64,000 bases of DNA from Guillardia theta CCMP2712. Taxonomy: Eukaryota > Protista > Cryptophyta. The position numbers were made by a program, and so were the translations under genes. Below, in pieces: positions 1-64,000 of this stretch (within the stretch, counting starts at the first letter, position 1; every line of letters begins with the position of its first letter). The notes beneath the pieces are model-generated. The model worked only from the letters and a program-made list of their open reading frames with translations, did no database searches and was not told the origin of the DNA. Location: NCBI RefSeq assembly GCF_000315625.1, contig NW_005434608.1, forward strand, positions 185,353 through 249,352, given 5' to 3'.

Positions 1-216
1 GCTTCCTAGTACCACCCCCCTATGCAAAGGATTTGTAGGCTGGTGGGTCGCTAGAAATCAGGGGTCCTTATCAAATGTTAACTTTGATGTTGGACCCCAC
101 CACTACTACCCCCACCCCCTTCCCTTCTACCCCGCCTTCCAATAATATTTCGGAACTTTCGGCCTTGTTCCCCACGCAGCGTCCCACGGCCGTCACAAGC
201 CACGAGCCGGCGGGAA

Positions 217-954
217 ATGCAGGCAACCATGACGACAGCCATGCGCGACAAGAGGAGAGAGTGGCTCATGAAGCAGGCTTCTTCTGCTTCCAACTTCTCT
301 TCTCTTGGTTCCGTCGCCTCATCCGACTCAGGATCTCAGAATGGCTCCAGCCGAAACCTGCGCGTGAATATCTCGCAAGTCAACGAGGAGCTGGGTTACC
401 GTGACAACCGGATCCGTGCCTTAACGAATCGGCTTGTTTCTAGTAGAAGCATGTCTGACATGCATGCTATTGCTGCCATTGACATCGATGCCTCATCGCA
501 GTGGAGTCAGCTGCAGGAGAAAGGGCTCGACAAACGCGAACAGGAAGACATTGAGACCGTCCCTCCTGCACTGACACAAAGCTCTGAAGTAATTGTTTCA
601 AATGCTTTGGCCCGACGAGGCTCCATGAACGACTTGTCGACAGCAAGCTACAAGCGTATCAACCTGAAAAGCGAATCCAGTGAGCAATCAAGCACTAAGA
701 CGAGAAGGAAGTCGGAAATAAATCGATACCTGATCAAGACGTACGCTCGTCTCGGTCAGCCAAAGGAGTCTGAAGAGTCCAGGCCAATACATTACTTTGT
801 TCCGGAACTCGAGCAGACAAGCACACGAGAGCCTGAGAAGTTTGAGCTGAACATTGGATCGGGGTTGTCAAATCTCTGGGACGACTGCAAGAAAATGAGC
901 GACTCCTACTTGGGGGGGGCGATGAAGAATCTTCAACAAACTTTCGTTCATTGA
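217..954 (+). CDS. Hypothetical single-exon Ser-rich protein (245 aa)
   Basis: Uninterrupted ATG-to-TGA ORF with natural-looking composition. No family recognised. Confidence 0.55.
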   Translation: MQATMTTAMRDKRREWLMKQASSASNFSSLGSVASSDSGSQNGSSRNLRVNISQVNEELGYRDNRIRALTNRLVSSRSMSDMHAIAAIDIDASSQWSQLQEKGLDKREQEDIETVPPALTQSSEVIVSNALARRGSMNDLSTASYKRINLKSESSEQSSTKTRRKSEINRYLIKTYARLGQPKESEESRPIHYFVPELEQTSTREPEKFELNIGSGLSNLWDDCKKMSDSYLGGAMKNLQQTFVH

Positions 955-1806
955 TTTTAGCTTACTTGTTGACTTTTGATTTTGTAGTGCCCTGTAAGGT
1001 TTGGATCTCGATTGTAATATATGATACTGTGTTGATAAGATGTAGCCATGGTCTGGCCCTCTCTTCTACATATCTCAACCACAACTAATTGTCAACGAGA
1101 TCACGGGAGTGAATGATTGTGGTTTGGAAACAACCCTGGACTACAACGGTCCGACCAAGTCTGGTCTCCATCTCGGTTGACTAGTCCGACAGTGGCGTTT
1201 GATGTTGGTGCCTTTGATTTCTCGAAACCCTATGATCCTGGCTCACGATTTGTAGCATCAGGTCCAAGCGAATCGTGAGGACCTGCCAGATGATTCCAAC
1301 AAGATAGGGCAGGATTACAAGTACGTCCCCGCTGGAGGTTTCATGGACAACCGAGGAGAAGGCATACATGGAAGTGCTCTCTCCCTTGGCTACGTAACGG
1401 TCGAGAACACGATGAAAACAGACAAAGAGGGGGTCAGACAATCTGAGAGGTGGTGGGATGTTCCTAAATTTTGGTAACAAGAGTCAAATGCTAATCATCG
1501 ATATTTATTCTCCTAGTACATGCGAAAACGTGTAGAAGTGAAGCAACAGAAACATCCAGATCAAAACATTCCTAAGCTTAAATTTACTATTTGACAAGTA
1601 CAGCTTTGTTGACATGTGACATGCCAAATGGAGAAAACGTTTTGTCACTAGCAAAGGAGATGAATTTGCACGTTTCTCAGGACAACAGAGAGAACTCTTT
1701 TCAAGAATAACACAATAGCTTATAAAAGGGTACAATTAATCCGCAACTGGAATCTGCATCATTTCCTTTCAGAGTCCGCGGACTGGCGGACAAGGGAGCG
1801 AGTGGC

Positions 1807-2700
1807 CTAGTGGACTGTCAGTAAGCAGAATCTTGGAGGAGCAGCCTTCAGCTGTACAGCTACCTGCGCCAATCTTGGATTCATCAAGCTCGACGGGGGC
1901 GGGTTGCAACCAATCGAGCTAGGTTTCTTTCCAGCAACTGCATGAGCCGCTGCTCGGTCGCAGTAGGTTTCCCTGGAGCGCGGCTGCCATCGAGTTGAAC
2001 TTCGCGTACAGCGGCAAGGCGACTCACCCATAACGCAGCCTGACGAGTTGCAAGATCATGGAGTAGTTGGAGTCCAGCATCTTATCCACCTCCTCCGGGT
2101 CCAACGGGGCCTTCAGGAAGTTTAGATTAGGAGAACAGTGAAAACAAACGTACAGAATTTGAACTGGATGCGCTCATTTCCTCCTTGCTTGTTGGAGGAT
2201 CCCTGCGCCTCCGTCAAACAGATCGTCTTCAAGACGTTCCTCCCCCCCCTCTCCCTTCTCCTCCCTCCTCCCTTCTCCCTCCTCCTCCGCCTTACTTCTC
2301 ATCAACGGATTGGTCCTTCTCATCCTCAGCCTCCCAGAGCTCAATGTCCACCTCGCTCTCCGAAGATCCTGCATGGGCCAGTCATGCTGTCGAGCATCAC
2401 GAGCTCGATGGTTCAAGTTGCTGCGCGATGGCGGTCCTCCAATAGTAGGGAGCCACAGGGCCTCTCTCTCATACACCATCTCATCTTCGTCGATCATACG
2501 GCATGCACATCACTTACTCCTCTCCTCTCCTCTCCTCTCTCCTCTCCTCCCTCCCTCCCCTCCTCTCCTCTCCTCTCCTCCCTTCCCCTCTCCTCGCCTC
2601 TCCCCTCACCTTCATCAGCCATCGCCCTTCGGCCTGCTGCTCGTAACGGGATCTGAAACGGCTCCGTGGTTTGTTTTTAACGGCTGCGCAACGGAAAACC
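1807..2700 (-). CDS. Multi-exon hypothetical protein with a C-terminal helical hairpin resembling SSXT / BRD7-9 C-terminal segments (5' end uncertain)
   Basis: Splicing short GT-AG introns gives ...EEMSASSSNS|APLDPEEVDKMLDSNYSMILQLVRLRYG|RAPGKPTATEQRLMQLLERNLARL|VAVQLKAAPP. An upstream acidic exon reads SSESEVDIELWEAEDEKDQSVDE. Confidence 0.45.
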
Positions 2701-2809
2701 CAGATGACGGATGGCGGGAAAGAGGGCAGAGCCGGAAGGACGAACGGAGAGAGGAGGAGCAGGAGCATGAAGAGAAGCGTGATCGGAATCAGGAGTGAGA
2801 TCAGGAGCG

Positions 2810-2810
<1 letters not shown>

Positions 2811-2850
<40 letters not shown>
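2811..2850. repeat. (AGC)n microsatellite
   Basis: Perfect trinucleotide run. Confidence 0.95.
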
Positions 2851-2852
<2 letters not shown>

Positions 2853-3157
2853 CAACAGGAGGAAGAGGATAGGGATTGGCATTGAATATTTTTTGAGATG
2901 GGCTGTCCGTGCCATGAAAGTCGTTTGGGTGGTCGAGCGTGGAAACGAGAGCAGAGACACAGTTTTGTGAAGATTCGGTCCAACAAACCGGCAAGATTGC
3001 GTGCTCTACAGTGTGCAAGACAAGGAGCTTTGACATGGCACTTGCCGTCGTTCAAATATGTAGCACACTATGTTCATTAGTTAGCTGGAACAGACCCGGA
3101 GGAGCATTCGCGCTCGAGCGCCTCCCCGTCCTACGATCTCCTGACATGCATGGGCAG

Positions 3158-4465
3158 ATGTCATTCAGATCCCAGACTGTGGAGCAGCAGAACCTCTGCC
3201 ATCAGTTCTCGGAGATCACGCAAGCAAGGTGAGTTCCAACTGAGAGGCCTCACCTTGACCAGTACTGCAGTCCTGAAGTTGCAGCGAGCATCCTGAGGAA
3301 GTGCAAATGGAACATCCGACAGGTTTGCTCTGCCATGGCAGCGACAGGACACCATGGTTGATTGTCCTCAGGCAATCGAGGTGTACTGGGAGAGCGCCGA
3401 CTTCTGCTCTCCCGCTGTTGACAGCTCGGCCATCGAAGCGCTGTTTGACAAGTACAAGGGTGAGGAGCTTGACCCTGCGGTGCACAACATGATGTCGGCT
3501 GGCAGACTCGGACGACAACGCCATAGGCGTTGACGGTCTGATCAACTTCTGCAACGACCTGGAGATTCCTCCCGACGACCTGCGGATGCTTTACTTCTGT
3601 TACAACCTCAAGGTCAAGCTTGCGCACGACTCCTTCCCCGCCATGCTCAATCGCAACTGTGCATTGTGCAGGCCAAGAGCGCGGTAAGATGGACCAACGC
3701 GGAGTTCGTGCAAGGGTTGTCTCGGCTGGGTGTAGACTCCATAGAGAAGATAAGAGACAGGTTAACTCTCCCCTACGTTGATCCTCCTTTCTCACCATCT
3801 CTCTCTCTATCCTCCTTTGTCTCTCCGTCATCTCCCTCCGTCCTCTTTCTCAACATCTCCTTTCTTGCCATCTCTCTTCATCCACTGTCTCTCTATCGTC
3901 TCGGTTGATCTTCTTCATCCTCTCCATCCTCCTTGCTTGTCTCTGTTGTGACCTGAGGCCATCACGGCAGCCTCAAGCACATGCGGTCTGAGCTTTCAAG
4001 TCCCAGCAAATTCAAAGATTTCTACGCGTACGCCTTCGACATCTCTCGGTACCGTCGTGTTGTTTCAGCGTCACTCGACGTGTGAATGGGACATGGCAGA
4101 CAAGATGGGCAGAAGGTTCTTGACCTACAAACAGCCATACAGCTTTGGAGGATGTTGTTAGAGGGACGATTCGATCATCTGGACCTATGGTGTGAATACC
4201 TCGAGAAAGTGTACAACAAGGCGATTACCAAAGACACCTGGCAACTCACCCTTGAGTTCTCGTAAGAGATGGGCATGTTGCTGTGATCATGGTGATACAT
4301 CTGCAGGCAAACTGTGAATGAGGACTTCTCAAACATCGACCTGGAAAACAGCGCGTGGCCAGTGGTGATTGACGAGGTGAAATTGCAATGTCTTGCTCTT
4401 AGTGTCAGAGAAGCTGAACTGCCTCGCAGTTTGTTGAGTATTGCAGAGCCAAGGTGCCCTCGTAA
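3158..4465 (+). CDS. DCN1: DCN1-like cullin neddylation E3 (UBA-like + PONY domain)
   Basis: Spliced translation: QFSEITQASPEVAASILRKCKWNIRQAIEVYW, IEALFDKYK, IGVDGLINFCNDLEIPPDD, EFVQGLSRLGVDSIEK, FKDFYAYAFDISR, QKVLDLQTAIQLWRMLL, AITKDTWQLTLEF, SAWPVVIDEFVEY. Stop TAA at 4463-4465. Confidence 0.93.
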
Positions 4466-4897
4466 GGTCGTGTCATCAGATGTTTGCATGCTGAACGATC
4501 GGATGAGTTTGCGGCGGGGTGAGGAGGAGGTGCCGTAGAGGGAGGGGAGATTCGACATGTACATCAAGGGGGAGGTACAAGCAAGGAGAGTGATTGAGCG
4601 ATCTCAGCTACTGTAAGGATGGACCATTGTAGGCTTGCCTATCAAGGTTTTGATGAACTCAATCAAACGTTGCCATGACAACGATAGGGAATGGATGATA
4701 TATTTAAAAGAAGAAGAGTGAAGAGTGGTTGTCAATTTGTTGTGCTCTGCCCAAACACCGCAGATTTCTGAGTGGCCGCAACAACAACGCACAGACTTTC
4801 TTTAATTTTGCATGCATAACGACAAGTGTGACTTGATAATCTACACAAAGAGGAGGGGGCCAACAAGTTACTGGGGTAACAGAAGAACGGAATACCA

Positions 4898-7800
4898 TCA
4901 GCGTAGCTCTCTGATCCATCGCATCTCAAGATTTGCCAGCCGAGAGCTCTCGCCGAGCCTGTGGGACCGAGTGAACGACAGGGAATGGCTGGAGGAGGGA
5001 GGAGGAAGAGGAGTAAGAGATGCACGATCAAGGGGGAGGAAGAGCAGGATAAAGCCATAGAGAAATGTGAGAGGGCAAGAAAGCTGAGGCAAAGGTGAGG
5101 GGAGGAGAGCGGTTGGAGGGAGGAAGGGGGAGGGAGTGAACGAGGAGAGGAAGGAATCGACGGATGGGAAAGGAAAGCGAGGGATGGGAAAGGGGGCGAG
5201 AGGGCGGAGGAGGAGAAGAAAGAGGAGGAGGCGAAATTTCTAAAGGCTGATTGAGTGGTTGGGACGTGCAACCCGGTTGCGCTTATCAAGAGTCCTCCTG
5301 TTGAGTTTGAGCGATTCAAGGGAGACTATGCAGTCCCTGAGCAGCTGTCAGTTTATCAAAAGCCCCCCTCCTCCTCGTCCTTCCCTCCCTCTCTGCTCCC
5401 TCCCTTCCTCCCTCCTCCACTTCCTCCGTCCTCCTCCTTGCCCTGCCCTGCCCTGCCCTGCCCTGCCCTGCCCTGCCCTGCCCTGCCCTGCCCTGCCCTG
5501 GCTCACTTCCCCTCTCCTCCTTGACTCCTTCACTGCATGTTGACCTGCAGTAGGTGAGGAGAAATCTCATCGTCTCCAACCGAGTTCGACGAGGGTTTTT
5601 CACGAGCATGAGCTGTGAGGCTCGTTAGGATTCGGTGAGAGGGGAAGAGGTGTGACAGGCAGAACAAACAAGAGGAGATGTCAAGACGGACTACATGGGA
5701 GAAGAGAAGGAAAAGGGAGGAAGGCGAGAAGGCGGCAGACAGCCAGGGGAGGAAAGTAGAAAATGAAGGGAGGGAGGGAGGGAGGGAGGGAGGGAGGGAG
5801 GGAGGGAGGGAGCGAGCGAGGGAGCGAGGGAGGGAGCGAGGGAGGGAGCGAGCGAGGGAGCGAGGGAGGGAGCGAGGGAGGGAGAGGGAGGGAGGTATGC
5901 CTGGATTGATCCGCTCTTTTGCACAGTAGCACTGAAGCATAGCTTGAGTTCTCCTTTCTCCACAAAGAAATTGAAATTGATCGCCCCCGTCAACTGCTCC
6001 AGGTTCTCACCTTTCGTCTCCTCCTCCTCCTCCTCCTCTCCTCCTTCACCTGCTTGCTGTATTTCTCCACCTTGTTCTCCTCCTTCAACCTCTCCAGCAC
6101 CTTCGCCATCCGGTCAACGTCAAACCCGTAGCTGGGGTCCATGACCTGCCATCAGTCTTACTTCTCAACCCTAGCCCCTTTCCCATCCGCTCTGCCTCCC
6201 TTTCTCCTCCCCTTCCCCTTCCCCTCCCCTCGCTGCTTCAGATTTCCCAGGTCGAGCGAGCACCCTGACCGTCACCTACCGCGTTGTCGGTGGAGGAGAA
6301 GACGGGGTTTGGAGAGAGCTGGAGGTCTTCGATCTTTCGGCCCTGCTGCTCGAAGAGGCATCGGAAGAGGGGGAAGAGATCCTCGTTGCTCGACAGCTGC
6401 CCGGAGTACTGGGCCTTGTGCCTCTTCTCAGGGTCCTTGTTGTTGAAGCCGAAGAGGCGGATCGATGCCTTTTGCGACTTCTTGTTCTGCTCGAGCATTT
6501 CCATGCCGATCGTGACGACGCCTCCAAAGAAGAGCCTCCCCTCCTCTGAGGGCCAGGATCAGCACCAAAAGCGGTGGAGCTGGAGGGGATAGTAGAGCAA
6601 AGTATGGGAGAAGCGATGAGGGAGAAGGAGGCGGGGGGGGGGTGGAGGAGAGGAGGGAGATGGAGAGAGGGGAGTGATGTCTGGAGAGGACACGGAAAGG
6701 AAGGAAGAGCAGCTGGGAGGTCTTACTGCTCTGTGCAGTTGTGATCTCATTGATCTTGAAGCTGCACCTCTTGTTGATATACAACATCAACCCCTTCTCC
6801 TGTTAGCTGTGTCAACGACGGTTGGAACGAGCCAATAGACAAAAAGGGACACACGATATGCTCGCTGAGCTCCTTGATAGTGACTGCCTGGCTGTTCTGA
6901 ATTCTGAAGGATAACTGCAACAACATCGATCAGGAGAGCCAGCAGTTCATGTAGGACAGGAAGCGGAGCAAAAACATCCAAAGCAAGATCTGGAGTGGAA
7001 CAAACCTTGACATTGGAAGTGGAGCTTGAGAGGGGGTTGAACAAGACATCGAAACCTTCCTTCCGGTACATGTCCCGAACGATCGCTTCGTCCGAGTCCA
7101 AACTCTAGAGCACGGCATCGTCAGGTGGATGCTCTTCGCAGAGTTTGACTCACGTCATCCTCCCAGTCGTTTTGAGGCGCAATGATGCCGTCAGCCTGCC
7201 CAACGTCGTTGAGCGTTCTGAAACAGACTTGGATACAGGATCCTTACTTTACGCTTCTTTGAACTAGGCGTTTCCTTTGTCATTTCATTTTGTTTTCTCT
7301 TGTTGTCTGCGGACTCACGTCAACTCTTGCCTGCTATCGGTGACGTTCAACTTACTTTGCGTTGCAGCGGGACAGGGAGAAGATTGCGCGGTAACGTTGC
7401 GTTGATCAACACTGCAAGTTATCTTAGCAGGTTGAAAATTACTGTGATGTGGGGGGGGGGGGGAGAGGGAGGGAGGGAGGGAGGGAGCGAAGGAGCAAGG
7501 TGTACTTCTGTTCTTCCAATGTGCCCTCCGCGTTCTCTTCTTCACTTCGACTTCTGTGAGACAAGTTTTCACACATCTCGACCAGGCCTGTCTTCTCGCT
7601 CACCCTTCCTCAGTCTTGCTCGATGACAGGTTGCTCTCCTGACTCGCAGATTTGAAGCTCGTGAGTACATCAGCAGCTTTCTCTGCAGCTTCTTCTGAAG
7701 TTGGGCACAGGAAAGAGTCAGTGCGAAATAGTCAAGGCCGATGAGGTATCAGGTTGAAATGAGGAGGAAAGACTGATAGCACTGGATAGAAAGATGCTAC

Positions 7801-8142
7801 AAGACAAGAACCAAGAAGCTTACCTTCCTCAGGACGTTGAAATTGACTCTCTTGTTCATCTTCACGATCTGACGTCTCATGTTCCCTTCTGCCCTTGCTG
7901 TCGCGGAGATTGGGCCCATCCTGCCTTTCGGACAGTCCTCCGATCATCCGTTCTGCCGTAGCATGCACATCGGACAGAGAATAACTTTCTTGCGAATAGT
8001 TTTCTTGCGAGCTGATCTGAAATGGTTCAATCTCAAAATGGTTCTGACTCGAAAAAGAATCCGATGGCATATCTGTTATCTTTCCATCGAATACATCTGC
8101 AAAATCTTGCGAAGAACTCATCCTTCCTGACTCCTGCGACAT
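4898..8142 (-). CDS. Multi-exon hypothetical nuclear protein with an SQ-rich acidic N-terminus and a globular C-terminal region
   Basis: ATG at 8142 with an in-frame stop upstream. Exons read MSQESGRMSSSQDF..., KSASQESNLSS, KRKQNEMTKETPSSKKRK (NLS-like), DSDEAIVRDMYRKEGFDVLFNP, RLFFGGVVTIGMEMLEQ..., VMDPSYGFDVDRMAKVLE, AINFNFFVEKGELKLCFS, RLANLEMRWIRELR*. Not every junction was verified. Confidence 0.6.
5438..5500. repeat. (CCCTG)n pentanucleotide repeat (intronic)
   Basis: Perfect tandem run. Confidence 0.95.
5767..5893. repeat. (GGGA)n/(GCGA)n compound microsatellite (intronic)
   Basis: Tandem tetranucleotide run. Confidence 0.95.
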
Positions 8143-9051
8143 GTTGGGCTGAGCCCGTCGCTCGATTTCCTGACTAGCAGCTCGAGCGCCCGGTTGTCAG
8201 GTGCGAGACATGTCCTTTCTCTCAACCCATTCGCGGGATACCACCCACAGCTAGCCGTTCATGCACACGGGAGCGACGAAGCTGAGGGTTTCATCTGCAA
8301 AGATGTCAAGAGCGTTGAATGCAGGAAACCTTGACAGGTATTCCCAACTCCATCGATCATCAGGCGCGGTGAAAGTGACATGTTACTACCCTCCGTTTAT
8401 TGACCTCCCTTGTCCTGTTGGAGGCTGGAACCTCATCCTGGTCACCTCACTCTAGCGTGTCTCCCTCTTGTCTGCTCCATATCGGCCCTCACCTCGCGGC
8501 ATTAACTCTCTCTACCCCTCAATATTTGAGTCTCGATCCCATTGATACGTTCTCACTTTCCCTCTACGCATCTCGCAGCTCAACCAGTCTTCCTATGTTT
8601 CTTTGTTACTATTCATCTTCGCTCGTTCTCTTCCTCTTTCTCGCCCACCCCATCGCCCCTTGATCCCACACGCGTCAACTCCTCCATTTCCCACCTGCAT
8701 CCCTCAACTTATCGTTTTTTCCAGCATCGCATGCCACAGTGCACCTGAAGTCCCTTGTCTCTCATTTCATCTGCAGCTTGTCCTCTCTCTGCCTCCTCCT
8801 CCCCTCCCGCTCCCTTCCTCCTCCCCTCCCGCTCCCCTCCTCCTCCCCTCCCGCTCCGCACCATCCCTGCTCCTTCTCATCTCTTCCCTCTCCTTCATCT
8901 ACGTTCTAGACGCGACATTCAGCCGTACCCCACCCCCTTCGCTACCTGACAATGATCGTAATATGACCGGTACCATTTGCTCCTCTGAAGACCCTCAGGA
9001 GCTCTTAGGTTTGGTGGGGTACTGAGACCGTTACAAACGGTTATTTGGAAA

Positions 9052-12000
9052 ATGCTCTGGGCAATGACAAATGCTGTCGGAGCAGGGGCCGGGGCGGGAG
9101 TAGGAGGAGGAGGAGGAGGAGCAGGAGCAGCAGCAGGAGCAGGAGGAGCAGGAGCAGGAGCAGGAGCAGCGTCCAGAGGACCAGCAGGAGGAGCATGTAT
9201 AGAGGCGAACTTGATGGGGTTCCACCATTCGAGGTTGATCCGTGTGGGAGGAGCTCAATTCAGTCCCTCCTGCCAAGTGAGGGCGGGGAGAGAAGATTTG
9301 ATGCGTCCAACCTGCGGAGGTTGGAACGATGGAAGAAACTGCGAGATGTTGGGGTGGAGGCGAAAGATCCTAGGGAATGTACAGAGCGGATCGCGTGCGG
9401 GGGCGTCGGGACAAAGGCAAGGGGACTGGAGATGGAAAACACTGTCCCGAAAGTGTAGCTCCTTTGTGCACTCCTCCTCAAAAATCCTCAGAAACCTGAT
9501 CGTCCTCCTCCTTCTGATAGTTGGAACCTGGTTTCAATCCCCCAAGGTTGCGAGTGCGAAGGAGGGAGTGGGGGTGCAGGCGGAGCAAGCGGAGCAGGAG
9601 CGCGTTGTAAACCCAAACTCCAGGGCATGGAAAGAAGAGTTCAAAGGGTCCGAGCTCCCGCTATGGGCTCAGTTTGCTCGCAGGGACGTGACTCTTGCGA
9701 ACATGGAGGACAAGGAAATGTTCATGACGGAGTGCAAGGCAGTCGTGCAGAGTCCTGTAGAGTACGTGTACGTGATGACGTTTGGGTCTCTCGAAGAGCA
9801 GGAGAGGTTCCTCCTGCGGCACTCCGGGGTAGAGCAGCCCGCCATGGTGCCATCGCAAGGGGGGGCAGTTGAAGCTGCCAAGGAGGGAGAGGGAGGACTT
9901 GTGGAGATGTCCCCCGGCTTCATCTTCAGGACGGCCGTGCTCGTCCTCTCTGTGCTGTGTATCTCTGCGCTGAACATGCCGATACAATCGCCCACCATCC
10001 GGCTGTTTGATAAGGCGTCTAGGAAGAAGGAGGAGTCAGTGAGGAAGAAATTTGGTCGAGTCGTGGCAAGGGGCGCAAACTCGAGTGCGGCCTTGCTGTC
10101 TACCAAGATCCCCGGGAAACAGGACGCGTCGAGCTACGACTTTGTTGTTATAGGTGAGCTTGTGGAGGAGGGAGGGAGGGAGGGAGGGAGGGAGGGGGAG
10201 AGAGAGGAGGGAGACGAGGAGGCGTGTATTGAAGAAAGGGGAAGGAGGAAGAGGAAGGAAAGGAGAAGGGGAGTATAGGAGGGAGGGGAAGGAAAGAGGG
10301 AGTCATCGGAGGGGGCCTGTGTTGTCTCTTGACAAGGAGGGATGCAGGAGGTGGAGCAGCAGGGCTGATGGCTGCAGGGCTCGGGACTTCGCTCGGGGCC
10401 AAGACTGTGTTGATTGAGGCGGATGAGATAGGAGGAGACTGTACGAACCAGGTTAAGGGAGGGAGGGGATGGTGGTGAGGGCGGCAGGAAGGGGATAGCG
10501 GGCAGGTCGAAGAGGTGATTAGGGAAAGGGAGTCGGGTGAGGTTGGGAGAAGGAGAAGGAGAAGGAGAAGAAGAGAACGGGGAGGAGAGAGGAGAGGAGA
10601 GAAGAGGGGAGGGGTGGGGAGGGTGGTGGTGGTTGTGGTAGTTGTGGAGGAGGAGGAGGAGCTGATGCTGCATTCAGGGCTGTGTGCCCAGCAAAGCGTT
10701 GCTGCATGCAGGCAACGAGATGTCGCTACGAATGTGATGCGCCTTGACGACTTGAAGTTGTTGGCATGATGAGATGACGCAGGCCATCTTGGAGGAGCAA
10801 TCTTTCAGATTCACTACAAGGTCCGCCATCTTCAAGCTTTGAACCCTCCTCTCCTACCTCTTCCTCCTCCTCCTCCTCCACCACCACCACCACCTCCTCC
10901 TCCTCCTCCTCTACTTCTCTCTCTCCCCTCCCCTCTTTCTTCCTCTCCCTCCATCTTCCAATTTCTCTCTTGTCCTCACGCGTGCTCCCCCCTGTCTCAT
11001 GCTAACGATGACTTCAGATGGCGTAAGGGCTTCACTTACCCGAGTCTCAGTAACGCTTGTCAAAGGCTGACGCACCTGGCGCCGCCTCCCTGTACCCAGT
11101 CAAGAGGTTTCCTCTGCCCTCTACATCCTCTGCTGAGTCAGCAGCAGCCACATCCAGTCGGTCGTTGCCAGGGTGAAATCGCACGAGTCGGCAGAGGCGA
11201 TTCAGAAAGGTGGAGCAACCAACGTGCTGATGGTGGTGGTGGACCTGTATGGTTGACGTGCTTGTGCTGTCCCGTCTCTGTCTTGTCCGTCCCTCTCGCT
11301 ATCTATGTGATGGTTCGCCCAGCGGGGATCTCGTTTATCCACGGACAAGCGTCTTTCAAGGGTCAGAACAAGATCCTTGTGAGAAGATCTGACGGGAATT
11401 CTTCCGAGGTGTGCCATCTGCTCTTCTCAACACCTTGACAACATCTCCGTCATTTCCGTTGCATCTCCACACTCCTGTCATGAATCTTTTCTTGAATCTT
11501 CCTCCATCCTCCTCTCTTGTCGATCACTCAGATTCACTCTCCCAACAGATCGTGGGGAAGAAAATTCTGATTTGCACGGGGGCGGAGCCGAAAGTCCCAG
11601 CGATCAAGGGGATCAGGAACGTGAACTTTTGGACCTACCGAGATGTAAAACTTGTTGCTGCATGGGGAAGGAACTGAAATGATTCTCCTCTCCTCCAGCT
11701 TTTCAAGCGCTTCCCCTCTGACCGCCCTGCTCACCTCGTCATCATCGGTAAGAGCTGACGAGAGTCGGCCGGGGCCTGGGANNNNNNNNNNNNNNNNNNN
11801 NNNNNNNNNNNNNNNNNNNNNNNNNNNNNNNNNNNNNNNNNNNNNNNNNNNNNNNNNNNNNNNNNNNNNNNNNNNNNNNNNGCTTCATCTTCGCTCCTCC
11901 TTTCTCTCTCCTCTCTCCTCTCTCCTCTCTCCTCTCTCCTCTCTCCTCTCTCCTCTCTCCTCTCTCCTCTCTCCTCTCCTCTCCTCTCTCTCCTTCCTCC

Positions 12001-13328
12001 CCTTGTTCTCTCCCTTCTTCACTGGATTGCTACAGGCAGGCGTTTCCTTCTCAGAGGAGGGGATCGTTGTTGACGAGCACCAGCGCACGACCGTTGCCAA
12101 CATCATGGTCCCCACTCCCCTCCTCGCCTGTCTCCTGACCCTCCCTTCAGGCAGCAGGAGACTGCTGTACGGGGCAGGACAAGTTCTCCCACGTTGCAGG
12201 GTGGCAGGAAAGTTTCTCTCCCCTACCAATCGCCTCCCTCGGCCCTCTTGTTCACAGGCTTTTGAGCCCCTTCCTGCAGGCCTTTATCGCTACGAAAGCA
12301 GCGCTGCTGCCATGGTGGCTGAGGGGAAGCATCTCTAAAAGCTCCTCCGTCGTTCCTCGCGTCGTCTACACGAAGCCGGAGGAAAGAGACGGGAGGAGGA
12401 GGAGGAGGGAGGAGGGGGCGAGTGACGGGAAGGACGGCAGGTCGCGTCGGTCGGGCTGTCGGAGCAGGAGGTACAGGACAAGTGAGCAAGACAACTTGCG
12501 ATGTCCGACTATTTGACTGGTTGAGGGAACAGGTACGGGAAGGTAGGACGGCAATGGACCAAGGTCTCAGTGACCAAGAGCATGCTCGACCGCAGCCTGG
12601 CAGACGAGGAGGTGAAAACTTGACTCGTCGCACTCCCTCACTGACTGCTGCAGGCCGAGCAAGCCTTCATAGAAGTTTACATCCACAACGACGGGCAAGT
12701 CCTGGGGTCCACCATGGTGTCGAACCGAGCCGGGGAGCTCGTCACGCTCGTAGCTATCGCCATCAATGTACTGGCAAGCTGCTGCGAATGCGGCTGACCG
12801 CCATGGCAGAATAAGATCCACGTCAAGGACCTTGCCACGACTATCCACCCTTATCCTTCCTACGCCTTCGCTCTGCACAAGGTAATGTTCCTCTCATCTA
12901 ATCTCCCTCCTCTCCACTCTGAATTTGGCCCTTGAAGCGTATCATTTCCCATGTTTTCCTTCCTCTTTGCTAGCTCCTTGCATCTTTTCTTCAAGAGGCC
13001 TTCCTGTAGAGTCTTGTCGCTGCTCTCAACCTCTCCTCCTCTCATGGGCTCCCCCTCCTCTCCTTGTCTTTACAGTCTTGACCTGAATATTCTCACTCCC
13101 TCAGCTTTGGATAGAAGCCGCAACGCGCAATCTATTTCGCAACCTCAACGGAGGTCTTCTGGCGAGCCTGATGAGATTTGCGGTGAAACTTTCAACTCCT
13201 CTGGGTATACCAAGAACTTACTGGGTTGTCTGCGGCAGTTCGCGGCCTCGCGCATCTTTTCAAAAAAATCCAAAGCTGCTGCTACCCAACCAACCAACGA
13301 GCCAGCAAAAGAAGCACAACACGGATGA
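9052..13328 (+). CDS. Class-I pyridine nucleotide-disulfide oxidoreductase (mercuric reductase / dihydrolipoamide dehydrogenase-like) with a long N-terminal membrane extension
   Basis: YDFVVIG|GGAAGLMAA (FAD dinucleotide fold), [12 protein letters not shown]|[12 protein letters not shown] (redox CxxxxC), [25 protein letters not shown]|x[49 protein letters not shown]. The NAD(P)H-binding segment falls in the N-gap at 11782-11881. Confidence 0.88.
11782..11881. other. Assembly gap (100 N)
   Basis: Run of n. Confidence 0.99.
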
Positions 13329-13363
13329 TCTACTTGGCCAAAAAAATCAACAAAACGATGTTT

Positions 13364-15816
13364 TCATGCTAACTCGGATTTCATCATTCCCCTGCTTTCG
13401 CCTCCTTCAGTGGATGGCTTAGACGGCTGTGTGTGAGGAGCGAGGAGATGGGGAAGGCAAACCGCTTCCCACATACAGAGCAGAAGTTTGACATCTTGCC
13501 CTGCTTCGTTCCCGCAACCTGCCGTGGGTGTCAAGACTAGAAACGGCGAATGAGATGCCAACCGAGCGGCAGTGCTCAAGTATCCTCTTTCTGTTCTCGC
13601 GCATGTGGCCCACTGTCTTCTCAAGTAGAGAAAACTCTTCTTCCTTCATCGAGAGATTCACCAGCTTCCCTCCCGGCTCTAGCCCAGCATCTCTCGTTCC
13701 CATAAGATCTTCAGTCAGTATCAGCCGCACCTGGACATATCGTCACACAGCCATAATCCAATGAAACGATGAGTATTTCTCTCACCCCTGCCCCACGCGC
13801 CTCTGCGATGGAAAAGACGAGTCCATGCTGATCTGCTGAATCCAGCGAAACCCTGTCATCTTGCCCAAACATAACGCTCGCCTTTATCTACAGAGACATC
13901 ACATAAATTACAGTCACTTGATCACACTCGCAACCAGCAGAGTCTCTTGCCCATGCAGCTGAAAAACAGTCTGACCACCTCCCAGGTCACCTAATGAAAC
14001 GTGATGGTTAGAGGAAGCACCTTGAAGGAAATGTAGGCTACCTGTTGAGATTATGTACAACAAGAGATCAAACAGTGGGTCTGTCTTGATGTCTTTCCCA
14101 TCAGGCTGACTTTCATCTTCCCCATCCGACAATACAATACAAACAGGTTCTTCTTGTGGTTTTGTTTCTTCCTTCTTTGCCGTTTTCTTCCTCCTTTTCC
14201 GCGGGGATCGCAACTGAGCGCTATTATTTCTGGATTTTGCTGGTGAACCTTGTTCAAGGGTTTGTGATGAATTTGTCTCACGGAAGTCAGTATCTGTCGT
14301 GCCTGCAGCAGAAACAAACTTGCCCATCGCATCATCTCTGTTTCCTCCAAGGTCATTTCCAGATTGCAAATTGCCTGCATCGATTGCTGCGTTAGAAGGT
14401 CCAAGGTGATTGTGTTGAGGCATATCTTCTGCGTAGGGATATCTTACACTTTGAGGAGCAGATTCCACAGTCAAACCCCGTGAGGGTTTTGAGCTAGACA
14501 GAATAAAATTGCTGCAGATTACATTGTTGTTGGATAAAGAATATGAAACGTTGGAATTGTTCATAGCAGCTTCAAATGAATTCAACTCCACAGGATTTTG
14601 TGGATTCGATTCGAGAGATTGAGATGATGCAAGGACATTGCCTGATGGCAGAGAAAACTTGCTTGCATATGAGACATGATGCTGATTTACATGATGCTGA
14701 TTTGTACAATTTGAAACCATTCCATCTTGATATGTTGAAATGTGATTGTGATTTGCATGAATCGGAAAAGAGGCCACGACACCACCTGTTTCCCCAATTG
14801 CAGTCGGAGTACATGCAGCAATCTGACGTGTTGACAATAGTGAAGAATCCTTCCAGAAATCTAACTTCGAGGTTGGGGAGACATTCAAACCAGCAAACGC
14901 GTGATCTTTTATCAGGTTCGCCTCCGAAGTCTGGTCTTGCCTGAGAGGTGTCTGGCGATTGCTTGAGGTATCGTCATCCACAGCATTATTCAGACTTTGA
15001 ATAGTCGATGGACTACTTTGTACAACCTAACAAAATCGTCAAAGATTAGCCGACAAAAAGAAATATTCGTGTACAGGTGGCATATCTGTAAGCGATTTTG
15101 GTTGGCTGCACTGGGAAATAGGAGGGACATCAATCTCCCGGGCAATGAAATCCAGCCCTTCGACTAAACAAAAATGTGAAAAACATGGAAAAGATAGACA
15201 AGATCATTCGACCTTCACATCGCTGCATAAAGTTGTAAGCTTGATCCCTTTGTTGGAGCTCATCTATTATTTGGACATATTTCACCATCTTCTTCTTGAC
15301 GCACTTGTTCCCTGTTCGGACTTGCACTCGAATCCAGAACGCATTTTCATTTCTTTGAAGCTTGACGCTGGTGTATGACCGATGCCACGGTGTGAATCTT
15401 TGGTCACCTACTGGCATCAATTCATCCGGGCCCAATTCATCTGGTTTCACTTCCTGAATGACATGGATTCAGACGGATTGAGAGCGAGTTGCCTTCCTTA
15501 CCAGATTGCTGTACCAATACTTCCCCTTGCAAGCTCCGTCCTTTGGCAGAGAGGTGGATTGTAGCTCCCAAAGTTTGAAGCCCAAGCTTGACAGCCATTC
15601 TTTTCTCACCTCGACCACCCATACTTTGTTCTCCTCTGGCAGCTCGGGTTGTGCTAACTTCTTGGCAGTTCCTATCTTTCGCTTCTTAGTTCCCGGATTC
15701 AAGTACCAGCTCACAGAGCCTTGGTTCTGAGAAGACTGGGTGCCCTGGGGTAGGCTCGCATGCGCTTCACAATGAGAGGCGGATAGTGCGAATGCATGGT
15801 CCGAAGCTACCTCCAT
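13364..15816 (-). CDS. Multi-exon hypothetical nuclear protein with NLS-like basic patches and a SUMO-interacting-like motif
   Basis: Exons 15816-15502, about 15453-15215, a large exon about 15027-14040 and short 3' exons to 13364. Contains KKRK, PRKRRKKTAKK and PVCIVLSDGEDES. Confidence 0.6.
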
Positions 15817-16171
15817 CGAAAGGCTACGGCACCTTTAGAGAAGATTAACAAAAGAAACCGTTATGGAACAACTTTGATATGGTTTGACCTAAACTCTACA
15901 AGAGAATCGAAACGCTCATCACTCCCATAGGTCTGTGTATTCAGAAGTCCTCGCAATCGACCATTCCTATTCACAACTCTCTTTTTACCTCCCTGCTCCC
16001 CCCTTTTCAAGCTTTTTCTCCTCTTGCCCTCGTTCCTTCTCCACTCTCAGCATCGTCCCTCGCTCTGCCTCTCTGTCCCTGCTCCTTCTTCTCTGCTCCC
16101 TGCCGATTCTCTTCGTCGCAAATTTCTTCCCGCGCAAAAATCCTCACAAGGGCTGGGGGATGAGGGCCTTT

Positions 16172-16960
16172 TCAGGCGGCGGCCCGGGCCGGCCGGGCCG
16201 GGACTCGGGGAGTCACTGGCCCAGTGGGGCGCGGCCCGCCGCCGGTCAGGGCCGGCCCGGCCGGGCGCCTAAAGCGCCCGGCCCAGTCACGGGCCGCCCT
16301 ACTGCATGTTAAGCCCCCTACTGCATGTCTGCCGGATGACCGTGCCAGGGCTAAGTAGCCCTCGCACTGAGTCCGTACCGCGGCGCCACCGGAGGCCCCC
16401 GGCGTGGCCCGTGGCGCGCCCGGGCCCCGGGCCGGTCCGAGTCCGGCCATCGGGCCGGTACGGTCTGTCACTCCGATCCGGCGACCGGGCGGAGTGACTG
16501 TGGCACTGAGAACAAGTCACGTGACTCTCAGTGACTCACACTCGGATGGAAGGTTCCTTCAAGAATTAATGGTAGGAACGAATTGTGAACAGTTCTTCTT
16601 ATTTCTGTTTTTAAATCGAAATTGTTTATGTTCTATACAAAATAAATCCAAAAATAATTTAAATATTTCAGTTTTTTGTTTTGATCGAGTTATGCAAGGG
16701 TGTCTTCAGACTTCCAGGATCGGTGGGTGGGTAGTCGAATTTGAACCGGATACTTGAAAACGAGTGGGGTACATATTCCCATTGCTGGGGTAGGGGGGTA
16801 CTCTGATTCCTCTATCACCCACAATTCTATATATAAAAGAAGGGCAAATTGGTGAGATCATTGAAAAATGAGGGGTAGTGGAATGGAAATGAGGGTACGA
16901 AGATGATGGGTAGGGTTATGTGCCTTGGGGTAGGGTAGAAGGAAAGGGTGGAGAGGTTGG
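16172..16960 (+). repeat. Composite intergenic element: GC-rich CCGG/GGCC core, AT-rich spacer, GGGGTAG-rich arm
   Basis: Core 16172-16520, AT-rich 16590-16690, G-rich 16720-16960. The same architecture recurs at about 36050, 45850 and 58600. Confidence 0.6.
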
Positions 16961-17728
16961 CTTGATCAGCACAGCGTCGCAATGGAGGGATAGTGAGGCG
17001 CAGGAACGAGGAGCGAAGTGAGGGAAAGGGAAGACAAGGGAAGGGGGCTAGGAAGACACTGACAATGCTGGATGTATCGTATAGAGCCAGTGAACAGAAC
17101 AGTTTCTGCTATTTTGTCCAATTGGAGCAAGCAGATTGGTTGATCTGAATTCGGTACACTAACAAGGTAGTTCTCGTGTTTTCTCCGCGATCATGGTCCA
17201 AGGCCTTGATCACTATGGGGATCTCACTTGGTAACGATAGGGTAAATGTGTACAGATTTCACCTCGCACTTGAATGCTCTCCACCAACAGTTTCACCCCC
17301 TCTGGTGTTTTGGAGGTATTTGCGTTGCGGTCCGATATGTATGACCCGCCCCCCGTGTGCTGTTCCATGTCGTGTTTGTCGCACCACGTGATGATGACAT
17401 TAAGGGGCCATGGGATATGACTGAAATGCTTGATGTTGTAATGCATCTTGTTGTGCTCGTTGTTAGGAGTCGATGTTTGTTGCAAAATGCTGCAACAGTC
17501 CTTCACGTCGGCCTAGCGGATTGAAGTTAGAATGTGAGGCCAATGAGCATTTGACAATAAGGACCGATCGTACGTTGCTAGTTTTATGCGACTTTGCCAA
17601 CAACGAGCTGACATACTCTCGTCGGAAGCATGCAAAACCTCGCTAACTCTTTGCTTTCCTAGCCAAATCTCGCAACAACCACTCTGCAAACGACGGTGAC
17701 TCTGAAAGGAAGGATTGGATTGCCTGGA

Positions 17729-19457
17729 ATGACAGCAGGAATGATGGCGGGCCGGATATCCTGGTTGACTGTATTCGCTCTCCTCCTGTGCACTGTCTTT
17801 TGTCACGTACCCATCTCTGCAAGCGTTCACGTGCTAGAGTCTTCAATCCAGCCTTCGGCAAGGGTGGTCCTCGGGCTCCGAAATCGTGCGCCTGCGTCCC
17901 TGCTGAGGTTGAGAGGTGCTGGCGATGCAGATTCCAAAGTTCAGGAGGCTCTGGCCGCGAAGGAGCTCGGGAATGAAGCGTACAAGAAGAAGGATTTTGA
18001 GGAGGCGATCAAACAGTACGAAAGGGCGGCAGAACTTGATCCGACCTCGATGGTCTACCTGAACAACATCGCTGCTGCTCTGTTTGGGCAAGGAAAGTAC
18101 GAGGAGTGCATCAAGAAGTGCCAGGAGGTGGCCTTGTGCCCGTTGTCTTTCTTCCATGTAACGATTCGTTGGGGTTGTACAGGCGATTGAAGTGGGCAAG
18201 CAGTACCGATCAGACTTCAAAGACATTGCTCGAGCGCACTCGCGGTGTGGCAATGCGTGTGCAAAGCTCGGAAGGCTGGAGGAAGCCATCAAGCACTACG
18301 ACAGCTCTCTTGTCGAATTCAAGGATGGTAATGTGGAGCTCAAGGTATGATGCGAAGCGCTTTTTCCAGCCTTGGTGCTTACAATTGTGTTATGAAGCGA
18401 CGAGAAGTGATTCGACAGAAGGACGAAATCGATAAAGCCGCTTACCTCAATCCTGAAAAAGCGGAAGAGCACAGGCAGAATGGCAACGCTTTCTTCAAGG
18501 AGGGCAAATGGGTTGATGCCATCAGAGAGTACACTGAAGGGCTCAGACGAGACCCCCAGAATCACTTGATCTATTCGAATCGTGCGCAGGTCCTTGAGCC
18601 TGTGTGAAGTCATGATGTGACATGCATATTTGCATACAGACTTACATCAAGGTCATGGACTTCGGGTCAGCGTTGAAAGATTGCGACAAATGTCTCGAAC
18701 TCAAACCTGACTTCCCACGAGCATATGCCCGCAAGGCCACAGTGCAGATGCTTTGCAAGCAGGTGCCCTTCCCTTCTCCCCCTGCCCCCTCCTCCCCTTC
18801 CTCTCCCTGCACCCTCCCACTTCGCTCCATGTCCCCCAGCTGTCACCTTGTACTCGTCCAATTCCTCATGTGCTGATTTCACTTGGCAGATCCATAAAGC
18901 CAAAGAGACTGTTGAGCTGGGGCTGTCCAAGGCTCCAGAAGACCCTGAGCTGAAGGAGGCAAGCGCCTGGCACCTGCTCATCTGGCCTCCCTTCTAAAGT
19001 CAACCTCCAGGTCTTTCGCAAAGTCCAACAGAGCATCATGGGAGTAGGGCTTTCCCCGGAAGAGCGCGAGGAGGCGAGTCGACCCTCGTTGCCCTCTCCT
19101 GTGCCTCGGTGACAGAGCTCGCAGAGGGCCAAGGAGGCCATGAAGGACCCCAGCATCCAGCAGATCATGTCCGATCCCGTCATGCGCCAGGCTAGTGATC
19201 ACTTGCGGGTGAGTAGGGGAGCTGACAAGTGAGCCGCAGGTGCTGGACGACATGCAGTCAAACCCTACGTCCGCGGCCAAGCACATGCAGGTCGAGCTGC
19301 CCAACCATCTTACCATGTTGCTTGACGTGCTGTGTTGTACAGGACCCGATGGTCAAGAGGAACATCGATCTGCTGGTGGCGGCAGGTGCGTGATAGAAGG
19401 TCCAAACTTGAACGAGCTGACTCTTGTTGCTCCTTAGGAATCATTCAGATGCGATGA
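17729..19457 (+). CDS. STI1: STI1/HOP co-chaperone (TPR2A-TPR2B-DP2 only) with signal peptide and transit-like leader
   Basis: ALAAKELGNEAYKKKDFEEAIKQYERAAELDPTSMVYLNNIAA, AIEVGKQYRSDFKDIARA, AYLNPEKAEEHRQNGNAFFKEGKW, RAKEAMKDPSIQQIMSDPVMRQVLDDMQSNP, IDLLVAAGIIQMR*. Hydrophobic N-terminus WLTVFALLLCTVFCHVPISA. Confidence 0.93.
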
Positions 19458-19769
19458 GGACAAGGGCGAGACTAGGGAGCCTGCTGAATGTTGCCTGCTA
19501 CTCTGCATGAATGAAGTGGAACTCCCAATCACTCGTCCTCTCACTCCTCCCCAGCCAGTACGAAGTTTGGTCGCTCATCCACCAGCAGCGTCCGGTCCGA
19601 GAAACGGCAGGTCATCATCAACTTTGTCGATCATGGTCGTGTACTCTCTGCGCATCAGAGCATGGCATGCGTTGTAGACGGAATAAATTTTCGCTTTGCG
19701 CATATGTGAGCACACAGGAATGAGCACAAACGTTCCTTTTTATACATCGCGAATCTGGGCATAACATTT

Positions 19770-21395
19770 TCAGTTGTGCCTCATTCTTACAGGCACATCC
19801 ACTGCCGCCATGGAGTTGGCACGCTGGTAGATCGCCGTCTTGCCGTGGGCAGGATGATACACGATAGCTTCGGGATCTCCCCTGAAGCCCATCGCTCGCG
19901 CCTCCGCAAGGCTCTGCTGCAGCGTCTTGCCGTCCACCTCAACCTCATGCGCTCCCACCTTCCTTACGGGGGCTGCAGCCAGCTCTGTTGCTCCCTGTGG
20001 AGACTGGTTCGACGACCCAGGAAAGTAGAGGACGGGCTTGCCGCTAGCAGGGTGGTAGATAATTCCTTCAGGCCTGCCCTTCAATCCCAGAGACCGAGCC
20101 AACGCCATGCTCGACGAGAGCGTGCGGCCATCAACCTCGATAGGCCGTTGGCTCAGCTCAGATTTCTGCTCCCCCTGCATTTTCTTCTCGATGTTCTTCT
20201 GGGCCGCGGCCTTGCGGGCTGACGACTTGTCCTGAAGCACGTAGAGCTCTGGCTTTCCCTGTGCTGGATGGTAGACGATGGCCTCTGGCTGGCCCTTCAA
20301 TCCCATCTTGTGAGCAGCATTGATGCTACCGGCAAGTGTGCTTGAGTCCACTTCGATCTTTCCTTGCTGTGCTGACGCCAACTCCTGGGTCGTGCCCGAG
20401 AGAGGTGGGGGCTTGACATAAGGCTTCGCCTTCATGTACACATCAGGCTTTCCGTGTGCTGAAGGCAAGAAGATGTTAGAGGTGCTGTGGTCAGATCAAC
20501 AAGCAAGCGCACCAGGATGGTAGATGATCGCCTGGGGGTCTCCTTTGAAGCCAAGGTCATGCGCTTCATCAATGCTCTGCTGGAGAGTCTGCGCCTTCAC
20601 TTCAACCTCGCCCTTCTTCTTGCTCTGAGCCACTGAGCGAGCAGCCGACTTCAACGGAATGACGTCAAAGAGCTCTCCATGGAGATCCGCGTACTTGGGG
20701 GGTCCCTGCAGGCCCTCGGACTCGGCCTTTTCCATGGCGCCTTCAATGGTAGGGGAGTCAATGACCTGCGAGAGAGCAGCAGCATCCTTGCTCTTCTCCT
20801 TGGAGTTCAGCCTGTCGTAGCAGAACCTCTGGAGCATCTCGTTGCCGGCAAACTCCTTAGCGCAGAACTCCATCAGCTTGAGAGCCATCATGCTTCCAGG
20901 CTGAGCAAGCACAGACGACTTGGCCGCAAGCCTTGCCTTCGCCGCAGACTTCACGTCCTCCTTGTCAGCCTTCGGGAGGTTGATTCCTGCAACCTTGTTC
21001 ATCCTGTCTGACCTGAACTTCTCAGCTTCCAATCGCTCCTTAGCCTCTGCCTCCCACTTGCCCAGGACGGCGGCCATCCTCTCCTGCTGCCTCTCGTCTT
21101 CGACCACGTCCTCTTCCCCTGCAATCTCTCCAGCCTTGAACCCGTTGATGTATGCCTGCCTCTCAGCCAGAAAGAGCAGACTGTTCGCTCCGAGCTCCTT
21201 CAGAGCGGAGATCCTCCGCTGCTCGTCGACATTCTGCAGGAGGGAGCTGGAAGAGTGATAATGATGAACGACCGCCGCCATGAGCAGGAGCGATGCTGCC
21301 ACCCCGGCCACAACAGTTCCAATCCTCTTCGCCGACTTGTTGGTGGCTCCAGCAGTCATCTCCTCCGCATCCACGATCTCGATGCGGCTCAGCAT
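19770..21395 (-). CDS. Type-II membrane/secreted protein with four tandem copies of an unrecognised 40-aa domain
   Basis: ATG at 21395 and one 54-nt GT-AG intron (20459-20512) joining IIYHP|AHGKP. Signal anchor IGTVVAGVAASLLLMAAVV. Repeat consensus [IV]EVDxxTLxxSxxxAxxxG[LF][KR]GxPxxI[IV]YHPAxGKPxxY. Confidence 0.85.
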
Positions 21396-22861
21396 CCTTA
21401 CGAGCCTGCCCACTAGCGTCAGACGAATGCTCAAGACACACGAACAGCACAGGCTATCGAGCTGACCAAGGAAGATCAAGGAGAACAAAACTTCTAAATT
21501 ATTTAACCTCGTTAGTAAACTTACATCATCATCCTACACACCACTTGCCAATGACTTGAAAAACAATCTCTTTCTATGCACGTATCCCAAAATTCTACAA
21601 ACAATCCATGATGAGAAAAACACGTCTTGGCCTACTACAGACCCTGGGTCGGACCGACCTCATTTCTATCGTAGGCTTAACAGCGACATACATCCTTGCT
21701 ATCTACAACCCAGTGTCCGCATGATCCTCTCCCCTCGCTACTTCGGCTACTTTTCCTCCACCCAGCATACTGGTTATCTTGGACATTCTGAGCCTTGCGC
21801 GAAACACCCAAAATAGCGATAAAGTTGGGCGGGGAAATTCAATAATGGGCGAAATACTATGGTGAAAATTGAAATTTGGCCAGACCGGTGGAAGGAGTTT
21901 TGACTCTAAAAGAGATTAGCTCAATTATTTTTTCGAAACCAATTGCACCCGCCCGAAGTTTTTTAGGCAGAAAACAAGATTAGCTCATTCTGTTGTTGAA
22001 GACCTTGGGTTTGGTGATAGTTTTCAATTATTTGGTCTACATTTCATTATCTCACTAGAAACAATTCATTTCCGAAGTTGAACTTTAAAAGGGCACGAAC
22101 TTTCTGGCCAAACTGAACACAGAAAGTTCGATCGAACTACTACAACGTTTTTAGATGAATGTAAATGTTTATTAAAGGCAATCCTAAAACTAGTTGTTGC
22201 TCTGCTGCTGTTCCCGCTATAAAAGTTTGAGTTTTTGGGTAAGCCATTGTTATACTTGGTACAAATTCTGTGCAACAATGCCGTACAGAAATCATTTCGA
22301 AGAAGCCATTTTTAAAATAAACATCATTGTATACAGCATCTGAGTACAACATATATCTATAGTTTTTGTAACTGAAGGTATTGATAATAACAACTTTTGT
22401 ACCATTTGGCCATCAATGTTCTCAACTCTGGTACTCAATATACAATTATGTAATTGCTGAGTTATAGCGAAACACTACCACTACTGGCTAAGAGGCTGAA
22501 GAACTGCAGAGAAGGCGGAAACTATTGCAGACAAGTGCAAGGGAAGGATGAAGAGAGGAGACGGCGACGAAGGCGAAGAGAGATGAGAGAAACGATCATG
22601 GCCGTGAGATAGAATCAGGAAGTATGAAGAAGGGAAAGAGCAGAACCGAGCTCGGTACCAAGATATCTGACGATTTCTGGCTGGTGGTAGGGTAGATCAA
22701 TGTGAAGGTATGATAAGAGGCAAAAGACAGAGATGATACGATCCTCCCGAGGTAGTTTACACCGAGTTTGGTTTCTCGGACTAGCAAACTGCACTTGGAA
22801 ATCTTGCAGCAACCGTGTATTGACCCCGTTGTGCAGGTTCACACGATAGACTGGCCCGACC

Positions 22862-25800
22862 ATGGTTTACGACATTTCCCCTTACGCTGGCAAGATCCTC
22901 TTCGAGGAACGATCCAGCACATTTCGTCTCTACGGGCGAAACAGTCTGTATGCATTCAGAGCGGATGAGGGTGGAAATCTTGAGCACCTGTACTGGGGGA
23001 AATCCATTCCCCCACAGGATGACCTGAGATACCTCTCGTTCTCGAATGTGCAACTCAGTTTCGACCCCGGTCCTTTGACATACTTTGAAGACATCACTGC
23101 CATTCAGGATCTCGTTTCTGAGCAGCTGGACCATGAAAATCTGCTCCGCGAGTGGGACAATGCGAGGAAACAGAACGTAGCTACCTGCATGTTTGGAGAG
23201 GCGTCGGGCGTTATCAACGATGTTGAAGAGGTGGCAGGAACATTGCAGTCATCCTCCGTCCTCGACGAAGAAGCAGTTGCCAGAGCCAGACGAGAAAATG
23301 CTGCGTGGAGGTTGATGAAGATGCAAGAGCTCAAAACCAGCAGGGCTGAGGGGGAAGAAGAGTTGCGCGAGATCGACGATTCGGATGGTGAGCCCAACAT
23401 CCAAGAGGTCCCAGCTCCCAATTATCCTATCAAGAGCCCTCACTTGGGCCCGATGGCCTCGTTCACCAGCCCTCACCTTGGTCCTCTCCACCCAAGCTTG
23501 GCAAAGGCTGGAGCCTTCGGCGAGGGCTTCCTCCCTCTGAATGCCTACCCTCCCGCTGAGGAGTTTGGGCTGGGCCCTCAAGCCACTGAGGATATGATTC
23601 CTCCGGTCAGGTCTCGACGCGGAAGCCTTACAGGACACGACGATGTTGAGTGGGAAGGCACTCTACCACAGGTTGGGCGCAACACCAAACTGCTCGAATT
23701 CGCAGATTTGGGTACTGGTGACTATCGTCCCCCGAGCTTTTGTGTTGTCTACGAAGACGGCAGTACAATCTGTCCTCTCACCTACAAGGGGCATGAGATT
23801 CACAGAGGGAAGCTGCCCATGAAGTTCGCGAAGGGAAAACTGCCGGAGCTGCGAGGAGGAGAAGAAGACTGCAACAGTCTTGTGGTGCAGATGGAAGACA
23901 GATTGACAGGTCTTGAGTTCGATCTGGTCTACACAGTGTACAAAGACCTCGACGCAATCACGAGGAGAGTCATTGTTCACAATCCCAAAGAGAAGAAGAG
24001 CAATGGCAACAGCAACAAGCCGCGTACTCCGACGAGACTGGACAAGCTTATGAGTGCCACGGTAGACTTCCACACGATGAGTGGGCTGAATCTCATCACA
24101 CTGAGTGGTAGCTGGGCCAATGAGAGACACCAGAGAGTTCAGTCACTTGTTCAAGGAAGGTTTGTCTCGGAAAGTCTTCGTGGTACGAGCAGTCATCAAC
24201 ACAATCCTTTCTGTGCCATTACCACCACCCCCGAAGAGCTCTTCGAAACCCACGGCGATGTCTGGGCGTTCTCTCTCGTCTACTCCGGCAACTTCATCAT
24301 GGAGGCTGAGGTCACCGAGACTGGCCGAACTCGAATCAATGCTGGTATCAACCCCAGCACATTCAAATGGCACCTTCCTCCCGGAGACTCGTTTGAATCG
24401 CCTGAGGTAATAAGAATGTTTCTTCCGAACTCAAAGGCTCACATGGAGTTTTGCAGTGTGTTCTTGTTTACAGCGATTCTGGACTGGAAGGCATGAGTCA
24501 CACATTCCATGCCTTGTACAAAAAATATCAGATTCCGCAAAGGTGGGCCAACACCGTCCCGCCAATCCTTTTAAATACTTGGGAAGCCATGTACTTCGAC
24601 GTGAACCATTCCAAGGTCCTGGAGCTAGCAAAGGTTGCTGCAACCTGTGGTGTTGAGATGATAGTTCTTGATGATGGATGGTTTGGGGAAAGAGAGGATG
24701 CTACTTCGTCTCTGGGAGACTGGGATGAAGATCGTAGAAAGTTTCCAGACGGTCTGTCTGCTCTTGTTCAAGACATCAACGCCCTGGGGTTGAAGTTTGG
24801 TATCTGGGTAGAGCCAGAGATGGTGAACGTCAAGAGCAAGTTATATCGCAAGTATCCAACCTGGTGCTTGAATCAGCATGGAAGGAACAGTCGATGTGAG
24901 GGCCGAAATCAGCTTGTTCTTGACTTCACGAGAGAAGAAGTTTGTCAGTACGTCATATCCAAACTCAACGCTCTCCTATCTGCTTCGAACATTGAGTACT
25001 TGAAGTGGGATATGAATAGGCACCTTACCGAAGTTTATGGCAACGCTATCATGCCAGAGAAACAAGGTGAAGTATTCCATCGCTACATGGTCGGTGTCTA
25101 TAAGGTCCTCGCATTCTTGAACGACAAGTTCCCTCATGTCAGAATCGAGACGTGCTCTGGAGGAGGAGGTCGGTTCGATGCTGGCATGCTTCACTACTGC
25201 CCACAGATCTGGGCTAGCGACAACACGGACGTGTTTAGCCGCATGGCAATCCAGCATGGAACCAGTTTGGCTTATCCGATCTCCTCCATTGGCTCACACA
25301 TTACAGCTGTACCCAATCATCAGACCCAGCGGCTCTCGACCCTCAAGACCAGGTTTCTCGTCGCTCTCTTTGGAACCTTCGGACTCGAGCTTGACCTGAG
25401 GCGCCTGAGCCCCGTTGACCTCAACGAGCTCTCACAGTACACAGCCAAGTACAAGGAGCTCGCCCCTACCGTCCTCCACGGCAAGTTCTACAGACTTTGG
25501 GCCCCGTCCAGGCTGAGCGACCGTCATGCTTATGCGTGGATGTGTACGTGCGAGAACGAGCAAGAGGACATTGCTGCTGTTGTCGCCGTCTTCCTCACCA
25601 AGACTGAGCCGGGACGTTACCTTCCTCGACTTCGCTTGAGGGGACTGGACCTGGCCAGCAACTATGTGGTGGAGGAGATCTTCCCTAACACTTCCATGAG
25701 GAACCGCAACACTGGTCAGCTCGAGATGACGGGCGGCATGCCGCAATGGCAGCTTGGAAAGCAGTCGATCGTGATGTCAGGAGCAGCGCTCATGAACGTC

Positions 25801-25887
25801 GGGGTTCCCGTTCGTCTCTCCTACGACGGAGACAGCAGCGCTTTTGTGCTCCACCGCCACAGGAACCCAGTCCCAGCTTCCAACTGA
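22862..25887 (+). CDS. Alpha-galactosidase, glycoside hydrolase family 36 (AgaA/melibiase type)
   Basis: LEHLYWGK, LEFADLGTGDYRPP, LSGSWANERH, SLRGTSSHQHNPF, FSLVYSGNF, LLNTWEAMYFD, VLDDGWFGER, FGIWVEPEMV, YLKWDMNR (nucleophile), ETCSGGGGRFD, WASDNTD (acid/base). Single 50-nt intron 24407-24456. Confidence 0.96.
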
Positions 25888-26052
25888 AGGGCAGGACTAG
25901 AAATTCCTCTGGTATTTCGATACACGCTTGCTTGTTTTTGCTTGCAGCAACCTGTTTTGATCAATTTTTGTTGTGCATGAAATAGGAATTGAGCGGATAT
26001 GGTAATTAAACAGGATCTGGTACTACTTTCGCCTTCAGGCCCCCGACATCAT

Positions 26053-26992
26053 TCAAATGGTCGTTAACCCCTTTGCTTCACGCTTTGCCTGTGTCATCTT
26101 GCGATACCTGCCAACAACGTCAGCTGCCTGTGTCTTCACCTCTCTCTCCGCCCACCCCTCCCCCCCCCCCCGGCCCCCCCTCCCTCGACCCCTCCTTCCA
26201 TCCCTCCCTCCCTCTCTCCCTCCCTCTCACTGTGAAATCGCGTTCTGCCGCAGCATTTCCATCTGTCGCTTCAGCTTCGACTCCCCTGACAGCTCAGGGA
26301 TCGCCGGCATGCCATTGATGACATATCCGTTCCCACTGCACCAGCGTGAGAAAAAGAAGCCGGGCAGTACAGGACAGGGATGTCAACAGCGATGAACAAG
26401 GAGGGAGAGTGAAGATAGGAGCAATGAAAGGGAGGCTGGAAAGCTAAGATCCTCACCTTGGTTGTGCTGATACTGGTTTGTTCAGTCCTTTGAGTGGCTT
26501 CGAAACTTTTATAATCGGGGGGCGATAAGCTTGCTCCCCAAACTTGGGCGCCTCCTGACCGTCGACTTCAGAGTCAGACTCTTCCTCAGAAGGCCTAGGG
26601 GCCCTCTTCGCTTTCTTCTTCTCCTTCTTCTCTTCCTTCAGGCGGTTGAGGAAGTTCTTCCGCTTCTGACTGGACTTGGTTGAGCTCCTTGCGGAGTTTA
26701 TTATCATCTCCCTCGTCTCCTTGCTGATCCTCTTGATGAACGTCTTGAACTTCTCCCCTGGCAACCTCCCGTCCAACTTTGTCTTGGGCTTTGCCTTGTC
26801 CTCCTCCTCTTTCTTGCGCTCATCAATACTGATATTCTTCGAGGGCTTCCGCTCAATCGGTACTTGTTCTATCTTGCCAAAATGAGAGCTATGGCCCAGA
26901 CGCTTTCGCTTGTTGATTTTCACTCCCTGATGCGCAAGAACATCGTTCCTCAAGCGCGGGTTGATGTTCTTCGTTCTCAAAGGTTTGCCCAT
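26053..26992 (-). CDS. CCDC137: CCDC137-like basic nucleolar coiled-coil protein
   Basis: RLPGEKFKTFIKRI, KRKNFLNRLKEEKK, PKFGEQAYRPPII and the spliced tail KRQMEMLRQNAISQYRKMT match the motif order I recall for CCDC137. Two introns. Confidence 0.7.
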
Positions 26993-27917
26993 CCTCTCTT
27001 GTTAGCAGATTTAATATACACAAGGACACGAGCAGGTTCTTTCCCCCTCCAGTCCTCTCAAAACTTGCTTGAGGTTATCCTACAAACCCCACGTAACCGG
27101 TCTTCTGTACTTTACCCTACTATGCCCAGCTCGATCGGCGTTGGTAGCGTGTCTGATACTAGTTCAGTTCTGTTCTGCCTCAAATCTTTCCTCCCGTGCT
27201 CTCCTTGTCTGTCTCCTCTCCTCCTCCCCTCCACTACCAACTGTCCTCCGCACGTGCCATCTCCCGTGCCATTGCGGGTCCCAACGATCTTGTAACGGTT
27301 TCAACCAAGCGGTTTTGGACCGTTACAGTAGATCTGGGGTTGGCCCGTTATATTTTAAAAGTATTATACAGCTCTCTCAAAAAGCCTATAAATGCTTGTA
27401 AATTTGCGTAGTGAATAATAATAACTGGCTCACAAATAGAATGTTGACTACCCCTGGTATAGACAACATAGCTCTATGTTCGTTTTATTCTAGTTGGGGT
27501 AGGGTACGTTTTTTTTCGTCTACGACCTCTGCAAAGGTACCTGGATCTGTGGAGTTGTACGGGAATGCACCAAAAGATACTGAAAAGACAGTACAAGCAT
27601 ATATATATTATATTTAAATGTTTTGCTGTACTCTGAACTTGTCATAATGATTTTTCAAATATGATGAAACAATATAAAACTTAATGTAGAAATTTTTGAA
27701 GAAATTTCTCGTACAATTCAATCTCTACCAGGTAGAGATGGCTTGGTATCAACATAAAACGTTTTATGTTACCACACCCTTTGAGCATACCACCCCTTGG
27801 TCTATCACCCCTACCTACCAGTATTCATGCATAAGATACTAGGTTGTACCGGTATACAGTACCCTCGTTGTTGAAAGACCACCCACCCACCCTAGCGGTG
27901 CTAGCAGAAGGACAGCC

Positions 27918-29136
27918 ATGACGCCTCAATGGCGGGGTCTCGTGAACGGGACTGTTATCTACATCGCCCTCGGCATCGTCGCTCTATGCTTTGTCGTCTG
28001 CATCTCGAAGCCGAACAAGCCGTAAGTTCCACCGCCATCACTGAAGCCTCCTCCCCATCCGTGGCTTGCTGATTCCTTCTCTACGTCCACAGAAGGCAGT
28101 GATGTTTCACTTGATTTCCTTGAATTCCCATCGCTGATAGTTACTTTTCGCTGCACACTTGACTTGAGCATCATGACCATGTCACTGTTACTTTGATGTG
28201 CCAGCTGACCTTGTTTCATTTTCACATCTTTTGCAAGAGTATGCGTGTTGTTCGTCTTTTTATAAGGTCGTTACCCGTTGTCAGTTTAAGTTCTTGTCTA
28301 TCTTTCTGCGTCTACCACCAGGAGTAGATCGCTGTTTCTTGCTTGATGGCTCCACCACACTCGTAAATTGCAATCGGAATATGAAGAGGACTGTTTCGAT
28401 GTTCGCGTCGTTTGCTCATTCGACTTACCTCCCCCTGTCACTCTTGTGCGTTCTGCGCTGCAGTTTGAGCCCTTTCCCCAACTTAAGGAGGTTGTGAACT
28501 AGTTTATCTTTTTTGCAATCGCAGTGATCTTTCTCTCTCGTGGTGTTTTGCTGATTGATAGATGCACACATGATTCGTTGAGTGATTTAATGTTGCCGTG
28601 TAATCAAATTCATCATATTTCCGTGACAGCGCTCTTCAAGCTCCATTTAAGTACTCTTGCTGTTCCACTTGCTTGGTGCAATTTCAGGAACATTTGTGCC
28701 ATTTCGTTGCTTTGCTCTTCTTCCCTATGTGTGCTATCAATCTCACCCTTACCAGCCTCGGTGGCATTGGTTGACGTCTTTGTTTGTTTGTTTTCTTCTT
28801 CCCTCTCTTCTTGTACAATCTCTGAGAAATCAGTGTCACGACAAGTCCTAACGAAATGTCTGCAGTTTGTACACAGTTAGCGTCATTTTGACAACCGTTT
28901 GCACATGGTTGTTGTGGGCCTGCTGCTACATGTCGCAGATGTATCCTATCCTGTAAGTCTGCACCTCCTCTTCCCGATAGTTCTTAACGCTCGAGATAGG
29001 TATCCTATGCTGGGTGCAGCTCCGGGCGACGGCCACGGGGGAGGGGATCACTCTGCAGTTGATCCTCACAACACAGGTGGGTTAATTCAGCGTGTCTGCT
29101 CGGGTTCTTTGCTTTGACTCAAGTGCAGGCCATTAA
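27918..29136 (+). CDS. VMA9: V-type ATPase V0 subunit e (missed by the ORF track)
   Basis: Exons 27918-28021, 28866-28952, 29000-29076 and 29129-29136 give MTPQWRGLVNGTVIYIALGIVALCFVVCISKPNKPLYTVSVILTTVCTWLLWACCYMSQMYPILYPMLGAAPGDGHGGGDHSAVDPHNTGH*. Two TM helices and the C-x-W-L-x-W-x3-Y-M-x-Q-x2-P signature. Confidence 0.9.
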
Positions 29137-29712
29137 ACGTTAGAAAGCAGGGAAAGCAGGGATGTTTATTTTACGCACAACGATGAAATCTTGAGAATAC
29201 AACAAAAAAATTGCAGCTCAAACTTTTCTGTGGGGAGTTTTGACAGCAGATTGTGGTAGAGCATGCTGAAGGGAATCTCCCATGAGGTATTGGCCTATGA
29301 TACTATTCCGGCCTGTAGACGAAAAACTGCAGTTTGAAAGTATCGTGAATCCCGCCACTAACATACTCTGTCACGTTGTCCAGCCTACCACCATCCCTAC
29401 ATTCATTCACGGTTATTGTTACACTAGGCGTTGACAGAGAGAATGCTAGGAATCATGCTGCTCTCTGCTTTATCTTACTTCACATGATTAAACCACCGAC
29501 GTGTACAACGAATGAAAACAACTGAGACAACTCTTATGTCATCTCATTTGTTTACAAAACTGCAGCTGGCAAAAGCTAACGAAAAGCACATTCGCAATTA
29601 AGATACTCAAATCAACATCATTCATGACTCTCAATGTTTTATTCACACCTGCCACTCTCGATCTTGTCTCGAATAATATCGTGATGCCGAAGAAAATGTA
29701 ACTGTAACTCTC

Positions 29713-29725
29713 TGCCTGCCTGCCT

Positions 29726-29758
<33 letters not shown>

Positions 29759-29885
29759 CATCTTGCTTCTGATCCTCCTCCCTCCCTCCCTCCCTCCCTC
29801 CTCGTCGCCGTTATCTCCGTCGTCGTCTTCCTCATCATCATAATCATCATAATCATCTCCTCCCCCTCCCCCTCCCCCTCCCCCA
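29713..29885. repeat. Compound microsatellites (GCCT)n, (CCCT)n, (TCA)n, (CCCCCT)n
   Basis: Visible tandem runs. Confidence 0.9.
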
Positions 29886-30060
29886 CTTCCATCTTCATCC
29901 CTCCTCGATTCTCCCTCTCTAATACTAAAACCATCCACCCCGCCTCACCGATAATTCTGAGACAGCAATTACTAGCCCTAGTAATTTCAAGTTTATTTTG
30001 GTGCTGTCTTCATTCTTTATATTGCTCAACATACTCTCACGTTTGAAAACGCTGGCGCCA

Positions 30061-31172
30061 ATGCCCGGCCCGTGCGCCCAATCATGCACGGGGAGCGGCC
30101 CCTCCGTCCCTGCTCTTCTTCTCCCCCTCCTCCTCCTCCTCCTCCCTTCTCAGAATGTTGTTTGCTTACACCATTCTCACGCCGACGTTCGTCTCTCAAA
30201 GTTCGCCCCCTCCGATCACCCCTGGGGGCCGGTAGTGTTGCGTCACTGGAACTTGCATGCAGGGATCCGCCAGGGAGAGAGGGCGGAACGTTTGGCAGGC
30301 GGGCACATTCTTGAACGGCTAAGAGGAGGCTCAGCTACGAAGGATGCTGCGGTGAAAAAGGTTAGTTCCTCCATGCTCTGCTGGATCACCACTGAACGAG
30401 AGTCCCTCGGCAGCCCCAGATCAATTTAGCATCAAGCTTGGAGGCGTCCCGAGCTATCCTGATATGGCTGTTGAAGAGCAGCATAGCCATCATGACAAGT
30501 CTCATCACAACTTCTGCTGTCATGGTCGCGTTCGAATTCACAGCGCACAAGATTAAACCTGACCTTCAAGAGAGTGGGATGCCCGACATGCTGGCGGCCT
30601 TGGTACGTCTGACCATGGTGGACATTCCTCGACGTCCTCTTGACTTTCTTCCCTCCCCATAGGTACTTGCTGGCTCCCTTGTTGGCTCCGGTCTTGGTGG
30701 GCTCGTCCTGACAAAGCTCTCCCCTTCTCACCCGACATTCCTCGCGCTCCTCGTCAGCGGACTCTTCACAGCAGCTCAGAATCTCAACCTGCAGACAGTG
30801 GAGCATCCCCCCTGGTATCACGTTGCAGGCATTCTCTCTTTCATCCCTCCGTACCTGCTCGCATCCTTGCAGCCTTGGGAGAGGAAATCCATCTCCATGA
30901 CGCTCGGAGCGCTGGGAAAAGGGTCCCCCAGAAAGGCCAAGTCACCGGTAAAGACCACTCGCTTCAAGCTTGATCCTGCGTACGATCAGGCAGAGGAGAA
31001 CGAGCTTCAGGATGAGGAGGTGCAAAGCACTGAGGATCGAACAGATGCTTCAGAGCCAGACAAGACATCGAAAACCCCCAAGAAGAGCAAGACCCCCAAG
31101 ACGCCGAGTTCGGGCAAGAAAGAGTCCAAGACCCCTAAGAAGACGCCGCGCAGGAAGGATAAAGACTCATAA
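30061..31172 (+). CDS. Multi-pass membrane protein with signal peptide, RLRGG-ending leader and Lys/Thr/Pro-rich basic tail
   Basis: Introns 30361-30413 and 30603-30662 keep frame. Contains ALLLPLLLLLLP, ILERLRGG, four hydrophobic segments including AGSLVGSGLGGLVLTKL and NLQTVEHPPWYHVAGILSFIP, and a tail with repeated KTPK. Confidence 0.8.
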
Positions 31173-31553
31173 GAGGACGTAGAGGATGGTGTGATGGACT
31201 GTTTCCTCTCCTCTGCTTCACCCGCAGTTTGGATTTTCCCAACAGACTGAACTTCGTGCAACTTGTCCCTTGGGGCTTTCGCAGGCTGCCACTCACGTTC
31301 ACGACAGTTTCAACGAGACGTTTATTGAGTCAGATGTTTTCTTTTCGCAACGTATGATAATATTTCTGCTCTGATCTTGGAGGCATAGAGAATATGTTAA
31401 TAAAACGAGTTGTCATTCTAGTCTTCCTTGGTCTGACGCAGGCAGCAACACCAGCAGAGGCCGAAGCACGAGAGGCAGGGGAGCCATGAGAAGAGATAGA
31501 CTATCAGCGGGCCGATGAGCCATGCATGGACGAGGGAGGAGGGGAGAAGAAGT

Positions 31554-32132
31554 TCAGCAAGGGAGCCGAAGTCTTGGACATGGACTGTCACCGTGCTGCT
31601 CGCTGCTCCTCTTCATGTAGAACGAGGCCCCACTGTCCGACGCGGCCTCTTCCTCCTCCGACGATCCATCGGGATAGATCGTGATGCTGTAGCTCCTCCC
31701 CCCCCTGCGAATCGTCGAGTGCAAGGTCATGCCGGGCTGCCACTCCCTCCACACCTGGTCGCCGAAATTCTCCCGGAACATGCTGTCAGCGTCCTCGAAG
31801 CGAAAAATGCTCGACGAGAAGTCGCTGAACGCATCTCCTTCCCTCCCATGGCCGCGCAGTGAACGGTTGTAGACCTGACGCTTCTTGGGATCTTTGAGGA
31901 TCTCGTACGCCTGTGCTATCTCAGTAAACCTCGTCTTCGCTTCCGGGTCCTTGTTCTTGTCCGGGTGCCACATCACCGCTAGCTTGCGGTAAGCTCGTGC
32001 AATCTCCCTATCCGAGCAGTCCTTCTCCACCCCCAACGTCGCATATAAGTCATGCTCTCCCGCACACACGTCGAGGAAGCATGCTCCCATCGCAAGCGTC
32101 CAGAAGATGAACCGCCACTGCATTTTGGTCAT
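31554..32132 (-). CDS. Secretory-pathway DnaJ (J-domain) protein
   Basis: Signal peptide MQWRFIFWTLAMGACFLDVCA, then DLYATLGV...IARAYRKLAVMWHPDKNKDPEAKTRFTEIAQAYEILKDPKKRQVYN and an F-rich linker. 3' end uncertain. Confidence 0.9.
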   Translation of the reverse strand: MTKMQWRFIFWTLAMGACFLDVCAGEHDLYATLGVEKDCSDREIARAYRKLAVMWHPDKNKDPEAKTRFTEIAQAYEILKDPKKRQVYNRSLRGHGREGDAFSDFSSSIFRFEDADSMFRENFGDQVWREWQPGMTLHSTIRRGGRSYSITIYPDGSSEEEEAASDSGASFYMKRSSEQHGDSPCPRLRLPC

Positions 32133-32561
32133 CGTGCGGCGATGAAGACTCTGCCTATCCTTGGAAGGGGAGTAGATGAAGTTCCAGAACAGCAACAGCC
32201 AACAGCGGATGGACGGAGTAGTAGGATCAGGAGCAGGAGCAGGATTGAGCGTGCTGGGCCAACGACAACAGAACCACTCTGGAAGTACCCCTAGGTACCT
32301 ACCATTTTGGCTTCTTTTTAGTGTATTCAATAGGGGTGGGTGCTACAAAACAATTTTCCTATCTTGGTGCCATCGGGGAGACACGAAGGGGAGACGCGTT
32401 TGAGATGGGAGGTTGGAGGAGAGGAGGGGAGAGGAGAAATGAGAGGACGGCTGAACACAAGGAATGGTCATGATAGAGCATTGCAGTCAAGCTTCTTCCC
32501 CTCGGTGAATCAGGACACGAGTACATCTGAGCGCTCTTCGACCGTGGGTTCGCTGTTAGGA

Positions 32562-33622
32562 ATGGCGGCGAAGTCAAGATTGCAGCTTGGGATAGACTTT
32601 GTGTGCGACGAGCAAGGTAGACTTGTGGTACAACATGTACAGAGAGAGAGCGTGGCTGGGAAAAGCGGAAAGATTCAGACAGGGGACATGCTGCTCTGGA
32701 TGCAAACAGAGAAACGAGGAGGAGCTGGCAATGTAGAGACGAAGGACCTGCAAGCCGCAGAGCTCGCAGAGTTCTTGGCTGGCGGCCAGGCAGCGACTGT
32801 GGATGTGCTGCGGATCTTCTTCTTCCGGGCCGGTTGCAAAGAAGAGATCATGCTCGAGGTCGACGTCAGAGCCAAGACATGTCTACATGTGACTTGTCTT
32901 GTGTACATGAAGGTCCTTCCTGACTCTTCCTGTTTGAAGCGCGAGAAGAGCGTAGGCGCTAGCAGAGCTCAAGGCCATGACGCTTTCTTCGAGCACATGA
33001 ATGCCCAGAGGTTCCTGACAACCCTGATGAAACCGGGGATGAAGGTGATGTAAAGATTGCTCCATCTCCCGAGCTCCGGCGGATGTTGGCTGACTTACAG
33101 CTGCAGAGACCGAACAACCTCATAGCAAACACAAGGTCCTCGCGCGCCTCCTCCCCTCTGTCGCAACGTGTTTAATGCATCCTGACAGTGAGAACTGGGA
33201 GCTATGGGAGGGTCCTGATGATGCTGAGGTACTCCTCTTCCTCCTGTTGCTAGCAACCGATGACGAGGCAGCGCAGGATACCGAAGTGGAGTGTCTGCTG
33301 GACAACTCAGCCCAGCCAGTAGGCAAGTACCTTGTGCAGCAGTCGGGCTGATCGACCTCAGGCCTCGTTGTCAGCATATGAAGAGAGCACGATCAATGCT
33401 TGCGTTGCGACGATGATGGGTTTCTCATGGCGATTTCGAACCGTGATAGCAGGTGAGGCATGCTTAGTGAATGGAACAATCTCGTCTGAGCGATGCTTGT
33501 CAAGGCATTTTCATCACCATTTCCTGCTGCATTGCGATGCATTTTCTCTATCTTTACCTAGAACATTCTGCTCTGTAAATCAATGCTACCATTTAATTTT
33601 CCCCTCATGCTCCACGGCCTAA
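32562..33622 (+). CDS. PDZ-like domain protein (multi-exon, 3' end uncertain)
   Basis: QLGIDFVCDEQGRLVVQHVQRESVAGKSGKIQTGDMLLWM follows the PDZ betaB-betaC-alphaA-GD pattern. Confidence 0.6.
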
Positions 33623-33751
33623 AAATCGCACGCTCCAATCACCGCTACAAAGTACAAGACACGGCTCATCAACGAAAACTCCTGGAACGATTCGACAGGA
33701 CTAGCAACCCCTTGACAGATTGTGACCTCGTCGTGTACCACCGCATTCCAC

Positions 33752-35509
33752 TCACGCGAACTCGAGCCGGTATGTCACTTGCCGTTGAGCAAAGGTGTGG
33801 AAATGCTTCCTGATGATACCATAGGGTGTGAACACGTTCCTTGCAAACACGATCTGGACGAGGTATCCGGGGATGGAGTTGATCATGTCTCGGATATCCA
33901 TCATAGTGAAGAACACCTGGAGCATCTGTCGCTCGATAGCGCAGATGATATCACCAGACTTGAGAACCCCTTGCAAGCTAGCTGGCCCTCCGGCAACAAC
34001 TCCGGATATGATGAACTCCCCGATCGCCGACCTCTCGAGCACGACCCCGATCTCTGGAAGGTAGAACTTCCCATTCGCCGGGCCTTGGATTCTGTACGCC
34101 ACTTGAGGGACTGGCATGACTGGGTGGAGCAGGTTTCGATCCCGGTGACTCGAGTAGTTGTACTTTGCCCAGCTGCCCGACCCAACGGGCTGACCGTCGT
34201 TGGATCTCTTGAGCTCGTTGAGGTGCTGAATGGCTCGCAAGAGCGGGAGGTTCTGCCCCGCGTCGTTGACTGACAGCCCGATATTCATGGAGGGCTGTAG
34301 GTTGTAGAGTGCCATGTTGGGCACGCGATGTGACTTCTCGCTGGGAGCTCGGTGTTTTTGATCTCTCGCATCCTGGTCGGACTTGAACAGTTGCACTTTT
34401 GCGCTGGGGCTTGCAATGTCAGAGCTGACTGGACCTTCGTCACTTTGCAGGAACGTCTTGTTTTTGAAGATCCCGTCCAATGAGAAGAGGCGTTCCTCAA
34501 TCCTCGAAGGTGACACGGGACTTTGTTTGTAGGTTCCCGACGAGCTGATTAGTGATACGTACGATTTCACAAAGGTCGCTGAGATTTGATGACTCTGCTG
34601 CTGCTGCTGCCCTTCTTCTGGTACTGGGTCCCTGCCAATAACCTGCTGTGAGCAAGACAAGGCATTCACAGTCTGCCAACTCTTACATCGCTCTCGACTC
34701 TTCTCTCACGACTTCTGATTTCATTGGGCTTGTAAACGACTCGTCCGTGTCCCCATCGTCGCTTTCCACCAACGACTCATTCGCAAACTCTTGGGACTTT
34801 TCCAAGTAACTCTCTTGAAAATCTGCAGTGATGCTTCCAGCATCCAAAGTGGATCCCTGGGTGTCACTTGTCTTCAAGTAGCTCAGTTGAAGGCTTAGCT
34901 CTGCACAGTAAAATTTCAGCGAGGGATTGACGATCGTTCGTAGAGTGAGGAGCGGTCAAGTACGGGTTCATACCTGGTACGCCGGACTGCCTTACCGAGC
35001 TCTGTTGGATTGAAAATCGAGAAAGTCATTTCGATCCTTCGAGTCATCGGAATAGCGCATACCTGCTGGAGACTGTCACCACATGATGTACTCTGATCCT
35101 GAATCTGAAGTGGTCTGGTTGTGATAGAAAGGAAAAGTAAGTTTGACGTGAAGAAATTCTAGGTTTCAAGAGATGAAAATTACATTTCTGGAAGCTCTTG
35201 TTCAGGTGCCTTGCGCTCTTTCTTGACAACATGTGTAATCTGATTGATTGTTTGCTTGTCTTGATGTCCCTCCCTTTCTACCCATCCTCGTCGCTTTGCT
35301 TGAACCATTCCAACTGTGCTCAACGCCTCTACTTCCCGTCTTCGTTGGTCAGCAGTTGTCCAGGGTTGCATGAAAACTTTTCTGAAGCTCTGGGCGGGTG
35401 GATATCCTGATGATGGGCTCCAACTTGTATCTGTCGAGCTAGAAGTGTTCTGAGACTTCGGGCTGGTTGATCCATCCTTGGACAGATTATGCGCATTTGA
35501 ATACGACAT
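33752..35509 (-). CDS. Protein with C-terminal PDZ domain and Ser-rich N-terminus (multi-exon, 5' end uncertain)
   Basis: EIGVVLERSAIGEFIISGVVAGGPASLQGVLKSGDIICAIERQML...IRDMINSIPGYLVQIVFAR. Confidence 0.72.
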
Positions 35510-36049
35510 ACCTGGGTAAGGTATCAATCGAAATGATCACATCTAAAGAGCCAATAAGATCTGATGCTGTCTTGCATTGAGTGTGGAAACTTTGAAGAAC
35601 TAACAAACACCAGCAGGCTTAAATACGAACTCTAAAATGAAGGGACAGAGACAATACAGTACAGCCATAAATGGCTGTTCGGCATGGAAGAATCATCGCT
35701 CTTAAACATTGAACAGATGTCAGTTGCCACTTTGTGTCATTGTGAGAGGCAAGATAGATATCAAGCATGAGTATGAAACTTTCATCGTTCTATCATGAGA
35801 TAGGCAAGCTAGATATGAAGTATGAATATGAATATTTCTTCTTTCCATGATTGGCGACGAAAGCTAGGTTGGAATCATGAAGATTAAACTTTCTCCTGTT
35901 CATGCTCTGACAGAAAGCGAGTTGCAATGCAGCGGCTCCGGTCCTTTCTCTCGCTGCCATGTCGTGACTGCAACCGCGCGGCTGCTTCCCCATGGCGCGG
36001 CGATCGGATGTGGCTTATACCTTTGAATTTCACTCAACCTTTCACAGAC

Positions 36050-36500
36050 TACCGCCCGTACCCCCCACCCCCTCCTTGCCTACTAGGGAACCAATTGCTG
36101 ATGACGAAGCTTCACTACCCCCACCCCCTTGTCTCATATTGATTATGACCCTTCCCGCCGTACTCGTAGTAACCGACCAGCACCAACCAATGACCCTACC
36201 CCCCGCCACCTCCAGTGGGTAGTCATTTTGGCGGTGATAAGTAAAGATTTGTACTAGGCTGCATCTGCAAATCCGATCGCCCTTGACCGTCCGACGTGAC
36301 CGGCGGCCCGGGCCGCCGAATCGCAGAAGCCAGTCCGACCGGCAGCGAGTAACTGAGAGGGATGACGATGACGATCTCCGAGCTCGCTCAGTCAGCCAGC
36401 AGTGCCAGGGCGGCCGATCATATGATCGTACGGTAGGACAATCGGCGAGCCCAGTGGCGTCACTGGAAGTTGAACTCGGAAGCAACCACTGAGTACTGAG
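36050..36500 (-). repeat. Composite intergenic element, short copy in reverse orientation
   Basis: CTACCCC-rich 36050-36220 followed by a ccggcggcccgggccgccg core and TGAC/GTCA-rich words. Confidence 0.5.
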
Positions 36501-36839
36501 TAGTGCAGGCTCGGTGGGTCCTGCCATCTGGCGCTCCTGGCATGCCGCAGTGCTCAGCGGCTGAGCTTGTTGTTATGAGAGCTCAACCTGTGCCGCATGC
36601 TCAGCAGCTACTCAGTGGACAACTGGATTTAAAGCTTCTCAAGGATCATATAAAGCAATGGCATTATTCATTCATGTTCCAATAAGTAATATACTGTGAC
36701 AGCGGCATCAGTCAGTGAGTCAGGATCAGCAGTGCATCATTGACATCATCTCAGTCTGAACGGCTTGAAGGCAACAAGCTACTAGGCTACCCCGGGGCTC
36801 CTTCACCAGTTTAGGCAGATAATGCGGAGGCGCGTGCGG

Positions 36840-37664
36840 TCAGCTTGTGCAAGCATAAGAAACCTTGAAGCTCTTCAGAATGCCCTCCCTTCCAGCTGCC
36901 CCACCAACCAAAACGGTCTGAGTCTCTTCCAGCTCTGTCTTTGGCTCCAAGTCCTGCGCGCACAATGATCGTGCGTTGTCGGCAGCGCCTGAATCTCTCA
37001 TGCTGGCAGCCGCTCCCACAACGACGCTGCCTGACAGGCTGTCGTGCTGCTGGGCAGCAGGGAAAGGCCTCCATGACGGGTCCACGGCAGTGTTGAGGTT
37101 CTGTTGTCGCAGGATCTCAGCCTTGGTGTGGAACCACATGTCTTCAGAGCTCAGCTTGTGCTGGCCAATGACGATGGCCGTGCTGCTGCCTTGAGCTGCG
37201 TCTTGAGCCCCGAAGCCCGTCACGCAGCTTGACACCGGCGACGACGCAAGCGGGTCCATCCCATCAGCCCCCCCTCCCCTCCAGGCGCCCTCCGACAGCA
37301 TCTTCTCCTCCGACAGCATCTCGTCGTGCAGGGCCTTCCAGTACCTGTGGTAGACCCCGCTGGAGTGCGACTCGACGACATGCCTGGTGGCTCTGTTGTC
37401 GAAGGTGATGGGGTTGGGCAGCCTCTGCCCGATGTGCTTGGGAGCTCTCTCCGCCAGCATGTCGCCCGTCAAGGGGCAGTACTTGCAGAGGATGACCTGC
37501 TTGCCGCACTGGCACTGGCCGACCTGGGCGAAATGCTCCATGGCGAGGGAGATCTCTCGGTCGGTGTGTTTACCGAGGACGAGCTTGCAGATGCTGGGGG
37601 TGATGGGGTTGGACGAGAGCCACCTGGAGGGACCATGTCGGCACTTGCAGAGCGAGTTTGGCAT
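36840..37664 (-). CDS. Copy A of a duplicated Cys/His-rich (zinc-finger-like) ORF
   Basis: 274-aa ORF with CQCGKQVILCKYCP...HVVESHSSGVYHRYW, near-identical to 39562-40011. Confidence 0.5.
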   Translation of the reverse strand: MPNSLCKCRHGPSRWLSSNPITPSICKLVLGKHTDREISLAMEHFAQVGQCQCGKQVILCKYCPLTGDMLAERAPKHIGQRLPNPITFDNRATRHVVESHSSGVYHRYWKALHDEMLSEEKMLSEGAWRGGGADGMDPLASSPVSSCVTGFGAQDAAQGSSTAIVIGQHKLSSEDMWFHTKAEILRQQNLNTAVDPSWRPFPAAQQHDSLSGSVVVGAAASMRDSGAADNARSLCAQDLEPKTELEETQTVLVGGAAGREGILKSFKVSYACTS

Positions 37665-37939
37665 TGAAACAGACTAAGAGGCCTTGTTTACCGGACGTAT
37701 CGCTCCGCAGCACCCTCTTCCGCAAGACCCCCTCCAACCCCTTGCTCAAGGGCGGTAGGGTACTAGCTAGTCAGATGTCGCTGACTGTACCTCGTCTGGC
37801 AGTCCCCGGCTTCCGGCACGGTAAGTTTTTGAACACCAGGCAACCGTCTTGTCACATCAAATGTAACGAACGAGGTTCATTATGTTCCGAATGTTCTCAA
37901 CCGCCAAGCATCACATATTATTAGTGTCAACGGCCTTCA

Positions 37940-38990
37940 GCCAACAAGCTACCAGAGTCCCGGGCCTCCTACATCCGCTTCCTTATCTGCGGCCGCCTGA
38001 CTCGCCAGTCGGATCCCCTGAGCAGATCCTCGTCATTGTGACGTATCGGTCGCACATCAGTGCAGCGCCCAGGCATCTCCGGGCGATCTACCGTGGTGCG
38101 AGCTAGCAGGAATCTGGGGTGCGAGCTAGCAGGAATCTCCGCTTGTTGTGCAGGCGTGAGGAACCTTGACTTGAAGCTCCTCAGCATGTCAGCTCAAGCG
38201 GGGCGTCTGCGGCGCCTGACTCTTCAAAGGCTACGCTGCCCGACAGACTGTCGTGCTGTCGCCGAGTCGTGCGTCGAGGGTTTTTGTCGCAGGATCTCAG
38301 CCTTGATCTGGAACCATTTGAGCTCTGTGGAAACGAGTTCAAGTCTTGACAGGAAGATGGCATTTTTTTAGCACAAGTGGGCTCGACAATCTTAAAGGAT
38401 CGTCGACGACTTCTTGAGGTGGTCCTTGCTCTGCACGGCTATGAACCGATATTGTGTTTGTGTTGCTTCTCAATACAAAAAATCATATCTTTTCTCTTCA
38501 CTTTCGTGTGATTCAGCGGTAGTACCTTGAGCATTCGCTGTCGACGTCTGCACCCTGCAAAGCTTCGGGGGGTGGCAGTAAGCTGCTGCCTTGAGCTGCG
38601 TCTTGAGCCCCGAAGCCCGTCACGCAGCTTGACACCGGCGACGACGCAAGCGGGTCCATCCCATCAGCCCCCCCTCCCCTCCAGGCGCCCTCCGACAGCA
38701 CCTTCTCCTCCGACAGCATCTCGTCGTGCAGGCCCTTCCAATACCTGTGGTAGACCCCGCTGGAGTGCGACTCGACGACATGCCTGGTGGCTCTGTTGTC
38801 GAAGGTGATGGCACCTGGAGGGCTTGCAGAGCGAGTTGGGCGTGACGACAAACTAAGAGGGCTGGTTTACCGGACGTATTGACCCTGATGATTTTAACCA
38901 AAAAAAAAACAAGTTTGACTATTAATAATTGCCGCTCCGCAGCACCCTCTTCCGCAAGACCCCCTCCAACCCCTTGCATGAGGACGGTAC
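37940..38990 (-). pseudogene. Copy B, internally deleted and partly diverged
   Basis: 38582-38811 is near-identical to 37182-37411, and 38934-38977 matches 37701-37745. 38150-38330 is a diverged, frameshifted version of the WFHTKAEILRQ...QHDSLSGSV segment. Confidence 0.6.
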
Positions 38991-39379
38991 TCCACTAGTC
39001 AAGGCTGTCAGTAGTAAACTTGGGTTCTGAAATCCTGATCTTTTTTTGCCTCTTGTCGCTGACTCAACACGTTCACTCGCGCGCTCCGAGGCTCGCCTCA
39101 GAGAGTTCAGTACCAGGAGGACCGAACGAGGCAGAGGGTCGTATGGGGGTAGGGGCTATCTGTCACGGTCGGGGTTTACCGGCTGACCAACTGAGCAACT
39201 CTTATCCTCCCAGTTTACCACTCCGGTGAGCTCGTACAATAGCGCATGGTGTAAATGTGAGCGCTAGGAGGTCCATGGGGGGTCCTAGGAAATGGTCCTA
39301 GGGGGCCAACAAAGTCGCTTCATCGTTTGAAGTTGGTTCAGCCCTCGACTCAAAGGATCCAGTCCCCATCTCAACTTGT

Positions 39380-40402
39380 TTGAAAACTTGCACGTTCCTT
39401 CACTCTATCACTTGTGAAAATTCCATAGGGAAATCAGCTTGTAGAATTTCCTCAACCCTACTCACAAGCAATCTGCCAACCCAACTCTCATCCGATCGAA
39501 CAATTCATCTCTTTCCCTGCTATCCTGCAATGCCCCGTTCACGACACCACTCACAACTCATCAACTCGCTCTGCAAGTGCCGGCATGGTCCCTCCAGGTG
39601 GCTCTCGTCCAACCCCATCACCCCCAGCGTCTGCAAGCTCGTCCTCGGTAAACACACCGACCGAGAGATCTCCCTCGCCATGGAGCATTTCGCCCAGGTC
39701 GGCCAGTGCCAGTGCGGCAAGCAGGTCATCCTCTGCAAGTACTGCCCCTTGACGGGCGACATGCTGGCGGAGAGCGCTCCCAAGCACATCGGGCAGAGGC
39801 TGCCCAACCCCATCACCTTCGACAACAGAGCCACCAGGCATGTCGTCGAGTCGCACTCCAGCGGGGTCTACCACAGGTACTGGAAGGGCCTGCACGACGA
39901 GATGCTGTCGGAGGAGAAGATGCTGTCGGAGGGCGCCTGGAGGGGAGGGGGGGCTGATGGGATGGACCCGCTTGCGTCGTCGCCGGTGTCAAGCTGCGTG
40001 ACGGGCTTCGGGAGCTTCGAGACGGAGTCATCTGAAACCGACGAGTCACTGCAGAAGGACGAGCTTCTGCACTTCCTCAACAGCCCCAGAGACACAAGTC
40101 TTGACCAGCTCGACGATGCCGGGTATGCAATCGAAGAAGCTGGGTGTGCAGGCTCTATGGAGAGTCGAGAGTCTCAGGAGCTGGACAGGCAGGAGGGTCG
40201 AGCGCCGACTCAAAGCTCACCCGCCCGGGGCTCCGAGGGATCGTGCGGCAATGACCTGTGCACGGCCAACGTCATTGGACAGCACAAGCTGAGCGCTGAA
40301 GACATGTGGTTCCACACCAAGGCTGAGATCCTGCGACAACAGAACCTCAACACTGCCGTGGACGCGTCATGGAGGCCTTTCCCTGCTGCCCAGCAGCAGT
40401 GA
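39380..40402 (+). CDS. Copy C (inverted), the longest member, followed by disrupted ORF fragments to about 41400
   Basis: Shares the zinc-finger-like block and the HKLSxEDMWFHTKAEILRQQNLNTAVD block with copy A, and has a unique acidic spacer at 40012-40260. Start codon uncertain. Confidence 0.5.
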   Translation: MKTCTFLHSITCENSIGKSACRISSTLLTSNLPTQLSSDRTIHLFPCYPAMPRSRHHSQLINSLCKCRHGPSRWLSSNPITPSVCKLVLGKHTDREISLAMEHFAQVGQCQCGKQVILCKYCPLTGDMLAESAPKHIGQRLPNPITFDNRATRHVVESHSSGVYHRYWKGLHDEMLSEEKMLSEGAWRGGGADGMDPLASSPVSSCVTGFGSFETESSETDESLQKDELLHFLNSPRDTSLDQLDDAGYAIEEAGCAGSMESRESQELDRQEGRAPTQSSPARGSEGSCGNDLCTANVIGQHKLSAEDMWFHTKAEILRQQNLNTAVDASWRPFPAAQQQ

Positions 40403-42270
40403 AAAAGTTTCAAAGGGGAGCAAGTAATGCCGCCAGATTAGCATAGGAGCATGCTGCAGGCTCGAGATTGTGCTTTGAAACACATGAGATATTTCATTCA
40501 TTTCACACCCTTCCCATGTTAATACGAGAAATTTAGGGCTCATGTGTGTATACGGAAGGCAAGCGAGATGATCTACGAAGAACTGATTAAATCAGATCGA
40601 GACAATGCTATAGTGTTATTGAGTGAAAAGCAATCAGCCTTGCATTCTCGGTTCGAACATGTAGCATGCCGGTCGAAGCAGGGATAATTTTTGAGGGTAT
40701 TGCACATGATATCCTCAAAGTAGGAGGGAATTATACTTTGGCATGCCTTGGGACGGAACGAGGAGGAGACGTGGGCAACAGGACATTGGTATCTGTTGGG
40801 GTGCTGCCATATTACGAGTTTTTTACCAGATCCAATGAGATCAAGCAGTGGCAGATCCCAGACCGTACATATTGCAAGCCATTGACGAATAACTTTCCTT
40901 GCATTGATTCGCTGCAAAGAAGTCAGAGCTTCTCGGGGAGGAAATCAGGAAACACCAGCAAGACGGAAATTATGAAGTATAGGATGTCCTTGTCAAAGGC
41001 GGACGCTGAACAGGTAGGGAATCCGAGGAGAGCAATACCATAGTGTCAGGATGCGAATCTCCTGTTATGTTCTAATCTCGGTCTAAAGCTCGTTGGAAGG
41101 AAAGTAAAAACAAAGAAGAGTTATCAAAGTTGTCTTGCTGACTACAGAAGTCCTGTCTTGGTGTCTTCAACACATGCATGGGACTAAATACAATTGTATT
41201 TCAATGTTCAGTTTGTACGATACTGTGATGGCGGATTGGCATTCAGCAGCAGGCTGTTGCAGTCGAGTCGCCTCAGAGAATCATGCAGGTAGAAGAAACC
41301 CAAGGCAACAGTACAATCGTTGCCCCTCCTTCTCGGAAAAAGATGTAGAACTCATTCTCACCAAATGGGCCCATGTTTGAAATTCATTTTGAAGTTCAAG
41401 TATCTAACATTGAAGGTGCGTAGCTTAATTCTGCGTGCTCGCCTGTTTCGTGTTAAGTCAGTCCTGATATGTCCCTCACCGAGGCACAAGTCTTGATCAA
41501 CCCGTCGAACCTCCAAGTCTCCAGGCCTTGAACACAACCGGTGAACAGCAAAACTCGACGTAACGAACGAGTCCGAGTCAGAAAGCTTCTGCACTCAGCG
41601 TCTCTTGGTCTTCACGACAGGTCGATCAAGTTGAATGATGGTAACCTTCTCGGCCTCGCCGTCTAACTTTTGGCCGTTCAAGCTAAGCTACGGTATGTCG
41701 TGGTTGCCAGATACTTCCATATATTTTGCGCCTTCCAACGTGCTAATAGCGATCAAGGGGACTCAGCAGTAGTAGCGGAACCGGGAACCGGTTAGAATCG
41801 CACATAGTCGGTCAGCATCAGCACGCAGAAAACCTACCGCACTACATATCGCATATTCGCCAGCCAGTGATCCTTTTCTTCGGCCCTCGGTTCAAGAGCT
41901 TTATAGCTTACCATTGCGCTTACCACATCAGGCTCGCTTTTCAAGTTGAAACGCATCTCGCCAAGTTTTTGAACCGTGCCGCAAGAGTCGCTTTTCGAGG
42001 CGAGTCGCCTGATATTTACCGGCAGGCCCGAAATGACCACTGATTTGGCCCGAGCAAGAAAGAGACCACGAGGTCCATCATAGTGACCGCGTCAACAGCG
42101 TCGGAAGAAGCTTCGTCGTCCATCATAGTATCAGTATCCGATAGTACCGAACCAGTCAGTGCACCGAGTCGGAGCAAGCAAGTGGCCGCCGGGCCCGCCG
42201 GGCCGGGGCCCGGCGGCAATTGGCCGTTACGAGATTGTAACTTCCTCTAAAAAAAAGCCGCGCGCCCGCC

Positions 42271-45200
42271 ATGTCCGGGAGGGCAGGGGAAAAGTTCGCG
42301 GAGGGCGACTATGACGGATGCATGGCAGGTGAGAAGATTCGAGGAGAAGAGGATGATGACCTAGAAGATATGCTTGCTTGTGACGTGCTCAGATGAGATC
42401 GAATGTACAGGATAGGAAAGATCGTGCCTGACATGTTGATTGTTGTTTCACGGTGGGGAGGGGGGGCGGGGAAATGCCATTGAAGATGTGATGAGCTTGA
42501 AAGAGGCAGTGCTCTATGGAAGTTGAGATAAATGGTTTTGTATGAAAATGATCGTTCTCCTCGATTGTTGCGATGTGATGCTGGCAAGGAAACAGCATGC
42601 AGCAATGAAAGATGACTGTACAGATGTCGTTGTGCACTATGGGCATGATTGGTAGAAGTTGACAGCAGAGCTGTTAGCATGAGACACGTGGTAGAGACAG
42701 ATACCATAGGTGATGAGGAGAGACAAAGAGTCGAGGAAGAATAGAAGGATGAATCCATGATGATAATGACGCGATGGCGGATCCTGACCGTGACGTGACA
42801 CCCATTGCAGAGTTGGACAATGTAAGAGCCACGAAATCGTCAGACTTCAAGGTACTTGTGGGATTCTACAAGACAATTCATTCTCTTTGACGCTGGTGAA
42901 GGTGTTACACAACATGGAAGTTTGCCTGGGATACAAGAATTCCTTTGCCAATCCCAAGGAACTCCTTGCAAAACTTCAGTCGCTCAAGGCCGACGTCGAC
43001 CTGAAACGAAACGAAGGCGGCGAGAATGAAGACTTTGCTTTTGATGATGTAACACACCTACTTCTTGGTCGCCGAGTCTACATCGATCGTTTTGAGCCCT
43101 GCATTTTTAGGTTGATACAGCCATGCTCAACTGCAACATTGCTGTCCTTGCGCTTCAACTAAGAAAATACGCCACTGCAACGGAAGCTCTGGACAGGCTC
43201 TTCAGGTCTCCCCTTGTTGTAGGATTTCCGGTGTGTGTTGATGGTTCCTTGTTTCGATTCAGGAACATTGAACCTCTGGATGAACTCCTTGCCGCGAGAA
43301 TCTGTATGATGCTTCTTGATTCTCTGTCTGTACAGAGACTGCCCGAGAAGGCTGCTCAGGTTTGTGTCAAGGGCTAGGCTGTGCATCATCTGAAGATACA
43401 TGGTAGGTCTTGAACTTTCTGGAAAAGACCATCCTAGCTCTGTTTGCTTCAAAAGCAAGTGTCGACCCCTCAAACAGTTCCCAAGATTCGAACACCGCAA
43501 GCTCCAAAACAGATGGCCTTGGAGAATTTCAGAAGTATGGTTTTGTCTCTCTTCCTCAGCTTAAGATCTTGCTGTCTATCTACAAAGCAAAACATTACCT
43601 CTTCCATGGCAACGCGAAAGCAGCCAAGAGGGAGATCAAGGCTGCCATTGCGGGGAGCCAGCCTGCTGAGTTGGCATCGCCTCTGATGTTAAAAGCTCAT
43701 TTGGAGTATTTGAGGGGAAACTTCAGAAAGGCACAGAAGCTCTTGTGCTCAAGCTCTCTGAGCGATCAGCCTTTCCGAGCTTTTCAACTAAACAACATGG
43801 GCTGTCTACATTATCGCTCCAGAAAGTATGGTATTGCAGCAATGTACTTCCGTAGATCGATACAGGAGCTGTCCAAAGTACGAACCTCCAAATTTTTGTC
43901 AGGGCTGATGAGTACTGCAGGGCAATGAACAGACTGAGAGGTCCAAGATGGAGGCAATCTGCTGTGTCAAACGTGAGGAAGTTCTGTATAACCTAGGCCT
44001 TCAAAATCTTCTTTTGGGAAGGTATAGATTCTGTTACTCTCTCACGAGACATCTGAATCTTTGGTTTGACCAGACCGGAAGCCGCATTCTCTTGTTTGAG
44101 AGAAGCTTCCCGTTTGCTGTACAATCGTCCAAGACTATGGATCCGTCTGTCAGAGTGCTGCATCGCCCGCCATCATATCTGCACCCGCCAGGTAACGAGG
44201 GCTCTGATGAACTCTGGGGCCGGGACTGAGCTTGTCACAGAGTGACTCCCGGCAGTCCTCCGACTTGATCAAAAGTGTGAGCGGGAAAGGCTCAAGGAGG
44301 AGGGTCCTTGTCCCTATCGGGCTAGCTTCCCTCCGCAGTAGGTGCCTACAGTGTGGACCACCGGACGGTTCCGCGAAAGACGAAAACGGAGAGCAAGGAC
44401 CAGGAAATGGAAACGACACGGCTCAACCGTCGAACGAGCATTCCACTGCAACGGGCATTGAAGGCCAGATGACCATGTCGTACGCTCTCCAGTGCCTGCA
44501 GAATGCCTTCTTCTTGATATCGCGAGAAGCGGTTGGCTTTCCTTTGCTCCCTCCTTCTCGTGCCTCTGATCCTCCTTGCCAGCCCGCGATGTTTGGGAGC
44601 TCATGGGGATCTGCGGGATCTCAGCAGGTACGTCGAGTGAGTCGAATCGTCTTCGGGTTGTGAAGGTCGCTCTAGGCTGGAAACCCCAGCGCCTCCAACG
44701 ACGATGTCGATGGCGACCATTCGAACGGGAACGGGTCGAGCTCGGCGGGGAAAGACACGGACGAGCAGCAGGCTGGTGTAACGAATCGGTAACGAGCAAT
44801 GATGCGCATGGCTGCCTCTTTGACATGGTGGGTAGGGAACACTCGGTCAACGAGAGGTGGACCCTGAGACAGGTGTGTACTGGGGTGAGGAGCTGGGGTT
44901 TGTGCGTTACGTTCTCGATAGGCTATCCTGTGTAAGATGGCGTATGTTCACCTGTGCCTCGACAATCCTCTCATGTCATTGAAAGCGGTGATGAGTTCCC
45001 TCATCAATGGTAACCTCCCACGTTGCTGACGCAGATGCAGGTCAACGAGCTGCTGGCAAATGAGAGCCAGTGCCGACCAGAGTACTCCTACTCGGCTCGC
45101 ATGTACGGCACAGAAGCTCTCTGCTTACTGGAGAAGTCGGAAGAAGCCGTTAATATGCTCGAGCCGCTCATCCAGAAGGACTTGTTCGCAGGTACAAACT

Positions 45201-45767
45201 CCTCCCCTTCCCCTTCCCTTCCCTCTCCTGCACCGCCCTCCCTCCATCCGTATCCGCTAAACTTGCTCTAGCCGACGTGATCAGTGGATGCGGTCACGGA
45301 CAGTCGCCGGCGCGGCGATGCGGCTTGTCACACATGAGCGAAGCTTCAGGTTTGCCTCCTCAGTCATGCACAGCTCCAACTTAGCTGCATGCAGGCATGG
45401 TGGAAACGGCGGCTGCTCGCAGTGCTCTGCATATCAACCTAGCGGCCATCTGCGTGATGCAGGAGAAGCTCAATGAGGCCCATCAGCACGTGCGGGTAAG
45501 GAAGCGACGCCATGCCAGTAGGTCCTGTGCTTGGCTAATGTCGATGCAGATTGCGCTCAACGAGTCTCCTACATGTCCTGCAGGCCTCATGATAGCAGTG
45601 TACCTGGAGATCCGGAAAGGTACAGCAAGATGTTCAGGCTGATGCTCCTCCTCCTGGCCTATCACCCCTCTCCTCCTTGTCATGCTTCAGTTCTCACTTC
45701 CTCTCCCCCAGGCAACACGGCAGCCGCCTTGAACATTCTCAAGCACCAACGACTCATGGCCTCTTGA
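42271..45767 (+). CDS. CNOT10: CCR4-NOT complex subunit 10
   Basis: FAEGDYDGCMAELDNV...DFK|VLHNMEV, MLNCNIAVLALQLRKY, LFRNIEPLDELLAARICMMLLD, LSIYKAK...KAAKREIK, LMLKAHLEYLRGNFRKAQKLL, LNNMGCLHY, EVLYNLGLQ, RPRLWIRLSECCI, MTMSYALQCLQNA, ILCKMAYVHLCLDNP, MYGTEALCLL, LHINLAA, AVYLEIRKGNTAAALNILK. Confidence 0.93.
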
Positions 45768-45844
45768 CAACTTTAGATCTTTGGTTCTTGACTCCTCTTG
45801 GTCTCCTCCTGTCTCATTATCCCCTTCCCCTGAGTCTCCGAGTG

Positions 45845-46960
45845 TCGGTACGGTACGGTGTGACCGGGTATGGTGTGGCGTGACTCGGACCGTACGGTAC
45901 TGTACGCCGGCCGGAGCCCGGCCCGGGCCCTTCTCTGGAGCGAACTGAGTTGGAAGAGGCTTGCAGACCTGACTAGTCAGTGAGTGGGGCTGCTGGGTTG
46001 AGCTAATGAATCGCAAGGTCTAACTTCGGAATCATTCAAAGTCACAGCACGCAATCACGGCCCGTCTGAGTTACTAGTTACTAAAGTACTCACTGAGTCA
46101 GTGTCCTCGGATGAGCCCGGGCTACTGATGCCGGGGCCCGGCAAATTTCAAATATTATAAGAATTTTTTAAAAGACCCTCAGCTCTTTTACGTGTCCGCC
46201 CGAAGGCTTACGGGAGGGTGGGGAGGTGGGGTAGAGGAACAAGTTGAAGATAGTGGGATTCGGAAACAGGGGTACTGATTGACTAGAGGTGGTAGGGGGC
46301 CACTGTTGCCATCAACTAAGACTTATCGATATTATTAAATCGAGGGGCTTGAGGGCTACATCGAGACAGTGGAGGGTAAGAAGGGTGGGGTGTGGTTACC
46401 AGGTACTACTGTACACAGAAATTTCTGGTCAAGTTGAGGAGGGGGTGGAGCAGGAGGATGGAAGGGGTGGTGAGAACTGTAGTAGTAGACGTTAGCGTCC
46501 TAGGGGGGTGGTACAAGAAGGAGATAGGGGTGTAGGCGGATTGTGGTAGAGGTGGTAGGGTAGGTGAGGGACCGGGTAGAGGTGGGGGAGCGCATGTGCT
46601 TTAAAGGATCGCAGGGGGGTGCCTGAAATGTTCAGCTACCTAGGGGTACTGGAAGGGTGGACCGGGGGTGATACGTACACCAAGATGGGTTTGTAGGGGT
46701 AGTGGGTAGTCGGATTTTTCCAGGACCGGATAATTTGAGTTGAAATGAGGGGGTGGTGTTAGTGGTCTCCCTCACATGGGAGTGAGATAAAACTAGGACT
46801 CCTACTGGTGAGATAACAGTGGGATGGGGGGTGGGTAGGTGAAGTTGAAAGGGTGGGGTAGAAAAGCAAGGCGTGGGAGGGTGGCAGGTTGGAATGGTGT
46901 GAACAATGGGATGGAAGGATGCAAGCAGCAGCGACGGGGAGAGGAGGGAGGAGGGCAAGG
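45845..46960 (+). repeat. Composite intergenic element: GC core, AT spacer, long GGGGTAG/GGGGTGG arm
   Basis: Core 45845-46142 (ccggcccgggccc, tgactagtca, ctgagtcag), AT-rich 46143-46175, G-rich to about 46960. Confidence 0.6.
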
Positions 46961-47283
46961 GAGGAGGGTGAGGAACCGAGAGGTCAGAGGAGGACAGTGA
47001 CGTCAGTCATAGCTCGCGTTACAAGATCTCGATGATCCGATGCAGGAGACAAGGCTCGTCAGTCGGATCTGAATCGTGATCTGACGGGGCACTGAAGATT
47101 AGACGTGGGACAATGGTTTTGTGACGCGTCGAACGTAGAAGAAAGCTGTTAAGCTCTGACTGAGAGATCATGTGATGAATGTCATGCTGTCTGATATCCA
47201 CGATGCCCTGATGTTACTCTGCATTTCCCCCGTTTTCCCGGCACTCTTCTGTGAATTTCGTCTGAATCTTCTTCTTGCAGAGC

Positions 47284-48996
47284 ATGTGCATTTCATCTAA
47301 TGCACCTCCAAGGCTTGTTGGAGAAGTCCAACGCAAGCCGCTGCCAAAGCCCGCCGATCAAGCGTTCACCGTTCGATGGCGTCATATAATGGGGTCGATT
47401 CTCGCTGCAAATTTCGCAGTCTTCTGGGCAATTCCTGTCTTTGGTATGGGCCAAGTATGGAAACTTGGTCTGTACCGGATTCTGAGGCCGATATTCAATT
47501 TCTTTGATCAGAACACATTTCTTCGCTCCTTTGCCAAGAATTATATCTACAGCAAGGAGCTTTACACGGACTTCTTCGCACTGTCAGTGTTCCTCGCCCT
47601 TCAGAACTTCGCCGCGTTGGGGGTTGCGCTGTACTGGCAGGTACGGGTGTGCAGAAGGAATGATATCGCATGCTTACCTCCATACAGGTCAAGTACGAGT
47701 ACCTCCCTTGGTGGCTGATCTTCGCTTACTACTGCCAGTGGGTTGGTTTGGGAGGAAGGGGGATGGGAGGTGCATACACGTTGTCTCACAAGGAGGGGCA
47801 TCATCGAGGGGGAGGGTTGTACAAGAACTGGATCGCGTCGACCTTTGGGAATGTGTGGGAGAACTGGATGGGATACCTGTATGGCATCGTTCCGTACAAC
47901 TTCTCTACCTCGCATGTGTTCCTCCATCATAAGCTGAACGGTGGGAAAGGAGACGCCATGTACCAGTGGGACCTTGATCGGTCGTCATGGAGCGACTTGA
48001 TGCTGTTCCAGTACAGGGTGATGGTGTACATGACAGGCTGGAGCAGCATGGAGACTTTCCGAACGCTTGCTGACTCGAACACTGTCATGGCCAAGAACTA
48101 CCAGATGCTTTTGAAGGGCATGATCCTCTACTGGGTCGTGTGCCCTAGCGTCTCCCTCTCCCTCTTGGTCGGAGTTGCCGGATGCTCCATCATCTCCAGC
48201 CTCAAGTTCATGTTCTACATCTGGTTCGAGCCCATGTGCGGGATGGCTTTCTTCCTTGCGCTGATCAACTTCGCCTTCCACGCCTTCATCGAGTTGGACG
48301 AGAGCGGCAGGCACGTCGCGTGCGTGAACTCGACGGTGATCTTCGACGGGGACGATGACTACTGGGGAGAGGACGACCACATGGCCCATCACTACTACAC
48401 CAACGGTGAGCCCGACGTCCCTCCCTGATGCTGCGTGACTAGTGCAACAGTCAGCCATCGTGACCTCCCGGAGCACCAGCAGACTCAGCATCAGGTGATG
48501 GGACTTGGCATGACGTGTGCTTGCCTTGTATGATGATGTTATGGACAGGAGTGGAAGAAGTGGACGGCGTCATGCTTCAAGAAACTGTCCATAGTTGAGC
48601 TAGCAATCTTCATCCTCCTGAAAGAGTGGAAGAGGTGAGGATGGGCGGCAGGCGGCTCTGAGCGCGGTTGACTGCGAGCAGGCTGGCCACCTATCACTTT
48701 GTTGACTTCAGTGGCAAGTTGTCAGTCGACGAGATCGCGCATCTGTTGGAGGTCTGCAAACTGACCTCCTTGATCCCAGCTGATGTTGCACCTGGTGCAG
48801 GTGAGGGCGAAGAGGAAGGAGATGGACTACGAGACGTACGAGTTCGACTACCTCCCGAACCTCAAGGCCAACGCAGTAGATCTCGTCAAAGATGTATACA
48901 CTTCCATGTTCCCTCCTCCTCCTCCCTGTAACGCGCGCGCAGGGGACGTGCAGGAACGTGGGAGAGGCGCTGAAGCACTTGGCGCACACAAGGTGA
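47284..48996 (+). CDS. Membrane-bound fatty-acid desaturase/hydroxylase superfamily protein
   Basis: Three His boxes (SHKEGHH, SHVFLHH, DHMAHH) plus NFAFHAF, interleaved with TM segments. Six or more short introns. No cytochrome b5 domain. Confidence 0.85.
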
Positions 48997-49666
48997 GCTA
49001 GCATGGCGGGTACTGTAGATAGTGAAGGTTGTCCCAGCACGCCGCTCATTGAGGGTCAAGTCACTCAGAAGATCTACAAGAAACAGAACTGATTTGTATG
49101 ATATGATAACAGCAGAATAACATCTGACGACTTGGGATGTTTGACATATTTGTGATAAAGGTTATGAATTCCCCAAACAACAGCTTCCTCTTCCTCCCTC
49201 CTACCCCAACGCCCTCCTCTCCTCTGAAAAAAACACCTCTCCAACACCTCTCCTCCCCTCCCCTCCCATCCCCTCTACCTCCTCCCTCCCTTCTTCCTCC
49301 TCCACCATCCCCCCTTCCGCTTCTTCCCTCCTCCGCACTCCTACTCTCGTCAGTCCTTGTCCTTCTCACGTCGAGCTTCTCTTTCCTCTCTCCGTCTCTT
49401 CCCAACATCTTCCCCCTCCCCGCCCTCCCTCCCTCCCTCCCCGCCCTGACACTCCGTCACATTTCGCCAGCACCCATTTCGCCCCTTTTCCCTGGTCAAC
49501 ATATTCGTACCCCAACTCCCTTGCTGCCCGCCAACCCCGACCCCCGCTCGCCCTCCCCTTCCTCTCCCTCCGCCGCCATCGCTCCCCTCCTCTTCCTTCC
49601 ATCCGCTTCCCCTCTCTCCTCTCTCATCCTCCTCCCTTGTCTGCAGGAGGAGCGGCGCCAAGGGCC

Positions 49667-51556
49667 ATGGCGGACGAACTGAGCCTGTTCCCGTACTGGA
49701 GGCGGTTGGAAATCCGAAGTGAGTTGCAGAAAAACAGGAAGCGACAGGAGCTGGAGGAGAAGATTGAGAGGAACAGGAGGGAACATTACCGCAAGCTGTT
49801 CAGCGTCAGAGAAGATGCTCGAAACTTTGAGGAGACGGCGCTCGAGGAGATGGCGAGAAGGAAAGCGCGAGAGGAGCAGGAGAAGGCGAGGCTGCTTTCA
49901 TCCGAGGACTTCAACCCTCCGCTGAGAACTCAGAAGCAGGAAGAGAAAACGCAGGAGGAGGAAGAGAAAAAGGAGGAGGAGAAGGAGGACTACACCTTCA
50001 CAGACGAGGATGAAGAGGAGGGCGCGACTGGGTACGATCAGGGTAGTTTCGAGAGCTCTGGAGGAGGGGACGATTCGCGCGACCTTGATGAAGGTTCTGA
50101 GAGAACTAGCGAAGTCTTTGATCCATCTGAACACTCGACGACGGCAGCGAGCAAGATGACGGGGGAGATAGAGGAGGAGGAGGAGGAGGAGGGAGGAGAA
50201 ATCGTGGAATCTGTCAAGGACGGGACGTCTTCTGTAGAGGAGGAGCGAGAGGAGACAGAGGAGGATGGAAGTCTGCGAGCACAGGAGGAGGAGGAGGAGT
50301 CTTTAGCAAGCAGCTCGAAGAACGACCAGCAGTACTCGGACGACGCGGAGGAAGAGCTGACGGAAAGGGATGATTACTCGCAAGGAAGTTTCGAGGATAC
50401 GGAAGAGGGAGCGAGGGAGGGCGCAAAGACTCCTGTGCCAGCATCGGAGGAGGAGAGACAGGAGCGTGCTCGTGCTGAGACGTCCAAGGCAGACAGTGAG
50501 CGTGTGGGAGGAGGAGGAGGAGGAGGAGGAGGAGGAGGAGGAGGAGGAAGGAAATTTGCTGAAGGTGTTGAGGATGGGAGGGAGGAAGGGGAGGAGTGGG
50601 CAGGGATGCGAGAGCGAGTCAGGCGCGAGCACGAGAGAGCCGCCGTGCTGGGCAAGTGTGGTGTATGCGAGGATGAGAATTGTACGGATCCCTCGCACAG
50701 AGATCCAACGTCGAACCCCTTCTGGCATGGAGGGGTGGCGCAGGCTACCTCTGCCATCCAACAGGCCCTGATGCGACAGGAGCAGCAATTCATCGGGAGC
50801 AAAGTCATGCAGTATGCTAAGCAAGCGCAGGTGAGACGCTCATCTGCTCCCTGCTCCCTGCTCCCTCCTTTGACCTCGCTCACCCCTCTAATCTCACTCT
50901 GCTCCCTCCTCCCTCCTCCCTCCTCCCTCCTCCCTCCTCCCTCCTCCCTCCTCCCGCTTTTCCTCTCTTTCCCGCTTTTCCTCTCTTTCCCTCACTTCTT
51001 CTCAAAGGAGTGGAAGAGCGATCGCTGTCGCAGCACGTGGGGCATTGGGACTCAAGCTGACCGAATCGACTCAAGCTTTCATCGAGATGCAGATCCTTTC
51101 AGGTATCTCCTCGAATTCTCTTGTGAGAATTCAAAACATGCGCAACAGGATTCAATTTCTCACTGACTTCACGGACTTGTATGTCAAGAACATATCACCA
51201 GACAGCTCTTTGGATGTTGTTGTTGAGATATTCTCCCTGGGTATCTTGTTGTCTTCGTCTTTGTCTGTTCTTATTCGATTCTCATTATCCTCGACTCTGA
51301 CTTGATACACCCACTAGCTGGTGAAGTTCACAGCGTCGTATTTCATTCCACGGTGATAATTTGAATTTGTCTGGCTGATATTCATCAATTGTTTCCAAGA
51401 TTGAAAGTGAAAGGAGAGCGCATGTCTCCTATAAGGATCCAAATTGTGCAAAGGTTTGCTCGCTGCTCCTGCTCCTGCTCCTGCTGCTTCTCCTTCTCCC
51501 GCTCCCGCTCTTATTCCTGCTGCTTCTCCTTCGCCGGCTCCTGCTCCTGCTCTTGT

Positions 51557-51592
<36 letters not shown>

Positions 51593-52951
51593 AGTTCCTG
51601 TACATTGGCCCTCATCTTGGTTATATCTCTTCTCCCATGTTTTCGTCTTCAACTTCTTCACCCCTTCAAGTCGCAGTTGACCCACCCTGCCTCCTTCTAG
51701 AACGCGATTTTCCTCCTGAATGGCCGCAAAGTCTCCTTGAGCTCGACGCAAATCTTTGTGGGGAACGAGATCTTCACTAGAAACAAGGTAAGACATGGCG
51801 GGAAATCTTTCCTGAGTGATATCTGGGCAGGAGCACGAGGGAGGGAAGGGAGGACGAGGAGAAGGAGGAAGAGGAGGAGGAGGTGAAGGGGGAGGGGGAG
51901 GAACGCAGCATGAAAGCATGCGGCACCTTGCCTCCTGCCAGCTGTTCCGTTGCATTCATGACGGCAACATCGACGGCGTCCAGAAATCGCTCCTCCATGG
52001 CGGGGCAGACCCCAACGCTGTGATCACCCTCCGCAACTTCCCTCGACTTTTCGGGAACCAGGACAGCGGGGAGATGGACGGAGAGGAGTTTCAGGAGCAC
52101 AGCTCTGCGAGATGGCCAGCTGTCGGGTTCGAGGGGCGCGACGGGGAAAGCGCCCTGCATCTGGTGAGCATGAGGAGGAGGAGGAGGTGGTGGTGGTGGT
52201 GGTGGTGGAGGAGGAGGAGGTGGTGGCAGGGAGNNNNNNNNNNNNNNNNNNNNNNNNNNNNNNNNNNNNNNNNNNNNNNNNNNNNNNNNNNNNNNNNNNN
52301 NNNNNNNNNNNNNNNNNNNNNNNNNNNNNNNNNCGCACCCGAACAACCAAACGCAGAGTTTTCATTGACCGAGGAAAGCCGACAAACGCCCAGTGAGCTA
52401 AACGAGCTAGGGAGGGAGGAAAAGAGAGAGAGCAGGGGCGGGAAAAGAGAGGAGAAAGAGGGGATGCAATGCAGGGCATGTTCAAGGAGGGCAGCACACA
52501 AGGTTCAGACTAGACTTCGTTCATCGCACCTGGCATTTCTCCACTGCAACTCCTCCCAGCATCTCACTAGCAGCCTGCAGCTGCACACGTCGAATGAGGT
52601 CTGGACCAAGTCAGCCCCCCTGCTCCTACCTGGACCGACGGCGCTCTCTCGCTCCTGCATGCGAACGCTCTGGGAACGCTATCAGCTATCCAGTGACAGC
52701 ATCCTCCTCCTCCCGCCCCTCACATCAGGAACAGGTCGTTCACTGCTGACTTCGACTGTGCTTCCAACAGGACGTTCAACGCTGCGCGCAAGACGAGCAA
52801 AGTCACGCAAGGGATTCCATGGCAGCATCAGGTCACCAGCAACATCCGTGTTGGTGTACTCCATCGATGACGACACTCTCGCGCTCTCCTCTCCTTTCTC
52901 GCTTCACCAGATCCCCGGCTCCGACCGCTGCTGTCAAGATCTCAACCCTGA
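49667..52951 (+). CDS. Acidic low-complexity protein with a Cys/His knuckle, RRM-like domain and ankyrin repeats (spans an N-gap)
   Basis: Glu-rich exon with KCGVCEDENCTDPSH. Spliced FTDLYVKNISPDSSLDVVVEIFSL|AGEVHSVVF...DPNCAK|NAIFLLNGRKV is RRM-like. LFRCIHDGNIDGVQKSLLHGGADPNA...RDGESALHL is ankyrin-like. Continuity past the gap at 52234-52333 is inferred. Confidence 0.6.
51463..51590. repeat. (GCTCCT)n hexanucleotide repeat (intronic)
   Basis: Imperfect tandem run. The same unit occurs at 9117-9170 and 53941-54043. Confidence 0.9.
52234..52333. other. Assembly gap (100 N)
   Basis: Run of n. Confidence 0.99.
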
Positions 52952-53239
52952 GTTGCCGCTATCAGAAATTGGAATGCACAAACAGCTCCAACGCTCTGCA
53001 TGCCCAGGTGTGAAGCAGCGTCGTACGTGAGACCTAGTCGCTTTCCACTGTTCCTCTTCGACACCTCAGCGCATGGTCTTCCTATCCTCCTGACTTCTTC
53101 CCTCCCAACCCTCATCATGCAAGTACTATTCTCTATCCTACCAACCTGAAACAAACCCTCATGTTTCTACAACCAGCCCTCAATGTCCTACGCTCTCCTG
53201 CTCCTCCTGATCTTACTCCGTCTTTCCTTTGTCCCCCTC

Positions 53240-53455
<216 letters not shown>

Positions 53456-53478
53456 GGAGTCATCCCCTCCACTTTCCC

Positions 53479-53940
53479 NNNNNNNNNNNNNNNNNNNNNN
53501 NNNNNNNNNNNNNNNNNNNNNNNNNNNNNNNNNNNNNNNNNNNNNNNNNNNNNNNNNNNNNNNNNNNNNNNNNNNNNNNNNNNNNNNNNNNNNNNNNNNN
53601 NNNNNNNNNNNNNNNNNNNNNNNNNNNNNNNNNNNNNNNNNNNNNNNNNNNNNNNNNNNNNNNNNNNNNNNNNNNNNNNNNNNNNNNNNNNNNNNNNNNN
53701 NNNNNNNNNNNNNNNNNNNNNNNNNNNNNNNNNNNNNNNNNNNNNNNNNNNNNNNNNNNNNNNNNNNNNNNNNNNNNNNNNNNNNNNNNNNNNNNNNNNN
53801 NNNNNNNNNNNNNNNNNNNNNNNNNNNNNNNNNNNNNNNNNNNNNNNNNNNNNNNNNNNNNNNNNNNNNNNNNNNNNNNNNNNNNNNNNNNNNNNNNNNN
53901 NNNNNNNNNNNNNNNNNNNNNNNNNNNNNNNNNNNNNNNN
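53479..53940. other. Assembly gap
   Basis: Run of n. Confidence 0.99.
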
Positions 53941-54352
53941 GGAGCAGGACGAGCAGGAGAAGGCGGAGGAGCAGGAGGAGCAGGAGGAGCAGGAGGAGCA
54001 GGAGCAGGAGCAGGAGCAGGAGGAGCAGGAGGAGCAGGAGCAGCATGAGCTAATTTAGAAGTACCAGGACATGGATGGACTGAGAGCAAAGAAAGATCAA
54101 GGGTGGATAGAGAGGAGGAGGTCAATTTTACGAGACTGGATACAGAGTAAGAAAGGACTTCATTGTAGCACATATAATGCCAATGTTGTTAAACATCTTT
54201 GATGTCGAGGAGCTCGTGAAAGCGTCTTCTTCTGTCATGTTGAGCGCATGCGAACCTTGGCGAGTCCAACACGCACCCTGCAACCCCCGAATCGCTGCAT
54301 CATCCTGACCTCTTGCCAGTTGCAGGTTGAAGCTCGTGTGGACCGGGTGGCC

Positions 54353-57300
54353 ATGTTATCTTCGGTTCGCATGTCCATCGCTTCAAGGCTGCACTTAGCG
54401 AACATAGTAGCGCCATGCATACCCTGCTTCTGGAAAATCTCAAGCCATGGTGCTTGCGCTCCATCCCTCACGGCTCTCCCTTCCTTGAGGCAGATGTCAA
54501 GGGCGTCATCTGCCAGAAACAGTAGCCATGCCAGTGACCCTGAGGCTTCAGGCGATTCTGCAAGTGGAAGGAGCAGTCAAGGGAAGACAATGAACTTGTG
54601 GCAGGCAAGAAAACAGCTCAGTGAACTTAGGAAGAGGAAGAAGGAGATGAAGATGGAGGACGAGATGGTCTGCGGGCCTTCCCACTCGGCGATGCAGCAT
54701 CCTGTCTTCATCAAGGCGGTGGTAGAGCAGAGTCTTCGCAGCATGCTGCAGCTGAGGTCCCAAGAGAAGAAGATGCGAATTCAGCTGGACTTGGAGCAGC
54801 TGGGGATGCAGTACCTCCGTGAAGTGCTCGAGACAAATTTCCCCATCTCGGCGCTGCCCTACAAGCTCAAGGTGAACCAGATCGGCTTCGAGAAGACCAA
54901 CGTCAAGCTGCGAAAGTGCGTGGGTACCCTCACCGACGAAAAGTCGATCCAGGTGCTCCGGAAGTTGCTGGTGGGCTCAAATGGATACTCGCCCACTTTC
55001 GAGATCGAGATAGCTCTTGAAGATGATGTCAACGTGTTCCAGTACTCCGAGGACGTTGTGAAGATGAAGCGGCTGGCGGAGCAATCGACCCACTACTGCA
55101 TGATCTCCTTCTACAGCTTCACCCCCATCGCTCACCCCGACCTGGTCGTCGAGGAATACCTGAGAGACTGGGAGCCTGTCGGGATCCTCGGGCGTACCTA
55201 CGTGGCTAAGGAGGGAGTCAACGCTCAGCTGGCTGTGCCTTGCGAGGTGGTGGGTTGGTTGGAGTCCTATGTCCAGCAGAGGCCCGAGCTGCAGGGACAG
55301 GCAGTTCTGAATCGCGACCCTGTGCTTGTGCGCAAGGAGGAAGAAGGGACAAACGCTCCCTTCGAGAGTCTGCACGTGAGGACACGACCGTACGTGCTGA
55401 TGGACGGGATGGAGCGCAAACTAGAGTGGACGGACGCTGGGGAGGAGCTCTCCCCTAAGGAGTGGCACGAGAAGCTGAAAGAGGCGGCGGCGGGGAAGGG
55501 GTCGAACGGGAAGGAGGTGGTGATCTTGGACTGCAGGAACACCTACGAAAGCGACTTGGGGAGGTTCGATGGGGCGGTCCCTCTCAATACAATCAAGTTC
55601 AGCGAATCCTGGAATGTCATTGAGAGCCAACTACAGGGCCGTCAGCCTGACAAGACAGGTGCCTTGCCTCCCCCCTCTCCCCCTCCCTGCCTCCTGCCTC
55701 CTGCCTCCTCGACCCTCCTGCCTCCTGCCTCGTCCTGCTCCCTGCTGCGGGTCCAAATCTTGTTGTTCTGTCCGCACATGCTTTCTCCTTCTTTCTCCGC
55801 CCTTTCCTTTCAAACTCCCGGCTCCTCCTCGCAAAATAGTGATCCATCGCGCTCCTCCTCCTCAGCTGACCTGACCTCCCTTGCGACAGAGGTCATGATC
55901 TATTGCACTGGAGGCATCCGTTGCGTGAAGGTGGGCGCGTACCTAAAGCAGAACATGGGCTTCAAGGATGTGAAGAGACTGCGAGGAGGGATCGTGAGCT
56001 ACCTCCGAGACCTCAACGAGACGTGCGGAGGAGACGAGAGGGAGATGGAGAAGGCCTCCTTGTTCAAGGGCATCAACTATGTCTTCGACGGGAGGGTCGG
56101 CCAGCTTGTCACCCGGGATATTCCGATCGACCGCATGCCAAACTCCACAGGGGAGCCACTGTTGAAGGATCAGGACGGAAACCTCATCCCAGTGTCCGGG
56201 CCCGAGGTACCGGACCAGTACGACAGGTGCAGGAAGATCCGGGAGTGCGTCTCAGCGGCGTTCGCCTCGAGGTTTGGGGAGGCAGCGAAGAGGCCAGAGG
56301 AGGACGAGAACGGCAGCTCTCTCGCTGAGACGAGCCCAGCACATGAAGAGCAGCCAGCGGGAGGTAGCGAGCAGGTCGAGCTGACAAACGAGTCCGCGAG
56401 AGCCGAGGCGTTTTGCGCCTACTTCTCGCAGTCGTATCTGCGGGAAGCCGAGCTCTTGCAGGAGCTGACGGAGGAAACAAGGAAATCCTTCCCTGTTGTC
56501 CATCACATGTGCTCCGGCCCGTTGCAGGTTCGGTGGGAGAGAGGGCGGGTTGGCGGCTGACTGTTGCGAGCAGGGGAGCTTCCTCACCTTCCTCTGTGAG
56601 CTGTCTCGGGCACGGAGGGTGCTGGAGGTCGGCTGCTTCACCGGCTACACCACCATGTGCTTGGCCAGCAGCAGGGACGTCGAGGCTGTCATCTCCATCG
56701 ATCGAGATTCCAAGACTTCGAAAGTGGCAAGGAGCTTCTTCGAGAGGTCGAAGTTCGGCCACAAGATCCAGCTGAGGGTGGGAGACTCCCAAGCGATCCT
56801 GACTGAGCTTGTGGAGGAGAAGCAAAAGCCCTTCGACCTGGTCTACCTCGATGCCGCTAAGCGCAGCTACCTCGAGCAGGTGGAGGAGGAGGAGGAAGCG
56901 GGGGGGGGGGTGAGAGGGAGGAGGAAAGGGTTGGGTGCTAAGGGGAACGGGAATGCTGAGTGAAACGAGGATCATTCCTACCGTGGACTTGACCCTGCGC
57001 TGTCGCAGAGGAACTTCCTACTGGAGCACGGGCTCATCCCGGTGGGAGGTCTTGTGCTGGCTGACAACATCCTGTGGCGAGGAAGCACGATCGATGAGCA
57101 TGACAAGGTCCTCCAGTCCGGAGAGAGGAAGGTGCCGGAGACCAGAGATGACAAGGTTGCCCTGCTTGCCTCCTCGCTGCTCCTGAGTAGTTCCAACAGA
57201 TCGTCGCTGCCATGCTCGACTACGTTCAGAGCGGGAGTACAAGCGCGCAGGTGAGGCTGGAGTGAGCAGGATCAGGGGGTGACGTGTGGTTGCAGTTCGA

Positions 57301-57355
57301 GCAGGTGGTGGTTCCCTTCCGAGATGGCATCAGCATAGTTAGGAGAATAGCGTGA
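54353..57355 (+). CDS. Fusion of a TrhO/YceA-type rhodanese-domain tRNA U34 hydroxylase and a class-I SAM/cation-dependent O-methyltransferase (5' end uncertain)
   Basis: TrhO motifs: SFYSFTPI, GILGRTYVAKEGVNAQLA, FESLHVRTR, GEELSPKEWHE, ILDCRNTYESDLGRFDGAV, MIYCTGGIRCVKVGAYLK, VKRLRGGIVSY, FKGINYVFDGRV. OMT motifs: LLQELTEET, MCSGPLQ|GSFLTFL, RVLEVGCFTGYTTMCLA, FDLVYLDAAKRSY, GGLVLADNILWRG, VVVPFRDGISIVRR*. Introns include 55659-55889 and 56528-56573. Confidence 0.9.
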
Positions 57356-57596
57356 GATGCTCTATTAGCAATGAAAACTTGTTGACCATGATGACATCAG
57401 CAGTCCTCATCATTCAAAAAATTGTTTATGAAGATTCACACCAGTGCTCCTATATCACAAAAACTTGACCACCGTCGAAGCTTCCTTTCTGTCGCATATA
57501 CAAGCAGGCCCGTGGGCGAGGGAGAAGAAGATAGAAAAAAACGAGGAAGAGGAGGACGAGGAATAGGAGGACGAGGACGAAGACGAGGCCTGAAAC

Positions 57597-58190
57597 TTAA
57601 TCACTGTCCTCCCTCTCGTAGATCACTGCAGTGCTGTAAAGCCCACGAGGAGGAGGCAGAACCGGGTGCGACGGATCGAACGTCTCGAACCCAGGATGGA
57701 ACTTCCCGTCTACGGTGGAGCCGATAAAAGGCATGAAGACGGACCTGCTCCCGCACGGTTTCTTCTGCGACTTGAAGGAGCTCGTGCTCTTTACCCGTAG
57801 AGCATCCTGCATCCTAGAGCACACGTTCTCGACCCTCGAGCCAACAAACTCTGCAAGCACATTGGCTGCGGAGTATGAGAACATCTCCCTGGGTATGGAG
57901 GACACGTCGTCGGATGTCGTGTCGTCGGAGGAGTAGCAGTCGTCCGAGAGCTCCACCATCTCCTGGTTCAGCATCTCATCCGTCCTCTTACACACTTTCA
58001 ACAATGTCGAGTATGCCTCCAGCAGGAAGCTGCCAGTCTCCTGCTCTGCGCACTCCTTCGGATGCGGTCTAGCTCTTCTCATTGCCCTGCTGCTATTTAC
58101 GTTCCCTGCTTCTGCTCCATAGTAATGTAGATTTTCTCTCAAAGATTTGCTCGTTTGCCTTGATATGAGGTTGCTGGGTCTGTACACCAT
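57597..58190 (-). CDS. Hypothetical single-exon protein
   Basis: Clean ORF of about 197 aa from the first ATG (MVYRPSNL...) with coding-like codon usage. No family recognised. Confidence 0.55.
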   Translation of the reverse strand: MVYRPSNLISRQTSKSLRENLHYYGAEAGNVNSSRAMRRARPHPKECAEQETGSFLLEAYSTLLKVCKRTDEMLNQEMVELSDDCYSSDDTTSDDVSSIPREMFSYSAANVLAEFVGSRVENVCSRMQDALRVKSTSSFKSQKKPCGSRSVFMPFIGSTVDGKFHPGFETFDPSHPVLPPPRGLYSTAVIYEREDSD

Positions 58191-58599
58191 GATGCCGGAA
58201 TCTCCGTCCACGATTCAAATTATACCAATAATTTCGTTTTCTTTGACAGAATTATCTGAGGTTGAGCTTGAAATATTTGCTGGAAGTCGCCGCGAGACGT
58301 TCCTACGAGCTTGTGTCCTGAACCTTCTTCAATCGAAGCCAACAATCCAGCTCTTATTCCCCCCCTTCGAACCAAACTTGTTCTTGACTCACTGTCTGTC
58401 TGTCTTCCTCTCTGTCACTCTATCTATGTTCCTCTCTCTCCCTCAAGCTCTCTTCCCCTTCCTGGTTGACCTCCTGTCTTCTTGTTTCCTGTCGTCACGC
58501 CTTTCCCTCCGATCCTGGTTCCCACCCCACCCTCGTCCATCCAGCTCGGTCTGTAGTAAAATACAACAAAACACAACACCACCCCTCAAAAAATACCCC

Positions 58600-60130
58600 T
58601 ACCTCCTTTCTTCTCAATAAATAGACCCTGTTTGTCTTATAAAATTTGGTGGTCTGAATACCCCTACCCCTCTTGTCCATACCAACAATTACAGTCTCAT
58701 TCCCCGGATACCCTGACCCAGTTCACCGTTTGACTACCCCCCACCCACTCATTCAATTTACACCCACCCCAGGTTTTGGAAAAATTCTTACCCCCCTTGC
58801 TTTGTGTAAGTTCTTCTACCCCCTACCATCCTAAATACCATCAAGTACCCACCCATTTATAGGCTTCAATCCTCAATCCTTCCATCCCCTGTACTAGAAG
58901 GACAACTTTCCCCCATTGTACCCACCCATTAGTTGATGACCCACCCACAAATCAACTTCCTTGCACCCCACCTGCTGAAGAAAGCTTCCGTCTCCCAAAA
59001 AGACACAAAATCGCAACCTTTCCGACTACCCCACCACCCGTCCAAAGAGGGACCACTCCTGTATCTCCAGTTTGACTGGAGGTACCAAATACCACCAGGT
59101 GGTGTGCGAGTGGAACCTATTTCCCAAAGTCATACCCGTACTTTGACTACCCCTACCCCCTGATCTCCTGATTTCTTTCTGACCTAGCGATAGGATAATC
59201 CAATCACCCCCACCCCCCGATTTCGATTCTGTGCCTACCTACCACCCACAATTCCATTACCCCTACCCCTTTTCAATGAGACCACCCTTCGGACTTGACC
59301 GTATGATTCTCACAATTTGACCCACCCTTCGATAGAGATTGTGAGTACCCCACCAATTCTTTTACGTACACCCACCCCCTAGATACCACCCCCCTTGTCC
59401 ACGTTCTGTACCAGGGGGCTCGAGATAGTTAAAATAGGGGTGCTCCGATTGCCATGTGGTCAACCCCCAATTTGTTTTTTTTCTTCCCAGTACCCCTCCC
59501 TCCTGTTTCAGACCCCTTACTTGGTACCACAGTTCTCCTCCATCCCACTACACCCTCCACCCCCTTGGACCACCACCACCTTCCATCGACCAGCACCCCT
59601 TCCACCCAGTCCTATCTCAACTGACCTACCCCTGACCATGGCCTCCCAATCTTGTCATCGTTCTTACTACATGTCCAGATACCCCACTATTCCGCACGAA
59701 CGAGGGGGTACTTCATGCACCCCCCACCCCTATCCCCCAGCCTCAAATCGTGTTACTATTGCACCACCCATCTGGACTGCCCCGATCTCCACAATCCCCC
59801 ATCGGAGCTCCCCTTGCCCCACCCCTACCCATCTCTTTTCCAGTCCAATTGCCCGTCTTAACATACCCACTACCCCTCCAACTCCCTTCTACCACCCTGT
59901 TTCTCTAGGCAACTACAGGACCTGCTGGCACATATAAAGGAACGATGATGTCACAGTCCGACTCGCCTCAGCCAGTCGGTCCATTATGCGGCTCCGGGCC
60001 GGGGGGCCATACCGGCCCGGGGGGCCATACCGGCCCGCCGGGCCCGGCGGCACTAGTACTCGAGTGAGCCTCCTCTTCTCTTCGTACAGATTTTTAACTT
60101 AACTTTGAGTAAAGTGAGCAGACGCAACTT
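58600..60130 (-). repeat. Composite intergenic element, long copy in reverse orientation
   Basis: About 1.3 kb CTACCCC/CACCCAC-rich tract, then a GC core at 59985-60055 containing a tandem duplication of ccggggggccataccggc. Confidence 0.62.
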
Positions 60131-61040
60131 CCGAGTTCTGACTGTGCTGAAATTTTCAAGGACAGCATAATTTGAATTAAGTTTGGCCTCAAGGAATATT
60201 TCACTGTCTCAGTGATATTTTTAGTTACAGTTTAGAGGCCGATGAGTTTGACTGCTCTCATGCCATGATGCTGCCTCGCCAGGGATCGCCGTGATGGCAG
60301 AGCCATGAAGGCTGAGAGCTTCATGGAGGACCGTCCGACACTGAGAGATCATGAGTCGGGAGGACGCCGCTGAGTCGGACAGCGCGGCCGGTCGAGGCCC
60401 ACGGTCGCGTCACTGTGACGGGCAATGGAGTGTGACTGGAATTTATGCTCCCCACTGCTATGATGGAGGGTTCTTTGTTCCAGGAAAGCGCCATGGTTCG
60501 ATAGTCAGACGCTGAACGAAAAGCCTTCAACCCGGCGTGACTGACTGTGAGTGCCCGTGAGTTTCCTGACTCGGTGAGAGCTGAAAGAGGACTCGGGCAA
60601 ACCAGCTGGAGATCCTTGCAAGACTCAGAGAGGAGCCAGAAGCTTGCGCTCACTGGGTAGCGGTCAGCGCAGCTTGTGGAGACTCTTGGACGCGGGTGCG
60701 TGGTCAGGCTAGTATCGTTGAGGACGAGATGCATCCGAGAGTCTGACGTCGCCCTGACCCTCCACTCTGAAGAGGAACCTTGCAACGGGTCAGTGAACGC
60801 TGCAGGTAAGTGAGTATGCGGGAGGGATACCCTGAGAGGAGGGAGAAATCATCCTAGATCCAACCGCCTCTGGCACATGCCCCTTGCTGACCTTCCCCGC
60901 AGGACAACGAAAACATCGCCTGCTCCTCTCCCCCCCTGCCCCCCGCCCCCCCCCCACCCTTGCTCCCTCAGCAGACGCTCCTTGCGATCCTCCCCTGAAA
61001 CGGGGGGCCCAGCATCATCATTGCAGCGCAGCAGCAGAGG

Positions 61041-64000
<2,960 letters not shown>

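What the first reader, a model, noticed from the sequence alone, without database searches (positions are those of the whole stretch)
54353..57355. TrhO hydroxylase fused to an O-methyltransferase: a candidate one-protein 5-methoxyuridine (mo5U34) pathway in a eukaryote
Seen: the end of the TrhO/YceA rhodanese domain (YCTGGIRC...GINYVFDGRV) and the first helices of a CCoAOMT/COMT-family methyltransferase (AEAFCAYFS...LLQELTEETRKSFPVVHHMCSGPLQ) lie in the same exon and frame. The fusion therefore does not depend on a splice guess. The OMT keeps the SAM motif (LEVGCFTGY) and the cation-binding DAxK and DN motifs. Established: bacterial TrhO makes 5-hydroxyuridine at tRNA position 34 using O2, and Bacillus TrmR (YrrM), a member of this O-methyltransferase family, methylates ho5U to mo5U, which widens wobble decoding. 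Inference: the two consecutive steps are joined in one nucleus-encoded algal enzyme, most plausibly acting on organellar tRNAs. I am not aware of an xo5U pathway characterised in eukaryotes.
Basis: partly seen in the sequence, partly recalled or inferred. Interest (0 to 1): 0.88.

Follow-up and report, generated by a model that had tools for sequence, protein, structure and literature searches.

The report
TrhO–O-methyltransferase fusion gene, cryptophyte copy
This is a real, expressed cryptophyte gene that joins a tRNA uridine-34 hydroxylase (TrhO) to an O-methyltransferase and probably makes 5-methoxyuridine in organelle tRNAs, but the same fusion was already reported in oomycetes and a diatom in 2019, so this is a new member of a known kind.

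Summary
A six-exon gene (54353-57355, + strand) encodes an 835-aa protein. Transcript contigs from three studies span it with all five GT..AG introns removed, so TrhO and the methyltransferase sit on one mRNA. Exon 2 carries both the TrhO active-site loop (CTGGIR) and the first helices of the methyltransferase. One splice guess needed correcting: intron 4 is 44 nt.

The novelty claim does not hold. Sakai et al. 2019 reported yceA-trmR fusions in Phytophthora and Phaeodactylum and used them to find TrhO. About 97 of the 120 best database hits carry both parts (diatoms, red algae, Vitrella, Eimeria).

New here:
- The genome has a second, divergent fusion paralogue on another contig. It has a classic cryptophyte plastid leader; the window copy has a mitochondrial-like one.
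- A PB1-like beta-grasp domain sits before TrhO and is found only on such proteins.
- The methyltransferase is not a Firmicute TrmR orthologue. It belongs to a "P-x-R-D-G" clade that co-occurs with TrhO in Bacteroidota.

The function (mo5U34 in organelle tRNA) remains inferred. Moderate interest.

The parts
54353..55658 (+). Exon 1. It holds the start codon, the N-terminal leader (aa 1 to about 75), a helix plus the beta-grasp domain (aa about 82-226), the UPF0176_N domain (aa 248-346) and the first half of the rhodanese domain.
   Evidence: ORF; Pfam UPF0176_N 62.3 bits; NCBIfam TrhO NF001133 88.1 bits; spliced contigs.
54353..54577 (+). Leader MLSSVRMSIASRLHLANIVAPCIPCFW..., Ser/Arg/Ala-rich, with no acidic residue before position 62 and only a weak hydrophobic core. 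It looks like a mitochondrial presequence.
   Evidence: Composition and Kyte-Doolittle hydropathy (KD) scan. It is conserved in the Hanusia phi orthologue P0002, which also starts at this Met. Heuristic only; no targeting predictor was available.
54692..55030 (+). N-terminal beta-grasp (PB1-like) domain, specific to eukaryote-type TrhO proteins.
   Evidence: jackhmmer finds it in nearly all of the fusions searched. AF2 model pLDDT 87.8. VIA Z 9.8, rmsd 2.2 over 82 aa to the MEKK PB1 domain 2o2v_B. No Pfam family at threshold. 185 clusters in 1.84 billion representatives; 51 of 53 longer ones carry UPF0176_N.
55659..55889 (+). Intron 1, 231 nt, GT..AG. It is in frame and open, which is why the genomic ORF reads through it.
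   Evidence: Joint in contigs of X1, X4 and X6.
55890..56527 (+). Exon 2. It holds the rhodanese active-site loop, the end of TrhO, an acidic linker and the first helices of the O-methyltransferase. This is the exon that proves the fusion.
   Evidence: NF001133 60.9 bits on aa 1-70 of the exon; PDB 9j5o and 4f67; BLAST of the model to P0004 starts at aa 613 inside this exon.
55904..55921 (+). CTGGIR catalytic loop of TrhO.
   Evidence: Read from the sequence. C200, T201, G203 and R205 of this loop are essential in E. coli TrhO (PMC6599085).
56528..56573 (+). Intron 2, 46 nt, GT..AG.
56574..56879 (+). Exon 3. This is the methyltransferase core, with the SAM motif LEVGCFTGY (56622-56648) and DAAK (56850-56861; metal-binding Asp and catalytic Lys).
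   Evidence: Pfam Methyltransf_3 85.6 bits; PDB hits; alignment with TrmR D133 and K136.
56880..57008 (+). Intron 3, 129 nt, GT..AG.
57009..57155 (+). Exon 4, with the ADN metal ligands (57060-57068).
   Evidence: Pfam Methyltransf_3 positions 143-170; alignment with TrmR D159 and N160.
57156..57199 (+). Intron 4, 44 nt, GT..AG.
   Evidence: This corrects my first model.
57200..57250 (+). Exon 5.
57251..57295 (+). Intron 5, 45 nt, GT..AG.
57296..57355 (+). Exon 6, with the clade-specific P-F-R-D-G motif (57314-57328) and the stop codon (57353-57355).

Best explanation
The locus is a nuclear cryptophyte gene (the nearest relative found is Hanusia phi) for a three-domain enzyme: an organelle-targeting leader, a PB1-like beta-grasp domain, a TrhO tRNA uridine-34 hydroxylase and a cation-dependent class I O-methyltransferase.

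Shown: one spliced mRNA encodes all of it, and the catalytic motifs of both enzymes are intact.

Inferred: the TrhO half uses O2 to turn U34 into 5-hydroxyuridine on tRNAs that read four-codon boxes. The methyltransferase half then uses SAM and a bound divalent cation to methylate the 5-hydroxyl, giving 5-methoxyuridine (mo5U34), without releasing the tRNA. The substrates are organelle-encoded, bacterial-type tRNAs. This copy probably works in the mitochondrion, and the divergent paralogue on contig C31, which has a signal peptide followed by Phe, works in the plastid. The beta-grasp domain probably helps bind tRNA or a partner protein.
For: - Single spliced transcript in three studies.
- TrhO membership: Pfam and NCBIfam hits, only TrhO structures hit in the PDB, and the CTGGIR loop whose residues are essential in E. 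coli.
- The methyltransferase keeps the SAM motif, the Asp/Asp/Asn metal ligands and the catalytic Lys.
- The two domains are fused in about 97 of the 120 best hits, across diatoms, Triparma, red algae, Vitrella, Eimeria and Chrysophaeum. Sakai 2019 reports the fusion in Phytophthora and Phaeodactylum. Such conserved fusions usually join consecutive steps.
- The nearest standalone relatives are ~213-aa Bacteroidota OMTs. In 151 Bacteroidota genomes this OMT type and TrhO co-occur: 53 have both, 13 only the OMT, 21 only TrhO, 64 neither; odds ratio 12.4.
- The fusions and these OMTs share P-x-R-D-G. SynOMT, SafC and TrmR have Gly or Ala at that position.
- Targeting: the paralogue has the leader ...LLALSLLGSVLA|FAP, while the window copy has a basic, acid-free leader.
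Against: - No biochemical or mass-spectrometric data exist for any eukaryotic fusion.
- The methyltransferase is only 21% identical to TrmR. In PDB ranking it is closer to SynOMT-like and COMTD1-like enzymes, some of which methylate small catechols in vitro.
- Of the three Arg residues that Ryu 2018 uses to define TrmR, only R86 is clearly kept.
- The window copy lacks the Cys-rich Rhodanese_C domain present in E. coli TrhO and in most fusions.
- Chloroplasts and mitochondria are generally thought to read family boxes with unmodified U34 (PMC11571807).
- The compartment assignment rests on hand heuristics. The leader has a moderately hydrophobic stretch and a conserved Phe, so plastid or periplastid targeting is not excluded.
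- The co-occurrence test is not corrected for phylogeny.
Confidence: 0.6

Rival explanations
1. The methyltransferase half acts on a small-molecule catechol or another hydroxylated metabolite, as SynOMT, SafC and CCoAOMT do. The fusion to TrhO would then reflect something other than consecutive steps on tRNA, such as shared regulation, or a rhodanese role in sulfur or redox chemistry.
For: The fusion OMT profile scores 165-175 bits against SynOMT (3cbg), the Coxiella OMT (3tr6) and SafC (5lhm), but only 100 bits against TrmR. Identity to TrmR is 21%. No TrhO gene lies next to the Sporocytophaga OMT.
Against: The fusion is conserved across very distant eukaryotes. The OMT clade co-occurs with TrhO in Bacteroidota. 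The clade has its own P-x-R-D-G signature, which is absent from the small-molecule OMTs examined. The physiological substrates of SynOMT-like enzymes are themselves unknown.
Confidence: 0.15
2. The enzyme does make xo5U-type marks, but on cytosolic tRNA, rRNA or another RNA rather than on organellar tRNA. Alternatively, the window copy goes to the plastid or periplastidial compartment rather than the mitochondrion.
For: The transcript contigs stay open upstream of the first ATG, and X4 carries 10 unmatched bases at its 5' end, so an upstream exon cannot be fully excluded. The leader has a semi-hydrophobic stretch and a conserved Phe26. Phytophthora lacks a plastid, and Eimeria mitochondria are said to encode no tRNAs (background knowledge), so no single organelle explains all the taxa.
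Against: Hanusia P0002 begins at the same Met. The leader is acid-free and basic for 61 residues. The paralogue already carries the canonical plastid signal. Cytosolic U34 in family boxes is normally modified by the Elongator pathway (background knowledge).
Confidence: 0.2
3. The fusion is a gene-model artefact, and two neighbouring genes are really transcribed separately.
For: None found. The only public relatives from Hanusia are split models (P0001, P0002), but they split at a retained intron.
Against: One contig per run in three studies crosses every junction. Both domains share exon 2 in one frame.
Confidence: 0.02

Closest known systems
yceA(trhO)-trmR fusion genes of Phytophthora sojae, P. 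ramorum and Phaeodactylum tricornutum (Sakai et al. 2019, Nat Commun 10:2858)
   Same: Same architecture, with a TrhO hydroxylase followed by a Methyltransf_3 O-methyltransferase in one polypeptide. The diatom proteins are 40-45% identical over TrhO and share the N-terminal beta-grasp domain.
   Different: This is a cryptophyte copy. It lacks the Cys-rich Rhodanese_C domain, and it is one of two divergent paralogues in its genome. The 2019 paper only noted the fusion (calling the organisms bacteria) and did not analyse it.
E. coli TrhO (YceA) and B. subtilis YbfQ; structures 9j5o and 4f67
   Same: UPF0176_N plus a rhodanese domain with the CTGGIR loop. The chemistry is presumably the same: O2-dependent formation of ho5U34.
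   Different: The window protein adds a leader, a beta-grasp domain and a fused methyltransferase. It has no Rhodanese_C zinc-ribbon-like region and carries a 77-codon in-frame intron.
B. subtilis TrmR (YrrM), the tRNA ho5U34 methyltransferase (Ryu et al. 2018; 5ZW3, 5ZW4)
   Same: Same Pfam family (PF01596), the same Mg ligands (D133, D159, N160) and the same Lys. The proposed reaction is the same.
   Different: Only 21% identical. R90 is not kept and the R178 region cannot be aligned. The C-terminal motif is PFRDG rather than PVGDG. Ryu et al. restrict the TrmR orthogroup to Firmicutes.
~213-aa Bacteroidota O-methyltransferases (for example Larkinella and Sporocytophaga), automatically named YrrM or caffeoyl-CoA OMT
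   Same: They are the closest standalone relatives (33-37% identity, 124-155 bits), they share the P-x-R-D-G motif, and they co-occur with TrhO.
   Different: They are not fused and have no leader. None has been characterised.
PB1 domains (MEKK2/3, NBR1, Par6)
   Same: The N-terminal domain has the same beta-grasp fold (Z 8-9.8).
   Different: There is no significant sequence match (Pfam PB1 E 0.027 in the paralogue only). It is always attached to TrhO, and no evidence points to PB1-type head-to-tail pairing.

Membership tests
TrhO / UPF0176 (tRNA uridine-34 hydroxylase) | N-terminal acylphosphatase-like UPF0176_N domain | tested here: met
   PF17773, 62.3 bits against a cut-off of 26.2.
TrhO / UPF0176 (tRNA uridine-34 hydroxylase) | Rhodanese domain with the CXGGXR loop; C200, T201, G203 and R205 are essential in E. 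coli | tested here: met
   YCTGGIRC at 55901-55924; residue requirements from PMC6599085.
TrhO / UPF0176 (tRNA uridine-34 hydroxylase) | NCBIfam equivalog NF001133 over its 170-bit cut-off | tested here: inconclusive
   The two exon pieces score 88.1 and 60.9 bits separately. The spliced protein could not be submitted by reference. Full-length homologues P0004 and P0037 score 185 and 202 bits.
TrhO / UPF0176 (tRNA uridine-34 hydroxylase) | C-terminal Cys-rich Rhodanese_C domain (PF12368) | tested here: not met
   There is no hit in the window ORF, and the region has no Cys cluster. The domain is present in the paralogue and in most fusions. It is not known to be required for activity.
TrhO / UPF0176 (tRNA uridine-34 hydroxylase) | O2-dependent ho5U34 formation on tRNA | not testable with these tools
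   Needs biochemistry or mass spectrometry.
Methyltransf_3 (cation-dependent class I O-methyltransferases) | Rossmann SAM motif, Asp/Asp/Asn metal ligands and catalytic Lys | tested here: met
   PF01596, 85.6 bits. LEVGCFTGY, LDAAK and ADN align with TrmR D133, K136, D159 and N160.
TrmR orthogroup (Firmicute ho5U34 methyltransferase, Ryu 2018) | At least ~40% identity to B. subtilis TrmR, and TrmR as the closest characterised relative | tested here: not met
   20.7% identity, 64.7 bits. TrmR (5zw3, 8k1f) ranks 42nd-43rd among PDB hits, at 100 bits against 175 for the top hit.
TrmR orthogroup (Firmicute ho5U34 methyltransferase, Ryu 2018) | tRNA-binding Arg86, Arg90 and Arg178 | tested here: inconclusive
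   R86 is kept (IDRDSK). R90 is Thr, with Lys at position 89. The R178 region is an insertion with scattered Arg/Lys and cannot be aligned. Many other fusions have Arg at position 90 and an Arg-rich helix at position 178.
P-x-R-D-G clade of OMTs (fusions plus Bacteroidota ~213-aa OMTs; defined here) | Arg in the C-terminal P-x-R-D-G motif, and best match to the fusion profile | tested here: met
   PFRDG at 57314-57328. Arg is present in 82 of 92 fusions and in 117 of the 120 nearest standalone OMTs. It is absent from SynOMT, SafC, the Coxiella, Legionella and Leptospira OMTs, and TrmR.
PB1 domain | Pfam PB1 match, and the acidic OPCA or basic-cluster interaction motifs | tested here: not met
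   There is no Pfam PB1 hit for the window domain, and a sub-threshold one (E 0.027) in the paralogue. Only the fold is similar. The interaction motifs were not examined.

The most novel reading that the evidence does not exclude
The P-x-R-D-G O-methyltransferases (the fused eukaryotic domains plus the ~213-aa Bacteroidota enzymes) are a second family of tRNA ho5U34 methyltransferases, separate from Firmicute TrmR. Cryptophytes run two compartment-specific TrhO-OMT enzymes, one in the plastid and one in the mitochondrion, each carrying a previously undescribed PB1-like domain. If so, mo5U34, rather than unmodified-U 'superwobble', reads family boxes in the organelles of many algae, oomycetes and some apicomplexans.
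Probability: 0.4. Interest if true: 0.7.

Novelty: new member of a known kind. Interest (0 to 1): 0.45.

Why it matters
xo5U-type wobble marks are regarded as bacterial, and organelles are thought to read four-codon boxes with unmodified U34. A conserved, expressed, organelle-targeted hydroxylase-methyltransferase in many algal, oomycete and apicomplexan lineages suggests that this view is incomplete. It also offers a one-protein route to mo5U that could be tested directly in E. coli. The presence of the fusion in Eimeria and Phytophthora, and its absence as a fusion in animals, could make it of interest as a parasite- or pathogen-specific translation factor. The point was already raised in 2019. 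What this locus adds is a cryptophyte with two differently targeted paralogues, a new accessory domain, and a pointer to an uncharacterised bacterial OMT clade.

Tried and rejected
- My first splice models for intron 4 (35 or 59 nt) were wrong. The contigs show 44 nt.
- Raw RNA reads of X19 gave almost no depth on the gene. They pile up at about 57312-57743 on the neighbouring minus-strand gene, with a T-run loose end at 57410, so they say nothing about the strand or expression level of this gene.
- NCBIfam has no model that recognises the OMT half as TrmR. Only generic methyltransferase hits appeared.
- The gene neighbourhood of the Sporocytophaga-type OMT shows no TrhO or other tRNA gene.
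- Foldseek gave only weak matches for the N-terminal domain (best E 1.4e-3). The fold call rests on VIA-align.
I used bit-score ranking against the PDB instead.
- The TrhO-core tree is poorly resolved apart from the window+P0003 pair. It gives no origin for either paralogue.
- The linker exons of the paralogue (L027 3768-4342) could not be modelled without RNA.
- No targeting predictor was available.
Full report
**What is in the sequence**

The + strand between 54248 and 56560 is one open frame. It carries a UPF0176_N domain (62.3 bits) and a rhodanese domain. The next frame, from 56496, carries Methyltransf_3 (85.6 bits). From the sequence I built a six-exon model. Contigs of public runs then confirmed or corrected each junction.

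Runs X1, X4 and X6 come from three different studies. Each holds one contig that covers 54318 to at least 57358 and skips 55659-55889 (231 nt), 56528-56573 (46 nt), 56880-57008 (129 nt), 57156-57199 (44 nt) and 57251-57295 (45 nt). All five skipped stretches are GT..AG. These runs are labelled only "RNA? (a guess)". However, contigs that lack all five canonical introns can only come from spliced RNA, and the likely genomic runs hold 0.96 of the words, introns included.

The final model is exons 54353-55658, 55890-56527, 56574-56879, 57009-57155, 57200-57250 and 57296-57355, giving 835 aa. My first guess for intron 4 was wrong and is corrected. The first intron is in frame and open, which explains the long genomic ORF.

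**The fusion itself**

Exon 2 encodes the TrhO active-site loop (YCTGGIRC), the end of the TrhO fold, an acidic linker and residues 613-648. Those last residues align with the first helices of the Methyltransf_3 domain of full-length homologues.

The TrhO pieces hit only the two solved TrhO structures, 9j5o and 4f67, and the NCBIfam TrhO equivalog. In E. coli, C200, T201, G203 and R205 of the CTGGIR loop are essential (PMC6599085), and all are present here. The methyltransferase keeps the SAM motif, the three metal ligands and the catalytic Lys. I checked this against a TrmR orthologue that I fetched from Bacillus spizizenii (L010:4607-5257:-), which is about 97% identical to PDB 5zw3.

**Organism and relatives**

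The genome is 87.1 Mb in 669 contigs. The best hits are two Hanusia phi models at 78% and 65% identity. Notes on the same genome mention a nucleomorph. The genome is therefore a cryptophyte, and its size suggests Guillardia theta (the species name is my inference).

Of the 120 best long hits, about 97 carry both TrhO and the methyltransferase. The named ones come from diatoms, Triparma, Chrysophaeum, red algae, Vitrella and Eimeria.

**Prior knowledge**

Sakai et al. [quoted passage not shown] The authors used that fusion as a clue, and they concluded that eukaryotic trhO homologues suggest xo5U-type modification in eukaryotes. JGI already labels such proteins [quoted passage not shown].

I found no paper that tests any eukaryotic fusion. 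Two mass-spectrometry surveys of palms list ho5U and name TrhO homologues. The fusion is therefore known, and its function in eukaryotes is untested.

**Is the methyltransferase a TrmR?**

By sequence, it is not. It is 20.7% identical to TrmR, against 33-35% to ~213-aa Bacteroidota OMTs and 35-38% to other fusion domains.

A profile of twelve fusion OMT domains (A1) scores as follows against the PDB:

| PDB target | Bits |
|---|---|
| Coxiella OMT, SynOMT, SafC | 165-175 |
| Human COMTD1 | 144 |
| Plant CCoAOMT | ~125 |
| TrmR (5zw3, 8k1f) | 100 |

Ryu et al. 2018 define TrmR orthologues by Arg86, Arg90 and Arg178, and find them only in Firmicutes. Here R86 is kept, R90 is Thr, and the R178 region cannot be aligned.

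What the fusion domains do share with their nearest standalone relatives is a C-terminal P-x-R-D-G motif. Arg is present in 82 of 92 fusions and in 117 of the 120 nearest standalone proteins. SynOMT, SafC, the Coxiella, Legionella and Leptospira OMTs, and TrmR all have Gly or Ala at that position.

**An independent functional link**

I sampled 151 genomes from one phylum, reached through a Kapaibacterium genome and taken to be Bacteroidota. The fusion-type OMT was counted as present at 135 bits or more to A1, and TrhO at scores over the NF001133 cut-off.

| | TrhO present | TrhO absent |
|---|---|---|
| Fusion-type OMT present | 53 | 13 |
| Fusion-type OMT absent | 21 | 64 |

The odds ratio is 12.4 (Fisher 6e-12). 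Thirteen of the 21 TrhO-only genomes have a weaker OMT of 85-115 bits. The test is not corrected for phylogeny or genome size, so it supports the link but does not prove it. Gene neighbourhoods gave nothing.

**A second paralogue**

The same genome has another TrhO-OMT gene at G000:C31, about 250.9-254.6 kb (L027 1881-5631). It has the beta-grasp domain, CTGGIRC, a Cys-rich Rhodanese_C region and a complete OMT with PVRDG.

Its N-terminus reads MLHRLNKCHVYFGLLALSLLGSVLA|FAPTQPW. This has a strongly hydrophobic core (Kyte-Doolittle hydropathy, KD, 2.38) followed by Phe, the pattern described for cryptophyte plastid stroma proteins (background knowledge). The window copy starts MLSSVRMSIASRLHL.... 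It has no acidic residue for 61 positions and only a weak hydrophobic core (KD 1.81), which looks like a mitochondrial presequence.

The two paralogues are 32% identical over the N-terminal 500 residues. They are not sisters in a TrhO-core tree: the window copy pairs with P0003 (SH-aLRT 97). The paralogue locus is held at 0.55-0.71 of words by the same transcript-like runs. That fits expression, but I could not lay reads on it.

Leaders of other taxa look mixed. Diatom and Triparma copies look mitochondrial, and red algal copies start M..SF(V/I)P, like rhodophyte transit peptides. All targeting calls here are heuristic.

**A third domain**

Residues ~114-226 form a domain found in nearly all of the fusions searched (alignment A2). 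The AlphaFold model is confident (pLDDT 87.8) and has a beta-grasp fold closest to PB1 domains (Z 9.8, rmsd 2.2 over 82 residues). Foldseek matches are weak, and Pfam has no family at threshold.

In 1.84 billion representatives, only 185 clusters match at E 1e-3 or better. Of the 53 longer ones, 51 carry UPF0176_N, and no other partner family appears beyond the methyltransferase models of the fusion itself. It is therefore an accessory domain specific to eukaryote-type TrhO. Its role is unknown; I suggest tRNA or partner binding.

**Mechanism and verdict**

The best reading is a bifunctional enzyme that hydroxylates and then methylates U34 of organellar tRNAs to give mo5U34 (confidence 0.6 for the whole statement; about 0.5 for the mitochondrial assignment).

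- Shown: the gene, its single transcript, intact catalytic motifs, the wide conservation of the fusion, and co-occurrence of the OMT clade with TrhO.
- Inferred: both activities, the substrate and the compartment.

The main rival is an OMT with a non-tRNA substrate.

The finding is genuine but not new in kind, so I score it as moderately interesting.

Noticed in passing
G000:C31:250880-254630 (L027 1881-5631, + strand): A second, divergent TrhO-OMT fusion gene in the same genome. It has a canonical cryptophyte signal-peptide-plus-Phe plastid leader, a Cys-rich Rhodanese_C region and introns of 41-271 nt. The linker exons are unresolved.
   Followed up: partly
G000:C2, about 108.2-109.2 kb (L002 1174-2106); G000:C15 (L001); G000:C50 (L026); G000:C334 (L025): The genome also encodes a standalone P-x-R-D-G-type OMT with no obvious leader, a SynOMT/COMTD1-like OMT, and two further TrhO-like loci. 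One of these carries YCTGGVRC. A further TrhO-plus-OMT pairing may therefore exist as separate proteins.
   Followed up: partly
window 57410-58211 (- strand): A convergent gene (204-aa ORF, no Pfam family) has its poly(A) site at about 57410, only ~55 nt past the stop codon of the fusion gene. In X1 and X6 a single contig runs on from the fusion gene across this neighbour, which fits overlapping or abutting 3' ends.
   Followed up: partly
window 53161-54050: A His-rich, low-complexity repeat runs into an assembly gap (a run of N) just upstream of the gene, so the promoter and any 5' exon are not fully assembled. Contig X4 has 10 unmatched bases before 54318.
   Followed up: no
P0001, P0002 (Hanusia phi, EukProt): The closest public relatives are split, intron-retaining models. 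The introns sit at the same positions as in the window. The Hanusia gene is probably also one fusion that has been mis-modelled.
   Followed up: partly
P0093 (Scytosiphon), P0100 (Tribonema), P0127-P0130 (Ectocarpus): Brown algae and Tribonema show long TrhO proteins without the OMT, and brown algae also have separate 400-433-aa P-x-R-D-G OMTs. This could be a secondary gene fission or an annotation error.
   Followed up: no
PMC6599085, section 'Alternative pathway for tRNA hydroxylation': The paper calls Phytophthora sojae, P. ramorum and Phaeodactylum tricornutum 'three bacterial species'. This may be why the eukaryotic fusion has stayed unnoticed.
   Followed up: yes
window 56528-56573, 57156-57199, 57251-57295: Three of the five introns are only 44-46 nt long. 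The paralogue has 41-54-nt introns too, so very short introns seem common in this genome.
   Followed up: no
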